In this document: in pieces, positions 1-64,000 of the stretch | How positions within the stretch are numbered: position 1 is the first letter of the stretch | Layout: the number at the start of each line of letters is the position of its first letter | Origin: a virus | Virus record (IMG/VR): IMGVR_UViG_3300030333_002885 | Span: 1-64,000 of that record | Length of the DNA stretch: 64,000 bases | Reading direction: 5' to 3' (one strand) | The notes under the pieces: generated by a model | What the model was told of the DNA's origin: nothing | Database searches by the model: none | What the model saw: the letters and a program-made list of their open reading frames with translations, nothing else | Made by a program: the position numbers and the translations under genes

Positions 1-99
1 ATGGAAGTAATGCACGAGCGTAATGCTCACAACTTCCCACTTGACTTAGCATCTGCTGAGACATCTGAGGTTGCACTCATTGCTCCTTCTGTAGGTTAA
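1..99 (+). CDS. psbA: Photosystem II D1 protein, C-terminal fragment
   Basis: Translates [32 protein letters not shown], the D1 C-terminus. Confidence 0.98.
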
Positions 100-194
100 T
101 GAAATTAAAAAGACCATTGAAACACTGCAAGTTATCCCAGATGCAATTCTTTTACTGGGATGAGTTGCCTGAAGATGATGAGTCTGATATAATA

Positions 195-220
195 GGGGGG
201 TCAAACGACCCCCTTTTTTT
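195..220 (+). terminator. Rho-independent terminator after psbA
   Basis: GGGGGTC-AAAC-GACCCCC followed by T7. Confidence 0.85.
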
Positions 221-310
221 ATGCACTTATTATTAACATTGATTTGTATTGGTCTAATAGCATTAGCAATTGTATTTTCAATTCTTAACCGTTACGATCC
301 ACATGGATAA
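221..310 (+). CDS. Small membrane peptide (29 aa)
   Basis: MHLLLTLICIGLIALAIVFSILNRYDPHG; one hydrophobic helix; overlaps the next start codon. Confidence 0.5.
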   Translation: MHLLLTLICIGLIALAIVFSILNRYDPHG

Positions 311-557
311 AATAGATACACAAGGGATGAGTGGTCCTCCTACCAGAGGTAGTAAGGATAATGTATTTCCTAAGGATGAGAATGGTGAACCTATCTATCC
401 ACCATTTAATCCTACACCATTAACATTACTTGAACCTAAACTTAGGGAAGAACTTAAGGAGTTGATTAATGAAGTATTGGATGAGAGAGAACATCAGAAA
501 AGATTGCAAGGACCATACGATATATACGAAGATGATGATGCAGTCGGGAGTGTATGA
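303..557 (+). CDS. Hypothetical protein
   Basis: ORF-track ORF with start moved to the ATG at 303; stop overlaps next start. Confidence 0.6.
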   Translation: MDKIDTQGMSGPPTRGSKDNVFPKDENGEPIYPPFNPTPLTLLEPKLREELKELINEVLDEREHQKRLQGPYDIYEDDDAVGSV

Positions 558-883
558 AGAAGCTGACAAAGGAGGAGATTGGGTACAAGACCACAGATAA
601 ATTATCTAAGATGTGGTTACTCAATCCTCACGACCATCATTTTCTCTATCAGAGAGATGATGGTTCTTACTATGGATTTACTCACATGAAAGGAGAGGAT
701 CCAGAGGAATGGTTTTGGGAGGCACATGGTATACAACTAGAGTTGTTTCCACCACCACCTCCTAAGAAGATTACATTCACACAAGAGCAACTTGATCGTG
801 CTCCCCATCATAATATTCTAGAAAAATATTATGGTAAAGATTGGAAACCTGTACCACAAGAAGGATTGGAGGATCACTTCTAA
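554..883 (+). CDS. Hypothetical protein
   Basis: 109-aa ORF, translationally coupled on both sides. Confidence 0.65.
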   Translation: MKKLTKEEIGYKTTDKLSKMWLLNPHDHHFLYQRDDGSYYGFTHMKGEDPEEWFWEAHGIQLELFPPPPPKKITFTQEQLDRAPHHNILEKYYGKDWKPVPQEGLEDHF

Positions 884-1005
884 TGAGAACACAGAACAAA
901 GAAAACTATTACTATGTCTTTTGGGTCGTAGCAATGGTAGCTTTTATTATCCCTCAAGTATTCACTGCCTATGGCATTCTTAAAATAGTGGAGTATCTAC
1001 AATGA
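883..1005 (+). CDS. Small membrane protein (40 aa)
   Basis: MRTQNKENYYYVFWVVAMVAFIIPQVFTAYGILKIVEYLQ; TAATG and ATGA overlaps with neighbours. Confidence 0.6.
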   Translation: MRTQNKENYYYVFWVVAMVAFIIPQVFTAYGILKIVEYLQ

Positions 1006-1506
1006 GACTAGCTGTTATGTGCTCTGGAGAGGGTACAAACTTCGAGAACATAGTACACTCATGTCCTAAGCATGATGTTGTACTCATGGTGTATAACAAA
1101 AAGAAATGTAAGGCAAGGAAGAGAGCAGAAAGACTAGACATACCTTGCGTCTACAGTAAGGATGAGGATGATATTATTAAGATTCTCCATGCATATAATG
1201 TTGATATGATTGTCATGGCAGGGTGGATGAAGATAGTCTCTAAGAAATTCTGTGATGAATTTCCTGGTAGAATAATTAATTTACATCCATCATTACTTCC
1301 AAAGTACAAAGGACTTAATGCTATAGAGCAAGCACTTAAAGCAGGTGAATGTGAAACAGGATGCACTGTTCATTTTGTTAACGAATATCTTGACTCAGGT
1401 GCTATAATAAAGCAACAACAAGTTCCTATTCTTCCTGGAGAAACAGTTGAATCTTTAACAAGAGCAGTTCAACAATGTGAACATCACCTTCTACCCCTAG
1501 TCATCA

Positions 1507-1517
<11 letters not shown>
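1002..1517 (+). CDS. purN: Phosphoribosylglycinamide formyltransferase
   Basis: SGEGTNF, AGWMKI, INLHPSLLPKYKG, TGCTVHFV and LDSGAII motifs. Confidence 0.95.
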
Positions 1518-2385
<868 letters not shown>

Positions 2386-2405
<20 letters not shown>

Positions 2406-2973
2406 AGAGAAATTATTATTTCCTACAAAAATAATAGTTTCTGAAGATTCAGATTTTATGTCGTATAGACATGATCTAATAACATGGATGATAGATTATT
2501 CACATAAACATGAAACAAATCATAGGAGTAATTATGGTGGGTATCAAAGTCCAGATAATTTTTACTTAGAAGAATCTTTTGCACCATTATTAAATAGAAT
2601 ATCAGAACATATTGTTGCAACTAAAAAAGAATATTGTAAAGATACTGTGTTGGAGTGGGATAAACTAAGACTATGTAATATGTGGTTTAATTTTAATCAT
2701 AAGTATTGTTATAATGTAACTCATACTCATCCAGGATGTTTACTCGCTGGTGTTTTATGGATACGAATACCAGATGATGTAGACCCTCCTCCAATTAAGT
2801 TCGAGGATCCAATGGCATTTGTTACTTCAGAGATCATGGATGATACTCATATAAATTTTACTCCTGTTGACGGACAGATGGCTATGTTCCCTGCACATAT
2901 ACCTCATAGAGTTGATATAAATGATAGTGATCAGACTCGTATCTCACTATCATTTAATTTGGTGAATCACTAA
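2386..2973 (+). CDS. 2OG-Fe(II) oxygenase (TIGR02466-like)
   Basis: GGYQS, WFNFN, HTHPG, FPAHIPHRV and RISLSFN motifs. Confidence 0.85.
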
Positions 2974-3461
2974 TGAATAAAGAAGTTAAAGATAATTTTT
3001 TAGAGAAGGATTACTTTGAACATCTTAAGAAAGAAGTATCAGGGTGTAATTTTCCTTGGCTTTATCAATCAAATGTTGCTAACTATGGTGAGGCACAGGC
3101 AGATCATTTTTATTTTGTTCATAGATTATATGAGGATCATGTACCTGAAAGTAGTTTCTTTGAAGAGATTAAACCTGTACTAAAACAATTGAATGTTGCA
3201 GCTCTTATCAGAGCAAGGATATTGTTGTATGTTAATCAAGGTAAGCAGATCATTCATGAGAGACATACTGATTATCCTTTTCCTCATGGTGCAGCTTTAG
3301 TTTATCTTAATACTTGTAATGGTTTTACAGAGTTTGATGATGGTGAGAGGGTATTGAATAAGGAGAATAGATTAGTAACCTTTGATGGATCTAAGGAACA
3401 TAGCAGTTCTACCTGTACTGATGAGAAGATGAGATTGGTTCTAGCAATTAATTACTTCTGA
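2973..3461 (+). CDS. 2OG-Fe(II) oxygenase-like protein
   Basis: HTD, YLN..NGFT, NRLVTFDG..H, RLVLAINY. Confidence 0.8.
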   Translation: MNKEVKDNFLEKDYFEHLKKEVSGCNFPWLYQSNVANYGEAQADHFYFVHRLYEDHVPESSFFEEIKPVLKQLNVAALIRARILLYVNQGKQIIHERHTDYPFPHGAALVYLNTCNGFTEFDDGERVLNKENRLVTFDGSKEHSSSTCTDEKMRLVLAINYF

Positions 3462-3467
3462 TAAATA
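3460..3467 (+). promoter_or_regulatory. T4-type late promoter (GATAAATA)
   Basis: One-mismatch TATAAATA just upstream of a structural operon. Confidence 0.6.
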
Positions 3468-3492
3468 ACTTAGAAGCGTCTGAGCCTAGATA

Positions 3493-3957
3493 ATGCCCAC
3501 CGCAATTAAGCCAAAACGAAGTACTACCATCGGACAGATTCCAGGTCTGTCCGATCTCCAAGATGGAGAGATGGCCATTAATATTGTAGACCAAAAGATC
3601 TACATTAGAAATGGTAATAATATTGAGACGGTTGCTTCTGCTGCTACTGGTGCGGTTCCTGTATGGAATTACCAGAATGCAAACGCTGCTTTCGTTGTTA
3701 ACAAACGGTATGTAATTGATACATCTGCTGGAGAATTAACTTTCTCGATGCCCACTGTGGGATTATCAGTTGGAGATAGTATCGAACTCCATGATGCAGC
3801 AAATACTTGGCACATAAATAATGTTATTATTACTGACGCTGTGAATAAATTTCGGGATGCAATCGGAAATATAGAGGATCCCCCTCTAATTTTAGATGTT
3901 TCTACGATCACTGTTATGCTTTTATGGAACGGATCTTACTGGAGCATTGTTAGCTGA
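3493..3957 (+). CDS. Virion structural protein (tail-fibre proximal-type domain)
   Basis: IKPKRS...DGEMAIN..DQKIY N-terminus; C-terminal domain resembles the end of the 4320 protein. Confidence 0.65.
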   Translation: MPTAIKPKRSTTIGQIPGLSDLQDGEMAINIVDQKIYIRNGNNIETVASAATGAVPVWNYQNANAAFVVNKRYVIDTSAGELTFSMPTVGLSVGDSIELHDAANTWHINNVIITDAVNKFRDAIGNIEDPPLILDVSTITVMLLWNGSYWSIVS

Positions 3958-4307
3958 TGGCACTTACACTAAGTAACTCACACTTCCAACCCAAAGATTC
4001 TAAAGGCTACTATGTTTATGCTTTAAGAAGGGATGATGAAGATATGCTTCATCTTACTAAGGTGAGCACAGCATCTACTACTGAAACTTTTGAACCATTT
4101 AGATTGGATGGTACACAGGTAGAAGGCTTCGGCGACTACCAAGATTATGTGGAGGAGACTACGGAACAAAAATCCTTAAGCAACCATCCACAAGATAAAT
4201 ATCAACAGATTCGCTATGACAGGCGAAACATAAATTATTTCCTAGATTCTGATGGATATTTAGTCCTTCAAGTCAATGGATCCCACACTTACTCTGGACC
4301 TGTATAA
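3957..4307 (+). CDS. Putative virion structural protein
   Basis: Coupled ORF in a late operon. Confidence 0.6.
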   Translation: MALTLSNSHFQPKDSKGYYVYALRRDDEDMLHLTKVSTASTTETFEPFRLDGTQVEGFGDYQDYVEETTEQKSLSNHPQDKYQQIRYDRRNINYFLDSDGYLVLQVNGSHTYSGPV

Positions 4308-4319
4308 AGAGCACTAACA

Positions 4320-7300
4320 ATGGCAGAATTTAGACTTGGCAGACTGAAGTTCAACTGGCGTGGAGACTGGACAACATCCACCGCCTATGTTGTAGACGAC
4401 ATCGTGAGATTCGGTGCGACTTCATATGTCTGTATCGGTAACCATACCTCACAAAACTTAGAAGCAAACTTCACTAGTGATGCTGCTAATTGGCAGACTC
4501 ATACTAGTGGTTTTGATTATAAAGGCGAGTGGACTGCCTCTACAGCATATGTCGTAGACGATGTTGTACAGGAAGGTGGTAATCTTTATATCTGTACGAG
4601 TCAGCATACCTCTACTGGTTTATCTAGTGATTGGTATAGCACTGATTTCCCTGCAAGATGGGAACTCTACGCAGAAGGTCTTAACTTCAGGGGTAACCTT
4701 ACAACTAATACCTACTATGGTATTAATGATGTTGTAACTTTTGGTGTCCAAGATTATCGTTGTATAGCACCTGTCCAGATTGCTGGAGACATTCATTCTA
4801 AGACTACCGACCCTAATGGTATTGGATCAGATGGATTCTATCCACCTGCTGCTAATTTTAGTGCATTTTCTGCTGCATATAATAATGAGGGATCTTATAT
4901 TGCTACTTCAAGGTATGAGAGAGGAGATATTGTTGAGTATAAGGGATCTACTTATGTTGCTATTGGTACTAACCCACAAGCTAAACAGCCTAACGAGAAC
5001 CCAGACGAATGGAAGTTCCTTAACTTAGGTATTGGTACAGGTGGTAATGATGCATGGGATCAAACTTCAGACTATGCTAAAGGTCAACTTGTAAGATTTG
5101 GTGGTAACACCTATCAAGCTGATGCATTAAAGATTGAGGCATGGCAGAGACCAACAGGTATTGGTAGTACTACAGTAGACACAGGTATTAATGGTTGGTC
5201 ACTAGTTCATCGTGGATTTAATTGGACTGGTGCTTATGTAACATCAACCTACTATGAGATTGGTGACATCGCTGAGTTCCAGTCTTCAGCATACATTTCA
5301 GTTGCATCTACTAACTACGGAACAACTCCTGGTACTGATCCAACTATATGGCAAGCATTTGCTATCGGAGATAGTGCAGCACTCTTAACGACTAAGGGTG
5401 ACCTACTCACTAGAAACGGTACAGGCCCAACGAGACAGGGTATTGGTACTCAAGGTACATTCCTGAATGTAAGTACGAGTGATGAAATTACATGGGAATT
5501 TGCTGCTAAAAGAACTAAAGTTTATTATGTTGACGCACAGAGGGGATCGAACGCTAAGTCTGGAGAGTCTCCCGACGCTGCATTCGGAACCATTGCGTTT
5601 GCATGTACATCAACAAATCCACAGTTAGATATTGTTGATGCAGTATATGATAATACAACTGGTATTACTACCATTTCTACAGCAACCAACCACGGTATGT
5701 TCGTGGGTGGTGAGATTAAATTAGTCGGACTACACTTCACTTGTGCCTCTGGATTAGGTCCAGGTACTGACTTCCCATCAGGTTTAGAGGGTTACTACTT
5801 TACTATCTCTGGTATTAATAGTGACAGACAGTTCGTAACTCGTGTTGGTGCTTCAACAATACCACACACATATTCAAATCCTCAGCCTGCTGGATCATTA
5901 AACCAAGTTACTAACGCAGCACCAGTTATTCTAAAACTATCTGCTGGTGTGTTCAATGAGGACTTACCTATTGTTCTACCTAAGAACTTCTCCATCGCTG
6001 GTGATGTTCTAAGAGGTTCAACAGTTCAACCTAACTCAGGTGTATCGACTGATGGTGTCACACCGAATGATCGTTCAACGATGTTCTATGTGTCTGACGC
6101 TACAACAATTCAGGGTATTACTATGAAGGGATTGAAAGGATTCGACTATGATCCTGCTGATCCATTCAATACAGATTTAATGCAACACAAGGTTGGTGTT
6201 GGTACTACTGCTTGCGGTGTGTATGTAAGACTCAACCCTAACGAATCTATCCTAACAAGATCTCCATACATCAAAGACTGTACTACATTCTCTGATGTTG
6301 CTAAAGATGGAACAGGTCATGGTGGTGGTATTGGTGTTCTAATTGAGGGTGGACAACATCACTTGAACCCAGAAGGTGCAGGATATAAGTCTATGGTGTT
6401 TGATGCATTTACTAACATCCATTCCGATGGTGTTGGATTTATGCTAGAAGATGACGCTGTTGCTGAAGTTGTATCTTGCTTCACATACTACTGTCGTTTC
6501 GGTTACTTCTCTGATGATGGATCTGAGATCAGATCTCTATCAGGTAACAACTCTTATGGTACTTACGGTTCTGTTGCTACAGGATTCTCTACTCATGAGG
6601 TTCCAAGACCAGGAAAACTTTACGGTGATAAGATGGTCACCGTTGTGGGTACTTATGTTGGTACTCTTGCTGTTGGTGCTACTATGCGTGGTACTGTATC
6701 AGGTGCTCGTGCTACCTTAACTAATGATCAGTCTGCTGCTGACGCTATCTACTTCAAGTACAATACTGGATTTGGTAACACATCTAGTGAACCTGCTCTC
6801 ATTAACGGTGCAGTAGGTATGGGTACTACAGTATTCACTCCTGGTGAGTATGTTGAACTTGATTCTGTTGGTGCAGGTGCTACTGGATACTTCCGAGTTG
6901 GTACAGGTGCTAACGCTGTTGCTGGACAGAAAGATATTCTTCTTGAGGTTGCTGGACTATCCACTACTCCTACGGTTGGAGATGCGATAGGATTCACAAC
7001 AGTTGGTCTGGGATTCTCCGATACGAACACTTATATTGTTAGAACACAGACGAATTATGTTGAGGGTAATAAGTTTGATGTTAATGAGGCAATCTATGAT
7101 CCTAATGTAGGTATCGTAACAGTCTATACATCAGAACCTCACAACTTACTCTACGGAGATTATATTAGAGTTACTACTGGATCTCTCTGCTTTACTTGTG
7201 ATAAGGATGGTAACATATCATCTACTGCATATCCTAGAGCGACTGACCCAATCGCTAACCAGCCAATTCCTGTTCTTACAGGTACTGGTTCAACAACTCT

Positions 7301-8351
7301 AGTCTTTAACTGCTTAAACACTAGTGGTGAAAATGAAGCATCTACTTATACTGGAGACCATGCATACATTGGTATGCAAGGTGGTATAGGTAAGACATCT
7401 ACTGATGCAATCCTTGCTGCTACTGGTCGTGCTACTGTTACTATCGCTCCTGGAAAAGGAGGCTCACCTGATATAGGTAATGACGGTCAAGAATTTGTAA
7501 TGAGAAGTAAGTTCTCCAAGATCAGACTAACTGGTCATGACTTCCTACTCATTGGTGTTGGTAACACAACTGAAACAAATTATCCTAATGTAAATGAGAA
7601 CAATGCTTCTCAGGGTAATGAGACTACGATTCAGAACACTGGTAAGATCTTCTTCGTATCTACTGACCAAGGAGGTAACTTCAGGGTTGGAGAATACTTC
7701 TCAGTTAACCAGTTAACTGGTGCTGCTACCTTGGACGCTTCCGCATTCAACCTTTCTGGTTTGACCGAACTACGATTGGGTGCTATCGGTGGTCAGATTG
7801 GTGAAGCGATTAACGAATTCTCCTCTGATGAAACAATGAGTGGAGATTCTAACCTCGCTGTTCCTACTGAGAAAGCAACTCGTGGATTCCTAACGAGAGG
7901 TAAGATGGATGGAACATCTGGCATCTTAGTTCCTCCTCGTGGTGCTCAGTCAGGTAGACCTACTGGTGCTGACTTACTAGAAGGTGGTCTCCGTTATGAC
8001 ACTGATGCTAATGGATTTGAATTCTACAATGGTACAGGATGGTTACCACTAGGTGCTTACGCTAATGTTAATGTAACTGGTAACGGTACTACTCTTAAGA
8101 ACAAAGAGCAAGCATTCTGTAACACAACAAGCGGTTCATTTACCATCACGCTACCTGGATCTCCAGTCCAAGGTGACACAATTAGAATCTTTGATGTCGC
8201 AGACACATTTGATTCCAGTCCATTAACTATCAATAGAAACGGCAACCCAATCATGGGTGATGCTCAAGACATGACAGTTAATACTGAGGGTGCTGCATTT
8301 GAAATGGTCTTCTATGATGGCGTACAAGGATGGAGAATTATCACCATCTAA
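4320..8351 (+). CDS. Large virion/tail-fibre protein with W-x4-Y-x2-D-x-V carbohydrate-binding-like repeats
   Basis: 1343 aa; repeats such as WTTSTAYVVDDIV; central region resembling a beta-helix. Confidence 0.75.
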   Translation: MAEFRLGRLKFNWRGDWTTSTAYVVDDIVRFGATSYVCIGNHTSQNLEANFTSDAANWQTHTSGFDYKGEWTASTAYVVDDVVQEGGNLYICTSQHTSTGLSSDWYSTDFPARWELYAEGLNFRGNLTTNTYYGINDVVTFGVQDYRCIAPVQIAGDIHSKTTDPNGIGSDGFYPPAANFSAFSAAYNNEGSYIATSRYERGDIVEYKGSTYVAIGTNPQAKQPNENPDEWKFLNLGIGTGGNDAWDQTSDYAKGQLVRFGGNTYQADALKIEAWQRPTGIGSTTVDTGINGWSLVHRGFNWTGAYVTSTYYEIGDIAEFQSSAYISVASTNYGTTPGTDPTIWQAFAIGDSAALLTTKGDLLTRNGTGPTRQGIGTQGTFLNVSTSDEITWEFAAKRTKVYYVDAQRGSNAKSGESPDAAFGTIAFACTSTNPQLDIVDAVYDNTTGITTISTATNHGMFVGGEIKLVGLHFTCASGLGPGTDFPSGLEGYYFTISGINSDRQFVTRVGASTIPHTYSNPQPAGSLNQVTNAAPVILKLSAGVFNEDLPIVLPKNFSIAGDVLRGSTVQPNSGVSTDGVTPNDRSTMFYVSDATTIQGITMKGLKGFDYDPADPFNTDLMQHKVGVGTTACGVYVRLNPNESILTRSPYIKDCTTFSDVAKDGTGHGGGIGVLIEGGQHHLNPEGAGYKSMVFDAFTNIHSDGVGFMLEDDAVAEVVSCFTYYCRFGYFSDDGSEIRSLSGNNSYGTYGSVATGFSTHEVPRPGKLYGDKMVTVVGTYVGTLAVGATMRGTVSGARATLTNDQSAADAIYFKYNTGFGNTSSEPALINGAVGMGTTVFTPGEYVELDSVGAGATGYFRVGTGANAVAGQKDILLEVAGLSTTPTVGDAIGFTTVGLGFSDTNTYIVRTQTNYVEGNKFDVNEAIYDPNVGIVTVYTSEPHNLLYGDYIRVTTGSLCFTCDKDGNISSTAYPRATDPIANQPIPVLTGTGSTTLVFNCLNTSGENEASTYTGDHAYIGMQGGIGKTSTDAILAATGRATVTIAPGKGGSPDIGNDGQEFVMRSKFSKIRLTGHDFLLIGVGNTTETNYPNVNENNASQGNETTIQNTGKIFFVSTDQGGNFRVGEYFSVNQLTGAATLDASAFNLSGLTELRLGAIGGQIGEAINEFSSDETMSGDSNLAVPTEKATRGFLTRGKMDGTSGILVPPRGAQSGRPTGADLLEGGLRYDTDANGFEFYNGTGWLPLGAYANVNVTGNGTTLKNKEQAFCNTTSGSFTITLPGSPVQGDTIRIFDVADTFDSSPLTINRNGNPIMGDAQDMTVNTEGAAFEMVFYDGVQGWRIITI

Positions 8352-8359
8352 TTCCTCAC

Positions 8360-8382
8360 GGGAGTGTCTATCACTCCCTTTT
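8360..8382 (+). terminator. Rho-independent terminator
   Basis: GGGAGTG-TCTAT-CACTCCC-TTTT. Confidence 0.75.
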
Positions 8383-8425
8383 CGTTATATCTTTTTCTAA
8401 ATACTAATACCACAGAGTATCAGCA

Positions 8426-9271
8426 ATGGCTAATTATCAAACATATAAAAAATTGCAGGGGGACCAAGCGGTTATAGCAAACTCGTTAGGACCAGCACAG
8501 GTTAGTGGATTCTCTACTGCTGTAACATGTAGGTACATGTTTAGTAACTGCTGTTACTGGAGTCCATCAAACGGAGGTTGCTGTTGCTTATGGACTGCAC
8601 CAGCTAAGGCATTGACAATTCGATTTGAATTACAAGCATCTGGTGGATCAGGTGGTGGAGGAAGATGTTGCCAGTCTAACATGGGAATTCCTGGTGGATC
8701 TGGTTCTTATGCGATGAAGCAAATATATTCACACAAAGGAGACTATACTCCAGGATCTTCACAATATACAATCTGTGCAGGTGGTAGTAACAGATGTAGT
8801 TGTTGTGGATGCTGTCATGGTAGAACAGGTTGCGGATTCTGTGGTTGCGTAACTTATGTTCAGGGTAGTGGATTGAATAATTTCTGTGCTAACGGTGGTG
8901 CTTGGGGTAGACAGAAGTGTGGTGGTTGGTGCTACAACTGTGCTTACCATGCTCAGTGCAACCAGTGCTACAGTGAGGTTCAGTCTTGCTCATGTGGTTA
9001 CGACTTTGCTATCGGTGGAGTTCGTTCTACATATCACGCTAACCAGTATTGCCATACTGAGTTTAGACAAATGGCATCAGGTGCTTCTGGTCCTTGGGGT
9101 GCTCCAGCATCATACGGAAGAGACTTCTGTTCTAGAGGACCGATTCGTGGATGCTGTAATGGTCACTCACTCTATCCAGGTGGCGGTGGATTTAGTCCAT
9201 CTACTCAAGGTTCTAACTGTTGGGGTGATTGGGGACAAGCAGGTATGGTTGTCGTCACTACATGGTCTTAA
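8426..9271 (+). CDS. Cys/Gly-rich virion protein, putative fibre-tip adhesin
   Basis: About 30 Cys in 281 aa; GGSGGGG, PGGGG and G..GMVVVT glycine-rich motifs. Confidence 0.65.
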   Translation: MANYQTYKKLQGDQAVIANSLGPAQVSGFSTAVTCRYMFSNCCYWSPSNGGCCCLWTAPAKALTIRFELQASGGSGGGGRCCQSNMGIPGGSGSYAMKQIYSHKGDYTPGSSQYTICAGGSNRCSCCGCCHGRTGCGFCGCVTYVQGSGLNNFCANGGAWGRQKCGGWCYNCAYHAQCNQCYSEVQSCSCGYDFAIGGVRSTYHANQYCHTEFRQMASGASGPWGAPASYGRDFCSRGPIRGCCNGHSLYPGGGGFSPSTQGSNCWGDWGQAGMVVVTTWS

Positions 9272-9308
9272 TAAATAACAAATGAAGGAGAACACCTGAA
9301 AAAATCCA

Positions 9309-10016
9309 ATGGCTAACATAAACAAAACATTTTTATTTCCAGTACCTAGTGTTTGGAAGGGACAAGACCAAGACGATGCACAAGTAGGTGTTGACACCTA
9401 TGTTGGTCCACAATATCTTTCTGTTATAATGAAGAAAGATGCTGATGGAAATAGAACTAGTGAGATATTTGATGTATATGATACTAATGGTCCTGAGTTT
9501 CCAACACCACCTATAGATACATATGTTGTTAGTCTAGATGCAGATAAGTATCCTATACATGCTGCTGCTATGTACGGTGGAGTATCAGCACCTCAGAGGA
9601 TAGAAGTTGTATGTGGTCCTTCATCAGAACCTAATCCTAAGATTGAAGATCCTCATCACTTCCATGAAGTGTATGATATGAGATCATTCTATTATGATCC
9701 TGCACTTAATGATGGTGCTGGTGGTTGGTCTACTCCTAGGTTCTCTAATCAACAACCTGATAATGATACACTTGATGATAATAGTTTTGGATGGGATTGG
9801 GTGAGAGCAGAGAGAACTGCTAGACTTAACTCTAGTGACACTCGTATTGCAGAGGACATGCCTGATGCAGTTAAGCAACGCTGGAAGGACTATCGTACTA
9901 AGTTAAGAAATCTCCCACAGGATTGGGCAGGTGTTGGTACTGCAACTCATTTGATTGTATGGCCAATGGATCCTGATGATCAGGACAATCCAAACTTCGT
10001 ACAAGTTGCTGACTAG
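9309..10016 (+). CDS. Tail fibre assembly chaperone-like protein
   Basis: C-terminal W..VRAER..RL..SD...WKDYRTKLRNLPQ motif. Confidence 0.75.
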   Translation: MANINKTFLFPVPSVWKGQDQDDAQVGVDTYVGPQYLSVIMKKDADGNRTSEIFDVYDTNGPEFPTPPIDTYVVSLDADKYPIHAAAMYGGVSAPQRIEVVCGPSSEPNPKIEDPHHFHEVYDMRSFYYDPALNDGAGGWSTPRFSNQQPDNDTLDDNSFGWDWVRAERTARLNSSDTRIAEDMPDAVKQRWKDYRTKLRNLPQDWAGVGTATHLIVWPMDPDDQDNPNFVQVAD

Positions 10017-10048
10017 ACCTGAAACGAAATTCACTTTTTAGTTACCAG

Positions 10049-10093
10049 AATTCGGGAAAAAAATTCCCGAATTTTTTTTGACCTACAGGATTT
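10049..10093. repeat. A-tract dyad element, copy 1 (can also fold as a terminator)
   Basis: TCGGG-AAAAAAATTC-CC-GAATTTTTTTT-GA-CCT-ACAGGATTT; near-identical copy at 23654. Confidence 0.75.
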
Positions 10094-10099
10094 TATAAA

Positions 10100-10831
10100 A
10101 TGTTTGACCTTAATAATGAATTAGAAATTAAAGTTGCTAGAGATATACTAGGCCGAAATGCTGTAGTTGTAGATAATTTTTATAAGAATCCAGATCAGGT
10201 AAGAGAGTTTGCTTTATCTAATATAGACAATAGGGGTAGAGAAGCACCTTCTATACCTGGTGGTAGAATATATGTTGATACTGATGAGGTTAAAGATAAA
10301 TTAAAAGATATTTTTCATACCTTATGTTTTGATCCAGATATATGGAGAAGGGATCAGGTATATGATGAAGATTTTTTTAATGAAAGGTGGGATGAGCAGG
10401 GATTCATGTGTAATGTTATAAATGATGATACTCTTTTAAATAATCCATTAGGTATCATACCTCATCAAGATTATTATCCATGTGATGATGATACCTTTAC
10501 TGGTATTATTAGATCTAGGTATGGATGTGTTATCTATTTAAATACTCCAGAAGAATGTCATGGTGGCACTAATCTTTATAGTTTTGGTGGTAATATAAGT
10601 ATTATGGAGAGAGTTACTAGTGGTATACCTAGATTAAATGATGCAACCCCAACAGAATTGTATAATCATATTAGATCTCACCTAGATAATGGTTACTGTA
10701 GGGTTGAGCACTCATTTGAAATGGTATATAATAGAATGGTATTGTATGAAGCTGATGTTCTTCACGGACAGAACGCAGAGTTAGGATACTTTACTAACTT
10801 TGATCGTATTAACCAAGTACTTTTTATGTAA
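10100..10831 (+). CDS. 2OG-Fe(II) oxygenase-like protein (DUF6445-like)
   Basis: VVDNFYKNPD, PHQD, IYLNTPEEC.GGT, YNRMVLY...LHG, RINQV. Confidence 0.75.
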   Translation: MFDLNNELEIKVARDILGRNAVVVDNFYKNPDQVREFALSNIDNRGREAPSIPGGRIYVDTDEVKDKLKDIFHTLCFDPDIWRRDQVYDEDFFNERWDEQGFMCNVINDDTLLNNPLGIIPHQDYYPCDDDTFTGIIRSRYGCVIYLNTPEECHGGTNLYSFGGNISIMERVTSGIPRLNDATPTELYNHIRSHLDNGYCRVEHSFEMVYNRMVLYEADVLHGQNAELGYFTNFDRINQVLFM

Positions 10832-10832
10832 T

Positions 10833-11576
10833 ATGGATCCTAGATTTGAACTAAATGATTCGTTAGATGTAAAAGTCTTTCAACATAAGGGTAGAGGTGC
10901 AGTCATTATTGATGACTTCTATAAGAATCCTGATGAGGTAAGAAAGTTAGCACTCACTGAACCTATCAGTGATGATGAAAAATTAGTTAGTGGATTTCCT
11001 GGTTGGAGAGTATTTAAAAAATTTGAATTTTTAGATACACGAATCTATGATTTATTCTTAGATTTGTGTTTCGATAATGATATTTGGAGAGCTGAGAGTC
11101 TAGGGGATGTAGCTGGTTTTGATATAAATTGGATGAACGCTGGATTTATGGTGAATATTTTGAATGATTCGTCATTGATGAAAGATCCTCTTGCTATAGT
11201 TCCACATCAAGATGCTTATACTGGTGTAAAAGAACCTGGTCTACCTAATTTTCAGTTTGGTGCTAACATATATTTAAATACTCCAGAGGAATGTGCAGGA
11301 GGGACTGCATGGTATAGTTTTGATGGTAAAATGAGTATACCTAAGAGAGAGATCAGTGGTATTCCAGTGCCACCTAATGCAGATAAGTTATCTAACAGGG
11401 AAATCTTTAATCATGTTAAGAAACATACACTTGGTCCTCGATGGAAACTTGAACATGAGTTTGAGATGGTGTATAATAGAATGGTATTATATCAAGCTGA
11501 TGTCTTACATGGTCAGAGTGTTGACTTGGGTATGTTTACCGACTATAATCGAATGAATCAGGTTCTTTTCATGTAA
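10833..11576 (+). CDS. 2OG-Fe(II) oxygenase-like protein, tandem paralogue of the previous gene
   Basis: Same motifs and an identical FEMVYNRMVLY segment; start moved to the ATG at 10833. Confidence 0.75.
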   Translation: MDPRFELNDSLDVKVFQHKGRGAVIIDDFYKNPDEVRKLALTEPISDDEKLVSGFPGWRVFKKFEFLDTRIYDLFLDLCFDNDIWRAESLGDVAGFDINWMNAGFMVNILNDSSLMKDPLAIVPHQDAYTGVKEPGLPNFQFGANIYLNTPEECAGGTAWYSFDGKMSIPKREISGIPVPPNADKLSNREIFNHVKKHTLGPRWKLEHEFEMVYNRMVLYQADVLHGQSVDLGMFTDYNRMNQVLFM

Positions 11577-11601
11577 CTATATAAATTGTTGAAACAATAC
11601 T

Positions 11602-12630
11602 ATGAGATCTAAGGCATTTTTTATTAATGGTGGAGCAGGTAGAGTTATCTGTTCTATCCCTGCACTTGAAAAGTATGCAGAAAATCACGACGATTTTATA
11701 ATCGTTGCAGAAGGTGGTATGAATTTCTTTAAAGGTCATCCAGTTCTGCATAAACATGCCTATGATATTTGGCATAAAGGATTGTTTGAAGATAAGATTA
11801 AAGATAGAGACTGTGTAACACCAGAACCATATAGAATGTGGCATTACTACAATCAACAGTGTAGTCTTGCTCAAGCATATGATATGGAAATCAATGGTTT
11901 AGATGAACCTAGAGAACTACCTGCACCTAATCTTAAGATTACTAAGCAAGAAGGTATAGGAGCAATACAAACCATTGAGAATATTAAGAGTCAATGTGGT
12001 AAAGATAAAGTAATTATAGTACAACCATTTGGTAGGGGTGTGATGAATACTGATGGATATATTTTTGATCCATCCTCTCGTAGTTTTAATGTGTCAGATA
12101 TATCTGAGATTATAAACACTCTTAAGAAAGACTATACTGTTATTGTTATGAGTGAATTTAAATTTGATACTGGTGATAGCAAATACAATCATGCATTCCC
12201 TGAAGTACCAGACATTCGTTTATGGGCAGGGTTAATTGAATGTGCTGATCATTTTCTAGGATGTGATAGTGTCGGTCAACATATTGCTAAGGCAGTTGGG
12301 ACAACAGCAACAGTTGTTGTGGGATCTACATACCCTATTAATATATCCTATCCTAATGATAAGGATGTTGACATCATTGATCTTGGTGAAGGTAAGAGGA
12401 CATTCTCTCCTCTTAGGTTGACTACAGAAGATCAGCAGGACATGCAGAATGATGAGTGTATGAGTATGAGTAAGGATGATATTAAAAATGTTATTGAATC
12501 ATGTAAGAAAAGATTGGGTAAGTCTAAAGATATTCCTATAGTTAAACAATCTGAACAGAAACAAGATTCTTGTTGTGAGGATCCTGCCTGTCCTACAAGT
12601 ACAGTTACTAAGAAGGGTTTTGGGAAATGA
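11602..12630 (+). CDS. GT9-like glycosyltransferase (heptosyltransferase-like)
   Basis: GGAGRVICSIPAL N-terminus; ADHFLGCDSVGQHIAKAVG resembles the GT9 DSG..H.A.A motif. Confidence 0.65.
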   Translation: MRSKAFFINGGAGRVICSIPALEKYAENHDDFIIVAEGGMNFFKGHPVLHKHAYDIWHKGLFEDKIKDRDCVTPEPYRMWHYYNQQCSLAQAYDMEINGLDEPRELPAPNLKITKQEGIGAIQTIENIKSQCGKDKVIIVQPFGRGVMNTDGYIFDPSSRSFNVSDISEIINTLKKDYTVIVMSEFKFDTGDSKYNHAFPEVPDIRLWAGLIECADHFLGCDSVGQHIAKAVGTTATVVVGSTYPINISYPNDKDVDIIDLGEGKRTFSPLRLTTEDQQDMQNDECMSMSKDDIKNVIESCKKRLGKSKDIPIVKQSEQKQDSCCEDPACPTSTVTKKGFGK

Positions 12631-14531
12631 CACAGTGGATCGCAGCAGTTGCTAGAGGACACAATGCTGGAGTAGCATTGTTAAAAGATGGTCAGTTAGT
12701 CTTTGCTATGGAGGAAGAAAGACTTACTCGTGCAAAGTATGATGGTGGTCCCATAGCATCCATCCTTAAGATTAAAGAATATACTGACAGGTTAGACTTT
12801 TTTGTAACTGTTCATACTACAAGGTTGGATGCTCATCCAGACATGAAGTTGGATTATTGTCTAAATGATCCTTACTATGGTCTTGCTAGAAAGATAGGTT
12901 TGTTAAAGGATACTAATTCTCTCACTGAGGATGAGGTAAAGAAAAGAAAGTGTGGTGCTACTGTTCCTAAAAATGTCATTGACATGGGACACATACATCA
13001 TAGGACACATGCTGCTGCTGCATTTTATAACTCTGGATTTGAATCAGCAGTTGCAGTTATTGTAGATGGTGCTGGATCATGGTGTAAGTTTGGTGCTAAG
13101 AAAGAACAGGTTGAAGACTACTGGGAAACAGAAACTATATTTGATTGTGCATACCCTCATAAGTTTGACACAAAATATAAGCATCTAGGTTCTAAGTTTG
13201 CTTCACCTTTTAATTATTTTAATAATTTTGCTTCTGAATTTTGGTGTGGATATGGTGAGGATATAAACTGGGAGTCACCTCAGAATGATCATCACGAATT
13301 AATTGCCACACATAAATGTGGTATAGTAAAAACTTATGAGGCAGTGACTGAGTACTGTGGGTTCCCTGCTATTGAAGCAGGTAAAACAATGGGTCTGTCA
13401 CCATATGGAGGACCATGTGATTATATTCCAGACTTATTCCATAAGTGTGGAATGATACCAGTTAAACTTGCAGATAGTAATATCTTTACTCCAATGTATC
13501 CTAATGGTGCAATTCAAAATCTATGGTATGAACCTGAGATCAATGAGATTGTACCAGAAGTAGAGTATGAAACAGGGATAGATGATGATAGGATTAAAAA
13601 AGCATATGATTGTGAGGGTAGAAAGAATTTTGCATGGAAGGTGCAGAATGATACCCAAGAGCAGGTGTTAGAGTTAATTAGAAAGGCAGTGCATGATAGT
13701 GGAAATAGAAATGTTGTTGTGTCAGGTGGATATGGATTGAATTGTGTTGCTAATTATTGGTATCTTGATCAGTTAAAAGATGAAGGTATTAATCTTTATG
13801 TTGAACCTGTCAGTAATGATGCTGGTACAGCATTAGGTGCTGCATTATTATGGCATCATTATCATAATAAAGATCATAGAGTGCGTGAGCGTATTGATAA
13901 TCTTTATTTTGGTCCACAATACAATTACACAAATGAATACATTACTGACATGGTAGACTCTTATGATGCTGAAGTAAAAGATGCAACACATGCAGATGTT
14001 GTTAAACTTATTACTGATAAGAACATCGTTGCACTATTCCAAGGTAGATCAGAGGCAGGACCAAGAGCACTTGGTAATCGTAGTCTACTATATGATCCTC
14101 GTGATCCTAATGGTAAAGATCATGTTAATACATTAAAGAAACGAGAGTTCTTTAGACCATTTGCAGGTAGTATCCTTAAGGAACATGTACATGAGTGGTT
14201 TGATCTTCGTGGTATGGATGAGACTCCATTCATGATGTATGCTGTTAATTGTCAACCAGGTATAGAAGAAAAGATTCCTGCTATTATTCATGTTGATAAG
14301 ACATGTAGGATACAGACAGTAACAGAAGAACAAAACAAACATTACTATGACATCATCCAAGAATTCTTTGAACAGACTGGTTGCCCTATCATCTTTAATA
14401 CTTCCTTTAATTTGGGTGGAGAACCTCTGGTTGAAACACTCGATGATGCGTTACATACTCTTTCCAATAGTGGTCTTGAGTATTTGTATCTTCCTGAGTA
14501 TGGTAAATTAATTACGGTTAAAAATGATTAG
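12627..14531 (+). CDS. Carbamoyltransferase, NodU/CmcH family, full length
   Basis: EEERLTR.K, HH..HA..AFY.S, GKTMGL, GGYGLNC..N, GPRALGNRS, KKREFFRPFA, NTSFN. Confidence 0.92.
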   Translation: MTQWIAAVARGHNAGVALLKDGQLVFAMEEERLTRAKYDGGPIASILKIKEYTDRLDFFVTVHTTRLDAHPDMKLDYCLNDPYYGLARKIGLLKDTNSLTEDEVKKRKCGATVPKNVIDMGHIHHRTHAAAAFYNSGFESAVAVIVDGAGSWCKFGAKKEQVEDYWETETIFDCAYPHKFDTKYKHLGSKFASPFNYFNNFASEFWCGYGEDINWESPQNDHHELIATHKCGIVKTYEAVTEYCGFPAIEAGKTMGLSPYGGPCDYIPDLFHKCGMIPVKLADSNIFTPMYPNGAIQNLWYEPEINEIVPEVEYETGIDDDRIKKAYDCEGRKNFAWKVQNDTQEQVLELIRKAVHDSGNRNVVVSGGYGLNCVANYWYLDQLKDEGINLYVEPVSNDAGTALGAALLWHHYHNKDHRVRERIDNLYFGPQYNYTNEYITDMVDSYDAEVKDATHADVVKLITDKNIVALFQGRSEAGPRALGNRSLLYDPRDPNGKDHVNTLKKREFFRPFAGSILKEHVHEWFDLRGMDETPFMMYAVNCQPGIEEKIPAIIHVDKTCRIQTVTEEQNKHYYDIIQEFFEQTGCPIIFNTSFNLGGEPLVETLDDALHTLSNSGLEYLYLPEYGKLITVKND

Positions 14532-15141
14532 CATTGATACTAATACAACACTGTTAGATTTCTCTCAGTATAATATTGATGAGGAAAAGATTGTTGTTAT
14601 CGATAATCTATTTCCAAATTGGTTTATTAGTTATGTTCATCGTCAGATTATGGACTCGTCTGGATGGAGGTTCGGTCACTATACTGAGTCTAGAAATCCA
14701 GAGAAAGAGATACCTGCATTTTCTCAGAAGATATTTCCTGACCCATTGTCACCTATATCTAATGACAGTTTATTCCCTATGATATATCATGCTGTTACTC
14801 ATAGTATGATAGACAATCCAGAGATAGGAGAGATATTAATTAACGGTCAGCAGTACTATCATAATACTATCTTCCATCAAGATTGTAAGGACAATGGTAT
14901 TACTATGCTTTATTATGTTAATGCAAATGCTAAAGAAGAATGGGGTGGAGAGACACACATTAAAGTACCTACTAGTTCTAAAGATAGCATTACAAATTCA
15001 GATGATATAATTAAAGTTGCTCCTAGACCAGGAAGAATTTGTTTATTCTTGGGTAAGTTAATGCATAAGGGAGAATCATTTAACTCTAAGACTAATACTC
15101 TTAGAGCAACCATAGCATATAAGATAGGTAGAGATGGCTAA
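14524..15141 (+). CDS. 2OG-Fe(II) oxygenase (prolyl-hydroxylase-like)
   Basis: HQD, LYYVN...WGGET, PGRICLF...H, RATIAYK. Confidence 0.8.
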   Translation: MISIDTNTTLLDFSQYNIDEEKIVVIDNLFPNWFISYVHRQIMDSSGWRFGHYTESRNPEKEIPAFSQKIFPDPLSPISNDSLFPMIYHAVTHSMIDNPEIGEILINGQQYYHNTIFHQDCKDNGITMLYYVNANAKEEWGGETHIKVPTSSKDSITNSDDIIKVAPRPGRICLFLGKLMHKGESFNSKTNTLRATIAYKIGRDG

Positions 15142-15565
15142 ACCATTTATTCATGAGAAAAAATTGGTTAAGGTATTTGTCAATGGAACCTTTGACTTAC
15201 TACATCCAGGTCATATATCATTACTTAGCTGGGCAAAATCTCTTGGAGATTATCTTGTAGTTGGTATTGATACTGACGATAGAGTACGGGAAAAGAAAGG
15301 ACCAACCCGTCCCATATATAATCAGACTGATAGAGGAATCATGCTTGTTGCTCTTGAATCAGTTGATGAGGTGACTTACTTTCATAGCGATGAATCTCTA
15401 GAGGCATTGGTAAAAGAAGTTAAACCTGATATAATGGTGGTAGGTTCTGACTGGAAAGATAAATCAGTCATAGGTTCCTACTGGGCTGCCGAATTAAAAT
15501 TCTATGATAGGATAGAAGAGTATGCGACTTCAAAGACAGTACAATGTATTATTGATAGGGGATAG
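15134..15565 (+). CDS. Heptose-1-phosphate nucleotidyltransferase (RfaE/HldE domain II, cytidyltransferase family)
   Basis: NGTFDLLHPGH, VGIDTD..V...KGPTRPI. Confidence 0.85.
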   Translation: MAKPFIHEKKLVKVFVNGTFDLLHPGHISLLSWAKSLGDYLVVGIDTDDRVREKKGPTRPIYNQTDRGIMLVALESVDEVTYFHSDESLEALVKEVKPDIMVVGSDWKDKSVIGSYWAAELKFYDRIEEYATSKTVQCIIDRG

Positions 15566-16307
15566 TTGCACCGATGAATGGGTGTATGGATCCTGTGATC
15601 GTTTAAGTCCTGAAGGACCGATCCCTGTCATGAAGTATAGGGAGAAGCAGTCTGCTCCTGGTATGGCAGCGAATGTTTATGAGAATTTAAAGTCCCTTGG
15701 TATCAATGTAAACTTCTTGACTCATAAGGAGAAGATTACTAAGACAAGATATGTTCATGAGAAATCTAATCAACAGATCATGCGTCTGGATACAGAACCA
15801 GAGGTAGAACCATTACATCCTTCTCAAATTACTATGGCAGCAGTGCATCAAAGTTATGATGCTGTTGTCATATCAGATTATGATAAGGGGTTTGTATCTG
15901 TAGAAGACATTGAACATCTTGCTAGTAGGAATCCAGACATAAAAATATTTGTTGATACTAAGAAGAAGAAGTTACCTACACAGTATCCTAATATAGTATA
16001 TAAAATTAATCAGAAAGAATTTAATTTATTAGACCCAGATCATATACCTAAGGGTGAGAATATGATTGTAACTGCTGGTGCTGATGGTGCTCTATGGAAT
16101 AAGAAACAGTTCCAAGTACCTATCACTAGAGTGTTTGATGTAACAGGTGCAGGTGATACATTCTTAGCAGCATTAGTCTTCTATTATATACAGTTACCTT
16201 CTATGGAAGAGTCAATTGCTTTTGCTAATAGAGCAGCAGCAATTGCAGTCCAGAATCCTGGTACATATACTATGACTATGGAGGATGTGGATGGTATCCT
16301 CAAATAA
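15522..16307 (+). CDS. Heptose-7-phosphate kinase (RfaE/HldE domain I, PfkB family)
   Basis: RLSPEGPIPV, G.AANV..NL, ISDYDKG, DVTGAGDTF. Confidence 0.88.
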   Translation: MRLQRQYNVLLIGDSCTDEWVYGSCDRLSPEGPIPVMKYREKQSAPGMAANVYENLKSLGINVNFLTHKEKITKTRYVHEKSNQQIMRLDTEPEVEPLHPSQITMAAVHQSYDAVVISDYDKGFVSVEDIEHLASRNPDIKIFVDTKKKKLPTQYPNIVYKINQKEFNLLDPDHIPKGENMIVTAGADGALWNKKQFQVPITRVFDVTGAGDTFLAALVFYYIQLPSMEESIAFANRAAAIAVQNPGTYTMTMEDVDGILK

Positions 16308-17307
16308 TATATTATCTTATAATTGTTCTCATGATGCTGCTGTATGTTATTTAAAGGATGGTAAGATAGAATGGTTTATAGAAGAAGAAAGAGTAAGTAG
16401 AAAGAAGCATGATTACAGACCATACTTATCATTGGTTGATGGTGTTAGAAGAGTAGATGATATAGACATAGCATTGCATACTACATTACATCATACTGAT
16501 GATCCAGAACTTGCTGACAGAGTATTAAATTTTACATGTGAATTGATACAGAAGGTGAAAGATAAACCTAATTTTATGGACTGTAGTGCTGAACATCATT
16601 TACATCATGCAGCACTAGCATTTTATAACTCTGGGTTTGAAGAGGCAGCATGTCTTATTGTTGATGGTGCTGGAGCATATGTTGAGGGTGGAGGACATGA
16701 GGTAGAGACAATTTATAAAGTATCTTATCCTCATTCATTTGATAAGATATATCAGAGAGCAGTACCTTGGTATAAAGGATCTACTTTGACTGACTATACT
16801 ATTGGTATAGGATTTGTTTATGCTGGTATCAGTGAGTACCTTGGGTTTGGTACTCTAGGTTGTGGTAAACTCATGGGTCTTGCTCCTTATGGTAAGGAAG
16901 ATCCTAATGTTAAATCATTTTTGGTAGATGGTGAGGTTGATAAAACCTTATGGGAGAGAGATCCTAATGGTGTTAAGTTTAAACCTTATGGTGATGTTAG
17001 TCCTGCTAATTTAGCATGGAGATGTCAGAAAGATTTTGAAACATATATGATTGCATTGATCAAGAAAGCATCAAAGGTTAGTAATAATATAGTATTGTCA
17101 GGAGGTTGTGCTCTAAATTGTGTAGCAAACTATGAGTACTTGAAACATCTTCCAGAAGGTGCTAAACTGTATGTCGAACCAGTGTCTAGTGATGCTGGTA
17201 CTGCTGCTGGTATGGCAATGTATGGTTGGAGAAACCTTACTAAGTCAACAGAAATTTATCCTTTAAAAGATTTGTATTGGGGACCACAACATGAGATATT
17301 GCTTTGA
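16285..17307 (+). CDS. Carbamoyltransferase, N-terminal domain only
   Basis: HDAA, EEERVSRKKH, HHLHHA, GKLMGLA, SGGCALNC; ends at LYWGP with no C-terminal domain. Confidence 0.85.
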   Translation: MWMVSSNNILSYNCSHDAAVCYLKDGKIEWFIEEERVSRKKHDYRPYLSLVDGVRRVDDIDIALHTTLHHTDDPELADRVLNFTCELIQKVKDKPNFMDCSAEHHLHHAALAFYNSGFEEAACLIVDGAGAYVEGGGHEVETIYKVSYPHSFDKIYQRAVPWYKGSTLTDYTIGIGFVYAGISEYLGFGTLGCGKLMGLAPYGKEDPNVKSFLVDGEVDKTLWERDPNGVKFKPYGDVSPANLAWRCQKDFETYMIALIKKASKVSNNIVLSGGCALNCVANYEYLKHLPEGAKLYVEPVSSDAGTAAGMAMYGWRNLTKSTEIYPLKDLYWGPQHEILL

Positions 17308-17632
17308 TATAGATGGTACGATATGTACACCTGGTACATGTAAGTCGTGTCAGTATGAAGGTGCTACTCCCAAGAAGGAGAGGATAGAAAAGATTAATAA
17401 GTTATATGAGGAGGGTCACTACATAATATACATGACTGCTCGTGCAATGGGTAGGAATCATGATCTTCCTAATGATGTAGCTACTGCACATGCAAAGGAA
17501 ATTATAGAACCCCTTACTAAATTACAACTAGATATATGGGGGTGTAAATATCATGAGTTGATCTTTGGTAAACCTCATGCCGATCTCTTTATTGATGATA
17601 AAGGCATAACCGATTATGATTTTTTTAAATGA
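17291..17632 (+). CDS. HAD-superfamily sugar phosphatase
   Basis: FDIDGTIC, MTAR, GKPHADLFIDDK. Confidence 0.8.
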   Translation: MRYCFDIDGTICTPGTCKSCQYEGATPKKERIEKINKLYEEGHYIIYMTARAMGRNHDLPNDVATAHAKEIIEPLTKLQLDIWGCKYHELIFGKPHADLFIDDKGITDYDFFK

Positions 17633-17991
17633 AAGAAACTAAACCTAAATTTGTACCGAAAGGATGGGGTTGGGAGAAATGGATTGCCAATTCTCCTGAG
17701 TATTGTGGTAAGTTATTGTTTATTAAGAAGAACCACAGGTGCTCATGGCATTATCACATACTAAAAGATGAGACCTTCTACCTGCATTCAGGTATGATTC
17801 ATCTCTTCTATGGTAAGACAGATAATTTAGAGGATGCAAAGACTATGATCCTAGAACCTGGTGATAGTTTCCATTGTTGTAGGAAGACTAGACATCAGAT
17901 GGTAGCAATACAAGATGCAGAATTATTTGAATTTTCTACACAGCATTTTGATGAGGATTCACACAGAGTTATACCTGGAGATACTCTTTAA
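17629..17991 (+). CDS. Cupin sugar isomerase-like protein
   Basis: VPKGWGWE, YCGKLL, SWHYH..KDETFY, RHQM, EFSTQHFDEDS. Confidence 0.75.
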   Translation: MKETKPKFVPKGWGWEKWIANSPEYCGKLLFIKKNHRCSWHYHILKDETFYLHSGMIHLFYGKTDNLEDAKTMILEPGDSFHCCRKTRHQMVAIQDAELFEFSTQHFDEDSHRVIPGDTL

Positions 17992-18748
17992 CTGTTTTAA
18001 ATTTGTAATCTTTTAACCAACTCATGTCAGCTATGGTATAATATTGGTACTTACCCTTTAAGTGAGGTGGAAATGGGATTGGAGACAATTTCGACCCAGT
18101 TTTTAATGAAACTAGTTGAGCTACAGTGTCAATTGTTATTGGCGATCCTGTGCCAAGATCGAATATGCCAGAACCCGCAGTGTTCGATAACACTACATTC
18201 ACCAGATCCCCAACCCACACATAGTCACGGTGTATCTGATCGCTCCCTTCAAACGGATGTATTTGACCAGTGGCAGCCTGCCATTGAAACTGACTGACTA
18301 GTGATGCCATCTGTCCCTTATGATGCTCACCTGATCCATATACATTAAAGTATCTAAACCCCTGAACATATCTAAAGCGTTCTATATTATCTAAGACCCA
18401 GTAATCTACTGTTGCTTTTGATAATGCATAGTAATTCAGGGGATTTATAATGCAAGATTGATTACCGTAGACAGATGCTGAACTGGCATACTTAACAGGG
18501 ATACCATACTCTATTGCCTTCTCGAATAATTTAATACTAAAGTCTATATTATATTTGTATACCATCTCAAGGTTCTTGTTGGTTGTAGAGGACAACGCAC
18601 CTTGATGGATAATCATATCTATCTTGTCCCAACTCTTGAAGTTATCTAAAAAGTCTAAACAATTTTCTAGGTCAACTTCAACTACACCATCGAGAGAATT
18701 TTTAAAGTGTTTCCCAATGAATCCATCAGCACCTGTTAGAATATTCAT
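17969..18748 (-). CDS. hldD: ADP-L-glycero-D-manno-heptose 6-epimerase
   Basis: TGADGFIG, HQGA.SSTT, YASSASVYG, YALSK, RYFNVYG..E.HKG.MAS, YQ.YT.AD. Confidence 0.85.
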   Translation of the reverse strand: MNILTGADGFIGKHFKNSLDGVVEVDLENCLDFLDNFKSWDKIDMIIHQGALSSTTNKNLEMVYKYNIDFSIKLFEKAIEYGIPVKYASSASVYGNQSCIINPLNYYALSKATVDYWVLDNIERFRYVQGFRYFNVYGSGEHHKGQMASLVSQFQWQAATGQIHPFEGSDQIHRDYVWVGDLVNVVLSNTAGSGIFDLGTGSPITIDTVAQLVSLKTGSKLSPIPFPPHLKGKYQYYTIADMSWLKDYKFKTVKEYLQV

Positions 18749-18780
18749 GCCAAAATCTTTACTGTATATATTCTACCACA

Positions 18781-18788
18781 GATAAATA
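18781..18788 (+). promoter_or_regulatory. T4-type late promoter (GATAAATA)
   Basis: Directly upstream of a structural gene. Confidence 0.55.
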
Positions 18789-18797
18789 CTAAAAAAA

Positions 18798-21551
18798 GTG
18801 CATAGAGCCGTGATAGGAAGACTCGCATCGTTAAAAACGACACTCCAGAAGGGTACAGTTAGTAACACTTTACTGTATACTGCTACTGAGATGGTAACTG
18901 CTAATGTCTCGGCAGCAAACCAAACAGAAGAGAAGTTAACTCATTCAGTTGCTATCTCTGGTGATAAGTCTATTACAACCTTTGGGATTAGTGATGGAGG
19001 GACAGGATATGCAAATGGAACCAACATAGTACTGACTGGAGGTAATGGTACTGGAGCACTTGCTAATATTACAACTACAAATGGTGTTATAACAGAATTA
19101 GAACTTGTTGATAATGGACAAGGATATGATATTGGTGATGTTCTTTCAGTAACAAATGCAAATGCAGATGGAGTTGCTACATTAACTGGTGTTAATAATC
19201 CTGGTGATGGTTATGCTGTTGGTACACAAACAGATGTTGCTACTACTAGTAATGGATCAGGTACAGGATTGACTCTTGATCTTGTAGTTAATGTTAACGG
19301 TAAGATTGAATCTGCCACTGTTAATACAGATGGAGAAGGGTACGCAGTCAATGAAATCATATCTATCAGTGGTGGTGATGGGTTTGGATCTGTAAGTGTT
19401 GCATCTATTCATGGTAACAGTGGACAAATTACAGTTCAAGATTCTACAGGTAATAAAGTTTCAGACTCCATTGCTTATGGTATTCCATTGGCAGTGGGTG
19501 GCAATGCAATGTATGATGATATTACATTGAAGCCAGGTGATTCAATATATGTTTCATCATCTAAACCTGGTGTAAGTTTTACTATCATTTCTAATACAGC
19601 ATACGGTAATGTTAATGCTGATGTTCAGAAAAATTTAGGTAGAGGTAATTCATATATTAGTAGCACTGCATTCCCACAGATCAATGATAATGTAGGACTA
19701 GTTACTGCAAAGTATGATGGTGTTGCAACCATTCATGTATCAAATAGAAATTCAGATAAAATTGCTGCAGTCTCTGTTGGTATTGCTTCAGGAGATATCA
19801 GTACCTTTGATGTTGCTGATTACTTTGTCTTTGGTCAGAGATTACAACCACTACAAGATTTAACGATAGACAATATAGGTATTGCTAGTGGTCAGACTCT
19901 AGTTACTAGAGCATCAAAGACTGATGTAGCATTTGCTGCATACACCAAACCTATTGAACTTCAGTTTGCTGGTGTTGGTACTGATGGTAGTATTAATACT
20001 ATTGGTGTCATCACTGCTACAGCATTTGCTGGTGATGGATCTGCTATCACTGGTGTGATCGCTGCTGGATCAGGTGTTAGTATTACTAGTAATGGATCTC
20101 AGGTTGGTGTTGCTGCTACTATAGATTTTGGATCAGAATTTAATATTACTAATGTATCTGCTGGTGTTGCTACAATCACTGCTGGCACAGTACCTTTAGC
20201 AACTACTGCAGACTATGCTAACCTTGCTGGCATAGCAACAGTTGCTAACGAAGCAAACGCTCTTGCTGTAGGTGTTGCTGTTACTCTTGCAGATGTTGCT
20301 ACTAATGCACTACAGTGTACAGGTAACGCTGCCACTGCTGATATTGCATCAGGTATTACGAGTAACTTTGATATCTTTACTAACAATCCTATTAGAACTA
20401 CTGACAAATTCTATGGTGATGGTAGTCAGTTAACAAATATTACTGCAACAGGTACTGGTATTGGTATCAGAAATAATAATAGTTTCGTAGGAACAGCACA
20501 GACAGTAAACTTTGGGTTGAGTCTTGATACTATCATCTCATCCTCTGGTGTTGCTACTATCACTGTTCAGAAGGTTCCTCATGCTGACATCTGTGGTGTC
20601 TCTAGTTACTCAGACAAGTGTGGTGTTGCTACCTATGCAACTAACGCAGGGATCGCTTCACAGGCGACCAATGCTACCTTTGCTAACACTTCGTCATTCT
20701 CTACCTTAACAGGTGCTGCAGAGACCTCCAAGAGTCTTTACACAGAGCATAAAGCAAACTTCTTACCACTACCTGTTACTCTTGGTACTAAAACTGTCAA
20801 CCATAGGTACTATGGTATTGGATCTGATAGATCAGTAAACATTCAGGGATATGAGTCACCTTACTTAAGGTTTGAAGTTGGACAGACATATAGATTTGAG
20901 AATGCATCACAGCAAGCAACTTATCCTATTACATTCTATACATCAGCATCAGGTGATCCAGTAGGTTATGGTAGTACCACACCTTCTGTAATGACACAGG
21001 ATGTTACTGTGACTGGATCTTATACAGAGATTACTGTTACTGAGTACACACCATCTTTATTCTATTATGGTGTTGGAGTTGGTACTACTATGGGTAGTAT
21101 GGGTAACTCCATTCAGGTGTTTAACTCTGAGATGAATAGAGTCCTTAAGGTAGGAGAGTATAAGAATACTGCTGGACTTAAGACATGTACACACACTCAA
21201 ATGTTTGAGGGTCGTGCTACTGCATGGTATATGAACACCAACTTAGGTGTAGGTAACAGTGACTATGTTCCTGGAGATCGTTCACATAATGTTAGTTCGA
21301 TTGAGCAGTCATCTACTGGTGTTTACACAGTTAACTTTGCTGATGCAATGAATGATAATAATTATGCTGTAGTAATAAATGGTAGAGGTACTAATAATTT
21401 CCCAGGTGGTTTGGTCAGGGGAACAGTATTTGACAGGACAACAACAGGATTTGGTGTTACAATATACAACGGGATCCCTGCTCCAGAAGACCTACGAGAT
21501 GTTAACATCGTTGTGTATGGAGGACAAGACGGAGAACCTGCCTTCCTATAA
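18798..21551 (+). CDS. Virion structural / tail-fibre protein
   Basis: 917 aa; G.GY..GD..SI repeats, F.GDGS.LT.I fibre motifs and a C-terminal G.Y.VNF...Y.V domain; true start may be GTG 18810. Confidence 0.7.
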   Translation: MHRAVIGRLASLKTTLQKGTVSNTLLYTATEMVTANVSAANQTEEKLTHSVAISGDKSITTFGISDGGTGYANGTNIVLTGGNGTGALANITTTNGVITELELVDNGQGYDIGDVLSVTNANADGVATLTGVNNPGDGYAVGTQTDVATTSNGSGTGLTLDLVVNVNGKIESATVNTDGEGYAVNEIISISGGDGFGSVSVASIHGNSGQITVQDSTGNKVSDSIAYGIPLAVGGNAMYDDITLKPGDSIYVSSSKPGVSFTIISNTAYGNVNADVQKNLGRGNSYISSTAFPQINDNVGLVTAKYDGVATIHVSNRNSDKIAAVSVGIASGDISTFDVADYFVFGQRLQPLQDLTIDNIGIASGQTLVTRASKTDVAFAAYTKPIELQFAGVGTDGSINTIGVITATAFAGDGSAITGVIAAGSGVSITSNGSQVGVAATIDFGSEFNITNVSAGVATITAGTVPLATTADYANLAGIATVANEANALAVGVAVTLADVATNALQCTGNAATADIASGITSNFDIFTNNPIRTTDKFYGDGSQLTNITATGTGIGIRNNNSFVGTAQTVNFGLSLDTIISSSGVATITVQKVPHADICGVSSYSDKCGVATYATNAGIASQATNATFANTSSFSTLTGAAETSKSLYTEHKANFLPLPVTLGTKTVNHRYYGIGSDRSVNIQGYESPYLRFEVGQTYRFENASQQATYPITFYTSASGDPVGYGSTTPSVMTQDVTVTGSYTEITVTEYTPSLFYYGVGVGTTMGSMGNSIQVFNSEMNRVLKVGEYKNTAGLKTCTHTQMFEGRATAWYMNTNLGVGNSDYVPGDRSHNVSSIEQSSTGVYTVNFADAMNDNNYAVVINGRGTNNFPGGLVRGTVFDRTTTGFGVTIYNGIPAPEDLRDVNIVVYGGQDGEPAFL

Positions 21552-21554
21552 ATA
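21547..21554 (+). promoter_or_regulatory. T4-type late promoter TATAAATA
   Basis: Exact consensus upstream of glutaredoxin. Confidence 0.65.
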
Positions 21555-21570
21555 TTATTTTAACTAAAAG

Positions 21571-21822
21571 ATGTTCACAATCTATTCGATGAACGGTTGC
21601 GGTTATTGCGACAAAGTTAAAGAGCTAATGAGCTTGACAAAACAACGGTTTGTAGTTTATACTCTAGACGAACATTTTACCATCGAGGAATTTGATGGTG
21701 AGTTTAATACTCTTCAGTTCCCACAAGTAGTTGCTGATCTTCCGTCAGGAGATCGAAAACATATTGGTGGTGCTGCAGAAGTTGCGGAGTATTTTAAGGA
21801 GCATAATCTTGCTGCTAAATAA
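21571..21822 (+). CDS. nrdC: Glutaredoxin
   Basis: CGYC, FPQV, HIGG. Confidence 0.85.
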   Translation: MFTIYSMNGCGYCDKVKELMSLTKQRFVVYTLDEHFTIEEFDGEFNTLQFPQVVADLPSGDRKHIGGAAEVAEYFKEHNLAAK

Positions 21823-21881
21823 AAACAATTAGCATGGAGGGGCATTAAAGTTTACTTTATAAACCCTATAGAGGCAGGAAA

Positions 21882-22112
21882 ATGTTATCAGTATCTTTGG
21901 TCTTCGGATCTTTTTTCATCATATTAACAGCGATTGTATCAGTCATGTTAGGATGGGTACTCCGAGAGTATATGCTCTATCATCATGATAGACCACAGTA
22001 TAATCCTCCCTCACATCCAGAAATGTATGATGAGAATGGTAATATAATACCAGACTCATTAATAGCATTCCGATTTGACAATTTTGCCGATGAGGAAGAC
22101 GACGACGATTAA
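21882..22112 (+). CDS. Small membrane protein
   Basis: N-terminal transmembrane helix, HPEMYDENG motif, acidic tail. Confidence 0.7.
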   Translation: MLSVSLVFGSFFIILTAIVSVMLGWVLREYMLYHHDRPQYNPPSHPEMYDENGNIIPDSLIAFRFDNFADEEDDDD

Positions 22113-22126
22113 CCTTTGAGTTTATT

Positions 22127-22576
22127 ATGCCAAAACTACCACCAAAACCCCTTGTCAGCGAGGTATTAGACGCTGTACATAAAGCGAAGACTAAGGACAA
22201 AAAGATAGAGGTACTTCGACAGTACGATTCCAAAGCAGTTAGGTATTGTCTCATCTGGAATTATGATGAGAGTTTGAAGAGTGCTTTGCCAGAAGGTGAA
22301 GTACCTTATACTCCTAATCCATCACCAACAATAGAATCTCAGAGTAAGCTTGCATCTGAGTACAAAACCCTGTATAATTTCATTGAAGGAGGCAATTACG
22401 AACTATCGAGTACTCGTAGGGAAGTATTGTTTATTCAACTGCTTGAAGCCTTGAATCCAGGTGAAGCAGAAGTATTATGTTTAGCAAAGGACAAAAAACT
22501 TGGCAGAAAATACAGATGCAGCTTCCCAGTCGTTAAAGAAGCCTACCCCGATATCGTCTGGGGAAACAGAACCTAA
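22127..22576 (+). CDS. Conserved T4-like hypothetical protein
   Basis: LPEGEVPY...RREVLFIQLLE.L...EAE motif. Confidence 0.75.
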   Translation: MPKLPPKPLVSEVLDAVHKAKTKDKKIEVLRQYDSKAVRYCLIWNYDESLKSALPEGEVPYTPNPSPTIESQSKLASEYKTLYNFIEGGNYELSSTRREVLFIQLLEALNPGEAEVLCLAKDKKLGRKYRCSFPVVKEAYPDIVWGNRT

Positions 22577-22889
22577 GACTTGGAGTGCTGAAGACAAAAA
22601 AGAGGCAAGAGAAAAGTATTGGATTAATATCCATGCACCTGATTGTTCTCTTGAAAAATCTAATGTCAAATCATTGCCTACCAATTCTTATTTGGTAGAG
22701 TATACTGTTGATAATTCTGATAAGATTCACTATGATATAGTGATTGCTAGTAAAAGAGTAGATGTATTTGATTTCTATTGGGACAAACTTAAAGGTGGTC
22801 TTAAAAAGATAGGGTACACTAATGGTACACGGAACCCTGCTATGTGGGGCAATCCTCCTATAAAAGAATCTAAAAAGAAAAAGAAATGA
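22500..22889 (+). CDS. Hypothetical protein
   Basis: ORF coupled to the next gene; start uncertain. Confidence 0.6.
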   Translation: MAENTDAASQSLKKPTPISSGETEPKTWSAEDKKEAREKYWINIHAPDCSLEKSNVKSLPTNSYLVEYTVDNSDKIHYDIVIASKRVDVFDFYWDKLKGGLKKIGYTNGTRNPAMWGNPPIKESKKKKK

Positions 22890-23653
22890 CAAAGATCCTT
22901 GTTACTGGTCATAAGGGATTCATAGGCAGTTATGTCTTCAATCACCTTAGACATGATGCAGGTTATGGATACCTAGTTGATGGTATGGATTTCCCCGATG
23001 ATGTCGGGGATTTTCAGTCTGAGATTAGTATGTTTGAAAAACCATATGATTATGTCATACATCTCGCAGCATTTGCTAACATCAGAGGCAGTTTAGATAA
23101 CCCAGATGTATTCTGGGAGAATAATGTAGAGAAGTCTAAACCTATCTTTGAATATTGTAGGAGATATAATGTCAGACTACTCTATGCTAGTTCAGCACAG
23201 GTAGAGGAGTGGTGGCAGAATCCTTATGGTATTACCAAGAAGGTTAATGAACTACAAGCACCACCTAATAGTGTAGGAATGAGGTTCCAGACTGTTTATG
23301 GTGAGAACAGTAGGTCTGATATGTTATTCAGAATGCTACAGGATAAGACTGCTAAGTATATTACTAATCATAAGAGAGACTGGATCCATGTTAAGGATGT
23401 TGCTAGAGCAATTTGTTACCTAATGTCTAGTACATATACTGGACACATAGATGTAGGAACAGGTGAGACTATAACAGTCAGAGAATTAGCAGAAGCATTT
23501 GGTCAGGCAAATCTACCAGTCAAGGAGAACACACCAGGTGAGAGAGATGTCACATGTGCTGACACTACTGCCTTGCGTGAACTCGGTTGGTTTCCAAGGG
23601 AAAAAGTTTTAGACTGTATTCCTGAGGGAAAACCGAACTCTCGTTTCAAATAA
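22886..23653 (+). CDS. NAD-dependent nucleotide-sugar epimerase/dehydratase
   Basis: TGHKGFIG, IHLAA, YASS, YGITK, RDWIHV.D. Confidence 0.88.
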   Translation: MTKILVTGHKGFIGSYVFNHLRHDAGYGYLVDGMDFPDDVGDFQSEISMFEKPYDYVIHLAAFANIRGSLDNPDVFWENNVEKSKPIFEYCRRYNVRLLYASSAQVEEWWQNPYGITKKVNELQAPPNSVGMRFQTVYGENSRSDMLFRMLQDKTAKYITNHKRDWIHVKDVARAICYLMSSTYTGHIDVGTGETITVRELAEAFGQANLPVKENTPGERDVTCADTTALRELGWFPREKVLDCIPEGKPNSRFK

Positions 23654-23695
23654 TCGGGAAAAAAAATTCGGGAATTTTTTTGAGCCACAGGATTT
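23654..23695. repeat. A-tract dyad element, copy 2
   Basis: TCGGG-AAAAAAAATTC-GG-GAATTTTTTT-GA-GCC-ACAGGATTT. Confidence 0.75.
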
Positions 23696-23701
23696 CAAAA
23701 A

Positions 23702-23717
23702 TGTAACAGTTGTTACA
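23702..23717. promoter_or_regulatory. NtcA-binding box
   Basis: TGTA-ACAGTTGT-TACA, an exact TGTA-N8-TACA palindrome. Confidence 0.7.
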
Positions 23718-23741
23718 GTTCTGGTCTTATACATAGTAATG

Positions 23742-23750
23742 TGTTATAAT
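23742..23750 (+). promoter_or_regulatory. Extended -10 host-sigma promoter
   Basis: TGTTATAAT; predicted start near 23757 coincides with the 5' end of aptamer 1. Confidence 0.7.
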
Positions 23751-23756
23751 GCACAT

Positions 23757-23803
23757 ATCGTTCAGTCCCAACAGGGACCGCAAGTAAGCCGACTCGGAAC
23801 GGG
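23757..23803 (+). ncRNA. Glutamine riboswitch-like aptamer 1 (glnA/Downstream-peptide family)
   Basis: P1 CGTTC/GAACG; P2 GTCCC-AACA-GGGAC; CGCAAGTAAG junction; upstream of a YRG peptide. Confidence 0.75.
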
Positions 23804-23805
23804 TT

Positions 23806-23991
23806 ATCGTTCATCCCATGTTTCATCTAGCAGCAATAGCAGCAACCTTTTCTTGCATCGATGCTCAAATGTTGATCGATAAGATCAATGAGTTTAAGAT
23901 TGAAGAGGAAACACGAGCTGAGATGATCAGCGTAGTGTTAGACGAAACACCTCATTGTGAGTGGGACGCAAAAGCCGACTGAAGGAACGGG
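23806..23991 (+). ncRNA. Glutamine riboswitch-like aptamer 2 with a 143-nt P2 loop
   Basis: P1 CGTTC (23808) / GAACG (23985); P2 TCCCA (23814) / TGGGA (23962); CGCAAAAGCCGACTGAAG 3' segment. Confidence 0.7.
23818..23982 (+). CDS. 54-aa ORF nested within aptamer 2
   Basis: MFHLAAIAATFSCIDAQMLIDKINEFKIEEETRAEMISVVLDETPHCEWDAKAD*. Confidence 0.6.
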   Translation: MFHLAAIAATFSCIDAQMLIDKINEFKIEEETRAEMISVVLDETPHCEWDAKAD

Positions 23992-24020
23992 TCTAATCCA
24001 CCCTACCTAAGGTAACCAAA

Positions 24021-24164
24021 ATGGCAAAAGTCACTTATCGTGGTGTCGAGTACGACACTGAAGAGTACAACGCAAAAATTCTCGATGAGAATGCAAGGCG
24101 TAACAGACACGATCTAATGTATCGTGGACTCAAGGTAAAAAGTGCTGCAATTCCTTGCAGTTAA
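24021..24164 (+). CDS. DUF4278-type YRG peptide (47 aa)
   Basis: MAKVTYRGVEYD...DLMYRGLKV; two YRG motifs; AAGGT Shine-Dalgarno upstream. Confidence 0.8.
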   Translation: MAKVTYRGVEYDTEEYNAKILDENARRNRHDLMYRGLKVKSAAIPCS

Positions 24165-24191
24165 ACTAGCAAAACCTGTGCATAGTAAAAG

Positions 24192-24216
24192 GAGGGGTAG
24201 ACACCCCTCTTTTTTT
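24192..24216 (+). terminator. Rho-independent terminator overlapping a sigma70 promoter
   Basis: GAGGGGT-AGAC-ACCCCTC-T7; TAGACA (24198) - 17 bp - TATAAT (24221). Confidence 0.8.
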
Positions 24217-24245
24217 ATACTATAATATCCAAAACGGAGGATCTT

Positions 24246-24479
24246 ATGTTACACATGCGAGAACAACTCCTTAGAGCAGTATTAGCACATGCTCAAGGTG
24301 AAATTGCTAAACATAGAGCAAATGTGGAAGTTTATCTAGAACATCCTGCAGGTATCGGAGAGCATTCAGATATTACTGAAGCAATTCAAGTTGAACTTGA
24401 TAAGATTGCTAGGTATGATGATCAAGTTGAAGTTATAAACAAATATTTTAGATCACCAAAAGAAACTTTAAATGGTTAA
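24246..24479 (+). CDS. Conserved hypothetical protein
   Basis: NVEVYL..PAGIGEHSDI motif; strong GGAGG Shine-Dalgarno. Confidence 0.75.
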   Translation: MLHMREQLLRAVLAHAQGEIAKHRANVEVYLEHPAGIGEHSDITEAIQVELDKIARYDDQVEVINKYFRSPKETLNG

Positions 24480-24630
24480 TAAAGCTAAATTAAAAGTTTT
24501 GGTCATGGCTCTTAAGGAGATTGTTGAAGAGTTAGAGTCGGAAGTTTATTCTGACACTGAAGCATATACACAACCTCCTGTAGGTGATATTGAAGAGGTG
24601 TGGGATGACGATGACGGATATCCTGACTAA
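24472..24630 (+). CDS. Small acidic protein (52 aa)
   Basis: MVNKAKLKVLVMALKEIVEELESEVYSD...DDDDGYPD. Confidence 0.65.
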   Translation: MVNKAKLKVLVMALKEIVEELESEVYSDTEAYTQPPVGDIEEVWDDDDGYPD

Positions 24631-25015
24631 CAGGTATCATTCTTGCTCTATTTCGGTTTATGGTGATTGGCGAATATCTAGCAAAGATGTTAAAATACAC
24701 CTTGCTGACATTGCACACCTATTAACCAAAAAACGGTTAAAAATGGTAGATCACGAAAATATTGCTTGGAAGGGTATGAACCTTTTAGAGGAATATGCTA
24801 CAAATCGGTGTATTTGTTGTAAAGGCGAAAGATACCGAAATTGTGATTTTCATTTTCCTGGCATTTTAGTCGAAAATGCTCCAAATCCGTTTAATCTCAA
24901 ATTTCGCATGATAGACGGAAAACACAGAATTGCAAAAATGCGTAAAATGGGCATTTTTCGCAGTATGTACTATGTAATCCCTTTTAAAAAATTTAAAAAA
25001 TATTGTTATGGATGA
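24584..25015 (+). CDS. ParB/Srx-like domain protein
   Basis: PGILV...FRMIDGKHRI resembles the ParB DG.HR motif; start probably near 24605-24611. Confidence 0.55.
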   Translation: MILKRCGMTMTDILTNRYHSCSISVYGDWRISSKDVKIHLADIAHLLTKKRLKMVDHENIAWKGMNLLEEYATNRCICCKGERYRNCDFHFPGILVENAPNPFNLKFRMIDGKHRIAKMRKMGIFRSMYYVIPFKKFKKYCYG

Positions 25016-25223
25016 TGCAAAACTTAAGTTAAGGCAAGAGGTCTTGAAAATCTTGATGTCTAAATACGGTAATAGTACCTACTCAAATCGTGCCATTTAC
25101 GAATGTGCAGACGATTGGTGTAGTAAGCAGGTTACAACGCACGGACTAGCAGGTTATTTTAAAGCGTATTATGCGACTAAAGGAAACGATCAAGTTGGTG
25201 AAAAAGGCACTCAAGCATCCTGA
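25008..25223 (+). CDS. Hypothetical protein
   Basis: Coupled ORF. Confidence 0.55.
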   Translation: MDDAKLKLRQEVLKILMSKYGNSTYSNRAIYECADDWCSKQVTTHGLAGYFKAYYATKGNDQVGEKGTQAS

Positions 25224-25353
25224 GATGTATAATGAGGAAGAACTCCATTATATGCGTCAGGCAAAACGAGAGGCTAAAGCAAAACTTAAATTGAAACAAC
25301 TTAGAAAACTACAAAATGACTGTAAAACTGATTCAGATAACACCAAAACCTGA
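25171..25353 (+). CDS. Small basic hypothetical protein
   Basis: KKALKHPEMY.EEEL.YM motif. Confidence 0.6.
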   Translation: MRLKETIKLVKKALKHPEMYNEEELHYMRQAKREAKAKLKLKQLRKLQNDCKTDSDNTKT

Positions 25354-25957
25354 GGAACAAATAGCGTATATCGCTAGGGTATCAAATCCCAAAAATCAGG
25401 ATAATCCAGATTATGCTAAATTGCTTGCTTATTGTATTAAGCATCAACATTGGTCTATATTTGAACAGGCATTTATGACATTGGAGATCGAGACCACTAG
25501 AGGTCTTGCTGCTCAGATATTGCGTCATAGATCTTTTACTTTCCAAGAATTTTCTCAGCGTTATGCTGATACTTCTTTAATGACAAAAGGTAGTTTAATA
25601 CCTATACCAGAATTGCGTCGTCAAGATTTAAAGAATCGTCAAAATTCTACAGATGATCTTGACCCAGAAAAGGTAAAAATGTTAGAGAAGGAAATTGCTC
25701 AACATTTTCATGATGCTCAGGATCTCTATCGTTATATGATAGATATGGGTGTTGCTAAAGAATGTGCCAGATTTGTATTACCACTTGCTGTACCAACTAA
25801 ACTGTACATGAGTGGTAGTGTAAGATCTTGGATACATTATATTGATCTTAGATCTGCTCATGGTACTCAGAAGGAGCATAAGGTTATTGCAGAGGAATGT
25901 AGAGAAATATTTAAGGTACAATTACCAACAGTATCTGAAGCATTGGGTTGGACATGA
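25316..25957 (+). CDS. thyX: Flavin-dependent thymidylate synthase
   Basis: HWSIFEQ, QILRHRSFTFQEFSQRY, ECARFVLP, TQKEH. Confidence 0.96.
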   Translation: MTVKLIQITPKPEEQIAYIARVSNPKNQDNPDYAKLLAYCIKHQHWSIFEQAFMTLEIETTRGLAAQILRHRSFTFQEFSQRYADTSLMTKGSLIPIPELRRQDLKNRQNSTDDLDPEKVKMLEKEIAQHFHDAQDLYRYMIDMGVAKECARFVLPLAVPTKLYMSGSVRSWIHYIDLRSAHGTQKEHKVIAEECREIFKVQLPTVSEALGWT

Positions 25958-26628
25958 CAAAGGTAACTCGTTTTACCAGTGATCCTCCACAATCACCTTA
26001 TGCTCCTATATGGGATTATTGTATTGCTGAGAAGGAGACTAATATTGATGTAGAAGAACTTGCTAAAATTATTTTATCTAAAGAAGAAGAAATTAAAGAA
26101 AAATATCCAGATGATTGGGATCAATATGATGACGGAGATACTGGTTTGGGTGCAGATAGTTTAACTGCTAGATTTAACTATTTTAATGTGTTAAAATGGG
26201 ATAGTCCAGTATGTGAGGAACTTCATAAGGAGATTAGAGGATTTCATGCAGAATACACGAGAAATACTATTGGTAATCTTAGTGACCATCAATTCTTTAA
26301 GGATGGTGGTGAATTAAAGGTTAGATGTTGGGCAAATGTGATGCGTAATGGTCAACAGATCAAAAAGCATTCTCATTCAAGTTACCCTCATTGTTATCTT
26401 AGTGGACATTTTACTGTTCAATGTGATAATACTTCAACGATATATTATCATCCATATCATCAAGAATCATACCCTTTTAAAAATTCACCTAATAGTATGA
26501 CATTATTCCCTACATGGGTTCCCCATAGTACGGATAAACATCAATCAGATGTACCTCGTATTACGATTGCATTTGATATACTATTACATAACAAACCGAA
26601 CAGTGAGGGAGAATTAGTCTCTCTCTAA
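25954..26628 (+). CDS. 2OG-Fe(II) oxygenase (TIGR02466-like)
   Basis: WANVMR, HSH, LSGH, FPTWVPHS, RITIAFD. Confidence 0.8.
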   Translation: MTKVTRFTSDPPQSPYAPIWDYCIAEKETNIDVEELAKIILSKEEEIKEKYPDDWDQYDDGDTGLGADSLTARFNYFNVLKWDSPVCEELHKEIRGFHAEYTRNTIGNLSDHQFFKDGGELKVRCWANVMRNGQQIKKHSHSSYPHCYLSGHFTVQCDNTSTIYYHPYHQESYPFKNSPNSMTLFPTWVPHSTDKHQSDVPRITIAFDILLHNKPNSEGELVSL

Positions 26629-26651
26629 ATAACACTACCTTGTAAAGTTTT

Positions 26652-26906
26652 ATGGCTACTTATCCTGTAATCCACAAAAAGACTGGCGAACAAAAAGAAG
26701 TTGCAATGAGCATCACAGAGTGGTCTAAGTGGTGCGATGACAATCCTGACTGGCAGAGAGACTGGTCTGACCCCTCAACAATGCCTGGTGTAGGAGAAGT
26801 TGGTGAGTGGAAAGATAAACTTAGAAAATCTAAACCTGGTTGGAATGAGATCTTAGGGAGAGCTCAAAAAACAGGTAGAAATCGCCAAAAACTTACTTTA
26901 GACTAA
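26652..26906 (+). CDS. Conserved T4-like hypothetical protein upstream of phoH
   Basis: MATYPV..KKTGE...PGWNEIL. Confidence 0.7.
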   Translation: MATYPVIHKKTGEQKEVAMSITEWSKWCDDNPDWQRDWSDPSTMPGVGEVGEWKDKLRKSKPGWNEILGRAQKTGRNRQKLTLD

Positions 26907-26907
26907 T

Positions 26908-27663
26908 ATGCCACGCAAAAGAAAAACCGCATCCGTTGTCACTGGTATCGGCATGACTGCCAAACAGATGAGAAGGAAGAAACCTATTAATAGTGACTTC
27001 TTAAATGATATTCAACCATTAACAGAGAATCAGAAAAAATTCTTTGATGATTATAACGAAGGTAAACATCTTTTTGCATATGGATGTGCTGGTACAGGTA
27101 AGACCTTTATAGCACTCTACAACGCTCTTAAAGAGGTATTAGACTATACGACACCTTATCAGAAGATCTACATGGTTAGATCTCTTGTATCGACCAGAGA
27201 GATTGGTTTCCTACCTGGTGACCATGAAGATAAGTCTGCACTATATCAGATTCCTTATAAGAACATGGTGAAATACATGTTTGAGATGAATAGTGATGCA
27301 GATTTTGAGATGTTGTATGGAAACCTCAAGACTCAGGAGACCATTTCCTTCTGGAGTACATCATTTATAAGGGGTACTACTTTAGATAATGCTATTGTAA
27401 TCGTGGATGAGTGCCAAAACTTGAATTTTCACGAGTTAGATAGTATAATAACAAGAGTTGGAGAAGATACCAAAATTCTTTTCTGTGGTGATGCTACTCA
27501 AAGTGACCTTACCAGAGATAAAGAGAGAAATGGTATCATTGACTTTATGAGAATCCTACAACAGATGGAATCATTTTCATGTATCGAATTCGGTCTTGAA
27601 GATATTGTTCGTTCTGGATTGTGTAAAGAGTATCTGACCACAAAACACGCTATGTCTATGTAA
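26908..27663 (+). CDS. phoH: PhoH-like ATPase
   Basis: GCAGTGKT, IGFLPG, RGTTL, DECQN, GDATQSD, DIVRS. Confidence 0.95.
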   Translation: MPRKRKTASVVTGIGMTAKQMRRKKPINSDFLNDIQPLTENQKKFFDDYNEGKHLFAYGCAGTGKTFIALYNALKEVLDYTTPYQKIYMVRSLVSTREIGFLPGDHEDKSALYQIPYKNMVKYMFEMNSDADFEMLYGNLKTQETISFWSTSFIRGTTLDNAIVIVDECQNLNFHELDSIITRVGEDTKILFCGDATQSDLTRDKERNGIIDFMRILQQMESFSCIEFGLEDIVRSGLCKEYLTTKHAMSM

Positions 27664-28340
27664 TGTTTAATCATGTTGATGTGACACTCCCTCGATTAGA
27701 GAGGGAAACTATTGATGGTGTTAGATACTATAAAGTTCCTAATGGGGAAGATTTATTAAAATTAGTATCTATTACTTCTGTAACCAGTCATTATAATAGA
27801 GAGAAATTTGCTAAATGGCGTAAAAAGGTTGGTGATGCAGAGGCAAACAAGATTACTGCGAGAGCAACCTCTCGTGGTACTGACATGCATACCCTTACAG
27901 AGCATTATCTGAAGAATGAAGAACTACCTGTAGTTCAACCATTATCAGATCTCTTGTTTAAAATTGCTAAACCTACTCTTAATAAGATTGATAATATTCA
28001 TTCTTTAGAGGGTGCTCTTTATAGTAAAGAATTAGGTGTTGCTGGTACAGTAGACTGTATAGCAGAATATGAGGGAGAATTATCAGTCATTGACTTTAAA
28101 ACTTCTAAAGCACCTAAACCACGCAAATGGATTGATGGTTATTTTGTACAGGCAGCAGCATATGCTTGCATGTATTATGAATTAACAGGAACACCAGTCA
28201 AGAAACTAGTCATTATTATGGCATGTGAAGATGGAACTTGTGAGGTTTACGAGGAGAGAGATAAGTTAAAATATATGAGATTACTCGTTACCTACATTAG
28301 AACATTTTTAAATTACCAATTGCAATTACATGGAAAATGA
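27663..28340 (+). CDS. Exonuclease, PD-(D/E)XK family
   Basis: SITSV, RGT.MH, AGTVDCI, IDFKTS, Q...YA. Confidence 0.85.
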   Translation: MFNHVDVTLPRLERETIDGVRYYKVPNGEDLLKLVSITSVTSHYNREKFAKWRKKVGDAEANKITARATSRGTDMHTLTEHYLKNEELPVVQPLSDLLFKIAKPTLNKIDNIHSLEGALYSKELGVAGTVDCIAEYEGELSVIDFKTSKAPKPRKWIDGYFVQAAAYACMYYELTGTPVKKLVIIMACEDGTCEVYEERDKLKYMRLLVTYIRTFLNYQLQLHGK

Positions 28341-28584
28341 ATTTACACAAGCTGTAGCTAAGAAATTTATGAATTCTACTAAGTTTGCTCAAGAGATTGA
28401 GAAACTTGTTAAGAATGAAAAAATTAACTACATTGATGCTATAGTATTATTCTGTGAGGAGAATAATATTGAAATTGATTCTATTACTAAATTAATTTCT
28501 AAACCTCTTAAGGAGAAATTAAAATGTGATGCTCAACAGTTGAACTTTATGAAAAAGACTACTCGTGCTAAACTCCCTCTCTAA
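28330..28584 (+). CDS. g33: Late promoter transcription co-activator gp33
   Basis: YIDAI..FCEEN.I...LISKPLKEKL..DA..LNF. Confidence 0.88.
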   Translation: MENEFTQAVAKKFMNSTKFAQEIEKLVKNEKINYIDAIVLFCEENNIEIDSITKLISKPLKEKLKCDAQQLNFMKKTTRAKLPL

Positions 28585-29086
28585 TCCAAAGACTCCTCAT
28601 TACAAAGAGTTTAAGAAATGGGTTCTTGGACCTGATTTCTATTGGAAGTATAATGCTGAAGGAGGTGTAAAGTTTCCAGGTGGTTATTCAGATAGAAGTG
28701 TACCGTTTTATACTAGAGCTTTTATTCAAAGACCAGAGATAGCAAAATATCCTGTAACAGTACAAGACCCTCATGAGGTTGATAGTGTTGTTAAAGTAAT
28801 GACTGAAATATTGGAACATAATAAGTATAATTTTAATAGTATACTGAGATTAGCAGTTAATTGTGTTCATCCAGAGAAAGTGGTTACATCCTCTTTTGCA
28901 CATGTAGATCATTATTTTCCTCATAAGAATTTTATCATATATCTTACCAGTGCAGGTGGTTCTACTTTTGTAGAAGGAAAGGAATATTCTCCTAAAGAAG
29001 ATGATGCTATTGTGTTTTCTGGAGAGCATTATATGAAGACTCCCGAACATAATCGTAGGGTTATTTTGGTTGCAACTATGATATAA
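28565..29086 (+). CDS. 2OG-Fe(II) oxygenase-like protein
   Basis: HVDH, IIYLT..GG.T, PKED..IVF.G.H, RR.ILV. Confidence 0.7.
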   Translation: MLNSLSNPKTPHYKEFKKWVLGPDFYWKYNAEGGVKFPGGYSDRSVPFYTRAFIQRPEIAKYPVTVQDPHEVDSVVKVMTEILEHNKYNFNSILRLAVNCVHPEKVVTSSFAHVDHYFPHKNFIIYLTSAGGSTFVEGKEYSPKEDDAIVFSGEHYMKTPEHNRRVILVATMI

Positions 29087-29118
29087 TAAAGATAAATAGA
29101 GGTGTTCAGAGAGGAGTT

Positions 29119-29457
29119 ATGTCTGATTTTTTTGATTCCGATTTCGTCAAAGATGAGATGGAAACAATTAATGAAATGCAAGAGGAGATTTATTCACAAG
29201 TGTTTAAATTCCCCAAACTTCCTCGTGACGAACAGCTTGAGCATCTAGAACAGTTAGATGATTTGCTTGAAAAACAGCAGATTCTTTATACTCGTATGAA
29301 ACTGTCTGATGACCCTCGTGCTAAAGAGATTGCTGACAATGTTCGACAATCTGCTATAGTAATGGGGTTCCCTAAGGATGTTGATTGTAATCTCTTGTTT
29401 TCTAACATGAGACAAACTCTCAACAGAGTCCGTGAAGGTCTTGACAAAGCAGTATGA
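29119..29457 (+). CDS. DUF1825-like cyanophage protein
   Basis: FFDSDFV...LLEKQ...YTRMKLSDDP.A. Confidence 0.75.
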   Translation: MSDFFDSDFVKDEMETINEMQEEIYSQVFKFPKLPRDEQLEHLEQLDDLLEKQQILYTRMKLSDDPRAKEIADNVRQSAIVMGFPKDVDCNLLFSNMRQTLNRVREGLDKAV

Positions 29458-29469
29458 GCGGCTTATAAT
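29441..29469 (+). promoter_or_regulatory. Consensus sigma70 promoter for g32
   Basis: TTGACA - 17 bp - TATAAT. Confidence 0.85.
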
Positions 29470-29509
29470 AGACTCACACAAGCCAAATCCAATTACACAG
29501 GCCAAATCT

Positions 29510-30370
29510 ATGTCTTTCGCATCGCTTAAAAAGCAATCATCTCTTGGTAGTCTTACTGCCAAACTTGTTAAAGAGGTTGAGAAAACCAATTCAGCAAACA
29601 AAGGAGATGAGCGACTCTGGAAACCAGAAGTCGATAAAGCAGGTAATGGTTATGCCGTTATCCGATTTCTTCCAGCACCTGATGGAGAAGATCTCCCTTG
29701 GGTAAAACTATACTCCCATGCCTTCCAAGGACCAGGTGGGTGGTATATTGAAAATTCACTAACTACAGTGAATCAAAAAGATCCAGTCTCTGAATTTAAT
29801 ACTCAACTATGGAATAGTGGAGTTGATTCGGATAAAGAAATTGCTCGTAGACAGAAGCGTAAGCTTTCGTACTACACTAACATATATGTCGTGAAGGATC
29901 CAGCAAATCCTCAGAATGAGGGTAAGGTATTCCTTTATAAGTTTGGTAAGAAAATCTTCGATAAGATTATGGGTGCAATGCAACCAGAATTTGAAGATGA
30001 GTCACCAATCAATCCATTTGATTTCTGGCAAGGAGCAGACTTTAAGGTCAAGATTAAGAAGGTAGCAGGATACTGGAACTATGACAGTTCTGAGTTTGCT
30101 GCAGTTAGTCCTCTACTTGACGATGATGATGCTCTAGAGGCACTCTGGAAGAAGGAGTACTCTCTAGCAGAACTTGTTGATTCATCTCAGTTCAAATCTT
30201 ATGATGAACTTAAGACTCGTCTTAATGCAGTTCTAAAACTTAATTCTGCACCTGCTAAGAAAGCAATTAGTGTAGAAGAAGAGTTAGAGGAGGAGATTCA
30301 GACTCGTCGTTCAGCACCAGCAGAAGAAGATGATGCATTATCATACTTCCAGCAGTTAGCTGAAGAGTAA
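29510..30370 (+). CDS. g32: Single-stranded DNA-binding protein gp32
   Basis: DERLWK, GNGYAVIRFLP, WYIENS, FGKKIFDKI, NYD.SEF, acidic tail; start at MSFASLKK. Confidence 0.95.
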   Translation: MSFASLKKQSSLGSLTAKLVKEVEKTNSANKGDERLWKPEVDKAGNGYAVIRFLPAPDGEDLPWVKLYSHAFQGPGGWYIENSLTTVNQKDPVSEFNTQLWNSGVDSDKEIARRQKRKLSYYTNIYVVKDPANPQNEGKVFLYKFGKKIFDKIMGAMQPEFEDESPINPFDFWQGADFKVKIKKVAGYWNYDSSEFAAVSPLLDDDDALEALWKKEYSLAELVDSSQFKSYDELKTRLNAVLKLNSAPAKKAISVEEELEEEIQTRRSAPAEEDDALSYFQQLAEE

Positions 30371-30378
30371 TATAAATA
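30371..30378 (+). promoter_or_regulatory. T4-type late promoter TATAAATA
   Basis: Exact consensus immediately after the g32 stop. Confidence 0.6.
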
Positions 30379-30381
30379 ACC

Positions 30382-30406
30382 AGAGGGAGTTTACTCCCTC
30401 TTTTTT
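30382..30406 (+). terminator. Rho-independent terminator after g32
   Basis: AGAGGGAG-TTTA-CTCCCTCT-T5. Confidence 0.85.
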
Positions 30407-30425
30407 GTACAATTTAAATAGAAAA

Positions 30426-30596
30426 ATGGCAGCATACAAAGGAGATCATTACATCGCCAGCTTTGACGATGGTAATAATGCTAACACTCAGAAAATCGAC
30501 ATCTATGGTAAAGATGATGCTGATGCTAGAGCAAAAGTTTTACTTGCATATCCTTGGGCAAAGAGTATTGTAATTGCAACAGCAGCTAACTCATAA
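30426..30596 (+). CDS. Hypothetical protein
   Basis: ATG at 30426; coupled to the next gene. Confidence 0.55.
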   Translation: MAAYKGDHYIASFDDGNNANTQKIDIYGKDDADARAKVLLAYPWAKSIVIATAANS

Positions 30597-31000
30597 TGGC
30601 ACGAGATAAAGTCATAGTCTTTAATGGCGTAGATGGCAAGTGTAGAGTGGTAATCCCCACGGTGGATTGCACTCTATCGGACGATGCTATCATTTCTAAA
30701 GATATCTCTGCTTCAGAGTATTCTTTAATTGATGCATCTGATTTGCCCAATACTGCATTTAGATCAGCATGGAAGTATTACCATGACAGTAAGAATGTTA
30801 TTGCTGAATTAGCAGATGCCAAAACTATTACTAAAGAAATTTTAGAGACAAGATATCTTGCTACTAAGAAAGAAAACGAAGATATACAGTCAATAGCAGA
30901 CATGAAGGGTGAGTCTGCATCTCTTAAATCAAACCCTGCAGTACCATATTCTACAATTACTAACGCTACCTCTGTATCCCAACTTGAAGCACTCTTGTAA
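30596..31000 (+). CDS. Hypothetical protein, possibly tail-fibre associated
   Basis: IDASDLP...FRSAW motif. Confidence 0.55.
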   Translation: MARDKVIVFNGVDGKCRVVIPTVDCTLSDDAIISKDISASEYSLIDASDLPNTAFRSAWKYYHDSKNVIAELADAKTITKEILETRYLATKKENEDIQSIADMKGESASLKSNPAVPYSTITNATSVSQLEALL

Positions 31001-31620
31001 TGATCAGAAAAAGAACTCTCACTGAGAGAGCACAGACAAATGAGACCATGAATAGGTCTCATGAGGATCCTTTTTATATTTTTGCAATAAATGATGATGC
31101 TATTGCAAGATTAAGTAGATATGTTGCTACTATACCAGAAGATGTATGGATACCTGAGAAGTGTGGTTATGCTGATCCTAATTTAGGTGTAGATCCTAGA
31201 GATGATTATAGGGTATGTGATGTACATTGTCCTAAGACTGGATCAGATGTAGAAGTTATTGGACAGTCTTTGTTTAATGTAGTTAATAATAAGCATTACC
31301 AGTTTGATATTAATACCTTTGAATTTCAAATTCTTAGGTATCGTGCTGGTGGTCAGTTTGACTGGCACTGTGATTATGGTGTTGCTCCTAATAAGCAAGT
31401 CTGGAGAAAATTATCTATGAGTGTTCAACTCTCTGCCCCTGAAGATTATAAGGGTGGAGAGTTAATTATTGTGGATTATTTTAATAAGCATTGTCAGATA
31501 CCTAATCCCCAAGGTGCTTGTGTTGTATTTGATTCTAGATGTCCTCATAGAGCACAACCAGTAACAGAAGGAATTAGATATGTTTTAGTAGGATGGGCTA
31601 GTGGTCCTAAGCTCCGATAA
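31000..31620 (+). CDS. 2OG-Fe(II) oxygenase (P4H/PKHD-like)
   Basis: FDWHCD, RKLSMSVQLS..DYKGGEL, FDS..PHR..PVT.G.RY.LVGW. Confidence 0.85.
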   Translation: MIRKRTLTERAQTNETMNRSHEDPFYIFAINDDAIARLSRYVATIPEDVWIPEKCGYADPNLGVDPRDDYRVCDVHCPKTGSDVEVIGQSLFNVVNNKHYQFDINTFEFQILRYRAGGQFDWHCDYGVAPNKQVWRKLSMSVQLSAPEDYKGGELIIVDYFNKHCQIPNPQGACVVFDSRCPHRAQPVTEGIRYVLVGWASGPKLR

Positions 31621-32266
31621 TATTAGGATTAAACGCTTTCTTTAGGTTACGACTCTTAGTCTGAGAGGAATCTTTATAACTTAATGCTTCTTTCATCTCT
31701 AGTATGAATGATGTTAGATACTCTCTTCTCATAAGTTTTATATTCCTTTTATCCTCATTTGCTCTAGTCTCAGCCATCCAGTTACTAATACCAAGAACTA
31801 TTTTCTCTCCAGATAATGTAATATTGTGATTGTCTGGATCTGGTATTGTAAAAGTTTTATCAACTCTTAGACCTTTTGGCATAACTAGTCTACCATTAGA
31901 GTCTTTAACTTCTATTGTTTCATAGAATTTTGTTGCGTTTAGATCTGGACCGTATTTCCTTTCACAATAATTATACAGAGTTTTACTACTCATTGGCCAG
32001 TCAGTTCTAGCATTAATAATATTAGCACCTATTAATACAATCCAATCTAGTGATGGATCTCCATATGCTTTATCAGCTACATCCATTGGTCTTTCACCAT
32101 CTTCAATAGTATATGATCTGAGGTATGCTACATTTGGTATCATATCATCTCTTATTTTTGCTCTTAGAAAAATATTCTTTGCAGTAACATAGTTTTCATT
32201 ATCGTAACTACTGGATAGTGGGTTACGATATTGTATATCTGGTAGTTGTGAGAAATAATGTGCCAT
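31607..32266 (-). CDS. g53: Baseplate wedge protein gp53
   Basis: YF...P.I.Y, GERP..VA...YGD..LDW.VL..NI; synteny with g48, g2, g4. Confidence 0.85.
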   Translation of the reverse strand: MAHYFSQLPDIQYRNPLSSSYDNENYVTAKNIFLRAKIRDDMIPNVAYLRSYTIEDGERPMDVADKAYGDPSLDWIVLIGANIINARTDWPMSSKTLYNYCERKYGPDLNATKFYETIEVKDSNGRLVMPKGLRVDKTFTIPDPDNHNITLSGEKIVLGISNWMAETRANEDKRNIKLMRREYLTSFILEMKEALSYKDSSQTKSRNLKKAFNPNIIGA

Positions 32267-32267
32267 T

Positions 32268-33272
32268 TTAGTATCCTACTCCTTTTAGTGCAAATGAACC
32301 ACCTTCACCATAATCTTCAGCATATATTGGATTAAGTTCTTGGAATTTTAGTTGTAATGTCAGATGTACAGGTGTACCATCAGGATATGTTGCATAAGTT
32401 CCACTACCTGTATAGTTTATACCCATACTGGCTAAGGCACATGGTTTAAAACTATTAAGGAAATCATGCTTGTTAGCACCTGTCATGTAAGTTATTCTAA
32501 AGATATCAGGTGCATTTAAAAATCCTGTTCGTGTTTTGGCTCTTTTAGGAGCCATTTTTTGTTTCAATGTTCTTATAATATCTTTAACCACACCTGCTTC
32601 TTGTTGATTTCTAGGTGCTATATCCCATTTAAAATCAAACCCTCTCATCTTAACACCTTTAAATATCAATTCTTCATTCTGGGCAATTGTTCTTCCAGTC
32701 GATCTTGATAACATAGACTCTACACTCATATTACCACCAGCAACATTAGCAACAGCAGCTGCTGCTTTTGCTTTAATTAGATCTATTACTTGGTTTGCTC
32801 TTGACCTACCACCAGGTTGCTTAAAGTTTTCGTTTATCCATGCTTCCCGATTGTCTGCGTTTGCCAAATCATTCCATGATTTACCCATCAATTTTCCAGT
32901 ATTAGCCGCTAACCATGCACTAAGATCATTTAATTGGTCTTCTCTCCAACCAGCAGCATTACTATCGTTAATACTTTTCGGTATTGGTAGTATTATTGTT
33001 TGATCTGCTACACCAGATACCATGTCTGATATATCTTGAGCACCTCCTGTTGTTATTCCACCTTGATCGAATAAACTGCTTAATTTATTTCCAGTACCAC
33101 CTCTAGGATATTTTAGAACTTCTATTTTAAAGTAATCTGTTGTCGAACTTATAATATCATATGGATACCTTAAAGTTTCACCCTTAGATTCTGCAACTGA
33201 TGAATTTGCATTGGATTTGGATGATAAACTATCTAATATATTAGATGTAAAATTTGTGTCTAGTGTCGCCAT
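32268..33272 (-). CDS. g48: Baseplate tail-tube cap gp48
   Basis: LRYP, E.IFKG...R.FDF.W...PRN..EA, L.FQEL.PI. Confidence 0.8.
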   Translation of the reverse strand: MATLDTNFTSNILDSLSSKSNANSSVAESKGETLRYPYDIISSTTDYFKIEVLKYPRGGTGNKLSSLFDQGGITTGGAQDISDMVSGVADQTIILPIPKSINDSNAAGWREDQLNDLSAWLAANTGKLMGKSWNDLANADNREAWINENFKQPGGRSRANQVIDLIKAKAAAAVANVAGGNMSVESMLSRSTGRTIAQNEELIFKGVKMRGFDFKWDIAPRNQQEAGVVKDIIRTLKQKMAPKRAKTRTGFLNAPDIFRITYMTGANKHDFLNSFKPCALASMGINYTGSGTYATYPDGTPVHLTLQLKFQELNPIYAEDYGEGGSFALKGVGY

Positions 33273-33286
33273 TACACACTATCTTT

Positions 33287-33640
33287 TTATGTATTTAGCT
33301 TGAATTTCGCATATGACAGTGATCTAGCATCTTGCACTTCTTGTCCTGCCATTAATTCATGGAATTCTCCTACTACTTCTGGCCATGTATAATTTCTCAT
33401 TTTACCCCAATGATAATTAAATCCTTTAATACCCCATCTTTTTATTTCCATACATGCTATTAGAGGAAATTCATCATATTCTATACCAACAGTCTTTGGT
33501 AGATATACGAAAGTATAGTATTTACCTGTCTCTGGGAGTATTACCTTACTATCTTGTAAAACATTTAAAATTTCCAGCATGGTATCTTCTGGATCTTCTG
33601 TTCCAATGAACTCATCTACAATTGGCTGCAGTCTAGACAC
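33287..33640 (-). CDS. g2: DNA end protector gp2-like protein
   Basis: GKYYTFVY.PKT...YDEFPLI...GFNYHW. Confidence 0.7.
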   Translation of the reverse strand: MSRLQPIVDEFIGTEDPEDTMLEILNVLQDSKVILPETGKYYTFVYLPKTVGIEYDEFPLIACMEIKRWGIKGFNYHWGKMRNYTWPEVVGEFHELMAGQEVQDARSLSYAKFKLNT

Positions 33641-34067
33641 CTAAATTATCCTCCGTTAGTATCTTAAATTCCATCATTCTATCCTTACAGAAGGTTGTTG
33701 CAGCATTCCATTTAGCCTGATTTTTAGTATATTCCATAACTTCTCTGATATATTTTTTCGTCTTAACCCTTTGTATGACTGGTTCCTTGCACTGTTTTTT
33801 CGGTTTAATCTCTATAATGTACTTCTGTAGTGATCCTGAACGATCTTTGAGTTTTATGTAGAAATCAGGGAAGTAACGATGAATTCTGTTGTCAAGAGGA
33901 GAACGATAAGGAATTATAACTTCTTCGCTACCCCATTCTAAAATATTATTATTTCTGTCACAATATTTCATAAACTTTCTCTCCCAGAGAGACCTATAAA
34001 TAATATTACGATGATCCCCTCGATATTTTGTAATATTAGTAGGTCTAAACCTTCCTGAATACGCCAT
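33633..34067 (-). CDS. g4: Head completion nuclease gp4
   Basis: AYSGRF.P.N..KY.GD, YRSLWE, EWGSEE, RYFPDF, EIKP, NQAKW; start at MAYSG. Confidence 0.92.
   Translation of the reverse strand: MAYSGRFRPTNITKYRGDHRNIIYRSLWERKFMKYCDRNNNILEWGSEEVIIPYRSPLDNRIHRYFPDFYIKLKDRSGSLQKYIIEIKPKKQCKEPVIQRVKTKKYIREVMEYTKNQAKWNAATTFCKDRMMEFKILTEDNLGV
33995..34002 (+). promoter_or_regulatory. T4-type late promoter inside g4, pointing at the divergent tail-tube operon
   Basis: Exact TATAAATA about 95 bp upstream of the 34098 start. Confidence 0.5.
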
Positions 34068-34097
34068 ATCATACACCATTTCTGTTAGGTATTTATT

Positions 34098-34991
34098 GTG
34101 ACCCGTTATCCAAGAGTCAAAAAGACAAGTCAAATTGTAAGTTTATTTCAAAAGGTTGCCACAACCAACCATTATGAAGTATTCTTTAGTGGTTTTGGTG
34201 CTATGACTAAACTGAGAGGTCATATAAGCAGTAGAGCACCATTAGTTAACAATTGGTTTATCACTAGAGATCTAGGTTTACTTTGTTCAGCAGCTGAATT
34301 GCCAGCAACATCTTTTGGTACAGCACAGATAGAAGGTAATAGGATGGGTGTGGTAGAGAAGATGGCTCATACTAGGATATTTACTGACACCTCTATGACA
34401 TTTTATTGTGATATGGATTATAGAGTGGTTCAATTCTTTGAATTATGGCAAGATTTTATTGCATCTGGTGGTGAAGTTGGAAGACAGTCTGGTATTAATA
34501 GAAAGATAGAGAAGGGTTATTACTACCGTATGCAATATCCACAGGAATATAAAGTAGACACTATAAGAATACAGAAATTTAATAAAGATCATTTTAGAAA
34601 TATTGAATATACTTTCCTTAATGCTTGGCCTGTTAATGTAACTTCAATGCCAGTTGCATATAATGGTAATAGAGTGCTAGAATGTACAGTAACATTCGCT
34701 TATGATCGTTACTACTTTGGTGCTATTGATAGTAGATCTCGTTCTATGGTAGGTTCAAATCTACAGAATGATGGTACTGTTGGTACTACTGTTGAAACAG
34801 GAGTAGGTGGATTTGCCGATCAGACTGGTGCTAACCTAAATGAAACGACTATTTACAAATTAGATGGTCTTGAGAAAACTGGATTTACACTTACTCAGGA
34901 TGATTTAGATAAAGCTAAGGCAGATAGAGCTATAAAAGATAATAGTGTAGGAGATTTCCCTACAAAAAGTTTTATAAATGATATTGCATAA
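34098..34991 (+). CDS. Tail-tube-like baseplate protein (gp54/gp19 fold)
   Basis: LC..AELP, TFY.D..Y....FFE.W, Y.FLNAWP..V..M, TVTFAY. Confidence 0.75.
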   Translation: MTRYPRVKKTSQIVSLFQKVATTNHYEVFFSGFGAMTKLRGHISSRAPLVNNWFITRDLGLLCSAAELPATSFGTAQIEGNRMGVVEKMAHTRIFTDTSMTFYCDMDYRVVQFFELWQDFIASGGEVGRQSGINRKIEKGYYYRMQYPQEYKVDTIRIQKFNKDHFRNIEYTFLNAWPVNVTSMPVAYNGNRVLECTVTFAYDRYYFGAIDSRSRSMVGSNLQNDGTVGTTVETGVGGFADQTGANLNETTIYKLDGLEKTGFTLTQDDLDKAKADRAIKDNSVGDFPTKSFINDIA

Positions 34992-34995
34992 ATTA

Positions 34996-35004
34996 TGCTA
35001 TAAT
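34996..35004 (+). promoter_or_regulatory. Extended -10 promoter for ho1
   Basis: TGCTATAAT ending 20 bp before the ho1 ATG. Confidence 0.6.
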
Positions 35005-35024
35005 ATACATGATGGAGTTTCAGT

Positions 35025-35717
35025 ATGGCATTAGCGAAAGATCTTAAAGAAGGGACTAAACAGTCTCACTCAGCAGCAGAGAATACAAAATTTGTATCAT
35101 CATTCCTGCGTGGAGTAGTTAATAAAGAAAAGTATAGGCAACTTGTTGCCAACTATTACTTCATCTATCAAGCGATGGAGGTAGAAGTACTTCGATTAAA
35201 AGATGATCCTATTGTAGGACCATTGAACATGAAGGAACTTTATAGACATCGTAGTCTAGCAAAAGACTGCGAGTATTTTTATGGAAAAGATTGGGACAAG
35301 ACGATCTATCCTACTGAAGCATGTCAACAGTATGTTAACCGTATCCGTGAAGTAGCACATGACGAGACTGAACTTCTTGTGGGTCATCATTATACTAGAT
35401 ATTTGGGTGATCTCTCTGGGGGTCAGATCCTTAGAAATATTGCTAAGAACGCTCTTAAGTTAGATGATGGTGGTTTAGACTTCTATGAGTTCCCTGAGAT
35501 AGAGAATAAGAAGGAGTTTAAAAATAACTATCGTGCTACACTAAATACACTGCCTGTGACAGAATCACAAGTATCTGCTATCGTATCAGAGGCAAACTAT
35601 GCATTTCGTCTGAATATGTTTATGTTTGATGAGTTAGATGGCAACGCACTCAAATCCACATTGGCTTACATATGTGGTATAATTAAAGGAAAAACTGATG
35701 CCACTACCAAAGATTAA
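35025..35717 (+). CDS. ho1: Heme oxygenase
   Basis: LKEGT..SHSAAEN, HHYTRYLGDLSGGQIL, EANYAFRLN. Confidence 0.96.
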   Translation: MALAKDLKEGTKQSHSAAENTKFVSSFLRGVVNKEKYRQLVANYYFIYQAMEVEVLRLKDDPIVGPLNMKELYRHRSLAKDCEYFYGKDWDKTIYPTEACQQYVNRIREVAHDETELLVGHHYTRYLGDLSGGQILRNIAKNALKLDDGGLDFYEFPEIENKKEFKNNYRATLNTLPVTESQVSAIVSEANYAFRLNMFMFDELDGNALKSTLAYICGIIKGKTDATTKD

Positions 35718-36414
35718 TGCACCAACCTATGAGATGGTGATTCCTTCTTCTAAGAAGAAGATTCGTTATAGACCATTTCTAGTTAAAGAAGAAAAGATCC
35801 TTGTTATTGCTATGGAGAGTAATAATATTAAGGAGATTGCTACTGCAGTTAAGCAGGTTCTTAATAATTGTATTCTAACTAGAGGTATTAAGATTGAGAA
35901 ACTATCTACATTTGATATTGAATATCTATTCCTTAATGTTAGGGGTAAGTCTGTTGGTGAGACTGTAGATATTAAAGTTACTTGTCCTGATGATGGTGAA
36001 ACTGTTGTAGATGCAACTGTAGCATTAGATGATATTAAACTTTTAGAGGATCCAGAACATACTACTGAAATTAAATTAGATGAAAAAATATCTATGAAGA
36101 TGAAGTATCCTTCATTGAATGAGTTTATTAAGGAAAATTTTGAATTAGAGAAAGTTGGATTTGATCAGTCATTTGAAATGATTGCTAGTTGTGTAGACAT
36201 CATTTATAATGATGAGGAAACTTGGAATTCTAGTGATTTTAGTAGGAAAGAGTTGATAGCATTTTTGGAACAATTAGGTTCTAAGCAGTTTAAAGAGTTG
36301 GAGAAATTCTTTGCTACTATGCCTAGACTGTTCCATGAGATTACTGTAGTTAACCCTAAGACTAAAGTTGAAAATACTATTCCATTGGAGGGATTAGCAG
36401 CTTTTTTCAACTAG
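35698..36414 (+). CDS. g26: Baseplate hub subunit gp26
   Basis: MPLPKI..P.Y, YRPFLVKEEK, FDIEYLFLNVRGKSVGE, LEGL..FF. Confidence 0.88.
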   Translation: MPLPKINAPTYEMVIPSSKKKIRYRPFLVKEEKILVIAMESNNIKEIATAVKQVLNNCILTRGIKIEKLSTFDIEYLFLNVRGKSVGETVDIKVTCPDDGETVVDATVALDDIKLLEDPEHTTEIKLDEKISMKMKYPSLNEFIKENFELEKVGFDQSFEMIASCVDIIYNDEETWNSSDFSRKELIAFLEQLGSKQFKELEKFFATMPRLFHEITVVNPKTKVENTIPLEGLAAFFN

Positions 36415-36416
36415 CG

Positions 36417-36599
36417 ATGTTGCATGAGGATCTTGTATCATACTACAAGATCAACTTTGCCCTCATGCAGCATCATAAATATAGCTTGAGTGATATTGAG
36501 AATATGATTCCTTGGGAGAGAGAAATCTATCTATCCCTACTAAAACAACACATTGAGGAAGAAAATTCTAAAAATCAGCAAGCTAACGCAGGTATGTAA
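36417..36599 (+). CDS. g51: Baseplate hub assembly catalyst gp51
   Basis: YYK.NFALMQHHKYSL..IENM.PWEREIY. Confidence 0.85.
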   Translation: MLHEDLVSYYKINFALMQHHKYSLSDIENMIPWEREIYLSLLKQHIEEENSKNQQANAGM

Positions 36600-38356
36600 T
36601 GGCAGTACAGGCAAGTAAAGTATTTCCGCAATCTAGTAGATCTGATCGTCAAAGAGCACAGAGTGCTCAAGATGCTAGTGGTGGAATTACTACGAAAGAT
36701 TATAATTCAATTACAAATAGTATAGCATCTATTAATAGAAATTTACTGGGTGTTCAGAAATTAATTGCTGCGGATTTGCAGCAAGATAATGAGGATGCTT
36801 TAAGAGAATCGAAAATTTCTAAAGCAAAGGCCGATGCACTTAAGAAAAAGAAGAAAGAAAATTTTATAGAGTTTGTTACTCAGAAAGCTTTAGTACAACC
36901 AGTTAAAAAAGGTGCTAAGGTTGCTAAGAATGTTTTCAAAAAGTTTTTTGAAGCTCTTGGTCTGGTTTTTATTGGATGGTTAGCTGATAAAGGTGGTAAG
37001 TTATGGAAGGCAATTCAAGAAGGTGATCAGGAAAAGATACAGGAGATGAAGAATAATATTATAGGAGGACTAGCTGTTGCAGGTGGTGTCTTATTTGCCT
37101 TGAATGGTGGTATAGGATTGATTGTTACTGGTATTGGTGCTCTTATTGGTACTATTATTTCTAGTATTCCAGCAGTAATAGGTCTTCTTGCTAATCCTCT
37201 TGTATGGATGGGTATTGCTGCAGCAATAGCAACAACGGATGTAAAATCTGGCACAGATAAAGAAATATGGGATATGGTAGAGAATGCTAAAGGTGATAGA
37301 TCTGTAGCAATTGCTGAGATGAAAAAGAGAATTAATGAGTTGGAACAGAGAAAAAATGAACCTGGATTTAATATTAAGGATGAGTTGGAAGTTAATACTG
37401 CTATAGCAGAATGGAATAGGCAATTAAGAGCATTAGAATTAGGATATTGGGGTACAGGTGATCCTAGATTCAGACATTCTGGATATGAAAGAACTAATAT
37501 TCTAGGTGGACATATTGGTAATGTTCAATTCTTTAATAAACATGATCGTTCATCCATATGGATGGATGATGATTTATATCTTGATGCTAAGAATGCTACT
37601 AAGACACCAGAAAATATTGCTAATTTAATTAGGTATCAGGGACATCTAAGAGATATGAGTCGTATACGACAGAATCAACTCAATCTTAAAAAGCAGTTAG
37701 AGAATGATAAAATACAAGGTCAAGATAGAGAACATATTAAGGAATTAATTAGGTTAGAACAAGTTAAATTTGAACAAAATTATGTTGCATCAGAGAAGAT
37801 TAAAGAAGGATTGGGTGAAGATCATAAGAAAGTGCTTGATACTTTATATCTAAGAATATTAAATTTGGATGGTGTAGGTAATAGGAGTGACTCTGAAGGT
37901 CCAGATAACAAGTTAGGTACTCTTGACGATGTTGTCATGAATCCTAAAGTTTATGAACAATTTGCTAGAATTCTGGAGAGAGTATATCCTGATACAAGAC
38001 CAGAACAACATATGGAGATGCCTATAGGTACTGAGGGTGTGTTAGGGAAAACTGAATCCTTAGAGGGTACTCCTCCAGGCAACAGTAAAACTAATAATTT
38101 CAGAGCTCCTAATCCTTTTGAGGTGGGTACTATTAATGGTACTAATGGTTCTAGTGAGACTAGTGTAGCAGTAAATCAGAGTACTGAAAAAACTCCTAAT
38201 TTTGAGTTTGTTCCTTTAGGTTTAGAAGATATACAAACAGTGGATAATAATGATACAGGAGAAGTTGATAATTCTTTAACTGGTGTTAAGTCTATTGCTA
38301 CTAGTAATAGTCAGAATAGTTTTGTGTGGCATTATAGTAATGTATATAACTCATGA
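36599..38356 (+). CDS. Putative tail/baseplate protein (tape-measure-like)
   Basis: Coiled-coil regions plus hydrophobic Gly/Ala segments; position after g51. Confidence 0.55.
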   Translation: MAVQASKVFPQSSRSDRQRAQSAQDASGGITTKDYNSITNSIASINRNLLGVQKLIAADLQQDNEDALRESKISKAKADALKKKKKENFIEFVTQKALVQPVKKGAKVAKNVFKKFFEALGLVFIGWLADKGGKLWKAIQEGDQEKIQEMKNNIIGGLAVAGGVLFALNGGIGLIVTGIGALIGTIISSIPAVIGLLANPLVWMGIAAAIATTDVKSGTDKEIWDMVENAKGDRSVAIAEMKKRINELEQRKNEPGFNIKDELEVNTAIAEWNRQLRALELGYWGTGDPRFRHSGYERTNILGGHIGNVQFFNKHDRSSIWMDDDLYLDAKNATKTPENIANLIRYQGHLRDMSRIRQNQLNLKKQLENDKIQGQDREHIKELIRLEQVKFEQNYVASEKIKEGLGEDHKKVLDTLYLRILNLDGVGNRSDSEGPDNKLGTLDDVVMNPKVYEQFARILERVYPDTRPEQHMEMPIGTEGVLGKTESLEGTPPGNSKTNNFRAPNPFEVGTINGTNGSSETSVAVNQSTEKTPNFEFVPLGLEDIQTVDNNDTGEVDNSLTGVKSIATSNSQNSFVWHYSNVYNS

Positions 38357-40161
38357 AAATAGTAAATAGCAAAGAATTTTTTAATACAATGTCTTTCGGG
38401 TTGTTAGCAATCCGACAGACTACTCTTGGTATTAAAAAATCTTTAGAGCAAAAGACTAGGGCAGATAAGAAAAGGCAGATACAGAGATCTATTGATGCTA
38501 AAAAGTTGATGGATACTCAGCAGAAGGCTGATAAGGAAAAATTATTAGAACAGAAGAAGGATGATGGTGCAGATGTATCAGAGAATCCAATAAAGAAAAC
38601 TGTAGGTAGTTTTTGGCAGAGACTTATTACTGCTATTGGGTGGGTTCTTGTTGGATGGTTAACACAATATCTTCCCAAATTTTTAAAGATAGTTAAAGAT
38701 GTAACCGAAAAGATTAAAAAGATTATTAAAGCTGTTGTAGATGTTGTTCAGGCTGTTGTTGGAACGATAAAAGAAGTGTGGGATGTTTTAGCACAATTTG
38801 GTGAGAATATGCTTAAAGGTGATTGGTTGGATAGTGAAGGTAAGTTAAGAGCTGAGTTTAGAGAGATGGAGATGTCCTTAGGTAATTCAATAGATACCAC
38901 TAGGAAATCTTTTAGAGATATTGGTGATTTAATTCAAAATTATGGTGGAAAAAAAGATGCGAAATGGCAGAGACCTGATAGAAGAAATATAATACTTCCT
39001 GCAAATGAGCAAAAACCAATAGTTGAAGATGGAAAAAATATTTTTGATGGATCTGAGGTAATTAGCGAGGAGAAAAAGGAAGAACTTAATAGTGCTCCTA
39101 TTGGTCCTGATTTTAAATCTGTATATAATTTAATTGCTGAACTTAACGGTAGAAATTATAACAGTGTTGGCAACTCTACTGTAGATGATCTTACTAGTAA
39201 GACTATCGGTGAGGTAATGAAAATGGAGGGTGAAGTTGGAAGATATGGATTTGCTCCTGCTCGTTTAAAGACAAATGCTGAAAGAGCTCTTTTAACTGAA
39301 GATGATGTATTTGATGAGAAGAATCAAGATAAAATGGCACATTACGCTTTATTAGCTGCAGGTATTAATGAGAATGTTACGGTTGAAAAGTTTGAGGAAA
39401 TTATTGAGAGGGTAGCAAAAGTAGATATTCCAGAGGCTAAGGTAGAAGAAGCATGGCATAGGTTTATGAGAACTAAACCTCAAGGTGGTGCTGATGGTAA
39501 AAACAATCGTGCTTTACAGTTTATGACTGGTAGAAAACCTACTGAGACAAGAGTTGTTGGATATGTAGGAAGTACTGGTAATTCTACTGGTCCTCACATT
39601 CATATCCAAAGATTCCCACCACCTAGAGATTTTGAGTCAGATCATATTAATACTGATCATCCTGTATTAGATCATATTTTTGTTGGTGGTAAACCTCTAA
39701 AATCATGGGAGATGACATCTCCACCAATGCCTGATCGTTGGGGTAGACCTCATTATGGTCCTGATTATGGTGGTTATGGTATTAATGGACAACCTATTCA
39801 ATTCTCAGATCAAATAACTTATGGTGATAATTTATATCAAGAGGCTCCTGACGCTGCTGAAGGAAATAATATATTATTTACATTTGGTGGAGAACAATTT
39901 ACTATATTCCATTTAAGTGCAGGACCAGATCCTATTGATATTAAACCTCAGAATAAAAATATTAAGACTAGTAGGACTAGTAGTAGTCTAGAATTACCTG
40001 TTATGGAGAGTGATGTAGTTACCGTCCCAATTCCTTCTCTAAATAATGGTGGTATGGTAGCATCTATACCATCTGGACAAATGGTTGAACTTCCAGAGTC
40101 AGGTAGTGGTAGTATAGATGCTTTGACTCTTTTAAAAAATCTTAATACACACTATACATAA
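38353..40161 (+). CDS. Tail-associated protein with a degenerate lysozyme-like domain and a permuted M23 peptidase domain
   Basis: LT.KTIGEV...GRYGF...NQDK; GSTGNSTGPHIH precedes HYGPD. Confidence 0.65.
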   Translation: MKIVNSKEFFNTMSFGLLAIRQTTLGIKKSLEQKTRADKKRQIQRSIDAKKLMDTQQKADKEKLLEQKKDDGADVSENPIKKTVGSFWQRLITAIGWVLVGWLTQYLPKFLKIVKDVTEKIKKIIKAVVDVVQAVVGTIKEVWDVLAQFGENMLKGDWLDSEGKLRAEFREMEMSLGNSIDTTRKSFRDIGDLIQNYGGKKDAKWQRPDRRNIILPANEQKPIVEDGKNIFDGSEVISEEKKEELNSAPIGPDFKSVYNLIAELNGRNYNSVGNSTVDDLTSKTIGEVMKMEGEVGRYGFAPARLKTNAERALLTEDDVFDEKNQDKMAHYALLAAGINENVTVEKFEEIIERVAKVDIPEAKVEEAWHRFMRTKPQGGADGKNNRALQFMTGRKPTETRVVGYVGSTGNSTGPHIHIQRFPPPRDFESDHINTDHPVLDHIFVGGKPLKSWEMTSPPMPDRWGRPHYGPDYGGYGINGQPIQFSDQITYGDNLYQEAPDAAEGNNILFTFGGEQFTIFHLSAGPDPIDIKPQNKNIKTSRTSSSLELPVMESDVVTVPIPSLNNGGMVASIPSGQMVELPESGSGSIDALTLLKNLNTHYT

Positions 40162-41477
40162 TGTCTGCCTCACCTTCACAAGGATCAGAATATAATCAGA
40201 TTGTTATATACTCCTTTGATGGTAGTAAGAACGCTGATTTAAAATCTGGTGTCGTAGAGTTTCAGTATTTTGAAGATTTATATTCACCTACATTTACTGC
40301 TACTCTTAGTGTAGTAAATACTGCTGCTAAAGGCGATGATAAGATCAAAGGTATATACCATGAGCTTCCTATTCAAGGAGGAGAAAAGGTTCATATTGAT
40401 ATAACAACTCCTATCGAAATGTCGAGAAAGGCTAAAGGAGAATTTGTAGTTGATATGTATGTTAATGGGATATCAAATTATGTGCAAGAAAAAAATATGG
40501 AATCCTTTACATTGCATTTGGTATCAAAAGAATCTATTATAAATCAGAATACACGAATTATTGAAAAATTTGTTAGTAAAAAAATTAGTGAACTTATAGA
40601 GGTATTTTTAAAAGCAGTTAAACTTAAGGAAGATCAATGGGATATTGAGGAGACAAGAGATAAGATTAATTTTATTGGGAACATGAGAAAACCTTATACT
40701 CTTGCTCCTATGCTTGCTAATAGAGCAAGACCAGTAGAAGGTGGTGCTGGAACGGCAGGATTTTTCTTCTGGCAGACCAGAACTAAGATGAATTTTAAAT
40801 CTATAGAATCTTTAATTAAAGCGGAGACTAAAGCAGAGTATGAATTTGAGCGTATTGTTGATACACATGGAAATCCAGAGAAGAATTTTAAAAAGGTATT
40901 GACATATGAACTTATTAAAAGTAGTGGTGTTATAGATTCTGCAAGAGCTGGTGAGTATTCTACTTATAGGATATATTTTAATCCTCATACATTTGGATTT
41001 ACCCAACATGATTCAGCAATGGCTGGTACATGGGATAAGATTGGTGGTGAGCATTTGGGTACAGAAGAAGGTAAACCAGCACCAGTTGTAGATCCTGATC
41101 CTAAAGGTGACGGTGAGAATAAATTTACTAAACCATACATGGCACATAGAATTGTATCTGGTATCAATGCTACAGGATGTATGGAACCTAAGGTAGATAC
41201 CACTGTAGTTCAACCTCAGACACATGATGTTGCTCAATCTATATGGAGATATGGATCCTTATTTTCGCAAGTCATGACATTAACAGTCCCAGTTAACATA
41301 GGACTCTTCGCAGGTGATAAAATAGAGTGTCTGTTTCCTCAAGTCTCTGGTGAAGATGACATTGATAGTCACGGATCAGGTCTATATATTATTAAAGAAA
41401 TTAGTCATTTCTTTGAGCCCAATAGATCATACACAGCCATGAAAGTCCTTAGGGATACTAGTGGTCAGAAAAAATAA
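40161..41477 (+). CDS. Baseplate hub protein (gp27-like)
   Basis: YFEDL.SP, GFFFWQT...NFKSI..L, VP.N..L.AGD, SG.Y.I..I.H. Confidence 0.65.
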   Translation: MSASPSQGSEYNQIVIYSFDGSKNADLKSGVVEFQYFEDLYSPTFTATLSVVNTAAKGDDKIKGIYHELPIQGGEKVHIDITTPIEMSRKAKGEFVVDMYVNGISNYVQEKNMESFTLHLVSKESIINQNTRIIEKFVSKKISELIEVFLKAVKLKEDQWDIEETRDKINFIGNMRKPYTLAPMLANRARPVEGGAGTAGFFFWQTRTKMNFKSIESLIKAETKAEYEFERIVDTHGNPEKNFKKVLTYELIKSSGVIDSARAGEYSTYRIYFNPHTFGFTQHDSAMAGTWDKIGGEHLGTEEGKPAPVVDPDPKGDGENKFTKPYMAHRIVSGINATGCMEPKVDTTVVQPQTHDVAQSIWRYGSLFSQVMTLTVPVNIGLFAGDKIECLFPQVSGEDDIDSHGSGLYIIKEISHFFEPNRSYTAMKVLRDTSGQKK

Positions 41478-41485
41478 GAGGTTCT

Positions 41486-41737
41486 ATGAGCACTCAACAC
41501 CCACACGAATACATTGATCCTAAGGATCATAAAGAGCATGTCAATCATGGCATGTTAGAGTACACTGAAGAAGATCTAAAACTTCATAATGATGCATTTC
41601 ATGCACATGATGAAAATGAAGAAAATCTTGGTGGTGCAAAGATCAATGATTGGCACACACGCCATGAGGATCAGCACTTAGAAGTTTATTGTGATAATCA
41701 TCCAGATTCATTTGAATGTAGAGTATACGACGACTAA
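41486..41737 (+). CDS. cp12: CP12-like Calvin-cycle regulator
   Basis: C-terminal LEVYCDNHPDSFECRVYDD CP12 signature. Confidence 0.8.
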   Translation: MSTQHPHEYIDPKDHKEHVNHGMLEYTEEDLKLHNDAFHAHDENEENLGGAKINDWHTRHEDQHLEVYCDNHPDSFECRVYDD

Positions 41738-44079
41738 TGATAGAAGAAGCTCTATTAGGTAAAAGTCAATTCATGGGCAGAGACGGATTCCGTTGGTGGA
41801 TCGGTCAGGTTGCCCCTAGGGAAGCTCAGTCTGATCAGATTAACGAGGGTGAAGGATGGGCTTACAGATACAAAGTTCGTATCATGGGGTATCATCCTTT
41901 CAGTGAGGATCCTGGTATCAAAAATGAAGACTTACCTTGGGCAATGTGTTTGTTACCAACTACCGCAGGTAGTGGTGGTGCAAACTATTCAACATCTACA
42001 ATGTTGCAGCAGGGTGACATTGTATTTGGATTCTTCTTAGACGGTGATGAAGCACAAATCCCTGCTATTTTAGGTCATTTTGGTAGAGCAGGTGGAGTTG
42101 AATTAAACAAAGGAGATCAAGAATTTTCTGGACCATTTGTTCCCTTTACAGGATTTACTGAAAAGTGGACTCCACAAAGATTAAAGGTTAAAACAGAGCA
42201 GAGTGGTGAACAGAACGCACAATCACAGATAACAAATACTAGTGCTAACGAAGGACAATATGTAGATCAAAATGGATCTGGTCGTAAAGAGATTACTCCA
42301 GATACATGTAGTACAACTTCTATTTCTAGAATGTCTACTGCTATAGAGAATATGGCAGAGAGAATAGAACAATTTAGTCTGACTGGAATGAAGTTAGAGG
42401 CCGAGATTGATGCAGTTGCTGATCTAATAGAAACTCAGGCAAATAGTTTTGTTGGTCGAATGATGGATGTGGCATATGATAACTTAGAACCTAAGTTACA
42501 AGAAGGATTGGAGAAATTATATAATGATACTTTTGGTAAAGTATTTTCTCAAATGGGTAATACTCCACAATCATATGCAGTTGCTCATGCGTCTGGTAGA
42601 GCAGCACAGATTGGAGAGATTCCTAAGATTAAAAATGCAGAGAATGCTTTATCTTGTGTTGCTAATAAGGTAGTAGAAGGATTGAGAGATACTGTATCAG
42701 ATATGCTGAAGGATCTACTTGCTTCTGGTCTTGGTATAGCAGGTTGTGTTGCTACTAATTTTGCTGCTAATTTCTTAAATAAAATCACAAATGCGATTGC
42801 AGATGGTTTAAAGAGTCCACTTGCTAATCTGAGTAATATATTAGCACCAGGTTTAGATATAGCAGATCTATTAAGAGGAACAGCAAGTGCTTTAGATGAC
42901 TTCTCTGGATTCTTAGATTGTGGACAGACTAATAAGGATAAGTGTCCACCTATCAGAAAGTATGAGGTATCTGGTGGACCTATGGAGAAGGGTGCTGATC
43001 CATTTGCTTATGTCTCTTATGCTATGAATAAGCAGTCTACGGGAGGTGGCACTAAAGGTACTATTGGTAATATTACTGGTGCTATTGATGGTATTTCAGG
43101 TGCTATTGGTGGTATAACTGATACTGTACAAGGAATAACGGGTGCATTACAGAATCCTGGTGGTCTTGTTGGTGGTTTAGTTAAGAGTCAGTTTGGTAAT
43201 TTGATACCATCTGGAGTTACTAACAGTCTTGGTGGTGCTGGTAGAATATCTGGATTGATTGAAGATCTTTCTGCTGGTGGATCATGTACAGGTGGTAAGC
43301 AAAATTGTGGTAATCCTACCATGCAAATTTTTGGTGGTGGTGGAATAGGTGCTCTAGGAAATGTTGTGTTAGGTAAGGTAATTGAGAACTCTGGTGCTAT
43401 GGGATTAGCTGATTCTATTAGTAGGACTGCTAGTATTATTGGAGTTGATATAAAAGTTCCTGGTAGAAATTATAAATCACCACCTGCTATTAGTTTCACA
43501 GATAAGTGTGGTAAGGGATATGGTGCTCATGGTGAAGCAATTATTAATGAGGATGGAGAGGTTATTGGTGCAATAATAACCAGTGTGGGTGAGGGATATC
43601 CTGTAGTGGATGATGGTAGTATAGACATTAATGTTGGTGTAACTACTGTATTTGTTGAGAATCCTGGTACTGGATATACACCAGGTGATAAGATTGATGA
43701 AACTATATTTGTATATGATCCAGGAATAACAGATTTAGTGGATGATGATGTAACTACTCCAGAGGTACAGAGAGTTGATCCAACAACAGGTGAAGATATT
43801 CCATCAGATGTTGCTGATCCATATAAAGAACTTATTCCTACTGGTCAGAGAATAACAGCAGCAAATATCAAAGACAAGCCATCCTTTGAACTTGTTATTG
43901 ATCCTGTTACTGGTGGTATCGCTGCTGTTAAGGTTCTAAATACGCTTAGGTTCGAGACTCCACCTGTATTATCAATAGTTAGTTCTACTGGTCAAGGTGC
44001 TGTTATTAGACCAATATTTGGTCCTATACCAGAACCAGCACAACAAGGTGTACTTACCGTAATAGACTGTTCACGCTAA
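41737..44079 (+). CDS. g5: Baseplate hub / spike gp5 (N-terminal OB-fold)
   Basis: GRDGFRWWIGQV, RYKVRIMGYH, DLPWA, VFGFFLDG..AQ.P.I.G. Confidence 0.85.
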   Translation: MIEEALLGKSQFMGRDGFRWWIGQVAPREAQSDQINEGEGWAYRYKVRIMGYHPFSEDPGIKNEDLPWAMCLLPTTAGSGGANYSTSTMLQQGDIVFGFFLDGDEAQIPAILGHFGRAGGVELNKGDQEFSGPFVPFTGFTEKWTPQRLKVKTEQSGEQNAQSQITNTSANEGQYVDQNGSGRKEITPDTCSTTSISRMSTAIENMAERIEQFSLTGMKLEAEIDAVADLIETQANSFVGRMMDVAYDNLEPKLQEGLEKLYNDTFGKVFSQMGNTPQSYAVAHASGRAAQIGEIPKIKNAENALSCVANKVVEGLRDTVSDMLKDLLASGLGIAGCVATNFAANFLNKITNAIADGLKSPLANLSNILAPGLDIADLLRGTASALDDFSGFLDCGQTNKDKCPPIRKYEVSGGPMEKGADPFAYVSYAMNKQSTGGGTKGTIGNITGAIDGISGAIGGITDTVQGITGALQNPGGLVGGLVKSQFGNLIPSGVTNSLGGAGRISGLIEDLSAGGSCTGGKQNCGNPTMQIFGGGGIGALGNVVLGKVIENSGAMGLADSISRTASIIGVDIKVPGRNYKSPPAISFTDKCGKGYGAHGEAIINEDGEVIGAIITSVGEGYPVVDDGSIDINVGVTTVFVENPGTGYTPGDKIDETIFVYDPGITDLVDDDVTTPEVQRVDPTTGEDIPSDVADPYKELIPTGQRITAANIKDKPSFELVIDPVTGGIAAVKVLNTLRFETPPVLSIVSSTGQGAVIRPIFGPIPEPAQQGVLTVIDCSR

Positions 44080-45566
44080 TGGCAACAGAAGATACTAATA
44101 AACCAAATTGGGGTAGGAGGATTATTGATTCAAGGGGATCTCATTTCCGTATAGAATCTGGTAGTCCTTTAATTGGTAGAGATGGTGCAGAAACCTTTAA
44201 GATATATGCTGTCAATGATAATGAGGAAGTATTCTTAATTACTCATGGTCATGGATCTGGATTGGGTCGTATGGCATGTGACAAGTCTATTGAAATTAGA
44301 GCTGGAGATAAGAATAATCCTAATAGTGTTGACATTAGAGTAAGTGCTGCTACAGGAGATATCACTATCAATGCTGATAGAGGTAGAGTTCGTGTTAATG
44401 CCAAGGATATTGGTGTTCATGCTGAAAGAGATATTGATTTAAATGCTGGTAGGAATGTCAACATTAAAGCAGGTACAGGTCGTATATTACTTAAAGCTAA
44501 TACTGTATCCTCACATGGTAAGAAGGGTAACTTAATACCTAAAACATGGGGTGCTAAAGTTCTTGCTAACAGTTATGTTCCTGATGATAGTATTGCTAAG
44601 TTCTTTGATCCTAAATCTCAATCAACTTCATTAGGTGCTGGACCTTTCTCTGATAATGGTGTTGCTGGTGCAGCAGCAGATGGATTGGGATTTAGTCTTC
44701 AGGATCTTGGTATTACTAACCCTGAGATTGGTGGTATTGAACCTATAGAGGTTGCACTAGAAAAAGCTGTATTAGGAGAAAAAAGTCCTTTAGCAGATCT
44801 TACAAACTTCATAGAAGGAGAAGGTGCTAATAAATTAACAACGGCATTAGGAGGTTTAGAAGATAAACTTGGTGATAAGTTTAAAGGATTGTCAGGTAAA
44901 TTGGGTGGTAGTTCAGGATTTGGTGGATTTAGTAGTTTAGTAGATAAAGCTAGTGGTGTTATTAGTGATGGACCTTCATCATTAGTTGGTGGTGCTTTGG
45001 TAGATAAGTTCAAAGGTGCGACTGATCTTGCTTCAGGAGGTGGTTTGATAAATTCTGCTAGTGGTCTTATTTTAGATGGAACAGAGACTGATTCTGGGGT
45101 GATGAGAAAGGTGCTTAAAGATTCTGCTATAGGTAAGGTATCAGGCATTGGTAAGAACTTGGCAGCAGGTGAGATAGGATCATTAACTGCCTCTGCTAAA
45201 TCTCTTCTTGGTGTTACTCAGGGTGGTCATTCTCTCACTGGAGTTGTGGATCAAATTGCATCTGGAACTGTTGGTAAGGGTGCTGCTGCTACTGTTGGTA
45301 ATAAGTCTGGTGATCCATTAGCAGTAATGGATTCTATTGTTCCTAGTGGATTCAATTTGGCACAGGTTAAATCACTTAAGAAGACAGTGAGTGAAAGGTT
45401 AAATATAGCAGATGCTGCTACTCTCGCATCAGAGGAAGCACAGAAGGACATTACTAGAGCTCTTAAAGACGCTCAAGGTGGCATTGATATCGCTAGTGAT
45501 GAAATTAAGGTACTACTTGAAGGTGGTAGCACAACTGGTAAAGAAAACAAAACATTTAATGTATAA
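44079..45566 (+). CDS. gp5 C-terminal-like spike protein with a Gly-rich extension
   Basis: GDITI.A..GR...A.DI...A..DI.L.AG beta-repeats. Confidence 0.55.
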   Translation: MATEDTNKPNWGRRIIDSRGSHFRIESGSPLIGRDGAETFKIYAVNDNEEVFLITHGHGSGLGRMACDKSIEIRAGDKNNPNSVDIRVSAATGDITINADRGRVRVNAKDIGVHAERDIDLNAGRNVNIKAGTGRILLKANTVSSHGKKGNLIPKTWGAKVLANSYVPDDSIAKFFDPKSQSTSLGAGPFSDNGVAGAAADGLGFSLQDLGITNPEIGGIEPIEVALEKAVLGEKSPLADLTNFIEGEGANKLTTALGGLEDKLGDKFKGLSGKLGGSSGFGGFSSLVDKASGVISDGPSSLVGGALVDKFKGATDLASGGGLINSASGLILDGTETDSGVMRKVLKDSAIGKVSGIGKNLAAGEIGSLTASAKSLLGVTQGGHSLTGVVDQIASGTVGKGAAATVGNKSGDPLAVMDSIVPSGFNLAQVKSLKKTVSERLNIADAATLASEEAQKDITRALKDAQGGIDIASDEIKVLLEGGSTTGKENKTFNV

Positions 45567-45568
45567 CT

Positions 45569-46417
45569 ATGTCAGCATCTGAATCAAACCCAACAAATTT
45601 TAATTGTGATACTAAAGTTGATGTCGCTAATAAGCCATATGCTTATAAGGATCATATCAATTACAGTGAAGATCCCACTCTAATTGGTAGTTTCGTTGAC
45701 ATTCTTGGTACACCAGATAGAAATACTGATGTTGAGATAACACATGGTAGTATTAGAGTCTTTACTGGTAATGTATTAGTCAGACCTGGTATTACTACAG
45801 TACAGCAACTACAGGTTGAAAGAGAAATATATGTTTGTGAGAGTGCAGATATAATGGGAGATACCTTTATTAAAGGTACTAGTTCATATCCTTTACAGGT
45901 AGGTGGTAACGCATTCTTTGATCATGGTAACATAGGTGATCTATCATCTAGATTTAATGCAGCAGATGCTTCACCAAAACCATTTGATTTGGTACATCCT
46001 ACTAAAGGTAAAGGTCACAGACTTAGACATGCTTGTATTGAGGGACCAGAGGTAGCAGTATATTATAGAGGAAGATTAAAGGGTTCTAATACAATTGAAT
46101 TGCCATATTATTGGAAAGATTTAGTACATGAGGATAGTATTACAGTACAGTTACAACCTATTGGTATGAGACATTTTCATCTCAATGTAGTTCAATTTGA
46201 TAATGAAAAAATTATTGTAGCAGATCCAGATGATAAACCAATTGATTGTTTCTACCATGTATATGGAGAGAGAAAGGATGTTAACCCACTAATCACTGAG
46301 TATGAGGGTGATAGTTGGAAAGATTATCCTGACCCTCATCATTATAGTGATGATTTTGTGAATCGTAGATACGATCATCCAGACTTTGCTGGTCCTCCTA
46401 ATACTAATACAAGATGA
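45569..46417 (+). CDS. Virion protein
   Basis: KPFD..HPTK....LRH.CIEGPE..VY.RG...IELP.YW..LV domain. Confidence 0.6.
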   Translation: MSASESNPTNFNCDTKVDVANKPYAYKDHINYSEDPTLIGSFVDILGTPDRNTDVEITHGSIRVFTGNVLVRPGITTVQQLQVEREIYVCESADIMGDTFIKGTSSYPLQVGGNAFFDHGNIGDLSSRFNAADASPKPFDLVHPTKGKGHRLRHACIEGPEVAVYYRGRLKGSNTIELPYYWKDLVHEDSITVQLQPIGMRHFHLNVVQFDNEKIIVADPDDKPIDCFYHVYGERKDVNPLITEYEGDSWKDYPDPHHYSDDFVNRRYDHPDFAGPPNTNTR

Positions 46418-46923
46418 GTCTACCATACACTGAAGAGGACTTTATCTCTGCTAGTGAATGTCAGAGATTGATAGACTATGCTATTGCAAATAAGAAGGCA
46501 GATGTCAGTAGTGATGATGAGTATTCTACTGAGGTAGAATGGAAGGATCATGGTGCAAAGTATTATGGAAATAATGTAGATCCAGTAACACCTACATCTG
46601 ATGATCCAGTAGTAACAGCAGTTAATAATAAATGTAAGACCTTTGTTGATTGTGAATTAGACTATGTTGGTATAGTAAGATGGCCAGTTGGTACATTTAT
46701 GAAACCACATGTCGATAGTAATACAGGACATAAACAAAATATTATAGCAGCTATGCTATACTTGAATGATAATTTCACTGGTGGTGATTTAATTTTTCAG
46801 GATAGAGTGGTAGAACCAAAGCCAGGAAAATTATTCATATTCAAAAATGCAGAGAATTTGCACTATGTTAATAAGGTAGAGGGTTCTGAAAGGTTTGCTT
46901 TGTCGTTCTGGTATCATATATAA
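46414..46923 (+). CDS. Prolyl-4-hydroxylase-like 2OG-Fe(II) oxygenase
   Basis: PHVD, LYLNDNFTGG.L.F, PKPGKL, H.V.KV.G.ER. Confidence 0.8.
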   Translation: MSLPYTEEDFISASECQRLIDYAIANKKADVSSDDEYSTEVEWKDHGAKYYGNNVDPVTPTSDDPVVTAVNNKCKTFVDCELDYVGIVRWPVGTFMKPHVDSNTGHKQNIIAAMLYLNDNFTGGDLIFQDRVVEPKPGKLFIFKNAENLHYVNKVEGSERFALSFWYHI

Positions 46924-46937
46924 TTGTAGTGTTAGGG

Positions 46938-46966
46938 TTGACCCCATGATCCTATCGTGCTACAAT
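46938..46966 (+). promoter_or_regulatory. sigma70-like promoter
   Basis: TTGACC - 17 bp - TACAAT with an extended TG. Confidence 0.65.
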
Positions 46967-46990
46967 AACCATATCTGGTTGCATCATTCT

Positions 46991-47191
46991 ATGGGTAAAG
47001 AAGACGAATGGATTATGAGGGTTGTCATCAACATGGGCAGGAGGACATGCCTCTGTGTCTCATCTGATGGTGACGAGAAACTAGTGGAGTGTGATACCCC
47101 ACAAGAGTTTATAAATGTTGTTGAGTTCTGCAAAACTGTATTAGATCCTGAGGACATTTTCTATGAAGAAATCAAAGTCGCAAGAGTCTGA
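46991..47191 (+). CDS. Conserved hypothetical protein
   Basis: SSDGDEK.VEC.T..EF..VV.F; start moved downstream of the promoter. Confidence 0.6.
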   Translation: MGKEDEWIMRVVINMGRRTCLCVSSDGDEKLVECDTPQEFINVVEFCKTVLDPEDIFYEEIKVARV

Positions 47192-47519
47192 GGTCACATG
47201 TTGGATTGATGAGGAGCAGGTAGACTGTTCTACCTGGGATCCAATAGAGAGTGATGTTACAGTTGAAGTAACCGATGATGAATTTGTCAGGTTACATAAG
47301 GAGTTTGATTTATGAATGATACTACAAAAGAAAGAATAGAGATGGCAAGAAAGAGGATAGATGAACTTATACTACTAATCGACACATGGAAAAACAATGA
47401 CAAAAAAGACATTCACACAAGAAAAGAAGAATCCTAAGCACACTAATGTGTGGGAATGGGAGGAGACTCCTGAGGTCAGGGCAGCATTAGACAAACTACA
47501 CAAAAGAGTAACTCTATAA
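47163..47519 (+). CDS. Three overlapping micro-ORFs (47163-47315, 47312-47437, 47397-47519)
   Basis: Tandem coupled ORFs of 40-50 aa that fill the gap. Confidence 0.45.
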
Positions 47520-47824
47520 TGCATCCTAACGGATACACAAAGGAGATGGTCAAGGAGCTTCTAGGATCTTCTTGGCCTACTATTGATCCAAACCATGAGA
47601 CTGGTAATCAGTTAAGAAAAAGAATAGGTAGAGAGATAAGGGAAGGTAAGAGACCTAAACCCACATACCCATCAAAGGAGTCAAGGATTGCAGATACTTC
47701 AGGCAACTTTGACGAGAATGGACAATACATATATCCAGAGAACTCTGGATTCAGTTATGTTCAATGGATTAAAGACCATCCTGACTCAACAGAAGCAGGA
47801 ACTTACGGATCAAAAGTCTCCTGA
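47519..47824 (+). CDS. Hypothetical protein
   Basis: TAATG coupling to the previous ORF. Confidence 0.55.
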   Translation: MHPNGYTKEMVKELLGSSWPTIDPNHETGNQLRKRIGREIREGKRPKPTYPSKESRIADTSGNFDENGQYIYPENSGFSYVQWIKDHPDSTEAGTYGSKVS

Positions 47825-47877
47825 TACATACTATGAATATCTTAAAAGACAGCATTACTTAGCATGTCACATGGAGG

Positions 47878-48219
47878 ATGATTATGACGAATGTAGGGAA
47901 GATTCCTGATCACATGTATCCATTCTATAGGGTATATGATGAGAAAGGAGAACAGTATTGTGATTGTGGATGGGAGAAACATGCACAAGAACTTATTGAA
48001 TTGAATAGAACTTGTTCTATCATAGCAGATAGGAAGGAGTTGACCTATAAAAGAATAGATGCACCTAAACCGATTGATCCAGAAACAGTAGATGTTGATG
48101 CAGTAGTAGATAAACAATTACCAGGTCAGCAAGGATTACCTGCTGCTACCGAAAGATTACATGCAGATATTAAGAAAAAATTATTAGAACACAGTGAGGC
48201 ACAGGCTTTAGAATTTTAA
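47878..48219 (+). CDS. Hypothetical protein
   Basis: 113-aa ORF with YCDCG motif. Confidence 0.55.
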   Translation: MIMTNVGKIPDHMYPFYRVYDEKGEQYCDCGWEKHAQELIELNRTCSIIADRKELTYKRIDAPKPIDPETVDVDAVVDKQLPGQQGLPAATERLHADIKKKLLEHSEAQALEF

Positions 48220-48276
48220 TATTGATTTTACATTCCGTAACGCATATATAATATACAAAGAGTAGGTATTTATTTT

Positions 48277-48768
48277 ATGAAAAGGATACTTCCTTTCATA
48301 ATGATTATGATGAGTGCTCCGCTTGCAGCGAGAGCAGATTTAACATCAAGATTTACATCCAGTGTTCAACTACAGGTTAATGCTGCTGCAACACAGATGC
48401 AGAGAGTAGGTAACTCGTATAGTATCTCTGGTACTAATGTAGATACAACCGATGGAACCACTGCTAACACAGTTAGTGCTGGTACTATAGCATCAGGTAT
48501 CTATGGACCAGGAACTATTAGTGTAACACAAGACGATCCAGGTGAGGCGTTCAGCTTCTCAACTGCGTTCACTCAAGGTGATGCTCTGGTAACATCTGCA
48601 CCTTCAGTTGGTTCTGTTAGTGCATTAAGTAACCAATTGTCTACCGCAGCAGGATCCGCAGGTGATTTGGCTGGAACTGTGAATTCGCAGGGTGCTCTGA
48701 CCGTAACAGCTGGTGGGGCTGGCACTGTGGCAACGGGACAGTTCGTATCTGAGCTTCAAATCGACTAG
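48277..48768 (+). CDS. Exported protein 1 (signal peptide)
   Basis: MKR plus hydrophobic core plus ARA cleavage site; Ser/Thr/Gly-rich mature part. Confidence 0.7.
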   Translation: MKRILPFIMIMMSAPLAARADLTSRFTSSVQLQVNAAATQMQRVGNSYSISGTNVDTTDGTTANTVSAGTIASGIYGPGTISVTQDDPGEAFSFSTAFTQGDALVTSAPSVGSVSALSNQLSTAAGSAGDLAGTVNSQGALTVTAGGAGTVATGQFVSELQID

Positions 48769-48773
48769 GAGCC

Positions 48774-49241
48774 ATGAAAAGGCTTATAACTATTATATTG
48801 CTATTAGGTAGTGCTGGTGCTGCAAGAGCAGTGCCAGTGGTCCCAAACTTTCAGCAGGGCTCTATGACGAGCCATACCGAAACTGAATCTACAGTAACGG
48901 AAACAATTAATTCCATTGATTATAGGACAGGATGGGAATACTCAGTGACTGGGGTAGGCATCGACAACAACGGAGAGGCTTTGAATCCCCCAACATCAAC
49001 ATCGACAGTAACAATCAGCCCAACAGTAGGGTCAGGAGACGGAGCCCTAACAGGGTCAGTAACTTCTTCGTTCGATGCTTTAGACATGTCAGCAACAAAC
49101 AATTTCACAATACACGAACCTGGTGGAGCCTTCCAATTCAGTCAAAGCTATCAAGGACCAGGTATGACCAACCAGACTCTCATACAGAGGGTAACCACTA
49201 TAAAAAGCGTCACAGATACAACAAGCACATTTACGCAATAG
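48774..49241 (+). CDS. Exported protein 2 (signal peptide)
   Basis: MKRLITIILLLGSAGAARA then VPVVPNF; AGGAG Shine-Dalgarno. Confidence 0.7.
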   Translation: MKRLITIILLLGSAGAARAVPVVPNFQQGSMTSHTETESTVTETINSIDYRTGWEYSVTGVGIDNNGEALNPPTSTSTVTISPTVGSGDGALTGSVTSSFDALDMSATNNFTIHEPGGAFQFSQSYQGPGMTNQTLIQRVTTIKSVTDTTSTFTQ

Positions 49242-50260
49242 CTACTATAGGTAGTCTTATATCACCTAATGTAGCATTAGCAGAAGGAGTAGGTGGAGTT
49301 AGTGCTACTGCCAATCCCATAGCCAATAGTTCGGGCTCGGTCACGAACCAGGCAATCCAGGTTTTACAAGGTCCATATGTAACTAATACCTACGGTGGTG
49401 GGGTGTCATGTCAGGGTACGACTCTCAATATGACACCGTATGTTCAGTTTGCCGACTCTAGGAAGTGGCCATGGGAAGATTATTATAACGAACCACAATA
49501 TAACCTAACAGATGTAGAAGGAAGGACAGTTAAACAGACAGTAACAGTAAAGAATTATCCTTGGGAAGAATGGTATGATGATCGTACTAAGGATGATGGT
49601 ACTAGATGGTTTGAAGATGGAGACGATATACAAATAGAAATAGATGTTCCTGCTGCTGATGGTGTACCTGACATTGTAGGTAGTGGAGGGGAAATGACCC
49701 CGACATGGTATAAACCAATTAGAACAGATATGAGAGCGAACCAGAGTTTCAACTTAGGTATCTCTGCTACGCTTTCAATACCATTGAACAGAGGTATGCA
49801 AAGAAGATGTAAGGAGGCAGCACAGGCACAGATTAATCATCAAGTACAGTTGACATCTAACAAAAGATTGGATTTTGAAATCGCAAGATTGAAAAATTGT
49901 GGTGAGCTAAAAAAAGCTGGAATATTTTTCCACCCTGCATCGCCGTATCATAGTATATGTGCTGATGTTGTAGTAACATCTCCTGGTGGTCAGATATTAC
50001 CTCACGAACATCAGATACCACAACCTACTTGGACGCAACCTTCTTCTTCCCAAACTTCAACGGAAGTAGACCCTTCTTCTCTCGATACTGATTCGTCTGG
50101 ATCTCAGATAAAGTTGGACGGTACGGAGTCTTCCCAAGAATCTTCTGACCTTTCGCAATCACTTTCTTCACAATCGGCTTCACAACTTTCAGAAGAAGAT
50201 CAGCGAGGGGTTTTGCAAGTAGGGCAGATGTCGTTGCCACAGCAGCAATCGTTGCCGTAG
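48932..50260 (+). CDS. Exported protein 3 (true start unclear, probably near 49200)
   Basis: KKRHRYNKH plus hydrophobic core plus ALA, then EGVGGVSATANP; several Cys. Confidence 0.6.
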   Translation: MGILSDWGRHRQQRRGFESPNINIDSNNQPNSRVRRRSPNRVSNFFVRCFRHVSNKQFHNTRTWWSLPIQSKLSRTRYDQPDSHTEGNHYKKRHRYNKHIYAIATIGSLISPNVALAEGVGGVSATANPIANSSGSVTNQAIQVLQGPYVTNTYGGGVSCQGTTLNMTPYVQFADSRKWPWEDYYNEPQYNLTDVEGRTVKQTVTVKNYPWEEWYDDRTKDDGTRWFEDGDDIQIEIDVPAADGVPDIVGSGGEMTPTWYKPIRTDMRANQSFNLGISATLSIPLNRGMQRRCKEAAQAQINHQVQLTSNKRLDFEIARLKNCGELKKAGIFFHPASPYHSICADVVVTSPGGQILPHEHQIPQPTWTQPSSSQTSTEVDPSSLDTDSSGSQIKLDGTESSQESSDLSQSLSSQSASQLSEEDQRGVLQVGQMSLPQQQSLP

Positions 50261-50936
50261 TAGATACTACAGGTATAGATGGTAGAAATTGCTCTATTGT
50301 TGGAACAGGTTCCCATATGGTTTCACATATCTTACCATCAGGTGTCAATTTATATTCTTTAACTTTCTCTGTACCTGCCTGATTCAGGTCTCCTATGCGT
50401 CTTGCATTGAGTGGAGGACATTCTACAGGTCCATCGTTATTTCCTCCTGCTGGAGGTGGTGGAGGAGTATCTAAATCAGGAGATGGTGGTTTACCAGTAT
50501 CGACACCTTCTGCTTCTTCTTGTTCTTGAGTAATAGTTTGCCAAGTTAATTCTCTATAATCATAATCAGGTGGTTCATAGTATGGAGCACCAGCATCACA
50601 CAATACTACATTTCCTTTGGGGTCATCATTGACCAGCATTTTATTTTTATTTCCTTCAAACTTAGTATTATTCTCCTTACTTACCTTAACACAACCAGGC
50701 ATATTAACAATAGGAGTTCCAACTCTTTCAGTAACAGGAACTACTACTGGTATTGCTTGAGATGGTTCTACTAACCATATGCGAGCATCAGCAATCTTAT
50801 TAACACCAACCTTTTGTATATTTGTATTACCAATTCGTCTGGTTCCGATAAACTGGATACCACTATTGTCAACTCGTATCAGAGGGATACCAGTACCGTT
50901 AACTTCTACCTTAGGTATATTATTAATTTCGCTCAT
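50025..50936 (-). CDS. Membrane-anchored hypothetical protein
   Basis: Cys pairs, Pro-rich linker, C-terminal hydrophobic helix and basic tail. Confidence 0.65.
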   Translation of the reverse strand: MSEINNIPKVEVNGTGIPLIRVDNSGIQFIGTRRIGNTNIQKVGVNKIADARIWLVEPSQAIPVVVPVTERVGTPIVNMPGCVKVSKENNTKFEGNKNKMLVNDDPKGNVVLCDAGAPYYEPPDYDYRELTWQTITQEQEEAEGVDTGKPPSPDLDTPPPPPAGGNNDGPVECPPLNARRIGDLNQAGTEKVKEYKLTPDGKICETIWEPVPTIEQFLPSIPVVSTTATIAAVATTSALLAKPLADLLLKVVKPIVKKVIAKGQKILGKTPYRPTLSEIQTNQYREKKGLLPLKFGKKKVASK

Positions 50937-51189
50937 TTGGTACTACCTGTTTATAATCTTGTTGAGGTACTGTTAAACCTTTAACTGGACCTGAGGATTT
51001 TGGCCAAGCATTCACTAATTGTTTATATACTTCCTCTCTAACTACTTGTCTTATTTTCTCTATTTGTGCATCCTCTCGTTTTTGGGGACCACCAGTTTGT
51101 TGGTCAATAACATGATTACCACCAACAACTGCACCAGTACCAACTACAACAACTGCTGTTCCAGTTGATGCTATTTTCTGAAAGTCCAT
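50923..51189 (-). CDS. Hypothetical protein
   Basis: Hydrophobic N-terminus; coupled to the next minus-strand gene. Confidence 0.55.
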   Translation of the reverse strand: MDFQKIASTGTAVVVVGTGAVVGGNHVIDQQTGGPQKREDAQIEKIRQVVREEVYKQLVNAWPKSSGPVKGLTVPQQDYKQVVPNERN

Positions 51190-51259
51190 CTATTTATTAG
51201 TAACGAAGTATTTATCCATGACTAAATAACATCAGCACAATGTATCTTATAATAGAGAG

Positions 51260-54200
51260 ATGCCTTTAAATAAGTTAGAGAATTTTATTAAGAATACTGA
51301 GGGTAGGATTCTCTATGTTAATCCAAATGACTTGGACTCTACCGATAGTATTACTAATCAGGGTAACTCTTTAACCAAACCCTTCAAAACGATACAGAGA
51401 GCACTGTTAGAATCTGCTAGATTCTCATATCAGTCAGGTATTGATAACGATGAAAGTGATAAGACAACAATTCTAATATATCCAGGTGAACACCAAATTG
51501 ATAACAGACCTGGATTTGCTATTAAACCAGATCCAACAGATCCTACCAGAGCAAAGGTTGTATCTCCTGCTGGTGCAGAAACTTTAGGTACAGCAACACT
51601 TAGTCTTTCATTGACTAGTGAATGGGATCTTACTGTAGAAGATAATATTCTTTACAAATTTAATTCAGTACATGGTGGAGTTATAGTACCTCGTGGTACA
51701 TCCATCGTAGGTATGGACCTCAGAAAGACTAAACTCCGTCCATTATATGTTCCAAACCCTACAGATGATACTGTTCCTGAGTCTGCTATATTCAGAATTA
51801 CTGGTAACTGCTACTTCTGGCAGTTCTCATTCTTTGATGGATTAACAGAAGGATTAGTATATACTGACCATCAACAGTTTACAGCACAGAACCAGTCTAA
51901 ACCAACATTTTCACACCATAAGTTAACATGCTTTGAGTATGCTGATGGTATTAATGATGTCAAGGGATATGATAATACTGATCTTAGCATGTATTATTAC
52001 AAGCTAAGTTATGCTTATCAAGAACCAACAGGTCGTGCTATTAACTATGAGTGGCCAAACTTTGAGGGAGACTTTGATGCAGTTCGTGAGGAATATGAGA
52101 TAGTTGGTGCTCTTGGTACTGACCCATTAATTATATCATCAATTATATCTGGTGATGGACTAACACCTACTGCTCAGATAACTGTAACTACACAGGGATC
52201 ACATGGATTAACTGCTGGTACTCCAATTAAGATTAGTGGAGTTAATGTTAGTCAATATAATGTATCAACACAGGTACAGAGTGTCATATCAGATACTGAA
52301 TTTACATATTTAATTACTAATTTCCCCAATAATTTACCTGCTAAACCTACTAATATTACTGCTGCTAGAGTAACTATTGAATCTGATACTGTTAAGGGTG
52401 CATCACCTTATATCTTTAACTGTTCAATGAGATCAGTTTATGGTATGAATGGAATGAAGGCAGATGGATCTCAAGCAACTGGTTTCCGTTCAATGGTTGT
52501 TGCTCAGTTCACTGGTATTTCATTGCAGAAAGATGATAGAGCATTTACAAAATATAACCCTGAGACAAGATTGTATGAATCTATATCATATAGCACAGTT
52601 AAAGGAGCACAATTAGCAGCAGAATCTAGTTCTACTGACCCAAGCACTGTATATCACTTAGATTCAAGAGCAATATACAGAAAAGGATGGGAACAAGCTC
52701 ATGTTACTATAAAGAAAGATGCTGTCTTGCAGATAGTATCTGTGTTCGCTATTGGATTTAATGCACATCTATTAGGAGAGAGTGGTGCTGACGCATCTAT
52801 TACTAACTCTAACTCTAACTTTGGTCAGTATGCTTTAGTTACTGATGGATTTAGAAATAGTGCATTCCCTAGAGATGATGAAGGATATATTACTCATATT
52901 ATATCACCTGAATATGTACCAACATTCTCAGAAGATTTAGATAATATTACATATTTCCAGTTGGATGTACCTAAAACACAACAGGCAGGTATATCTTCAC
53001 ATCTATATCTCTCTGGATTTAATAAGCAAGACTTGTCTCCATTATCATTAACACAGGGATATAGACTTGGTGCTAACTTGAATGAAAATCTATATGTTTC
53101 TATTGGTGGTAGTGAGTTTAGTTCTCCAGTCTACATGCCAGAGAATGTAGTAGTTGGTTTGCAGACTGCTAGTGTTGGTATCAATTCTAATAGAGGTACT
53201 AAGTTTAGTACAGCTAGTGTACCTAATGCTAATTATGAGATGACCGTACAGGATATAGGTATTATTAGTGGTGAGAGTATTCGTGTCTTTAGTGATTATG
53301 GTGATCTTCCTGAAGGTTTATCACCCAATACAGTATATTATGCTATTAAAGTTGATCCTACTACACTTAAGGTTGCTAAGACATTCTCTAATGCAATTAA
53401 TAACATTCCTATCTCATTATATGGTGGTAGTAATTTAAGAATTGAAAGTAGAGTTAGTGATAAAGATCCTAGTGTAATAGGACATCCAGTACAATGGGAT
53501 CCTAATCAGAATAACTGGTATGTATTAACAGAAACTAATAGTGACATTTATAACGAACTTGTTAATAATACTAATGTTAATAGTATAGATGCAACAGACT
53601 CTTCATACTTTAAGAGATATGAGGATAAGAGAGGTATTGAGAACAAACTATACAAGGTTCGTTATGTAATACCTAAGGAGTCTGACAACTCTAGAAATCC
53701 TGTAGACGGGTTTATTCTTCAGAATACGGGTTCTACTGGTTTTGCTAAGACTGCTGATATTACTGCTACAAGTATTACAGCACAGGATAATAATTATAAG
53801 AGATCTTATGGTTTCATTGCTACATGTAGTGAAACATCTGATACTGTCACAGTTAGAGCAGAGTTACCACACAATGTTAAGGTTGGTGATATTGTATATA
53901 CTCAAAATATTGCAGATTCAAATAATACTCTAGCAGTAGATAATAAAGGATATAATGGTTACTATGAGGTAACTGCTGTACCTAATAATATGGAGTTCCA
54001 GTATAGTAATACTGATATTGAAGGTGATAAGAAGAATACTGGTAATTATATTGAGGAGAATTCTAATAGAACTATTGATCTACCTAGATTCTCTATTAAT
54101 GATAATAAGGGTAACTTTGACATCTATAGATCTACAGTTATATCTGATTGGGCTAAAGATGAGAGTGATGGTGTTTATATATTAGAAGTATTAGCATCTG

Positions 54201-56512
54201 ACTATGCACCACCAACAGAATTTACAGATCAGAAGTATAGTCAACAGGTTACTGATTTCTATCCACAGTTAGATAGAGATAATATAAGAAAGAACCCACC
54301 ACCAACTGTATCATTTGCAAGAAGAGATCCTATTGGTAGAGTTGATACTAATAGTCTTCTTAACTCTGTAACTAGAGAGTCAATAGATAAGTTTACTAAG
54401 AACTTTGGTGTAGGTATTGCTATATCCAGTGTTACTCCTGTATCTGCTGGTATAGCAACTATTCAACTTACAGGTCAGCATACTTATAATGGTTTTGTTG
54501 AGTATGAGAACCTCTCACCATATAATAGTGGTGCTGGATTTGCTGAAACTACCAAATATAATGTCAGATTGTTAGATAGTCTTGGTGGTTGGGATGGTGC
54601 AACAGCTACTGTTGTTGTAGGTGTTGGTTCTACTCAAATTACTGGTCTTACTATACAATCTCCTGGTTCTGGTTATCAGGGTGGTGAAACATTATTCCCT
54701 GAGAATTTTGCTGGTGCATCTATTGGAGTACCAACTACAGGTATTATAAGCAATGTTAATGATGGAATACAAGTAACTGGTGCTGGTGAGACTACTGGTG
54801 GATACTTTAGAATTGTTGGTGTTCCAACTAAGGATTCTATTACTATTGGTATATCTACCTTAGATCCAACAATTAATGCACACCAATACATCTATAGAAT
54901 TGGACCTACTGTTGCCATAGCATCTACAGAGTTTGATAGTACTACAGGTATTACTACATTTGTTACATCTAGTGCTCATGGGTTGAGACAGGGTGGACAG
55001 TTTACTCTTATTAATGCTAATAATGAGAAGGTAGGAGACTTTTATACCACTAACATTCTAAGTGGTGTTACATCATTTACATCTAGAACTGTTACAGATC
55101 CAACAGTGTCTAGTAACTATAGAATAATACAACATGCTTTCTCTGATAATAATCAACCAGTAAATGTTACTGAAGCTATTGGATCTAGGTTCTTTAACTT
55201 CTATGGTGGTGATTCAGTTGGTCTTAAGACTGATATTACTACTACAGATACATCATTACCAGTACAACATGCTAGTGGTATTGGTACTGGTAACAGATTC
55301 CAATTAGGTGACTATCTAGAAATTGGTGAGGAGATAGTTCGTGTAGTAAGCACTGGTCTTGGTGGAGCAGCAAATGATGCACTTACGGTTGTTCGTGGTG
55401 CAATGGGTACAGTTCCTAAGACACATAGTATAGACTCTATTCTTAAGAAGATTAAACTTCTAGCAGTAGAGACTAGACGACCATCTATTCTTAGAGCATC
55501 AGGTCACACATTTGAATACCTTGGTTATGGTCCAGGTAACTATTCAACATCATTGCCACAGGTTCAGAACAGATCACTGAGTGAAGTTGAAGAATATCTT
55601 GCACAGGCACAGAATAGAGGTGGTGGTTCAGTTGTATATACTGGACTGAATAACAGAGGTGACTTCTTCATTGGTAATAAGAAGATTAACTCTGCTACTG
55701 GACAGGAAAAATCATTCGACATTCCTATTCCTACTATTACTGGTGAGGATCCATCTGCTAACTCTATTGTAGTTGATGAAATTACAGTTAAGCAGAGAAT
55801 TAATGTTGAGGGTGGACCTCAACAGAATATCCTGTCACAGTTTGATGGTCCTGTTACATTTACCAATGATGTAAACTTCACTGGTAAGGTTGTATCTAGT
55901 GGTAGTATTGAACTAGCAGGTGATATAGCATTTACTGGTCAGTTCCCAACTGGTGCAGATATCAATAATATACAGATTGGTATTGGTACACAGAAGACTG
56001 AGATCACTACTAAATTTAATGCTGGTGATTTAGTTCTTAATGCAGCACCAGGATTTAAGGTTGCTATCGCAACTGATACTGCCTATGATGCACCAGTGTT
56101 CTTTAATGAACAGACTAACATTAGTGGATTCACTACCTTTAGTGGTGATGTATTCTTTAGTGGTGCTGGTGTTACATTCTGTGGTGGTCCAATTCACTGC
56201 TGTGATGATATTATCGCATTCTATGGTCAATCATCTGATGCTACATTAAAAGAGAACATATCCACATTGGATAATCCTCTTGAGAAACTTGTTGGTATTC
56301 GTGGTACTGAATATGATTGGAAGGAAGGTAACAAGAACTATCAAGGACATGATATTGGTGTCATTGCCCAAGATGTTGAAAAGGTTCTTCCAGAAGCAGT
56401 ATCAACTAAACCTGACGGCACTAAGGGTGTCCATTATAATAAACTAATTCCTCTATTAATAGAGGCAGTCAAAGACTTATCACAACAGGTCGATGACATC
56501 AAAGATAAATAA
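51260..56512 (+). CDS. Large virion/tail-fibre protein with C-terminal peptidase S74 chaperone
   Basis: 1750 aa; SD..LKENI...G.IAQDVEKVLPEAV...V.Y..LIPLLIEAVK.L. Confidence 0.8.
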   Translation: MPLNKLENFIKNTEGRILYVNPNDLDSTDSITNQGNSLTKPFKTIQRALLESARFSYQSGIDNDESDKTTILIYPGEHQIDNRPGFAIKPDPTDPTRAKVVSPAGAETLGTATLSLSLTSEWDLTVEDNILYKFNSVHGGVIVPRGTSIVGMDLRKTKLRPLYVPNPTDDTVPESAIFRITGNCYFWQFSFFDGLTEGLVYTDHQQFTAQNQSKPTFSHHKLTCFEYADGINDVKGYDNTDLSMYYYKLSYAYQEPTGRAINYEWPNFEGDFDAVREEYEIVGALGTDPLIISSIISGDGLTPTAQITVTTQGSHGLTAGTPIKISGVNVSQYNVSTQVQSVISDTEFTYLITNFPNNLPAKPTNITAARVTIESDTVKGASPYIFNCSMRSVYGMNGMKADGSQATGFRSMVVAQFTGISLQKDDRAFTKYNPETRLYESISYSTVKGAQLAAESSSTDPSTVYHLDSRAIYRKGWEQAHVTIKKDAVLQIVSVFAIGFNAHLLGESGADASITNSNSNFGQYALVTDGFRNSAFPRDDEGYITHIISPEYVPTFSEDLDNITYFQLDVPKTQQAGISSHLYLSGFNKQDLSPLSLTQGYRLGANLNENLYVSIGGSEFSSPVYMPENVVVGLQTASVGINSNRGTKFSTASVPNANYEMTVQDIGIISGESIRVFSDYGDLPEGLSPNTVYYAIKVDPTTLKVAKTFSNAINNIPISLYGGSNLRIESRVSDKDPSVIGHPVQWDPNQNNWYVLTETNSDIYNELVNNTNVNSIDATDSSYFKRYEDKRGIENKLYKVRYVIPKESDNSRNPVDGFILQNTGSTGFAKTADITATSITAQDNNYKRSYGFIATCSETSDTVTVRAELPHNVKVGDIVYTQNIADSNNTLAVDNKGYNGYYEVTAVPNNMEFQYSNTDIEGDKKNTGNYIEENSNRTIDLPRFSINDNKGNFDIYRSTVISDWAKDESDGVYILEVLASDYAPPTEFTDQKYSQQVTDFYPQLDRDNIRKNPPPTVSFARRDPIGRVDTNSLLNSVTRESIDKFTKNFGVGIAISSVTPVSAGIATIQLTGQHTYNGFVEYENLSPYNSGAGFAETTKYNVRLLDSLGGWDGATATVVVGVGSTQITGLTIQSPGSGYQGGETLFPENFAGASIGVPTTGIISNVNDGIQVTGAGETTGGYFRIVGVPTKDSITIGISTLDPTINAHQYIYRIGPTVAIASTEFDSTTGITTFVTSSAHGLRQGGQFTLINANNEKVGDFYTTNILSGVTSFTSRTVTDPTVSSNYRIIQHAFSDNNQPVNVTEAIGSRFFNFYGGDSVGLKTDITTTDTSLPVQHASGIGTGNRFQLGDYLEIGEEIVRVVSTGLGGAANDALTVVRGAMGTVPKTHSIDSILKKIKLLAVETRRPSILRASGHTFEYLGYGPGNYSTSLPQVQNRSLSEVEEYLAQAQNRGGGSVVYTGLNNRGDFFIGNKKINSATGQEKSFDIPIPTITGEDPSANSIVVDEITVKQRINVEGGPQQNILSQFDGPVTFTNDVNFTGKVVSSGSIELAGDIAFTGQFPTGADINNIQIGIGTQKTEITTKFNAGDLVLNAAPGFKVAIATDTAYDAPVFFNEQTNISGFTTFSGDVFFSGAGVTFCGGPIHCCDDIIAFYGQSSDATLKENISTLDNPLEKLVGIRGTEYDWKEGNKNYQGHDIGVIAQDVEKVLPEAVSTKPDGTKGVHYNKLIPLLIEAVKDLSQQVDDIKDK

Positions 56513-56539
56513 CTCAAAGGTCTTGCCTACTAAAAGATA

Positions 56540-59305
56540 ATGCCTAGCAATTATAAAACCGTCATCAATTTTAGAGATGGTATTCAGGTTGATACCGATG
56601 ACCTGATATCTAATAATGGTCTGGTGGGTATTGGTAGTACCATACCTAGGCAACAGTTAGATGTTCGTGGTAATGCAATAGTTGAAGATAATACATTTGT
56701 AAATAATCTGACTGTAACGGGAGTTCAGACTAATTACGGGGTCTTAAATGTAGGTACTGGATATTCGGTAGGAATCGGAACCACAGTTCCTGAGGCAGCA
56801 TTTCAGGTTGGTATTGGTACTACTGGATTCACTGTTAGTGAATCTGGTGCTGTTGTTGCCCAGTCATTTACGGGTGATGGATCAGGATTAACGGGATTAC
56901 CAGCAGCACAATGGATTAATCCTGGTGCTGGTAATACGATATATGCACTCAAGGATGTTGGTATAGGTACTGAATTAACTAGAGGTGGTGCTGATTTTGG
57001 TGTAGGATATGAGATATACATGGATGCTGAGAGTGGCATTGGAACATTTGAAGGAATAAAAGCAAAGAATATAACTGCTGTTAATGTTAGTGGTCAGGGA
57101 CAGGGTACTGTTGTTGGTGATGTTGGTACATTTTCTACTGTAACTGCAACAACGCAGATAGAAGCACCACAATTTATTGGTACAGTTACTAATGCTACAA
57201 GATCAGTCGTAGCAGCAGGTTTGACTGATAGTCCTGATATTGATGTTAATTATATTACGGGTGTTGGTGGAACATTTACGGGTATCACTAGCTTTAGTAC
57301 ACTTCAGATTAGCGGTGGTATTGTTGCTAACGGTGGAATAATAACTGCAACAACATTTGCTGGTACTGCCTCAACTGCTGTTGGTGCTCAAACTGCATAT
57401 AGTCTACTAGGACAACCAGATATATTGGTTGATAGTGTGACAGTAGATGGTATTGCACCTTCTATTATTAAGGGTGTAGGTGTTAGTACTATTGGTCAAG
57501 ATTTATTGGTAGGTGAGTTCCTAGGTGTTGGTGCAACAACATCAGCTTCAGGACAGGCAGCAGGATTTATTGGTACTGTTAGAGTATCTGATGGTGATAT
57601 TATCCTAGGTGGTAGTATTTCTATTGGTGGAAGTATTGTAGGTAATCTATCTCTTGGTGGAGATACTGATGTTAATACATTAAATGTTGGTGCTGGATTA
57701 TCTGTTGCTGGTATTACTTCATTCACTGGTACTGTCACTGGTGCAGGTGACATGTCATTCCAAGGAGATATATCTTGTGATGAATTAAATACAACACAAG
57801 GAATGACCGTTGGTGGTGCATTTACTTGTGGTTCTGTAGTATCATCTGGTTCTGGTACATTCTCTGGTGGTGGAGTCGTAGCTAATGGTGGTCTTACTGG
57901 TACTGGTGGTGGATTAGTTGTTGGTGGTGGTGCTACTCTAGGAGGAGATATTAGTCTTACTGCTGGTGGTGCTATAGGATTATCAGGAGTTAATCTTCCT
58001 GGTGCTGCTGTTACATGTGGTAAGATTGAATCTGTTGGTGGTCTTGTTGATTCATCTGGTGGTATTCAGGTTGCTGGTGGTGCTACTATTGGTGGTCCTC
58101 TTAAGGGTGCTACTGATATTGCAGGAACTGGGACATGTACTGTATCTGGTGGATTCTATGGTGCAGTAGTAGATGCTACTAATGGAAACTTTGCAGGTGT
58201 TGTAACTACAAATTCACTATCTGTTGGAGGTGACCTAGAGGTAAATGGCATTGGTACTATTGTTTTAGGATATACTAAACTTGATGGATTAACTGGTTTA
58301 ACAACTGGTAATGCTTATATTGGATACGCTGGTGTCAGCACATTTGTTGATATTAATATGACAGAGGGTAGTACCTCTAAACTTAGAGCTAAGAATATTT
58401 GCTGTGGTGATGGTGTATCTGGATACACTACTAGTCTTACTACAGGTTTAGCAGTAGTTAGTGGTGGAGAGATATGGGTAGATACTGAAGGTGCTACAGG
58501 TGGTATTGGTATTGGATCTACCTCTGGACAGAGAACTGGTACTGACGCATTACATGTTGGATTAATCAGACAAGGTGGAACATTAGTCAATACTCAGTCA
58601 ATATTTGAAGGTAGTGTTGGTATTGGAACCACATCAACTTTAAATGCTGGTAATAATGGTGGAACACTTGAGATCTATAAGAATACAGTGTTCTGGAATA
58701 ACCACACTGGTGTTGGTGGAACTATTGGTGTTGCTGGTACTACTACATTAAGAATTGGTATTAATAGTGGAGAACCAGGTGGTAGTCTTGATATGAGATA
58801 TGCTGGTGAGGCATTTATCTTACCAAGAAATTATACTCCTAGTGGTGGTGTAAACGACAACCCTGCCTATGTTGATGTCAATGATGCTGACTATGAAGGC
58901 AGTATGTGGTATGATGGTCATAACAAAGTATTCAGGGTCAGGATGGAAGGTCCTGGTGCTGTTGGATTAGCAACAGATCCTGGATTTGATTTCTTCCAAG
59001 AAAGAGGATGGAAAGGACAATTGATTAATCAACAAATATCAGGTAGTTTTGAAAGGTACAGGGATACTGGACCTGGAGGTGGTGGTGTATCACCTACTAA
59101 TCCACCACAATTCCCTGTAGGTTGGGGTACTGCTAACCAGTGCTATTATCAACCAACAAATCAACTTCAGATTTATGGATCAGATAGTATATGGAGATCA
59201 TTAGTAGGTAGTGCTACAACTGGAGTTGAATTTATTATTGATGGTACTACTGCTAAACTAAATGTAGCAGGAGTCGGATCAATTTCATTGGGTACACTAT
59301 CCTGA
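56540..59305 (+). CDS. Gly-rich tail-fibre protein
   Basis: VGIGTT.P and FTGDGSGLT fibre motifs. Confidence 0.7.
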   Translation: MPSNYKTVINFRDGIQVDTDDLISNNGLVGIGSTIPRQQLDVRGNAIVEDNTFVNNLTVTGVQTNYGVLNVGTGYSVGIGTTVPEAAFQVGIGTTGFTVSESGAVVAQSFTGDGSGLTGLPAAQWINPGAGNTIYALKDVGIGTELTRGGADFGVGYEIYMDAESGIGTFEGIKAKNITAVNVSGQGQGTVVGDVGTFSTVTATTQIEAPQFIGTVTNATRSVVAAGLTDSPDIDVNYITGVGGTFTGITSFSTLQISGGIVANGGIITATTFAGTASTAVGAQTAYSLLGQPDILVDSVTVDGIAPSIIKGVGVSTIGQDLLVGEFLGVGATTSASGQAAGFIGTVRVSDGDIILGGSISIGGSIVGNLSLGGDTDVNTLNVGAGLSVAGITSFTGTVTGAGDMSFQGDISCDELNTTQGMTVGGAFTCGSVVSSGSGTFSGGGVVANGGLTGTGGGLVVGGGATLGGDISLTAGGAIGLSGVNLPGAAVTCGKIESVGGLVDSSGGIQVAGGATIGGPLKGATDIAGTGTCTVSGGFYGAVVDATNGNFAGVVTTNSLSVGGDLEVNGIGTIVLGYTKLDGLTGLTTGNAYIGYAGVSTFVDINMTEGSTSKLRAKNICCGDGVSGYTTSLTTGLAVVSGGEIWVDTEGATGGIGIGSTSGQRTGTDALHVGLIRQGGTLVNTQSIFEGSVGIGTTSTLNAGNNGGTLEIYKNTVFWNNHTGVGGTIGVAGTTTLRIGINSGEPGGSLDMRYAGEAFILPRNYTPSGGVNDNPAYVDVNDADYEGSMWYDGHNKVFRVRMEGPGAVGLATDPGFDFFQERGWKGQLINQQISGSFERYRDTGPGGGGVSPTNPPQFPVGWGTANQCYYQPTNQLQIYGSDSIWRSLVGSATTGVEFIIDGTTAKLNVAGVGSISLGTLS

Positions 59306-59316
59306 GGTAAGAGCGA

Positions 59317-61239
59317 ATGGCAGCTAATGATTGGTCAAATACTACTCAGTTATTGCTTACTGGTTCTTCTGGCACTCAAATATCCTTTGGTGATGTAAGA
59401 GCAGCAGTTGGTGATACTAGTAAACCTATCTCTGCATCAGAGATGTGGAGACAGACAGATCTTGATGCACCATATCAATTTGCATCATTACCTACATCAT
59501 CTGGTACTCCTCATGTACCTTATGTACTAGATTCTACTGAGAATGTTGGTGTACCTACTAGTGGTGCTATATCTCCTAATAATGTAAGAAATGTTATTAA
59601 AGAATATGTCATTGAGCAAGCACCTAATACAGAAGAAACACAATTTGATGCTGGTACTCTTACAGGACCAACAACACCTACTGCTAGTGTAAACTGGAAT
59701 TCAAATTTAAATAAAAATATAACAAAATATCTAAGGATTAGAGGGAGGATGGTTTCTCCTTCTGTTTCCACACCTGCTGTATCTATTGCTAGTTCTTCAT
59801 CATCTAACTTAAAATTATATGTACATGACACACCTCAGGGTGATGGCATCTATGGTGCTGGTGGTGTAAAGAATCAAGCAGGTGGTAATGCTATTAGGAT
59901 AACTAATCCTTCTGCACCTTCTACTCGTTATGTCTATGTTGAGTGTGAAGGAGCACAGTCTAGGATATGGGCAGGTGGTGGAGGAGGAAGAGATGGTGTT
60001 GATGGTGTAGATGGTGTTGATGGATCAGCATGGACTGGTAATGGTGTAGATGGTGTTGATGGGTCACCTGGAACTCCTGGATCACCTGGATCTGACGGAA
60101 CTCCTGGAACTGATGGAACACCTGGAGGTAACGGATCTTCTGGATCTGGTGGTGGTAGTGGTAGTAATGGGTCACCTGGACAACCTGGATCACCTGGAAG
60201 TTATGGTACTCCTGCAATGCAGAGGACTACCCAGACATTTACTTATGCTTTCCAACAAACAGGCACAGGACAACAGGCAAATCCACAAGAAAGGAGAAGT
60301 AGACGAGGATGGTGGGGTCAAGGTAGGAGTAGATATACAGTATATTCACAGGTAACAGTAACAACTAGAACTGCTGTTCAACAATCTAATACATCACAAT
60401 ATAAGGTTGCTTGCTTCGGTGGAGGACCAGGATCTGGTGGATCAGGAGGATCTGGAGGATCTGGTGGTGGCGGTGGCTCAGGTGGTGGCGGTGGATCAGG
60501 AGGATCTGGCGGTAGTGCTGGTGCTGGTGGAACTAAAGGATACGGTGGAGGTGGTGGTTCAGGTGGACAAGGTGGAAATAAAGGATACGGTGGATTCAAT
60601 GGTGTTAAAGGTTATAAAGGTTATGCTGGATCAGGATCAGATGGTAGGGGATGGAATAATTTAACTGGAGCACTCTCCTCATCTGGAGGTACACCTGGAA
60701 CTCCTGGAACTCCTGGAGGTAACGGAACACCTGGAACCCCTGGTACACCTGGAACTCCAGGTGGTGCTGGAACTCCTGGAACCTCAGGTACACCTGGAAC
60801 GCCAGGTCAACCTGGAACACCTGGAGGTAGTGGTTCAGGAGGAGGTAGTGGAACGCCAGGAACTCCTGGATCTGCTGGAACTCCTGGAGGTAGTGGTGGA
60901 TGTGGAGGTGCTACACCTGGCACACCTGGAACTCCTGGAACTCCTGGATCTGATGGAACACCTGGAGGTGGAGGAACACCTGGAACTCCTGGAGGCGATG
61001 GCACACCTGGAACTCCTGGAACTGATGGAACACCTGGAACTCCTGGAGATGACGGTGACGATGGAACACCTGGAACTCCAGGTGGTGACGGACAACCTGG
61101 AACTCCTGGAACACCTGGTCAACCTGGAATTGCAGGTGGTGACTGGGGTATGCCTGGAGCAGAACCTGGTGGTAGAGCAGTTGCTGGATCACCATACCAA
61201 GTAATACCTAACGGAGGTAGCATTAGAGTCGTCTATTAA
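59317..61239 (+). CDS. Collagen-like / polyglycine fibre-tip protein
   Basis: Long Gly-X-Y runs, mostly GTP; IYGAGG and IWAGGGGG motifs. Confidence 0.75.
   Translation: MAANDWSNTTQLLLTGSSGTQISFGDVRAAVGDTSKPISASEMWRQTDLDAPYQFASLPTSSGTPHVPYVLDSTENVGVPTSGAISPNNVRNVIKEYVIEQAPNTEETQFDAGTLTGPTTPTASVNWNSNLNKNITKYLRIRGRMVSPSVSTPAVSIASSSSSNLKLYVHDTPQGDGIYGAGGVKNQAGGNAIRITNPSAPSTRYVYVECEGAQSRIWAGGGGGRDGVDGVDGVDGSAWTGNGVDGVDGSPGTPGSPGSDGTPGTDGTPGGNGSSGSGGGSGSNGSPGQPGSPGSYGTPAMQRTTQTFTYAFQQTGTGQQANPQERRSRRGWWGQGRSRYTVYSQVTVTTRTAVQQSNTSQYKVACFGGGPGSGGSGGSGGSGGGGGSGGGGGSGGSGGSAGAGGTKGYGGGGGSGGQGGNKGYGGFNGVKGYKGYAGSGSDGRGWNNLTGALSSSGGTPGTPGTPGGNGTPGTPGTPGTPGGAGTPGTSGTPGTPGQPGTPGGSGSGGGSGTPGTPGSAGTPGGSGGCGGATPGTPGTPGTPGSDGTPGGGGTPGTPGGDGTPGTPGTDGTPGTPGDDGDDGTPGTPGGDGQPGTPGTPGQPGIAGGDWGMPGAEPGGRAVAGSPYQVIPNGGSIRVVY
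60685..61130 (+). repeat. Coding 9-bp tandem repeats (GGAACTCCT / GGAACACCT)
   Basis: Encode Gly-Thr-Pro triplets. Confidence 0.85.
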
Positions 61240-61247
61240 CTATTATT

Positions 61248-61850
61248 ATGTCAATTTATCCTATATTACCTCATCCTACATATGATGAGAATGATTTTGC
61301 AACTTGGGAAGGAGGTTTCACACCATCAGAGTGTGATGCTATTATCCGTTTAGGAGAGGAGCAAACATTAATTAACTCAACAGTTGGTGCTGGTCTTGTT
61401 GACCCATCCAAAGAAAATATTGCGATTAGAAAATCAAAGAATGGATGGATAGAATTAAATGATCGAAGTAAGTGGGTATATGATAGGATTGCGAATATTT
61501 CTAGGTGTTTGAATGGATTAAATTGGAGATTTGAAATAAGTGGGTTTAATGAGCATTTACAATATACAAGGTATGATGCAGCAGATAAGGATTTCTATGG
61601 GTGGCATACAGATGGATCTGTCAAAGGAGATGGACCACCTCGTAAATTATCACTAACAATACAATTATCCGACCCTAATGACTATGAGGGTGGAGACTTT
61701 CAACTACATGGTACTAAATTATCTACAGTTGCTAAAGAGAGAGGGTTGACAGTATGTTTTCCTAGTTATACACTACATCAGGTTACTCCTGTAACTAAAG
61801 GAGTTAGAAAGAGTTTAGTCGTATGGTTGGTCGGTCCACCTTTTAAATAA
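61248..61850 (+). CDS. 2OG-Fe(II) oxygenase (P4H/PKHD-like)
   Basis: YGWHTD, RKLSLTIQLS...YEGG, FPSY.LHQVTPVT.G.RKSLV.W. Confidence 0.88.
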   Translation: MSIYPILPHPTYDENDFATWEGGFTPSECDAIIRLGEEQTLINSTVGAGLVDPSKENIAIRKSKNGWIELNDRSKWVYDRIANISRCLNGLNWRFEISGFNEHLQYTRYDAADKDFYGWHTDGSVKGDGPPRKLSLTIQLSDPNDYEGGDFQLHGTKLSTVAKERGLTVCFPSYTLHQVTPVTKGVRKSLVVWLVGPPFK

Positions 61851-61851
61851 T

Positions 61852-62403
61852 ATGAATCCACGAATTGATCCCCATTGTATAGCTAATGCTTTTAGCAATT
61901 CAGAGTGCGAAAGTATTATTGAACTAGGTGAATCTATAGGACTTAAAGCATCAGGAATTGATGTAAATTCATTAAATCCTATTAGAAAGTCATGGAATTC
62001 ATTCATAAATTTTGATAAAGAAGTTGAGTGGATTTACAACCGAGTAGGTGACATTGCTAGAGAAATTAACCATAAATGGTATCATTTTGAAGCAGATGGA
62101 TTTGAGAATATACAATATATTAAATATGAAAGTGATGGATGTCATTATAATTGGCATGTAGATAATGACCTTAGTGATAATGCACCTTCAAGAAAGATTG
62201 GATTCTCGTTACAACTTAGTGACTCAGATGAGTACGAAGGTGGTAACTTAGAAATACATCATACGGAATTGTTTAATGATTTACCTAGAGAAAAAGGAAC
62301 TATGATCGTTTTTCCTAGTTTTTGTCTACATAGAATTACACCTGTCACTCGTGGTGTTCGTAGATCTATGGTAGCACACCTAGCAGGTAAACCATTCAGA
62401 TGA
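61852..62403 (+). CDS. 2OG-Fe(II) oxygenase (P4H/PKHD-like)
   Basis: YNWHVD, RKI..SLQLS, FPS..LHRITPVT.G.RRS. Confidence 0.88.
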   Translation: MNPRIDPHCIANAFSNSECESIIELGESIGLKASGIDVNSLNPIRKSWNSFINFDKEVEWIYNRVGDIAREINHKWYHFEADGFENIQYIKYESDGCHYNWHVDNDLSDNAPSRKIGFSLQLSDSDEYEGGNLEIHHTELFNDLPREKGTMIVFPSFCLHRITPVTRGVRRSMVAHLAGKPFR

Positions 62404-62465
62404 TACCAGTTTCTAAAGTGTCCACTAAATCACCCATAAACCCTGTCATGGACTATAATAAGGGT

Positions 62466-63632
62466 ATGAAAAACACACACTTAGAGCATCTCGAAGATAC
62501 TATTCTTAACAGTGGTACTGTTGGTGGATTTGAGGTGGTTGAATTCCTACAGCAATTTGGGTATGTATTGCAGGGTAGGAAAACAGATCTAACTATTAGT
62601 ACAAAATGGGATGGAGCACCTGCTATTATATGTGGTACTGATCCTGTTACTGGACAATTCTTTGTAGGTACTAAGAGTGTATTTAATAAGACTAATCCTA
62701 AAGTATGTTATGATAATGTTGACATTGATCGTTTTTATCAGGCAGAAGTATTAAGAAATAAACTAAAGACTTGCCTTAGACTATTACCAGAATTAAATAT
62801 TAAAGGTATTATTCAAGGTGATCTATTATATACTGCTGATGATAAACAATGGGCAAATGTAGGTAGTAAGAAATATATCTCATTCCAACCTAATGCTCTT
62901 AGATATGCTATTCACCCTGATAGTGCAATAGGTAAGCAAGTTCTTAATTCACAAATGGGAATAGTATTTCACACAGTATATAAAGGTGATACTATCGCTG
63001 GATCTACTGCTGTATATAATAAAGCACCACAATATAATAGCACATCAAATGTATATGTTGCTAGTTCAAATTATAGTGGTGTATCTAACTTTGATGTTCG
63101 TGACTCTGCAAAGTATAGTGCTATTGTTAATAGAGCAATAGGATCATTGAAGAGATCATCTAAATTCTTAGATATTATACAAGATTATGGACAGTCTAAG
63201 TTTGTAATGGCAGTATTATTCAAACAATTCTTTAACCAGAGAATTAGAACTGGTAAAGGTGTTGCTGATGTTAGAAGAGTTGCTAGTGATTTTGCACAAT
63301 TCTATTCTACTAAGATGGATGAGGAGATTGCTAAAAAGAAAACAGAAAAGACTAAATCAAAGTATAATAATATTAAAAGCAATGGATTAGCATTTATTGC
63401 TAAGTATGAGCAAGAGATATATTTTACTGTTGCATCTTATATCTCAATTCGTGCTGCTAAGAAGATGATTATAGATCAGTTAAATAAAGTTACTGATTTT
63501 AAAACATTTGTTGATGGTAGACCTTCACAACCAGAGGGTTATGTGGTATCATATAATGATAACGCTCTGAAATTTGTTGATGACGATTTTAGAAGAGCAA
63601 ACATAACGGTTATCAAACAATGGGCAAAGTAG
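62466..63632 (+). CDS. Conserved protein with ligase-type KxDG motif (DUF6267-like)
   Basis: KNTHLEHLED, STKWDGAPA, QGDLLY, PEGYV, KFVD; start moved to 62466 after a TATAAT. Confidence 0.65.
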   Translation: MKNTHLEHLEDTILNSGTVGGFEVVEFLQQFGYVLQGRKTDLTISTKWDGAPAIICGTDPVTGQFFVGTKSVFNKTNPKVCYDNVDIDRFYQAEVLRNKLKTCLRLLPELNIKGIIQGDLLYTADDKQWANVGSKKYISFQPNALRYAIHPDSAIGKQVLNSQMGIVFHTVYKGDTIAGSTAVYNKAPQYNSTSNVYVASSNYSGVSNFDVRDSAKYSAIVNRAIGSLKRSSKFLDIIQDYGQSKFVMAVLFKQFFNQRIRTGKGVADVRRVASDFAQFYSTKMDEEIAKKKTEKTKSKYNNIKSNGLAFIAKYEQEIYFTVASYISIRAAKKMIIDQLNKVTDFKTFVDGRPSQPEGYVVSYNDNALKFVDDDFRRANITVIKQWAK

Positions 63633-63883
63633 CAACATTCAAAGATTTTATTAAGGTTAGAGAGTATATTTACCTTAAGTATAATTATTATGCTGAATTG
63701 GGTAGGATGAGAGATAATTTATCACCTGAAGAAGAATTACAGCAACACGCATGTTGGGAACTAATAAGAGATCTAAAAGGTTTCATGGATAATGTAGAGG
63801 AGAACTTTACTGATCCTGATATACTTAATGATTTTCTTATAAATGATAAAATAATACCTATAAACTTTAAAGATGAAATTTGA
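63620..63883 (+). CDS. Hypothetical protein
   Basis: Coupled ORF. Confidence 0.55.
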   Translation: MGKVATFKDFIKVREYIYLKYNYYAELGRMRDNLSPEEELQQHACWELIRDLKGFMDNVEENFTDPDILNDFLINDKIIPINFKDEI

Positions 63884-64000
63884 AGTATTTGATGACTACA
63901 TAACACCTACTTATCAAGAGATTATTAAGGATTTTATTTGTAGTCCAGAAACACATTGGTGTTATCAACCACACATGGATGAGAGTAATAAAGGTTACTC
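63873..64000 (+). CDS. Partial ORF, probably another 2OG-Fe(II) oxygenase-like gene
   Basis: MKFEVFDDYITPTYQEIIK...HWCY resembles the N-terminus of the 2973 protein; runs off the window. Confidence 0.45.
   Translation, partial: MKFEVFDDYITPTYQEIIKDFICSPETHWCYQPHMDESNKGY

Follow-up and report, generated by a model that had tools for sequence, protein, structure and literature searches.

Cyanophages kill a large share of ocean picocyanobacteria, and nitrogen frequently limits host growth and phage yield alike. Among the closest described systems, host leaders that bring together NtcA, a riboswitch and a DUF4278 gene provide a precedent for which ON-switch behaviour and repression by NtcA have been reported (PMC6212724), and a mechanism for the glutamine riboswitch has been proposed (PMC6698751). 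DUF4278 also forms the N-terminal moiety of IF17, where it is dispensable for glutamine synthetase inactivation, and the control of glutamine synthetase in marine picocyanobacteria is unclear (PMC6316151). On the phage side, the tandem glnA arrangement and its occurrence in cyanomyoviruses are known already from Rfam-based annotation (PMC2864571, PMC9964418, PMC9602691, PMC9004378), and NtcA promoters were predicted in cyanomyovirus genomes by Sullivan et al. 2010 (PMC3037559).

We analysed a 64,000-nucleotide stretch of viral DNA (positions 1 to 64,000 of IMG/VR record IMGVR_UViG_3300030333_002885; hereafter the window), in which positions 23702-24216 form a promoter-to-terminator unit whose parts follow in the order box, promoter, two cores, peptide and terminator, an order conserved among relatives. 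The features of this cassette and of its upstream boundary are as follows.

23654-23695, plus strand: upstream boundary, an A-tract/T-tract element (degenerate terminator) followed by the CACAGGATTT motif (sequence reading)
23702-23717, no strand assigned: distal NtcA-type box TGTAACAGTTGTTACA (TGTA-N8-TACA; letters and conserved position)
23722-23750, plus strand: sigma-70-type promoter with weak -35 TGGTCT (23722-27), 17-nt spacer and extended -10 TGTTATAAT (23742-50) (sequence reading)
23728-23735, plus strand: late-promoter-like TATACATA, one mismatch from the cyanomyovirus late promoter NATAAATA (consensus from PMC2984593)
23739-23756, plus strand: inverted repeat ATGTG-TTATAATG-CACAT around the -10 box (sequence reading and covariation)
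23757-23805, plus strand: aptamer 1, comprising ATCGTTCA, the hairpin GTCCC-AACA-GGGAC, the core CGCAAGTAAGCCGAC and then GGAACGGG (RF01739 match and covariation)
23806-23818, plus strand: 5' half of aptamer 2, ATCGTTCATCCCA, made of ATCGTTCA and the closing-stem 5' arm TCCCA(T) (sequence reading)
23818-23982, plus strand: nested 54-aa ORF, phrog_504 (ORF list, dN/dS and family match)
23962-23991, plus strand: 3' half of aptamer 2, TGGGACGCAAAAGCCGACTGAAGGAACGGG, with the 3' arm TGGGA, the core CGCAAAAGCCGAC and the P1 3' strand GAACG (23985-89) (sequence reading)
23992-24020, plus strand: linker with a conserved CCCTAC box and the Shine-Dalgarno sequence AGGT (24010-13), 28-38 nt long in most loci
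24021-24164, plus strand: 47-aa double-YRG peptide, DUF4278 / phrog_5049 (ORF list and profile matches)
24192-24216, plus strand: intrinsic terminator GAGGGGT-AGAC-ACCCCTC followed by T7 (sequence reading)

A first-pass annotation made from the letters had proposed a nitrogen-sensing cassette at this locus, and direct reading located each of its features where it had placed them, including the perfect TGTA-N8-TACA palindrome (23702-23717), the TGnTATAAT at 23742 (to 23750), the 47-aa peptide with its two YRG motifs (24021-24164) and the terminator behind it (24192-24216). Synteny across relatives bears out the order that it had described, with the parts conserved together. More than 100 viral contigs and 81 records of isolate cyanophages carry the unit, and the exact aptamer-1 core is common to at least 120 IMG/VR loci. 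Cultured phages with the cassette include S-PM2, P-TIM68, S-SSM7 and Syn9 (NC_008296, ~160,060-160,580). The 520-bp stretch that the annotation had taken for a gap in the ORF track is occupied, since the conserved 54-codon ORF at 23818-23982 lies inside aptamer 2. A 47-aa ORF in another frame, running across the aptamers (23739-23882), has no family match and was treated as spurious. Our literature search found no paper describing the whole cassette and no description of a conserved NtcA-type box in it or of a DUF4278 output gene in phages; the inverted repeat on the -10 box and the aptamer-nested genes were likewise not found described. With a probability of roughly 0.6, we read 23702-24216 as a self-contained small-gene cassette of T4-like cyanophages (Kyanoviridae) and as a rearranged derivative of the host DUF4278 leader. 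A rearranged copy of host nitrogen-sensing parts suggests, though it does not prove, that the phage reads the nitrogen status of its host.

Against the DUF4278 model (Pfam PF14105, cut-off 25.3 bits) the window peptide scores 24.0 bits (E 4.9e-5); all 58 of 58 diverse homologues of the peptide match DUF4278 at E up to 0.01 (best 7.3e-8), many of its database relatives carry a precomputed PF14105 assignment, and hhalign aligns it with the host 33-aa yfr6-type ORF at 93.8% (E 1.7e-7). The YRG ORF is present in 111 of 114 units, with two YRG motifs in 109. These comparisons support assignment of the peptide to DUF4278, homologous to the host peptides behind Glutamine-II riboswitches, and the annotation's premise that glutamine RNAs sit upstream of DUF4278 genes accords with the host precedent of NtcA, riboswitch and DUF4278 together (PMC6212724). 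Searching the Protein Data Bank with a profile of the YRG peptides returned no solved relative, only chance-level fimbrial matches. The further suggestion that small effectors retune glutamine synthetase is unsupported, because the 47-aa peptide corresponds to the DUF4278 part alone, which in IF17 is dispensable for inhibition, and lacks the IF7-homologous C-terminal region, with its glutamine synthetase-inactivating residues, that marks the factors IF7 and IF17. Complex prediction for the YRG peptide, run from a 54-row alignment, and the glutamine synthetase of a Prochlorococcus single cell carrying phage gave a score of 0.00, which is evidence neither way, and direct inhibition of the enzyme by the peptide is doubtful. 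The phage copies do provide a second handle on the function of the abundant small DUF4278 proteins of the host. Downstream of the peptide gene, the terminator overlaps the next promoter, TAGACA-N17-TATAAT (24198-24226).

Two overlapping signals may direct transcription of the cassette. The sigma-70-type promoter, which a simple scan did not call because of its weak -35, has a predicted +1 at ~23757, and relatives retain TTGACT-N17-TAnnAT across all unrelated repeat-arm families. Within the promoter spacer, relatives conserve the motif CTATATAG/CTAAATAG/CATAAATAG; in the window the late-promoter-like motif would set +1 at ~23741. The proposal that the aptamers begin at the predicted +1 agrees with the predicted sigma-70 start for aptamer 1, but transcription may not start there alone, as a second start at 23741 may exist. 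The repeat around the -10 box has 32 distinct covarying arm pairs in 90 loci, with arms of 6-8 bp and loops of 3-4 nt, and is predicted to fold as a 5' hairpin. It also reads TGTG-N8-CACA, a relaxed NtcA-like dyad; about a dozen relatives have the perfect GTATGCTAACATAC over the -10, and most have other arms or N10 spacing. Among public RNA runs, four marine metatranscriptomes matched with small shares, in the form of contigs. These span the aptamer cores, the YRG ORF and the gene that follows, with no cover 5' of 23733 or on 24140-24213, and contigs of this kind cannot show starts, levels or absence.

Somewhat short of even odds, in our judgement, is an arrangement in which the main transcript starts ~16 nt upstream, near 23741, through the TATACATA motif, or in which both promoters are used in turn, so that the inverted repeat would be a 5'-terminal RNA hairpin guarding the leader, as in host leaders, and not a DNA operator. 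The covarying arm pairs and tetraloop-size loops suit a folded strand better than a protein site. The imperfect pairs in the repeat core of L059, L063, L079, L113, L116 and L124 (GTGTTA vs TAGCAC) are T·G, as is that of Syn9 (GGTC vs GGCC), which would be U·G in plus-strand RNA as in the other six; counts of G·T vs A·C across the repeat are too few to separate an RNA from a DNA role. A spacer motif resembling NATAAATA stands 6-8 nt 5' of the repeat in all arm families, although in many loci the late-type motif is degenerate. The palindromic NtcA box of the host lies between -10 and aptamer and should accordingly be transcribed, the yfr6 start is reported ~20 nt 5' of the motif (PMC2864571), and overlapping early and late promoters are described for cyanomyoviruses. 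An exact-match metatranscriptome contig (23741-23920) begins at the very base in question, a weak hint, yet contig ends do not show RNA ends and DNA may be present in RNA libraries. Against an upstream main start, the TTGACT-N17-TAnnAT promoter has its -10 within the repeat and is conserved in both spacing and sequence, which predicts a start at the first base of the aptamer.

The two RNA cores were compared with the Rfam models for glutamine-binding RNAs, RF01739 (Glutamine, glnA RNA; gathering cut-off 35 bits) and RF01704 (Downstream-peptide; 33 bits; its 3' hairpin makes the pseudoknot through the loop GGAACGG). A search of the whole window against Rfam at gathering thresholds gave no match to any model. 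By E-value, aptamer 1 scores 33.9 bits on RF01739 (E 1.8e-5), under the cut-off, and 24.3 bits on RF01704, where columns of its 3' stem are flagged as non-pairs. Aptamer 2 of the window cannot be scored on the Rfam models because of a 153-nt insert; its 3' half agrees with the consensus that relatives show for their short-loop aptamer 2, ten of which reach 33.3-40.3 bits on RF01739, eight of them at or above 35 (35.0-40.3). Two relatives score 36.9 and 33.0 bits on RF01704. In the covariance-model check envisaged by the annotation, aptamer 1 is seen by E-value and some relatives pass the cut-off, with nothing in the window at gathering level. Covariation supports the hairpins, with pair 8-25 of the aptamer 1 hairpin occurring as UA16/AU9/CG4/GC3 and pair 63-78 of the aptamer 2 hairpin as UA17/CG14/GC1, both hairpins showing many compensatory changes and almost no broken pairs; P1, CGUUC:GAACG (in aptamer 1, CGTTC at 23759-63 with GAACG at 23797-801), is invariant across relatives and so uninformative in this respect. 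These data support RNA cores of the glutamine-riboswitch kind. Ligand binding is assumed, since the phage cores differ from the host Glutamine-II leaders, which score 57-60 bits. By analogy with the Synechocystis gifB and Prochlorococcus yfr6/PMM1846 leaders, L-glutamine would stabilise the CGUUC:GAACG helix and raise translation of the DUF4278 peptide (ON switch). One switch model, with pairing between the CCC box and the bases that follow GAACG in competition with the Shine-Dalgarno sequence, was dropped because its best helices were no longer than those of shuffled linkers (3.11 vs 3.21 bp), and no alternative helix masking the ribosome-binding site in the linkers had statistical support.

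In nearly all of the 114 distinct units 1-4 nt separate the two cores, whose four P1 strands are identical, so that cross-pairing is isoenergetic with, and indistinguishable from, pairing within each core. They might on that account act as one unit, with the 5' strand of core 1 paired to the 3' strand of core 2 and the inner strands forming a hairpin; RNAalifold prefers this form and the inner hairpin appears in the centroid fold of the window. Alternatively, the main role of the cores might be to link the translation of the nested and YRG genes or to set its timing, glutamine being sensed little or not at all; for this speak the marginal scores on both Rfam models and the fixed placement of the nested gene's stop codon and AUG inside the RNA core. 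We consider either version rather unlikely, because each core keeps the CGUUCA, CGCA and GGAACGG blocks of both glutamine riboswitch classes, short-loop copies reach the RF01739 cut-off on their own, and tandem glnA RNAs are an arrangement already known (PMC2864571). The tandem aptamers of the annotation are present as two cores of the glutamine-riboswitch type; that aptamer 2 is a plain copy is not borne out, and "two tandem aptamers" understates an RNA in which the second encloses a gene.

This nested gene starts within the closing stem, its AUG being part of the 5' arm, and ends in the aptamer core, where GACTGA contains its TGA. The ORF is open in 73 of 77 loci, with the AUG in the stem in 69 of those 73, and the long-range closing stems of aptamer 2 are kept in 74 of 77, with 36 covarying arm pairs. 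Its dN/dS against close relatives is 0.11-0.40, and tblastn finds it in 86 phage records. Thus the second core closes around a 54-codon gene under purifying selection, and the cassette offers a natural case of a riboswitch core folding across a translated gene. Folding of core 2 would bury the AUG of the nested gene, and translation of that gene would have to melt core 2, so that the two outputs are likely set against each other.

As for the distal box, TGTA-N8-TACA occurs twice in the window against 2.9 expected, so that the box alone is not above chance, and GTA-N8-TAC occurs 32 times over the whole window vs 20.3 expected, a count that 2 of 100 shuffles reach. Its position is conserved, however: 57 of 90 distinct loci have an exact GTA-N8-TAC with variable N8 inside a 23-nt zone, where 0.011 per locus or ~1 in all is expected, and 72 of 90 have a relaxed GT-N10-AC at the same place (logo among relatives T-GTA-(T/A)CA-N5-TAC-A). 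About one third of loci lack the exact box, and Syn9 has no box altogether. Class II NtcA-activated promoters carry GTA-N8-TAC near -41.5, ~22 nt 5' of a TAN3T -10 and in place of the -35. Here the box is centred at ~-48 (~-51 in most relatives), 28 nt separate TAC from TATAAT (~31 nt in most relatives) and relatives have a consensus TTGACT -35 in between, a box-to--10 spacing that does not fit class II geometry. Nor does the distal box overlap the promoter core, as NtcA boxes of the gifA/gifB and PMM1846 type do by covering the -10 or start site of repressed promoters. For the NtcA and 2-oxoglutarate (2-OG) input that the annotation had proposed, the box and its conserved position stand, but the box is not at the class II activating position, and any NtcA effect might have either sign. 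It is probable that NtcA of the host, in its 2-oxoglutarate-loaded form, occupies the distal box; in this sub-lineage it may also occupy the TGTG-N8-CACA dyad over the -10. Under nitrogen limitation, repression or damping by NtcA, as at the host gif genes, is more likely than activation.

The dyad could instead be part of a phage intergenic module (terminator, CTGTAGGGTTT motif, dyad and early promoter) like those by which T4-type phages shuffle gene cassettes, or be bound by another CRP-family or phage protein. Related loci do have a true hairpin terminator and CTGTAGGGTTT immediately 5' of the box, the dyad accompanies this conserved pair, and the boundary element has a second copy at 10052-10093 without the dyad; the box centre is unlike that of NtcA-activated promoters, a consensus promoter needs no activator, and the left half is far better conserved than the right (TGTATCA / TGTAACAAAT) and is alone kept in many loci. 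We think such an origin quite unlikely nonetheless, given that the GTA and TAC arms never vary, that N8 is free and that T stands at -1 and A at +14 in 49 of 57 loci, all as in the published NtcA consensus (PMC6212724), that host leaders of the homologous genes have perfect NtcA boxes, and that the window-wide enrichment of GTA-N8-TAC agrees with PMC3037559.

If the NtcA-and-glutamine reading of the cassette is true, a unit joining a 2-OG-linked DNA site to a glutamine-sensing RNA would give the virus a direct route to host nitrogen status. A bolder extension, which we hold to be improbable, is a two-way choice made by one RNA. At high glutamine the cores would be folded, the nested AUG locked and the DUF4278 peptide made; at low glutamine the nested gene would be translated, its ribosomes running into the aptamer core and keeping it unfolded, and the peptide would be off. 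Early and late starts would give leaders without or with the protective 5' hairpin and, combined with NtcA/2-OG, would let the phage compute the C/N state of its host and the time of infection in ~500 nt.

Set beside known phage records, the cassette shares its tandem layout and its presence in cyanomyoviruses with the tandem glnA RNAs and glutamine riboswitch calls of T4-like cyanophages and other marine phages (PMC2864571, PMC9964418, PMC9602691, PMC9004378). With the sites of Sullivan et al. 2010 (PMC3037559) it shares an intergenic GTA-N8-TAC in T4-like cyanophages, taken there as use of host 2-OG and NtcA; whereas those sites were treated as activating promoters in general, here a complete sigma-70 promoter follows the box, the distance is non-activating, and a putative glutamine sensor accompanies the site.

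The Synechocystis gifB (IF17) leader likewise pairs transcriptional input from NtcA with a 5' UTR that acts as a glutamine ON-switch for a gene bearing DUF4278; its promoter is NtcA-repressed, and its type 1 glutamine riboswitch belongs to RF01739, the best Rfam match of the phage cores. The phage cores differ in having CGCA rather than CGGAAGUAGG and no clear P3 hairpin, and in IF17 a C-terminal IF7-like part inactivates glutamine synthetase whereas the phage peptide is the DUF4278 part only.

The Prochlorococcus yfr6/PMM1846-type leaders (PMC6212724, PMC6316151) have an NtcA box, a riboswitch (RF01704 in the host) and a small DUF4278 protein in the same order; four of them show promoter, NtcA palindrome at the start site, aptamer and YRG ORF. 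Their peptide is homologous (hhalign 93.8%) with the same double-YRG layout, the palindrome lies directly 5' of the aptamer as in the phage, and one host -10 context, TGTGTTAATAT, recurs in phage; the exact phage core was absent from the bona fide host genomes searched. The host has one aptamer (57-60 bits) and places its perfect NtcA palindrome at the start site. In the phage there are two divergent cores (24-40 bits), an extra distal box 5' of the -35, a proximal palindrome that has shifted onto the -10 and drifted freely in sequence, and genes nested in its aptamer loops.

The window, part of a 75.6-kb IMG/VR contig, is a fragment of a T4-like cyanomyovirus with its nearest matches among Synechococcus and Prochlorococcus myoviruses (Kyanoviridae). 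A compact cassette separates an NAD-dependent epimerase gene (ending at 23653) from a small gene (starting at 24246), and direct reading of its sequence located every element listed by the first-pass annotation (NtcA box, promoter, tandem glutamine aptamers, YRG peptide and terminator), each at its stated position:

23654-95, + strand: A-tract/T-tract element with CACAGGATTT
23702-17, read on + strand: NtcA-type dyad TGTAACAGTTGTTACA
23722-50, + strand: weak -35 TGGTCT and extended -10 TGTTATAAT
23739-56, + strand: inverted repeat ATGTG-N8-CACAT, enclosing the extended -10
23757-23805, + strand: aptamer 1
23806-18, + strand: aptamer 2, 5' half
23818-23982, + strand: nested 54-codon ORF
23962-91, + strand: aptamer 2, 3' half
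between aptamer 2 3' half and the 47-codon ORF, + strand: 29-nt linker carrying AGGT
24021-24164, + strand: 47-codon ORF with two YRG motifs
24192-24216, + strand: G+C-rich hairpin and seven T

The phage aptamer cores carry the blocks CGUUCA, CGCA and GGAACGG common to both glutamine riboswitch classes and are intermediate between them. No feature attained its gathering score in the Rfam 15 search, in which aptamer 1 scored 33.9 bits (E 1.8e-5) on Glutamine (RF01739, cut-off 35) and 24.3 bits on Glutamine-II (RF01704, cut-off 33). Short-loop versions of aptamer 2 in ten relatives gave 33.3-40.3 bits on RF01739, with 8/10 reaching the cut-off, and two aptamer 1 copies of relatives attained that of RF01704. 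Alignment of 32 short tandem units revealed strong compensatory change in both hairpins, with the strands of P1 (the CGUUC:GAACG helix of each core) invariant.

The hairpin of aptamer 2 measures 138-245 nt in 77 of 114 distinct units, rather than 12-22 nt, and in 73 of these 77 it contains an ORF of ~48-65 codons. This nested ORF begins with an ATG located 3-6 nt inside the 5' arm of the closing stem and stops at the TGA or TAA of GACTGA/GACTAA within the aptamer core, and its proteins consequently all end in ...DAKAD or a near variant. The closing stem spans at least 5 bp in 74/77 units, with 36 distinct arm pairs, and the AUG is at least partly paired in 69/73. The window's nested ORF (dN/dS 0.11-0.40 against close relatives) belongs to phrog_504, and many isolate phages carry it as a hypothetical protein. 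Aptamer 1 too encloses an ORF, of 64-69 codons, in ~25 loci (including L021, L051, L075 and L083), ending in ...IGRK at the TAA of the core CGCAAGTAAG, and both cores thus carry genes; in Syn9 (NC_008296 159942-160576), gp196 and gp197 are the two nested genes and gp198 the YRG gene. The aptamer-2 ORF of one locus (L101) is homologous to aptamer-1 ORFs of three others (L012, L072 and L074), and therefore the family of nested genes shifts between cores.

Downstream of the cores, the double-YRG ORF is present in 111/114 units, usually 28-38 nt past GGAACGG, the three exceptions being cut contigs. The window peptide scored 24.0 bits on DUF4278 (cut-off 25.3) and 75.9 bits on phrog_5049, DUF4278 was matched by 58/58 of its diverse relatives, and the protein collection holds 352 near relatives, mostly of 47 aa. 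A phage-peptide profile matched the 33-aa ORF downstream of a Prochlorococcus Glutamine-II leader with 93.8% probability (E 1.7e-7). The first-pass annotation had linked this peptide to glutamine synthetase control. Because the DUF4278 moiety of the inactivating factor IF17 stabilizes that protein and is dispensable for inactivating glutamine synthetase, and because it is unclear whether marine picocyanobacteria control the enzyme via IF-type factors at all (PMC6316151), we regard the link as a possibility rather than a supported inference; overall, anatomy and conservation are seen directly, and the earlier interpretation is supported in part.

The best explanation of the cassette as a whole, to which we assign a probability of about 0.6, is a rearranged derivative of the host leader for small DUF4278 proteins. 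In it, glutamine binding, expected from the homologues, would stabilize the CGUUC:GAACG helix and switch on translation of the downstream DUF4278 gene. Activation of translation by glutamine has been measured for Synechocystis and Prochlorococcus leaders (PMC6212724), and a helix-stabilizing mechanism was proposed from a Glutamine-II structure (PMC6698751). The geometry predicts mutual exclusion between core 2 folding and nested-gene translation, because the AUG sits in the closing stem and, conversely, a ribosome terminating at the in-core stop would cover a P1 strand. All four P1 strands are identical in sequence, so pairing within each core and cross-pairing are equally possible; RNAalifold and the window centroid fold give either an inner-hairpin form or the cross-paired form, in which the outer P1 strands would pair with each other and leave the inner ones to make a hairpin. 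A concrete expression-platform model, with a switch helix competing with the Shine-Dalgarno sequence, failed its shuffle control.

The inverted repeat before aptamer 1 occurs across loci with 32 different arm pairs (among them GTGTTA/TAACAC, GGTATG/CATACC, GGTCTA/TAGACC and GTCATG/CATGAC), arms of 6-8 bp and loops of 3-4 nt, a free covariation that, as a sequence pattern, is more in keeping with a folded strand than with a fixed protein site. About a dozen loci have the repeat as a perfect GTATGCTAACATAC, and the window's sub-lineage has it as TGTG-N8-CACA, a relaxed NtcA-like dyad across the -10. [quoted passage not shown] The window version, TATACATA at 23728-35, would put an RNA start at ~23741, in the first bases of the repeat, and a second, upstream start of this kind, making a 5' hairpin, seems to us somewhat short of an even chance. 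An exact-match marine metatranscriptome contig spanning 23741-23920 is a weak hint of it, contig ends not being RNA ends. All arm families retain TTGACT and, after a spacer of 17 nt, a TAnnAT hexamer within the repeat, a layout that predicts transcription from the first base of aptamer 1.

In the window alone, TGTA-N8-TACA is not above chance (2 observed, 2.9 expected). An IMG/VR scan with the 24-nt core of aptamer 1 returned at least 120 loci, and boxes were counted in 90 distinct loci with sufficient upstream sequence, within a 23-nt zone located 54-63 nt ahead of the aptamer. Exact GTA-N8-TAC lay in this zone in 57/90 (0.011 expected per locus) and GT-N10-AC in 72/90 (0.085 expected per locus), counts that overstate independent events because the loci are kin to one another. 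Among exact boxes the N8 is freely variable, whereas 49/57 have T at -1 and A at +14; about a third of loci have the left half only or no box, and the Syn9 cassette has no distal NtcA-type box. Judged by sequence, constant arms around a free N8 are the pattern of a protein-binding dyad and fit the NtcA consensus quoted in PMC6212724. The box centre, near -48 from the sigma-70 start in the window and -51 in most relatives, does not match class II activation by NtcA. An NtcA input is plausible, and by analogy with the host gif genes we lean toward damping under nitrogen limitation as its predicted effect. The whole window is enriched in GTA-N8-TAC (32 sites, 20.3 expected, matched by only 2/100 shuffles), in agreement with the many NtcA-type sites reported earlier in cyanomyovirus genomes (PMC3037559).

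Two copies of the A-tract/T-tract element with (C)ACAGGATTT, at 10052-10093 and 23654-23695, bracket a 13.6-kb sugar-modification gene block. The first is a good hairpin terminator whose AGGA is the ribosome binding site of an ORF starting at 10100; the second has lost its pairing. In related contigs this combination of terminator and motif immediately precedes the NtcA-type box, as would be expected of an intergenic module that can be reused. At 24198-24479, a near-consensus promoter, TAGACA-N17-TATAAT (11/12), overlaps the cassette terminator and precedes a 77-aa ORF (phrog_1811) that marine virus AG-345-P14 (L004) likewise has after its cassette. The related viral contig L038 has a manA RNA (RF01745, 188.7 bits) at 586-780, ~200 nt past its cassette, and structured RNAs therefore cluster in this variable region. 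Further downstream (25316-26628) come ThyX (PF02511, 160 bits) and a putative 2OG-Fe(II) oxygenase (PF13759); S-PM2 and P-TIM68 likewise have thymidylate synthase and phoH after the cassette.

Already published are glutamine riboswitches in T4-like cyanophage genomes (PMC9964418, PMC9602691, PMC9004378), tandem glnA RNAs (PMC2864571), cyanophage NtcA sites (PMC3037559) and the host triad of NtcA, riboswitch and DUF4278 (PMC6212724). A literature search, with most subscription journals outside it, found no description of the phage cassette as a unit, nor of the phage DUF4278 gene, the distal box position, the repeat on the -10 or the nested genes.

A search of 185,579 species genomes gave the exact phage core in four records only: two Prochlorococcus single-cell assemblies, one on a 189-kb contig listed as viral in IMG/VR too, and two small contigs (L127, L128) binned with a Dehalococcoidia MAG and a Poseidoniales MAG, most likely mis-binned cyanophage contigs. 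Each Prochlorococcus assembly has two Glutamine-II leaders (57-60 bits), and in all four a sigma-70 promoter is followed in turn by GTA-N8-TAC, a gap of 4-5 nt, a single aptamer and a small YRG ORF. In all four the GTA-N8-TAC is perfect, fully palindromic and at the expected start site, in agreement with a MED4 gene whose NtcA site lies across the start site, with repression inferred (PMC6212724). The palindrome (L132 1440-1500, L133 1460-1500, L134, L135) exceeds the NtcA requirement (GTAGC-AACA-GCTAC, GTAGCAATTGCTAC) and could also be a 5'-terminal hairpin of the mRNA. By its element order, the phage unit is a rearranged relative of the Prochlorococcus leader: its palindrome sits where the host one does, with its end 1-4 nt ahead of the aptamer, but, unlike the host leader, it has its -10 inside the palindrome and an additional dyad upstream of the -35.

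What the first reader, a model, noticed from the sequence alone, without database searches (positions are those of the whole stretch)
23806..23991. A complete protein-coding ORF nested inside a riboswitch aptamer
Seen: aptamer 1 has a 4-nt P2 loop, while aptamer 2 has a 143-nt loop between TCCCA (23814-18) and TGGGA (23962-66). The A of the ATG (23818) is the last base of the 5' P2 strand. The frame stays open for 54 codons, reads the aptamer's 3' half as W-D-A-K-A-D, and stops at the TGA of CTGAAG (23980-82). The peptide has a hydrophobic N-terminus, an acidic helix and two Cys. Inference: aptamer folding and ORF translation should be mutually exclusive. That would give a toggle between the nested peptide and the downstream YRG peptide, an architecture I do not know to be described.
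Basis: partly seen in the sequence, partly recalled or inferred. Interest (0 to 1): 0.92.

Follow-up and report, generated by a model that had tools for sequence, protein, structure and literature searches.

The report
Gene nested inside cyanophage glutamine riboswitch
In this T4-like cyanophage, one hairpin of a glutamine-sensing RNA switch closes around a real 54-codon protein gene, so nitrogen sensing and translation of that gene should compete on one mRNA; many related phages share the layout and I found no paper that describes it.

Summary
Aptamer 1 (23757-23805) is a near-threshold glutamine-I match. The second aptamer is split: its 5' half is at 23806-23820, its 3' half at 23961-23992, and a 54-codon ORF (23818-23982, phrog_504) fills the P2 loop.

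- **The layout is conserved.** In 78 of 78 distinct IMG/VR elements with a long loop, the same frame is open. The ATG lies 10-20 nt after CGUUCA, and the stop lies inside the aptamer's 3' half.
- **The ORF codes for protein.** Median dN/dS is 0.25 and two Cys are invariant.
- **The helix closes across the gene.** P2 covaries across the gene (C-G, U-A; A-U, U-A, C-G). Native coding sequences favour helix closure (0.70 against 0.26 when shuffled).
- **The insert is optional.** The P-TIM68 ortholog has the same aptamer with a 4-nt loop and passes Rfam's threshold.
- **A second family does the same.** A distantly related Cys-Cys family sits in aptamer 1 of other phages.

So the gene and the enclosing helix are well supported. 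Glutamine binding, mutual exclusion and the toggle with the downstream DUF4278 peptide remain inference. The phage genes are annotated only as hypothetical proteins, and seven literature searches found no description. This scan has already noted the same layout on many other genomes. Verdict: a new variant of a known riboswitch class, of high interest.

The parts
23703..23716 (+). GTA-N8-TAC palindrome, an NtcA-box-like site upstream of the promoter
   Evidence: Read directly. P-TIM68 has GTA-N8-TAC at the same relative place. Binding was not tested.
23742..23750 (+). Extended -10-like promoter element (TGnTATAAT). Relatives have TTGACT-17-TATAAT here.
   Evidence: Sequence. The consensus scan did not list it because the -35 is weak. 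This is an inference.
23757..23805 (+). Aptamer 1, glutamine-I type with a 4-nt P2 loop. P1 is 23759-63 with 23797-801.
   Evidence: Rfam RF01739 33.9 bits, E 1e-5, gathering score 35. Custom model R1 gives 30.7 bits.
23797..23812 (+). Possible inter-aptamer hairpin: GAACG of aptamer 1 with CGUUC of aptamer 2, with a 6-nt loop
   Evidence: The centroid fold shows it. The linker is 3-6 nt in 112 of 113 distinct loci. Its role was not tested.
23806..23820 (+). Aptamer 2, 5' half: P1 5' strand CGUUC (23808-12), A, and P2 5' strand UCCCAU, which contains the start codon
   Evidence: The same 5' half precedes the ATG by 10-13 nt in 74 of 78 distinct elements. Three more have the ATG at 10 nt and one at 20 nt.
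23818..23982 (+). Nested gene of 54 aa: hydrophobic N-terminus, Cys13, two helices, Cys47, and a tail WDAKAD encoded by the aptamer
   Evidence: - ORF found.
- phrog_504, E 5.7e-11.
- dN/dS 0.25.
- 245 clusters in the HMM search.
- AF2 pLDDT 81.
23961..23992 (+). Aptamer 2, 3' half: P2 3' strand GUGGGA (23961-66), the junction CGCAAAAGCCGACUGAAG, and P1 3' strand GAACG (23985-89)
   Evidence: R1 gives 30.8 bits. Near-identical to intact short-loop aptamers (A1), which include P-TIM68 at 35.4 bits against RF01739.
23989..24003 (+). Small hairpin GGGU-N7-ACCC that shares G23989 with P1. Probably part of the expression platform.
   Evidence: RNAalifold on 42 loci. The third pair is G-C 21, A-U 9, U-A 5, G-U 2.
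24008..24012 (+). Shine-Dalgarno-like AAGGU of the downstream gene
   Evidence: Relatives have AGGAG or GGAG at the same place.
24021..24164 (+). Downstream 47-aa peptide with two YRG motifs (DUF4278 / IF17-like)
   Evidence: phrog_5049, E 3e-21. Pfam DUF4278 24.0 bits, below the cut-off of 25.3.
24192..24216 (+). GC-rich hairpin followed by a T7 run, an intrinsic-terminator-like end of the unit
   Evidence: Sequence. The scan lists the same hairpin on the minus strand. The T run on the + strand was read by eye.

Best explanation
A short phage transcription unit carries, in order, a promoter, two glutamine aptamers 6 nt apart, a DUF4278 (IF17-like) peptide gene and a terminator. The P2 hairpin of the second aptamer is closed over a complete small-protein gene.

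That gene's initiation region is the aptamer's 5' half. There is no Shine-Dalgarno, and the AUG lies inside P2 directly after the P1 5' strand. Its last six codons and its stop codon are the aptamer's ligand-binding 3' half.

Most likely mechanism:
- When glutamine is high, P1 and P2 close around the ribosome-free gene. This buries its start codon, so the nested gene is off. By analogy with cyanobacterial glutamine switches, it also opens the ribosome site of the DUF4278 gene, so the downstream gene is on.
- When glutamine is low, the 5' half stays open. Ribosomes load, run through the P2 3' strand and the junction, and stop 3 nt before the P1 3' strand. This keeps the aptamer unfolded.

Shown: the gene is real and under purifying selection; P2 covaries across it; the halves equal an intact aptamer; and coding sequences favour closure. 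Inferred: glutamine binding, the steric competition, and the sign of control on either gene.
For: - **Frame.** An ORF is present in 78 of 78 distinct long-loop elements. Other frames are closed, and 2.6% of shuffles stay open.
- **Coding selection.** Median dN/dS is 0.25 over 234 pairs, and 98% of pairs are below 1. Differences by codon position are 473/196/837. Cys13 and Cys47 are invariant.
- **P2 covariation.**
  - Pair 4 is C-G 30, U-A 26, U-G 18. Pair 5 is A-U 42, U-A 19, C-G 10.
  - Mean helix length is 6.28 against 4.74 +/- 0.16 when the strands are permuted, and no permutation of 2000 reached it.
  - The codon over the 3' strand changes W/E/K/R/G in step with the 5' strand.
- **Closure.** Predicted P2 pair probability is 0.70 native against 0.26 with a codon-shuffled interior. 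It is higher in 72 of 77 loci, p 7e-14.
- **Intact equivalent.** The P-TIM68 ortholog has the same aptamer with a short loop and scores 35.4 bits, at or above the gathering score of 35. There are 23 distinct short-loop versions.
- **Generality.**
  - Among 112 tandem loci, 55 are short-long, 21 long-long, 14 long-short and 22 short-short.
  - A second family is nested in aptamer 1, with its stop in GCAAGUAAGCC.
  - That family is distantly homologous to the first (hhalign 86%, E 5e-6).
- **Feasibility.** A two-piece glutamine-II aptamer assembles on glutamine, and the equivalent stem-loop can be replaced freely (PMC6698751).
- **Sign of control.** Glutamine acts as an ON signal for DUF4278 genes (PMC6212724).
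- **Weak support.** RNA-library contigs cover aptamer 1 through the ORF (23741-23920, 0 mismatches). A relative's contig runs from the ORF into the downstream gene.
Against: - No binding, structure-probing or translation data exist for any split aptamer.
- Rfam and my own model cannot score the split form.
- Aptamer 1 is just below Rfam's threshold.
- Aptamer 2 lacks the AGUA of the glutamine-I junction, and aptamer 1 lacks the GAAG. Each alone may therefore be an incomplete core.
- The minimum-free-energy fold of the whole leader does not give the aptamer folds.
- The 3' half was fixed by my search pattern, so its conservation in that set is not independent. Loci found by protein similarity do keep it.
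- The 5' half is transcribed about 150 nt before its partner. Ribosomes or the inter-aptamer hairpin may therefore capture it first.
- The small hairpin after P1 could argue for either sign of control.
Confidence: 0.55

Rival explanations
1. The parts are the same but the topology differs. The two 'tandem' aptamers swap strands. The 3' P1 strand of aptamer 1 pairs locally with the 5' P1 strand of aptamer 2. The outermost strands (23759-63 and 23985-89) form one outer P1 around everything. This outer P1 joins aptamer 1's AGUA junction with aptamer 2's GAAG junction into one complete glutamine-I core. The gene is still enclosed by P2 of aptamer 2.
For: - Both P1 helices have the same sequence.
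- The linker between them is 3-6 nt in 112 of 113 loci, with a mode of 4.
- The order is always an AAGUAAG-type aptamer followed by a CUGAAGG-type aptamer.
- Each type lacks one half of the glutamine-I junction consensus (alignments).
- The centroid fold shows the local hairpin.
- Earlier notes of this scan propose this topology.
Against: - P1 is invariant, so no covariation can tell the two topologies apart.
- One locus (L084) has a single nested aptamer with no partner.
- Each aptamer alone scores near Rfam's threshold.
- Published surveys treat such pairs as side-by-side doublets (PMC9481103).
Confidence: 0.25
2. Aptamer 2 is a relic. Insertion of the gene destroyed aptamer 2. Its halves persist only because they now serve as the gene's start region, C-terminal codons and stop. 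Aptamer 1 alone senses glutamine.
For: Standard models do not detect aptamer 2. The tail WDAKAD and the stop are supplied by the 3' half.
Against: - P2 covaries across the gene.
- The non-coding CGUUCA and the bases after the stop (AAGGAACGG) are kept, also in loci found by protein similarity.
- The tail varies freely with aptamer type and frame (GRK, WDAND, ETQKPTEGTG), so the protein does not need it.
- Coding sequences favour closure.
- In 21 distinct loci both aptamers hold a gene, which would leave no sensor at all.
Confidence: 0.1
3. The ORF is a regulatory leader. Only the act of translating it matters, as a timer or a sensor of translation capacity that gates the aptamer. The peptide itself has no function.
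For: Translation must unfold the aptamer. The gene has no Shine-Dalgarno.
Against: - There is strong protein-level constraint: dN/dS 0.25, two invariant Cys and a conserved helix pattern at 25-35% identity.
- A confident two-helix model.
- No enrichment of any regulatory codon was seen.
Confidence: 0.05
4. The insert is not coding. It is a large structured RNA extension of P2.
For: The whole leader folds more stably than shuffles (z -2.8).
Against: - The frame is open in 78 of 78 elements.
- There is an excess of third-position change.
- dN/dS is well below 1.
- Lengths differ by multiples of three.
Confidence: 0.01

Closest known systems
Glutamine-I riboswitch (glnA RNA, Rfam RF01739), e.g. 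the Synechocystis gifB/IF17 leader (PMC6212724)
   Same: It has the same P1 (CGUUC/GAACG), a P2 hairpin directly after it, and CGCAA...GAAGGAACG junction bases. It sits in front of a DUF4278-type peptide gene. Translational control by glutamine is expected.
   Different: P2 here encloses a 143-nt loop that is a complete gene. P3 is reduced to about two pairs. The window's aptamers score below the gathering score or are not detected. It is phage-encoded, heterotypic and tandem.
Tandem (doublet) glutamine riboswitches (PMC2864571; PMC9481103: 157 doublets)
   Same: Two aptamers sit a few nucleotides apart before one gene.
   Different: Those are described as side-by-side, non-coding, pseudo-cooperative sensors. 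No gene inside an aptamer is mentioned.
Two-piece glutamine-II aptamer (PMC6698751)
   Same: It shows that the ligand site can be assembled from separated strands on glutamine binding. It also shows that the equivalent stem-loop is replaceable.
   Different: It is an engineered in-vitro construct, cut at another place and with no coding sequence.
ORFs in peripheral loops of group I introns (homing endonuclease genes); from general knowledge, not tested here
   Same: A protein gene sits in a loop of a functional RNA fold whose helices must close around it.
   Different: There the RNA is a ribozyme and the ORF is a mobile element with its own start and stop. Here the start and stop codons are built from the sensor's own conserved bases.
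Riboswitch-uORF interplay in Mycobacterium tuberculosis B12 switches (Kipkorir et al. 2024; seen only as a reference, not read)
   Same: Translation of a short ORF is coupled to riboswitch function.
   Different: As I recall it, that uORF lies in the expression platform, not inside an aptamer helix. I did not check this.

Membership tests
Glutamine-I riboswitch (RF01739) | Covariance-model score at or above the gathering score (35 bits) | tested here: not met
   - Aptamer 1 scores 33.9 bits.
- Split aptamer 2 is not reported at E<=10.
- Orthologous intact aptamers pass: P-TIM68 35.4 and P-SSM2 35.1.
Glutamine-I riboswitch (RF01739) | P1 helix CGUUC/GAACG that forms the ligand site | tested here: met
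   Both strands are present for both aptamers. They are invariant, so there is no covariation test. Predicted P1 pair probability for the isolated element is 0.95.
Glutamine-I riboswitch (RF01739) | P2 hairpin directly after P1, supported by covariation | tested here: met
   Six pairs in the window (23814-19 with 23961-66). Covariation and a permutation test over 78 elements.
Glutamine-I riboswitch (RF01739) | Conserved junction bases (CGGAAGUA ... GAAGGAACG) and P3 | tested here: inconclusive
   - Aptamer 1 keeps AAGUA but lacks GAAG.
- Aptamer 2 keeps GAAGGAACG but lacks GUA.
- P3 has about 2 pairs (alignments).
Glutamine-I riboswitch (RF01739) | Selective binding of L-glutamine | not testable with these tools
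   Needs ITC or in-line probing.
Glutamine-II riboswitch (RF01704) | Covariance-model score at or above the gathering score (33 bits), with the pseudoknot fold | tested here: not met
   Aptamer 1 scores 24.3 bits with many non-canonical pairs in the second hairpin.
phrog_504 (phage small protein, function unknown) | Profile match over the whole length | tested here: met
   E 5.7e-11, residues 6-52 of 54. The S-SSM7, P-SSM7 and P-HM2 homologs are annotated as hypothetical proteins.
DUF4278 (PF14105) / IF17-like peptides (downstream gene) | Pfam score at or above the curated cut-off (25.3 bits) | tested here: not met
   24.0 bits, E 4.9e-5. It is a strong match to phrog_5049. The two YRG motifs were read directly.
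Leader peptide / regulatory uORF | The peptide sequence is unconstrained apart from regulatory codons | tested here: not met
   dN/dS 0.25, invariant Cys pair.

The most novel reading that the evidence does not exclude
Cyanomyoviruses use a previously undescribed kind of riboswitch, in which the sensor's own helices enclose protein genes. Start and stop codons are made from aptamer bases. One glutamine-dependent fold (possibly a strand-swapped double core) then switches translation reciprocally. It chooses between nested Cys-Cys mini-proteins and an IF17-like peptide, and so tunes host nitrogen assimilation during infection.
Probability: 0.35. Interest if true: 0.9.

Novelty: new variant of a known kind. 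Interest (0 to 1): 0.82.

Why it matters
Riboswitch aptamers are treated as compact non-coding domains, and phages are said to use them rarely; one survey found only two glutamine aptamers in cyanophage genomes (PMC5473149). Here a sensor encloses a translated gene, which has three consequences.

- **Scans miss it.** Standard RNA scans do not detect such switches, so riboswitch use by marine phages is undercounted.
- **Dual coding.** The same bases are under both RNA and protein constraint. The residue before the tail switches between W, E, K, R and G to keep a helix.
- **A direct link.** Ribosome traffic on one gene becomes physically tied to ligand sensing for another.

The layout gives a directly testable model of how abundant ocean viruses read host nitrogen status. 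It also offers a natural design for two-output RNA switches.

Tried and rejected
- **Rfam scans.** The gathering-threshold scan of the window gave no hit. The permissive scan finds aptamer 1 only.
- **Custom covariance model.** The model built from 24 short-loop aptamers cannot bridge the 143-nt insert. It pairs the 3' half with a spurious local 5' strand. I substituted the intact P-TIM68 ortholog and L087, whose aptamer has the same P2 helix closed by a 2-nt loop.
- **Free-energy fold.** The minimum-free-energy fold of 23754-24026 does not reproduce the aptamers.
- **Host genomes.** The scan for the phage-type 3' half gave 28 hits. Most are in unrelated GC-rich bacteria, and one is a phage genome inside a Prochlorococcus single-cell assembly. 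No host copy was found at this stringency. This does not exclude diverged host versions.
- **Free-standing relatives.** Whether any member stands outside a riboswitch stays open.
- **Protein function.** The Foldseek search of the AF2 model against PDB found no match at E<=0.001. The protein atlas gave only unnamed viral clusters.
- **RNA contigs.** Parts of the stretch without cover (23400-23732 and 24103-24213) prove nothing.
- **Apparent fusions.** Fusion proteins of the nested ORF with DUF4278 (P0092, P0095-98, P0120) come from gene calls that read TGA as W. In the window the two genes are not in the same frame.
- **Ames & Breaker 2011.** The paper could not be read.

Full report
**Setting.** The window is a fragment of a T4-like cyanomyovirus. 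The record has 75,597 bases and is about 34% complete. The closest public loci are in Prochlorococcus and Synechococcus myoviruses.

The finding lies in a compact unit read. The order is:
- a GTA-N8-TAC palindrome (23703-16);
- an extended -10-like element (23742-50);
- aptamer 1 (23757-23805);
- a 6-nt linker;
- the split aptamer 2 (23806-23992);
- a small hairpin and an AAGGU ribosome site;
- a 47-aa double-YRG peptide gene (24021-24164);
- a GC hairpin with a T7 run (24192-24216).

**Observation.**
- Aptamer 1 scores 33.9 bits against Rfam Glutamine RF01739. The gathering score is 35 and the E-value 1e-5.
- Aptamer 1 scores 24.3 bits against Glutamine-II, where the gathering score is 33.
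- Nothing in the 64 kb reaches a gathering score.
- The second aptamer is not reported at all, because its P2 loop is 143 nt long.
- P2 in the window has six pairs: U23814-A23966, C-G, C-G, C-G, A23818-U23962 and U23819-G23961. The A and U of the start codon are therefore paired.

**Is the split aptamer an aptamer?**
- In P-TIM68 the orthologous unit has a nearly identical downstream peptide. It carries the same second aptamer with a 4-nt loop, and that aptamer scores 35.4 bits, above Rfam's threshold.
- A scan of IMG/VR for the 3' half alone returned 120 loci. In 121 elements (these loci, the window and the annotated phage loci), the distance back to the nearest CGTTCA is bimodal. It is 15-20 nt in 41 elements and 141-211 nt in 80.
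- The 23 distinct short versions align with the window's two halves. L087 has the same UCCCA/UGGGA helix closed by a 2-nt loop.
- A covariance model built from them finds just two places in the window, aptamer 1 (30.7 bits) and the 3' half of aptamer 2 (30.8 bits). It cannot bridge the insert.

**Is the ORF a gene?**
- All 78 distinct long-loop elements hold an ORF of 49-70 codons. In 74 of them an in-frame ATG lies 10-13 nt after the C of CGTTCA, and the frame runs to the TGA of CUGAAGG.
- The other four also begin just after CGTTCA, three at 10 nt and one at 20 nt. Three stop at a TAG in the P2 3' strand. One runs in another frame to the TGA formed by GUUGAC.
- Only 2.6% of shuffled loops stay open. 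The other forward frames are open in 2 and 0 of 77.
- The peptides fall into several subfamilies at 25-40% identity. They share a hydrophobic N-terminus, an invariant Cys, two amphipathic helices and a second invariant Cys.
- Median dN/dS is 0.25 over 234 pairs, and 98% of pairs are below 1. Differences by codon position are 473/196/837.
- The window's peptide matches phrog_504 (E 5.7e-11). Homologs are annotated as hypothetical proteins in S-SSM7, P-SSM7, P-RSM6 and P-HM2.
- A profile search of 1.84 billion representatives finds 245 clusters.
  - Among the best 150, 55 end in DAKAD-like tails. Most of the rest end in WDAND, which L157 shows is encoded by a shorter aptamer variant.
  - Some read the aptamer in another frame (ETQKPTEGTG). 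A few have endings I could not place.
- AlphaFold gives a confident two-helix hairpin (pLDDT 81) with low confidence at both ends. It has no fold match in the PDB.

**Does the helix close across the gene?**
- P2 pairs 4 and 5 show several Watson-Crick types. Pair 4 is C-G 30, U-A 26, U-G 18. Pair 5 is A-U 42, U-A 19, C-G 10, U-G 4.
- Mean contiguous helix length is 6.28, against 4.74 +/- 0.16 when 5' and 3' strands are re-paired among loci. None of 2000 permutations reached the observed value. Relatedness inflates such tests, but the swaps occur between subfamilies.
- The codon lying on the 3' strand changes among W, E, K, R and G in step with the 5' strand. RNA pairing explains this better than protein selection.
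- In a thermodynamic model of each isolated element, the P2 closing pairs have probability 0.70. With the interior codons shuffled it is 0.26. The native value is higher in 72 of 77 loci, p 7e-14. P1 is 0.91 against 0.85.

**Generality.**
- Among 113 distinct loci, 112 are tandem, with a linker of 3-6 nt between GAACG and CGUUC. The architectures are short-long 55 (this window), short-short 22, long-long 21 and long-short 14. One locus has a single nested aptamer.
- The gene nested in aptamer 1 belongs to a second family (phrog_6471 in P-HM2; 61-69 aa). It ends at the UAA of the conserved GCAAGUAAGCC, or at a stop in P2.
- Profile comparison aligns the two families Cys to Cys (86%, E 5e-6). 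A few members of the second family sit in aptamer 2 with the DAKAD tail.
- The phage-type sequence was not found in cyanobacterial genomes.

**Expression.** Contigs from four marine metatranscriptome runs lie on the unit.
- One contig matches 23741-23920 without a mismatch.
- A relative's contig runs from inside the ORF into the downstream gene (23846-24061).
- Other contigs skip 159-162 nt and carry a short loop instead, which shows the presence/absence polymorphism.

This is weak evidence. RNA libraries can hold DNA, and contigs show no transcript ends.

**Mechanism.** The following are established for the class.
- The ligand site is built on the P1 helix and its neighbouring triple.
- The stem-loop after it is replaceable.
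- A two-piece aptamer assembles on glutamine (PMC6698751).
- Glutamine turns on DUF4278 genes in cyanobacteria (PMC6212724).

The following are inferred here.
- The nested gene has no Shine-Dalgarno, so it depends on an open start region. A closed P1 and P2 bury that region.
- A ribosome stopping at 23980-82 covers 23985-89.
- A small hairpin after P1 uses the last G of P1. It covaries at its third pair and is probably part of the expression platform. I cannot say which state exposes the ribosome site.
- The two aptamers have identical P1 strands and complementary deficits in junction consensus. A strand-swapped topology, proposed in earlier notes of this scan, is therefore possible. I tested only the linker constraint and the fixed order.

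**Known or new.**
- Weinberg 2010, Klahn 2018, Huang 2019, McCown 2017, Sherlock 2022 and the cyanophage papers that mention the switch contain nothing on genes inside aptamers.
- Ames & Breaker 2011 could not be read.
- This scan has noted the same layout on many other genomes.

I class it as a new variant of a known riboswitch class.

Noticed in passing
window 23703-23716: A perfect GTA-N8-TAC palindrome (the NtcA-box consensus) lies about 30 nt upstream of the -10 element. P-TIM68 has one at the same relative place (L006 about 407-420).
   Followed up: partly
L003:872-1057 (Cyanophage P-RSM6): A manA RNA (RF01745, 188 bits) lies directly downstream of the riboswitch unit and upstream of the transaldolase gene.
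   Followed up: no
L015, L020, L051, L061, L066 (about 10-50 nt after GGAACGG): In some phages an extra stem-loop of about 35 nt, capped by a tetraloop, is inserted between aptamer 2 and the ribosome site of the DUF4278 gene. An example is CACTC-GAAA-GAGT.
   Followed up: no
proteins P0092, P0095-P0098, P0120: Public gene calls read the aptamer's TGA as W. They fuse the nested peptide in frame to the DUF4278 peptide, so in those phages the two genes share a frame. In the window they do not.
   Followed up: partly
window 23739-23882 and proteins P0002, P0003: Some gene callers start the nested gene at an upstream ATG and read through aptamer 1, giving products of 76-93 aa. That ATG lies in the promoter region, so these look like mis-calls.
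   Followed up: partly
L084:513-707 and upstream: This is the one locus with a single aptamer. The aptamer holds a nested gene and directly follows the promoter. It would be useful for testing whether a partner aptamer is needed.
   Followed up: no
window 22886-23653 and 25316-25957: By eye, the flanking ORFs look like an NAD-dependent sugar epimerase (GxxGxxG) and ThyX (RHRxxS motif). No family search was run.
   Followed up: no
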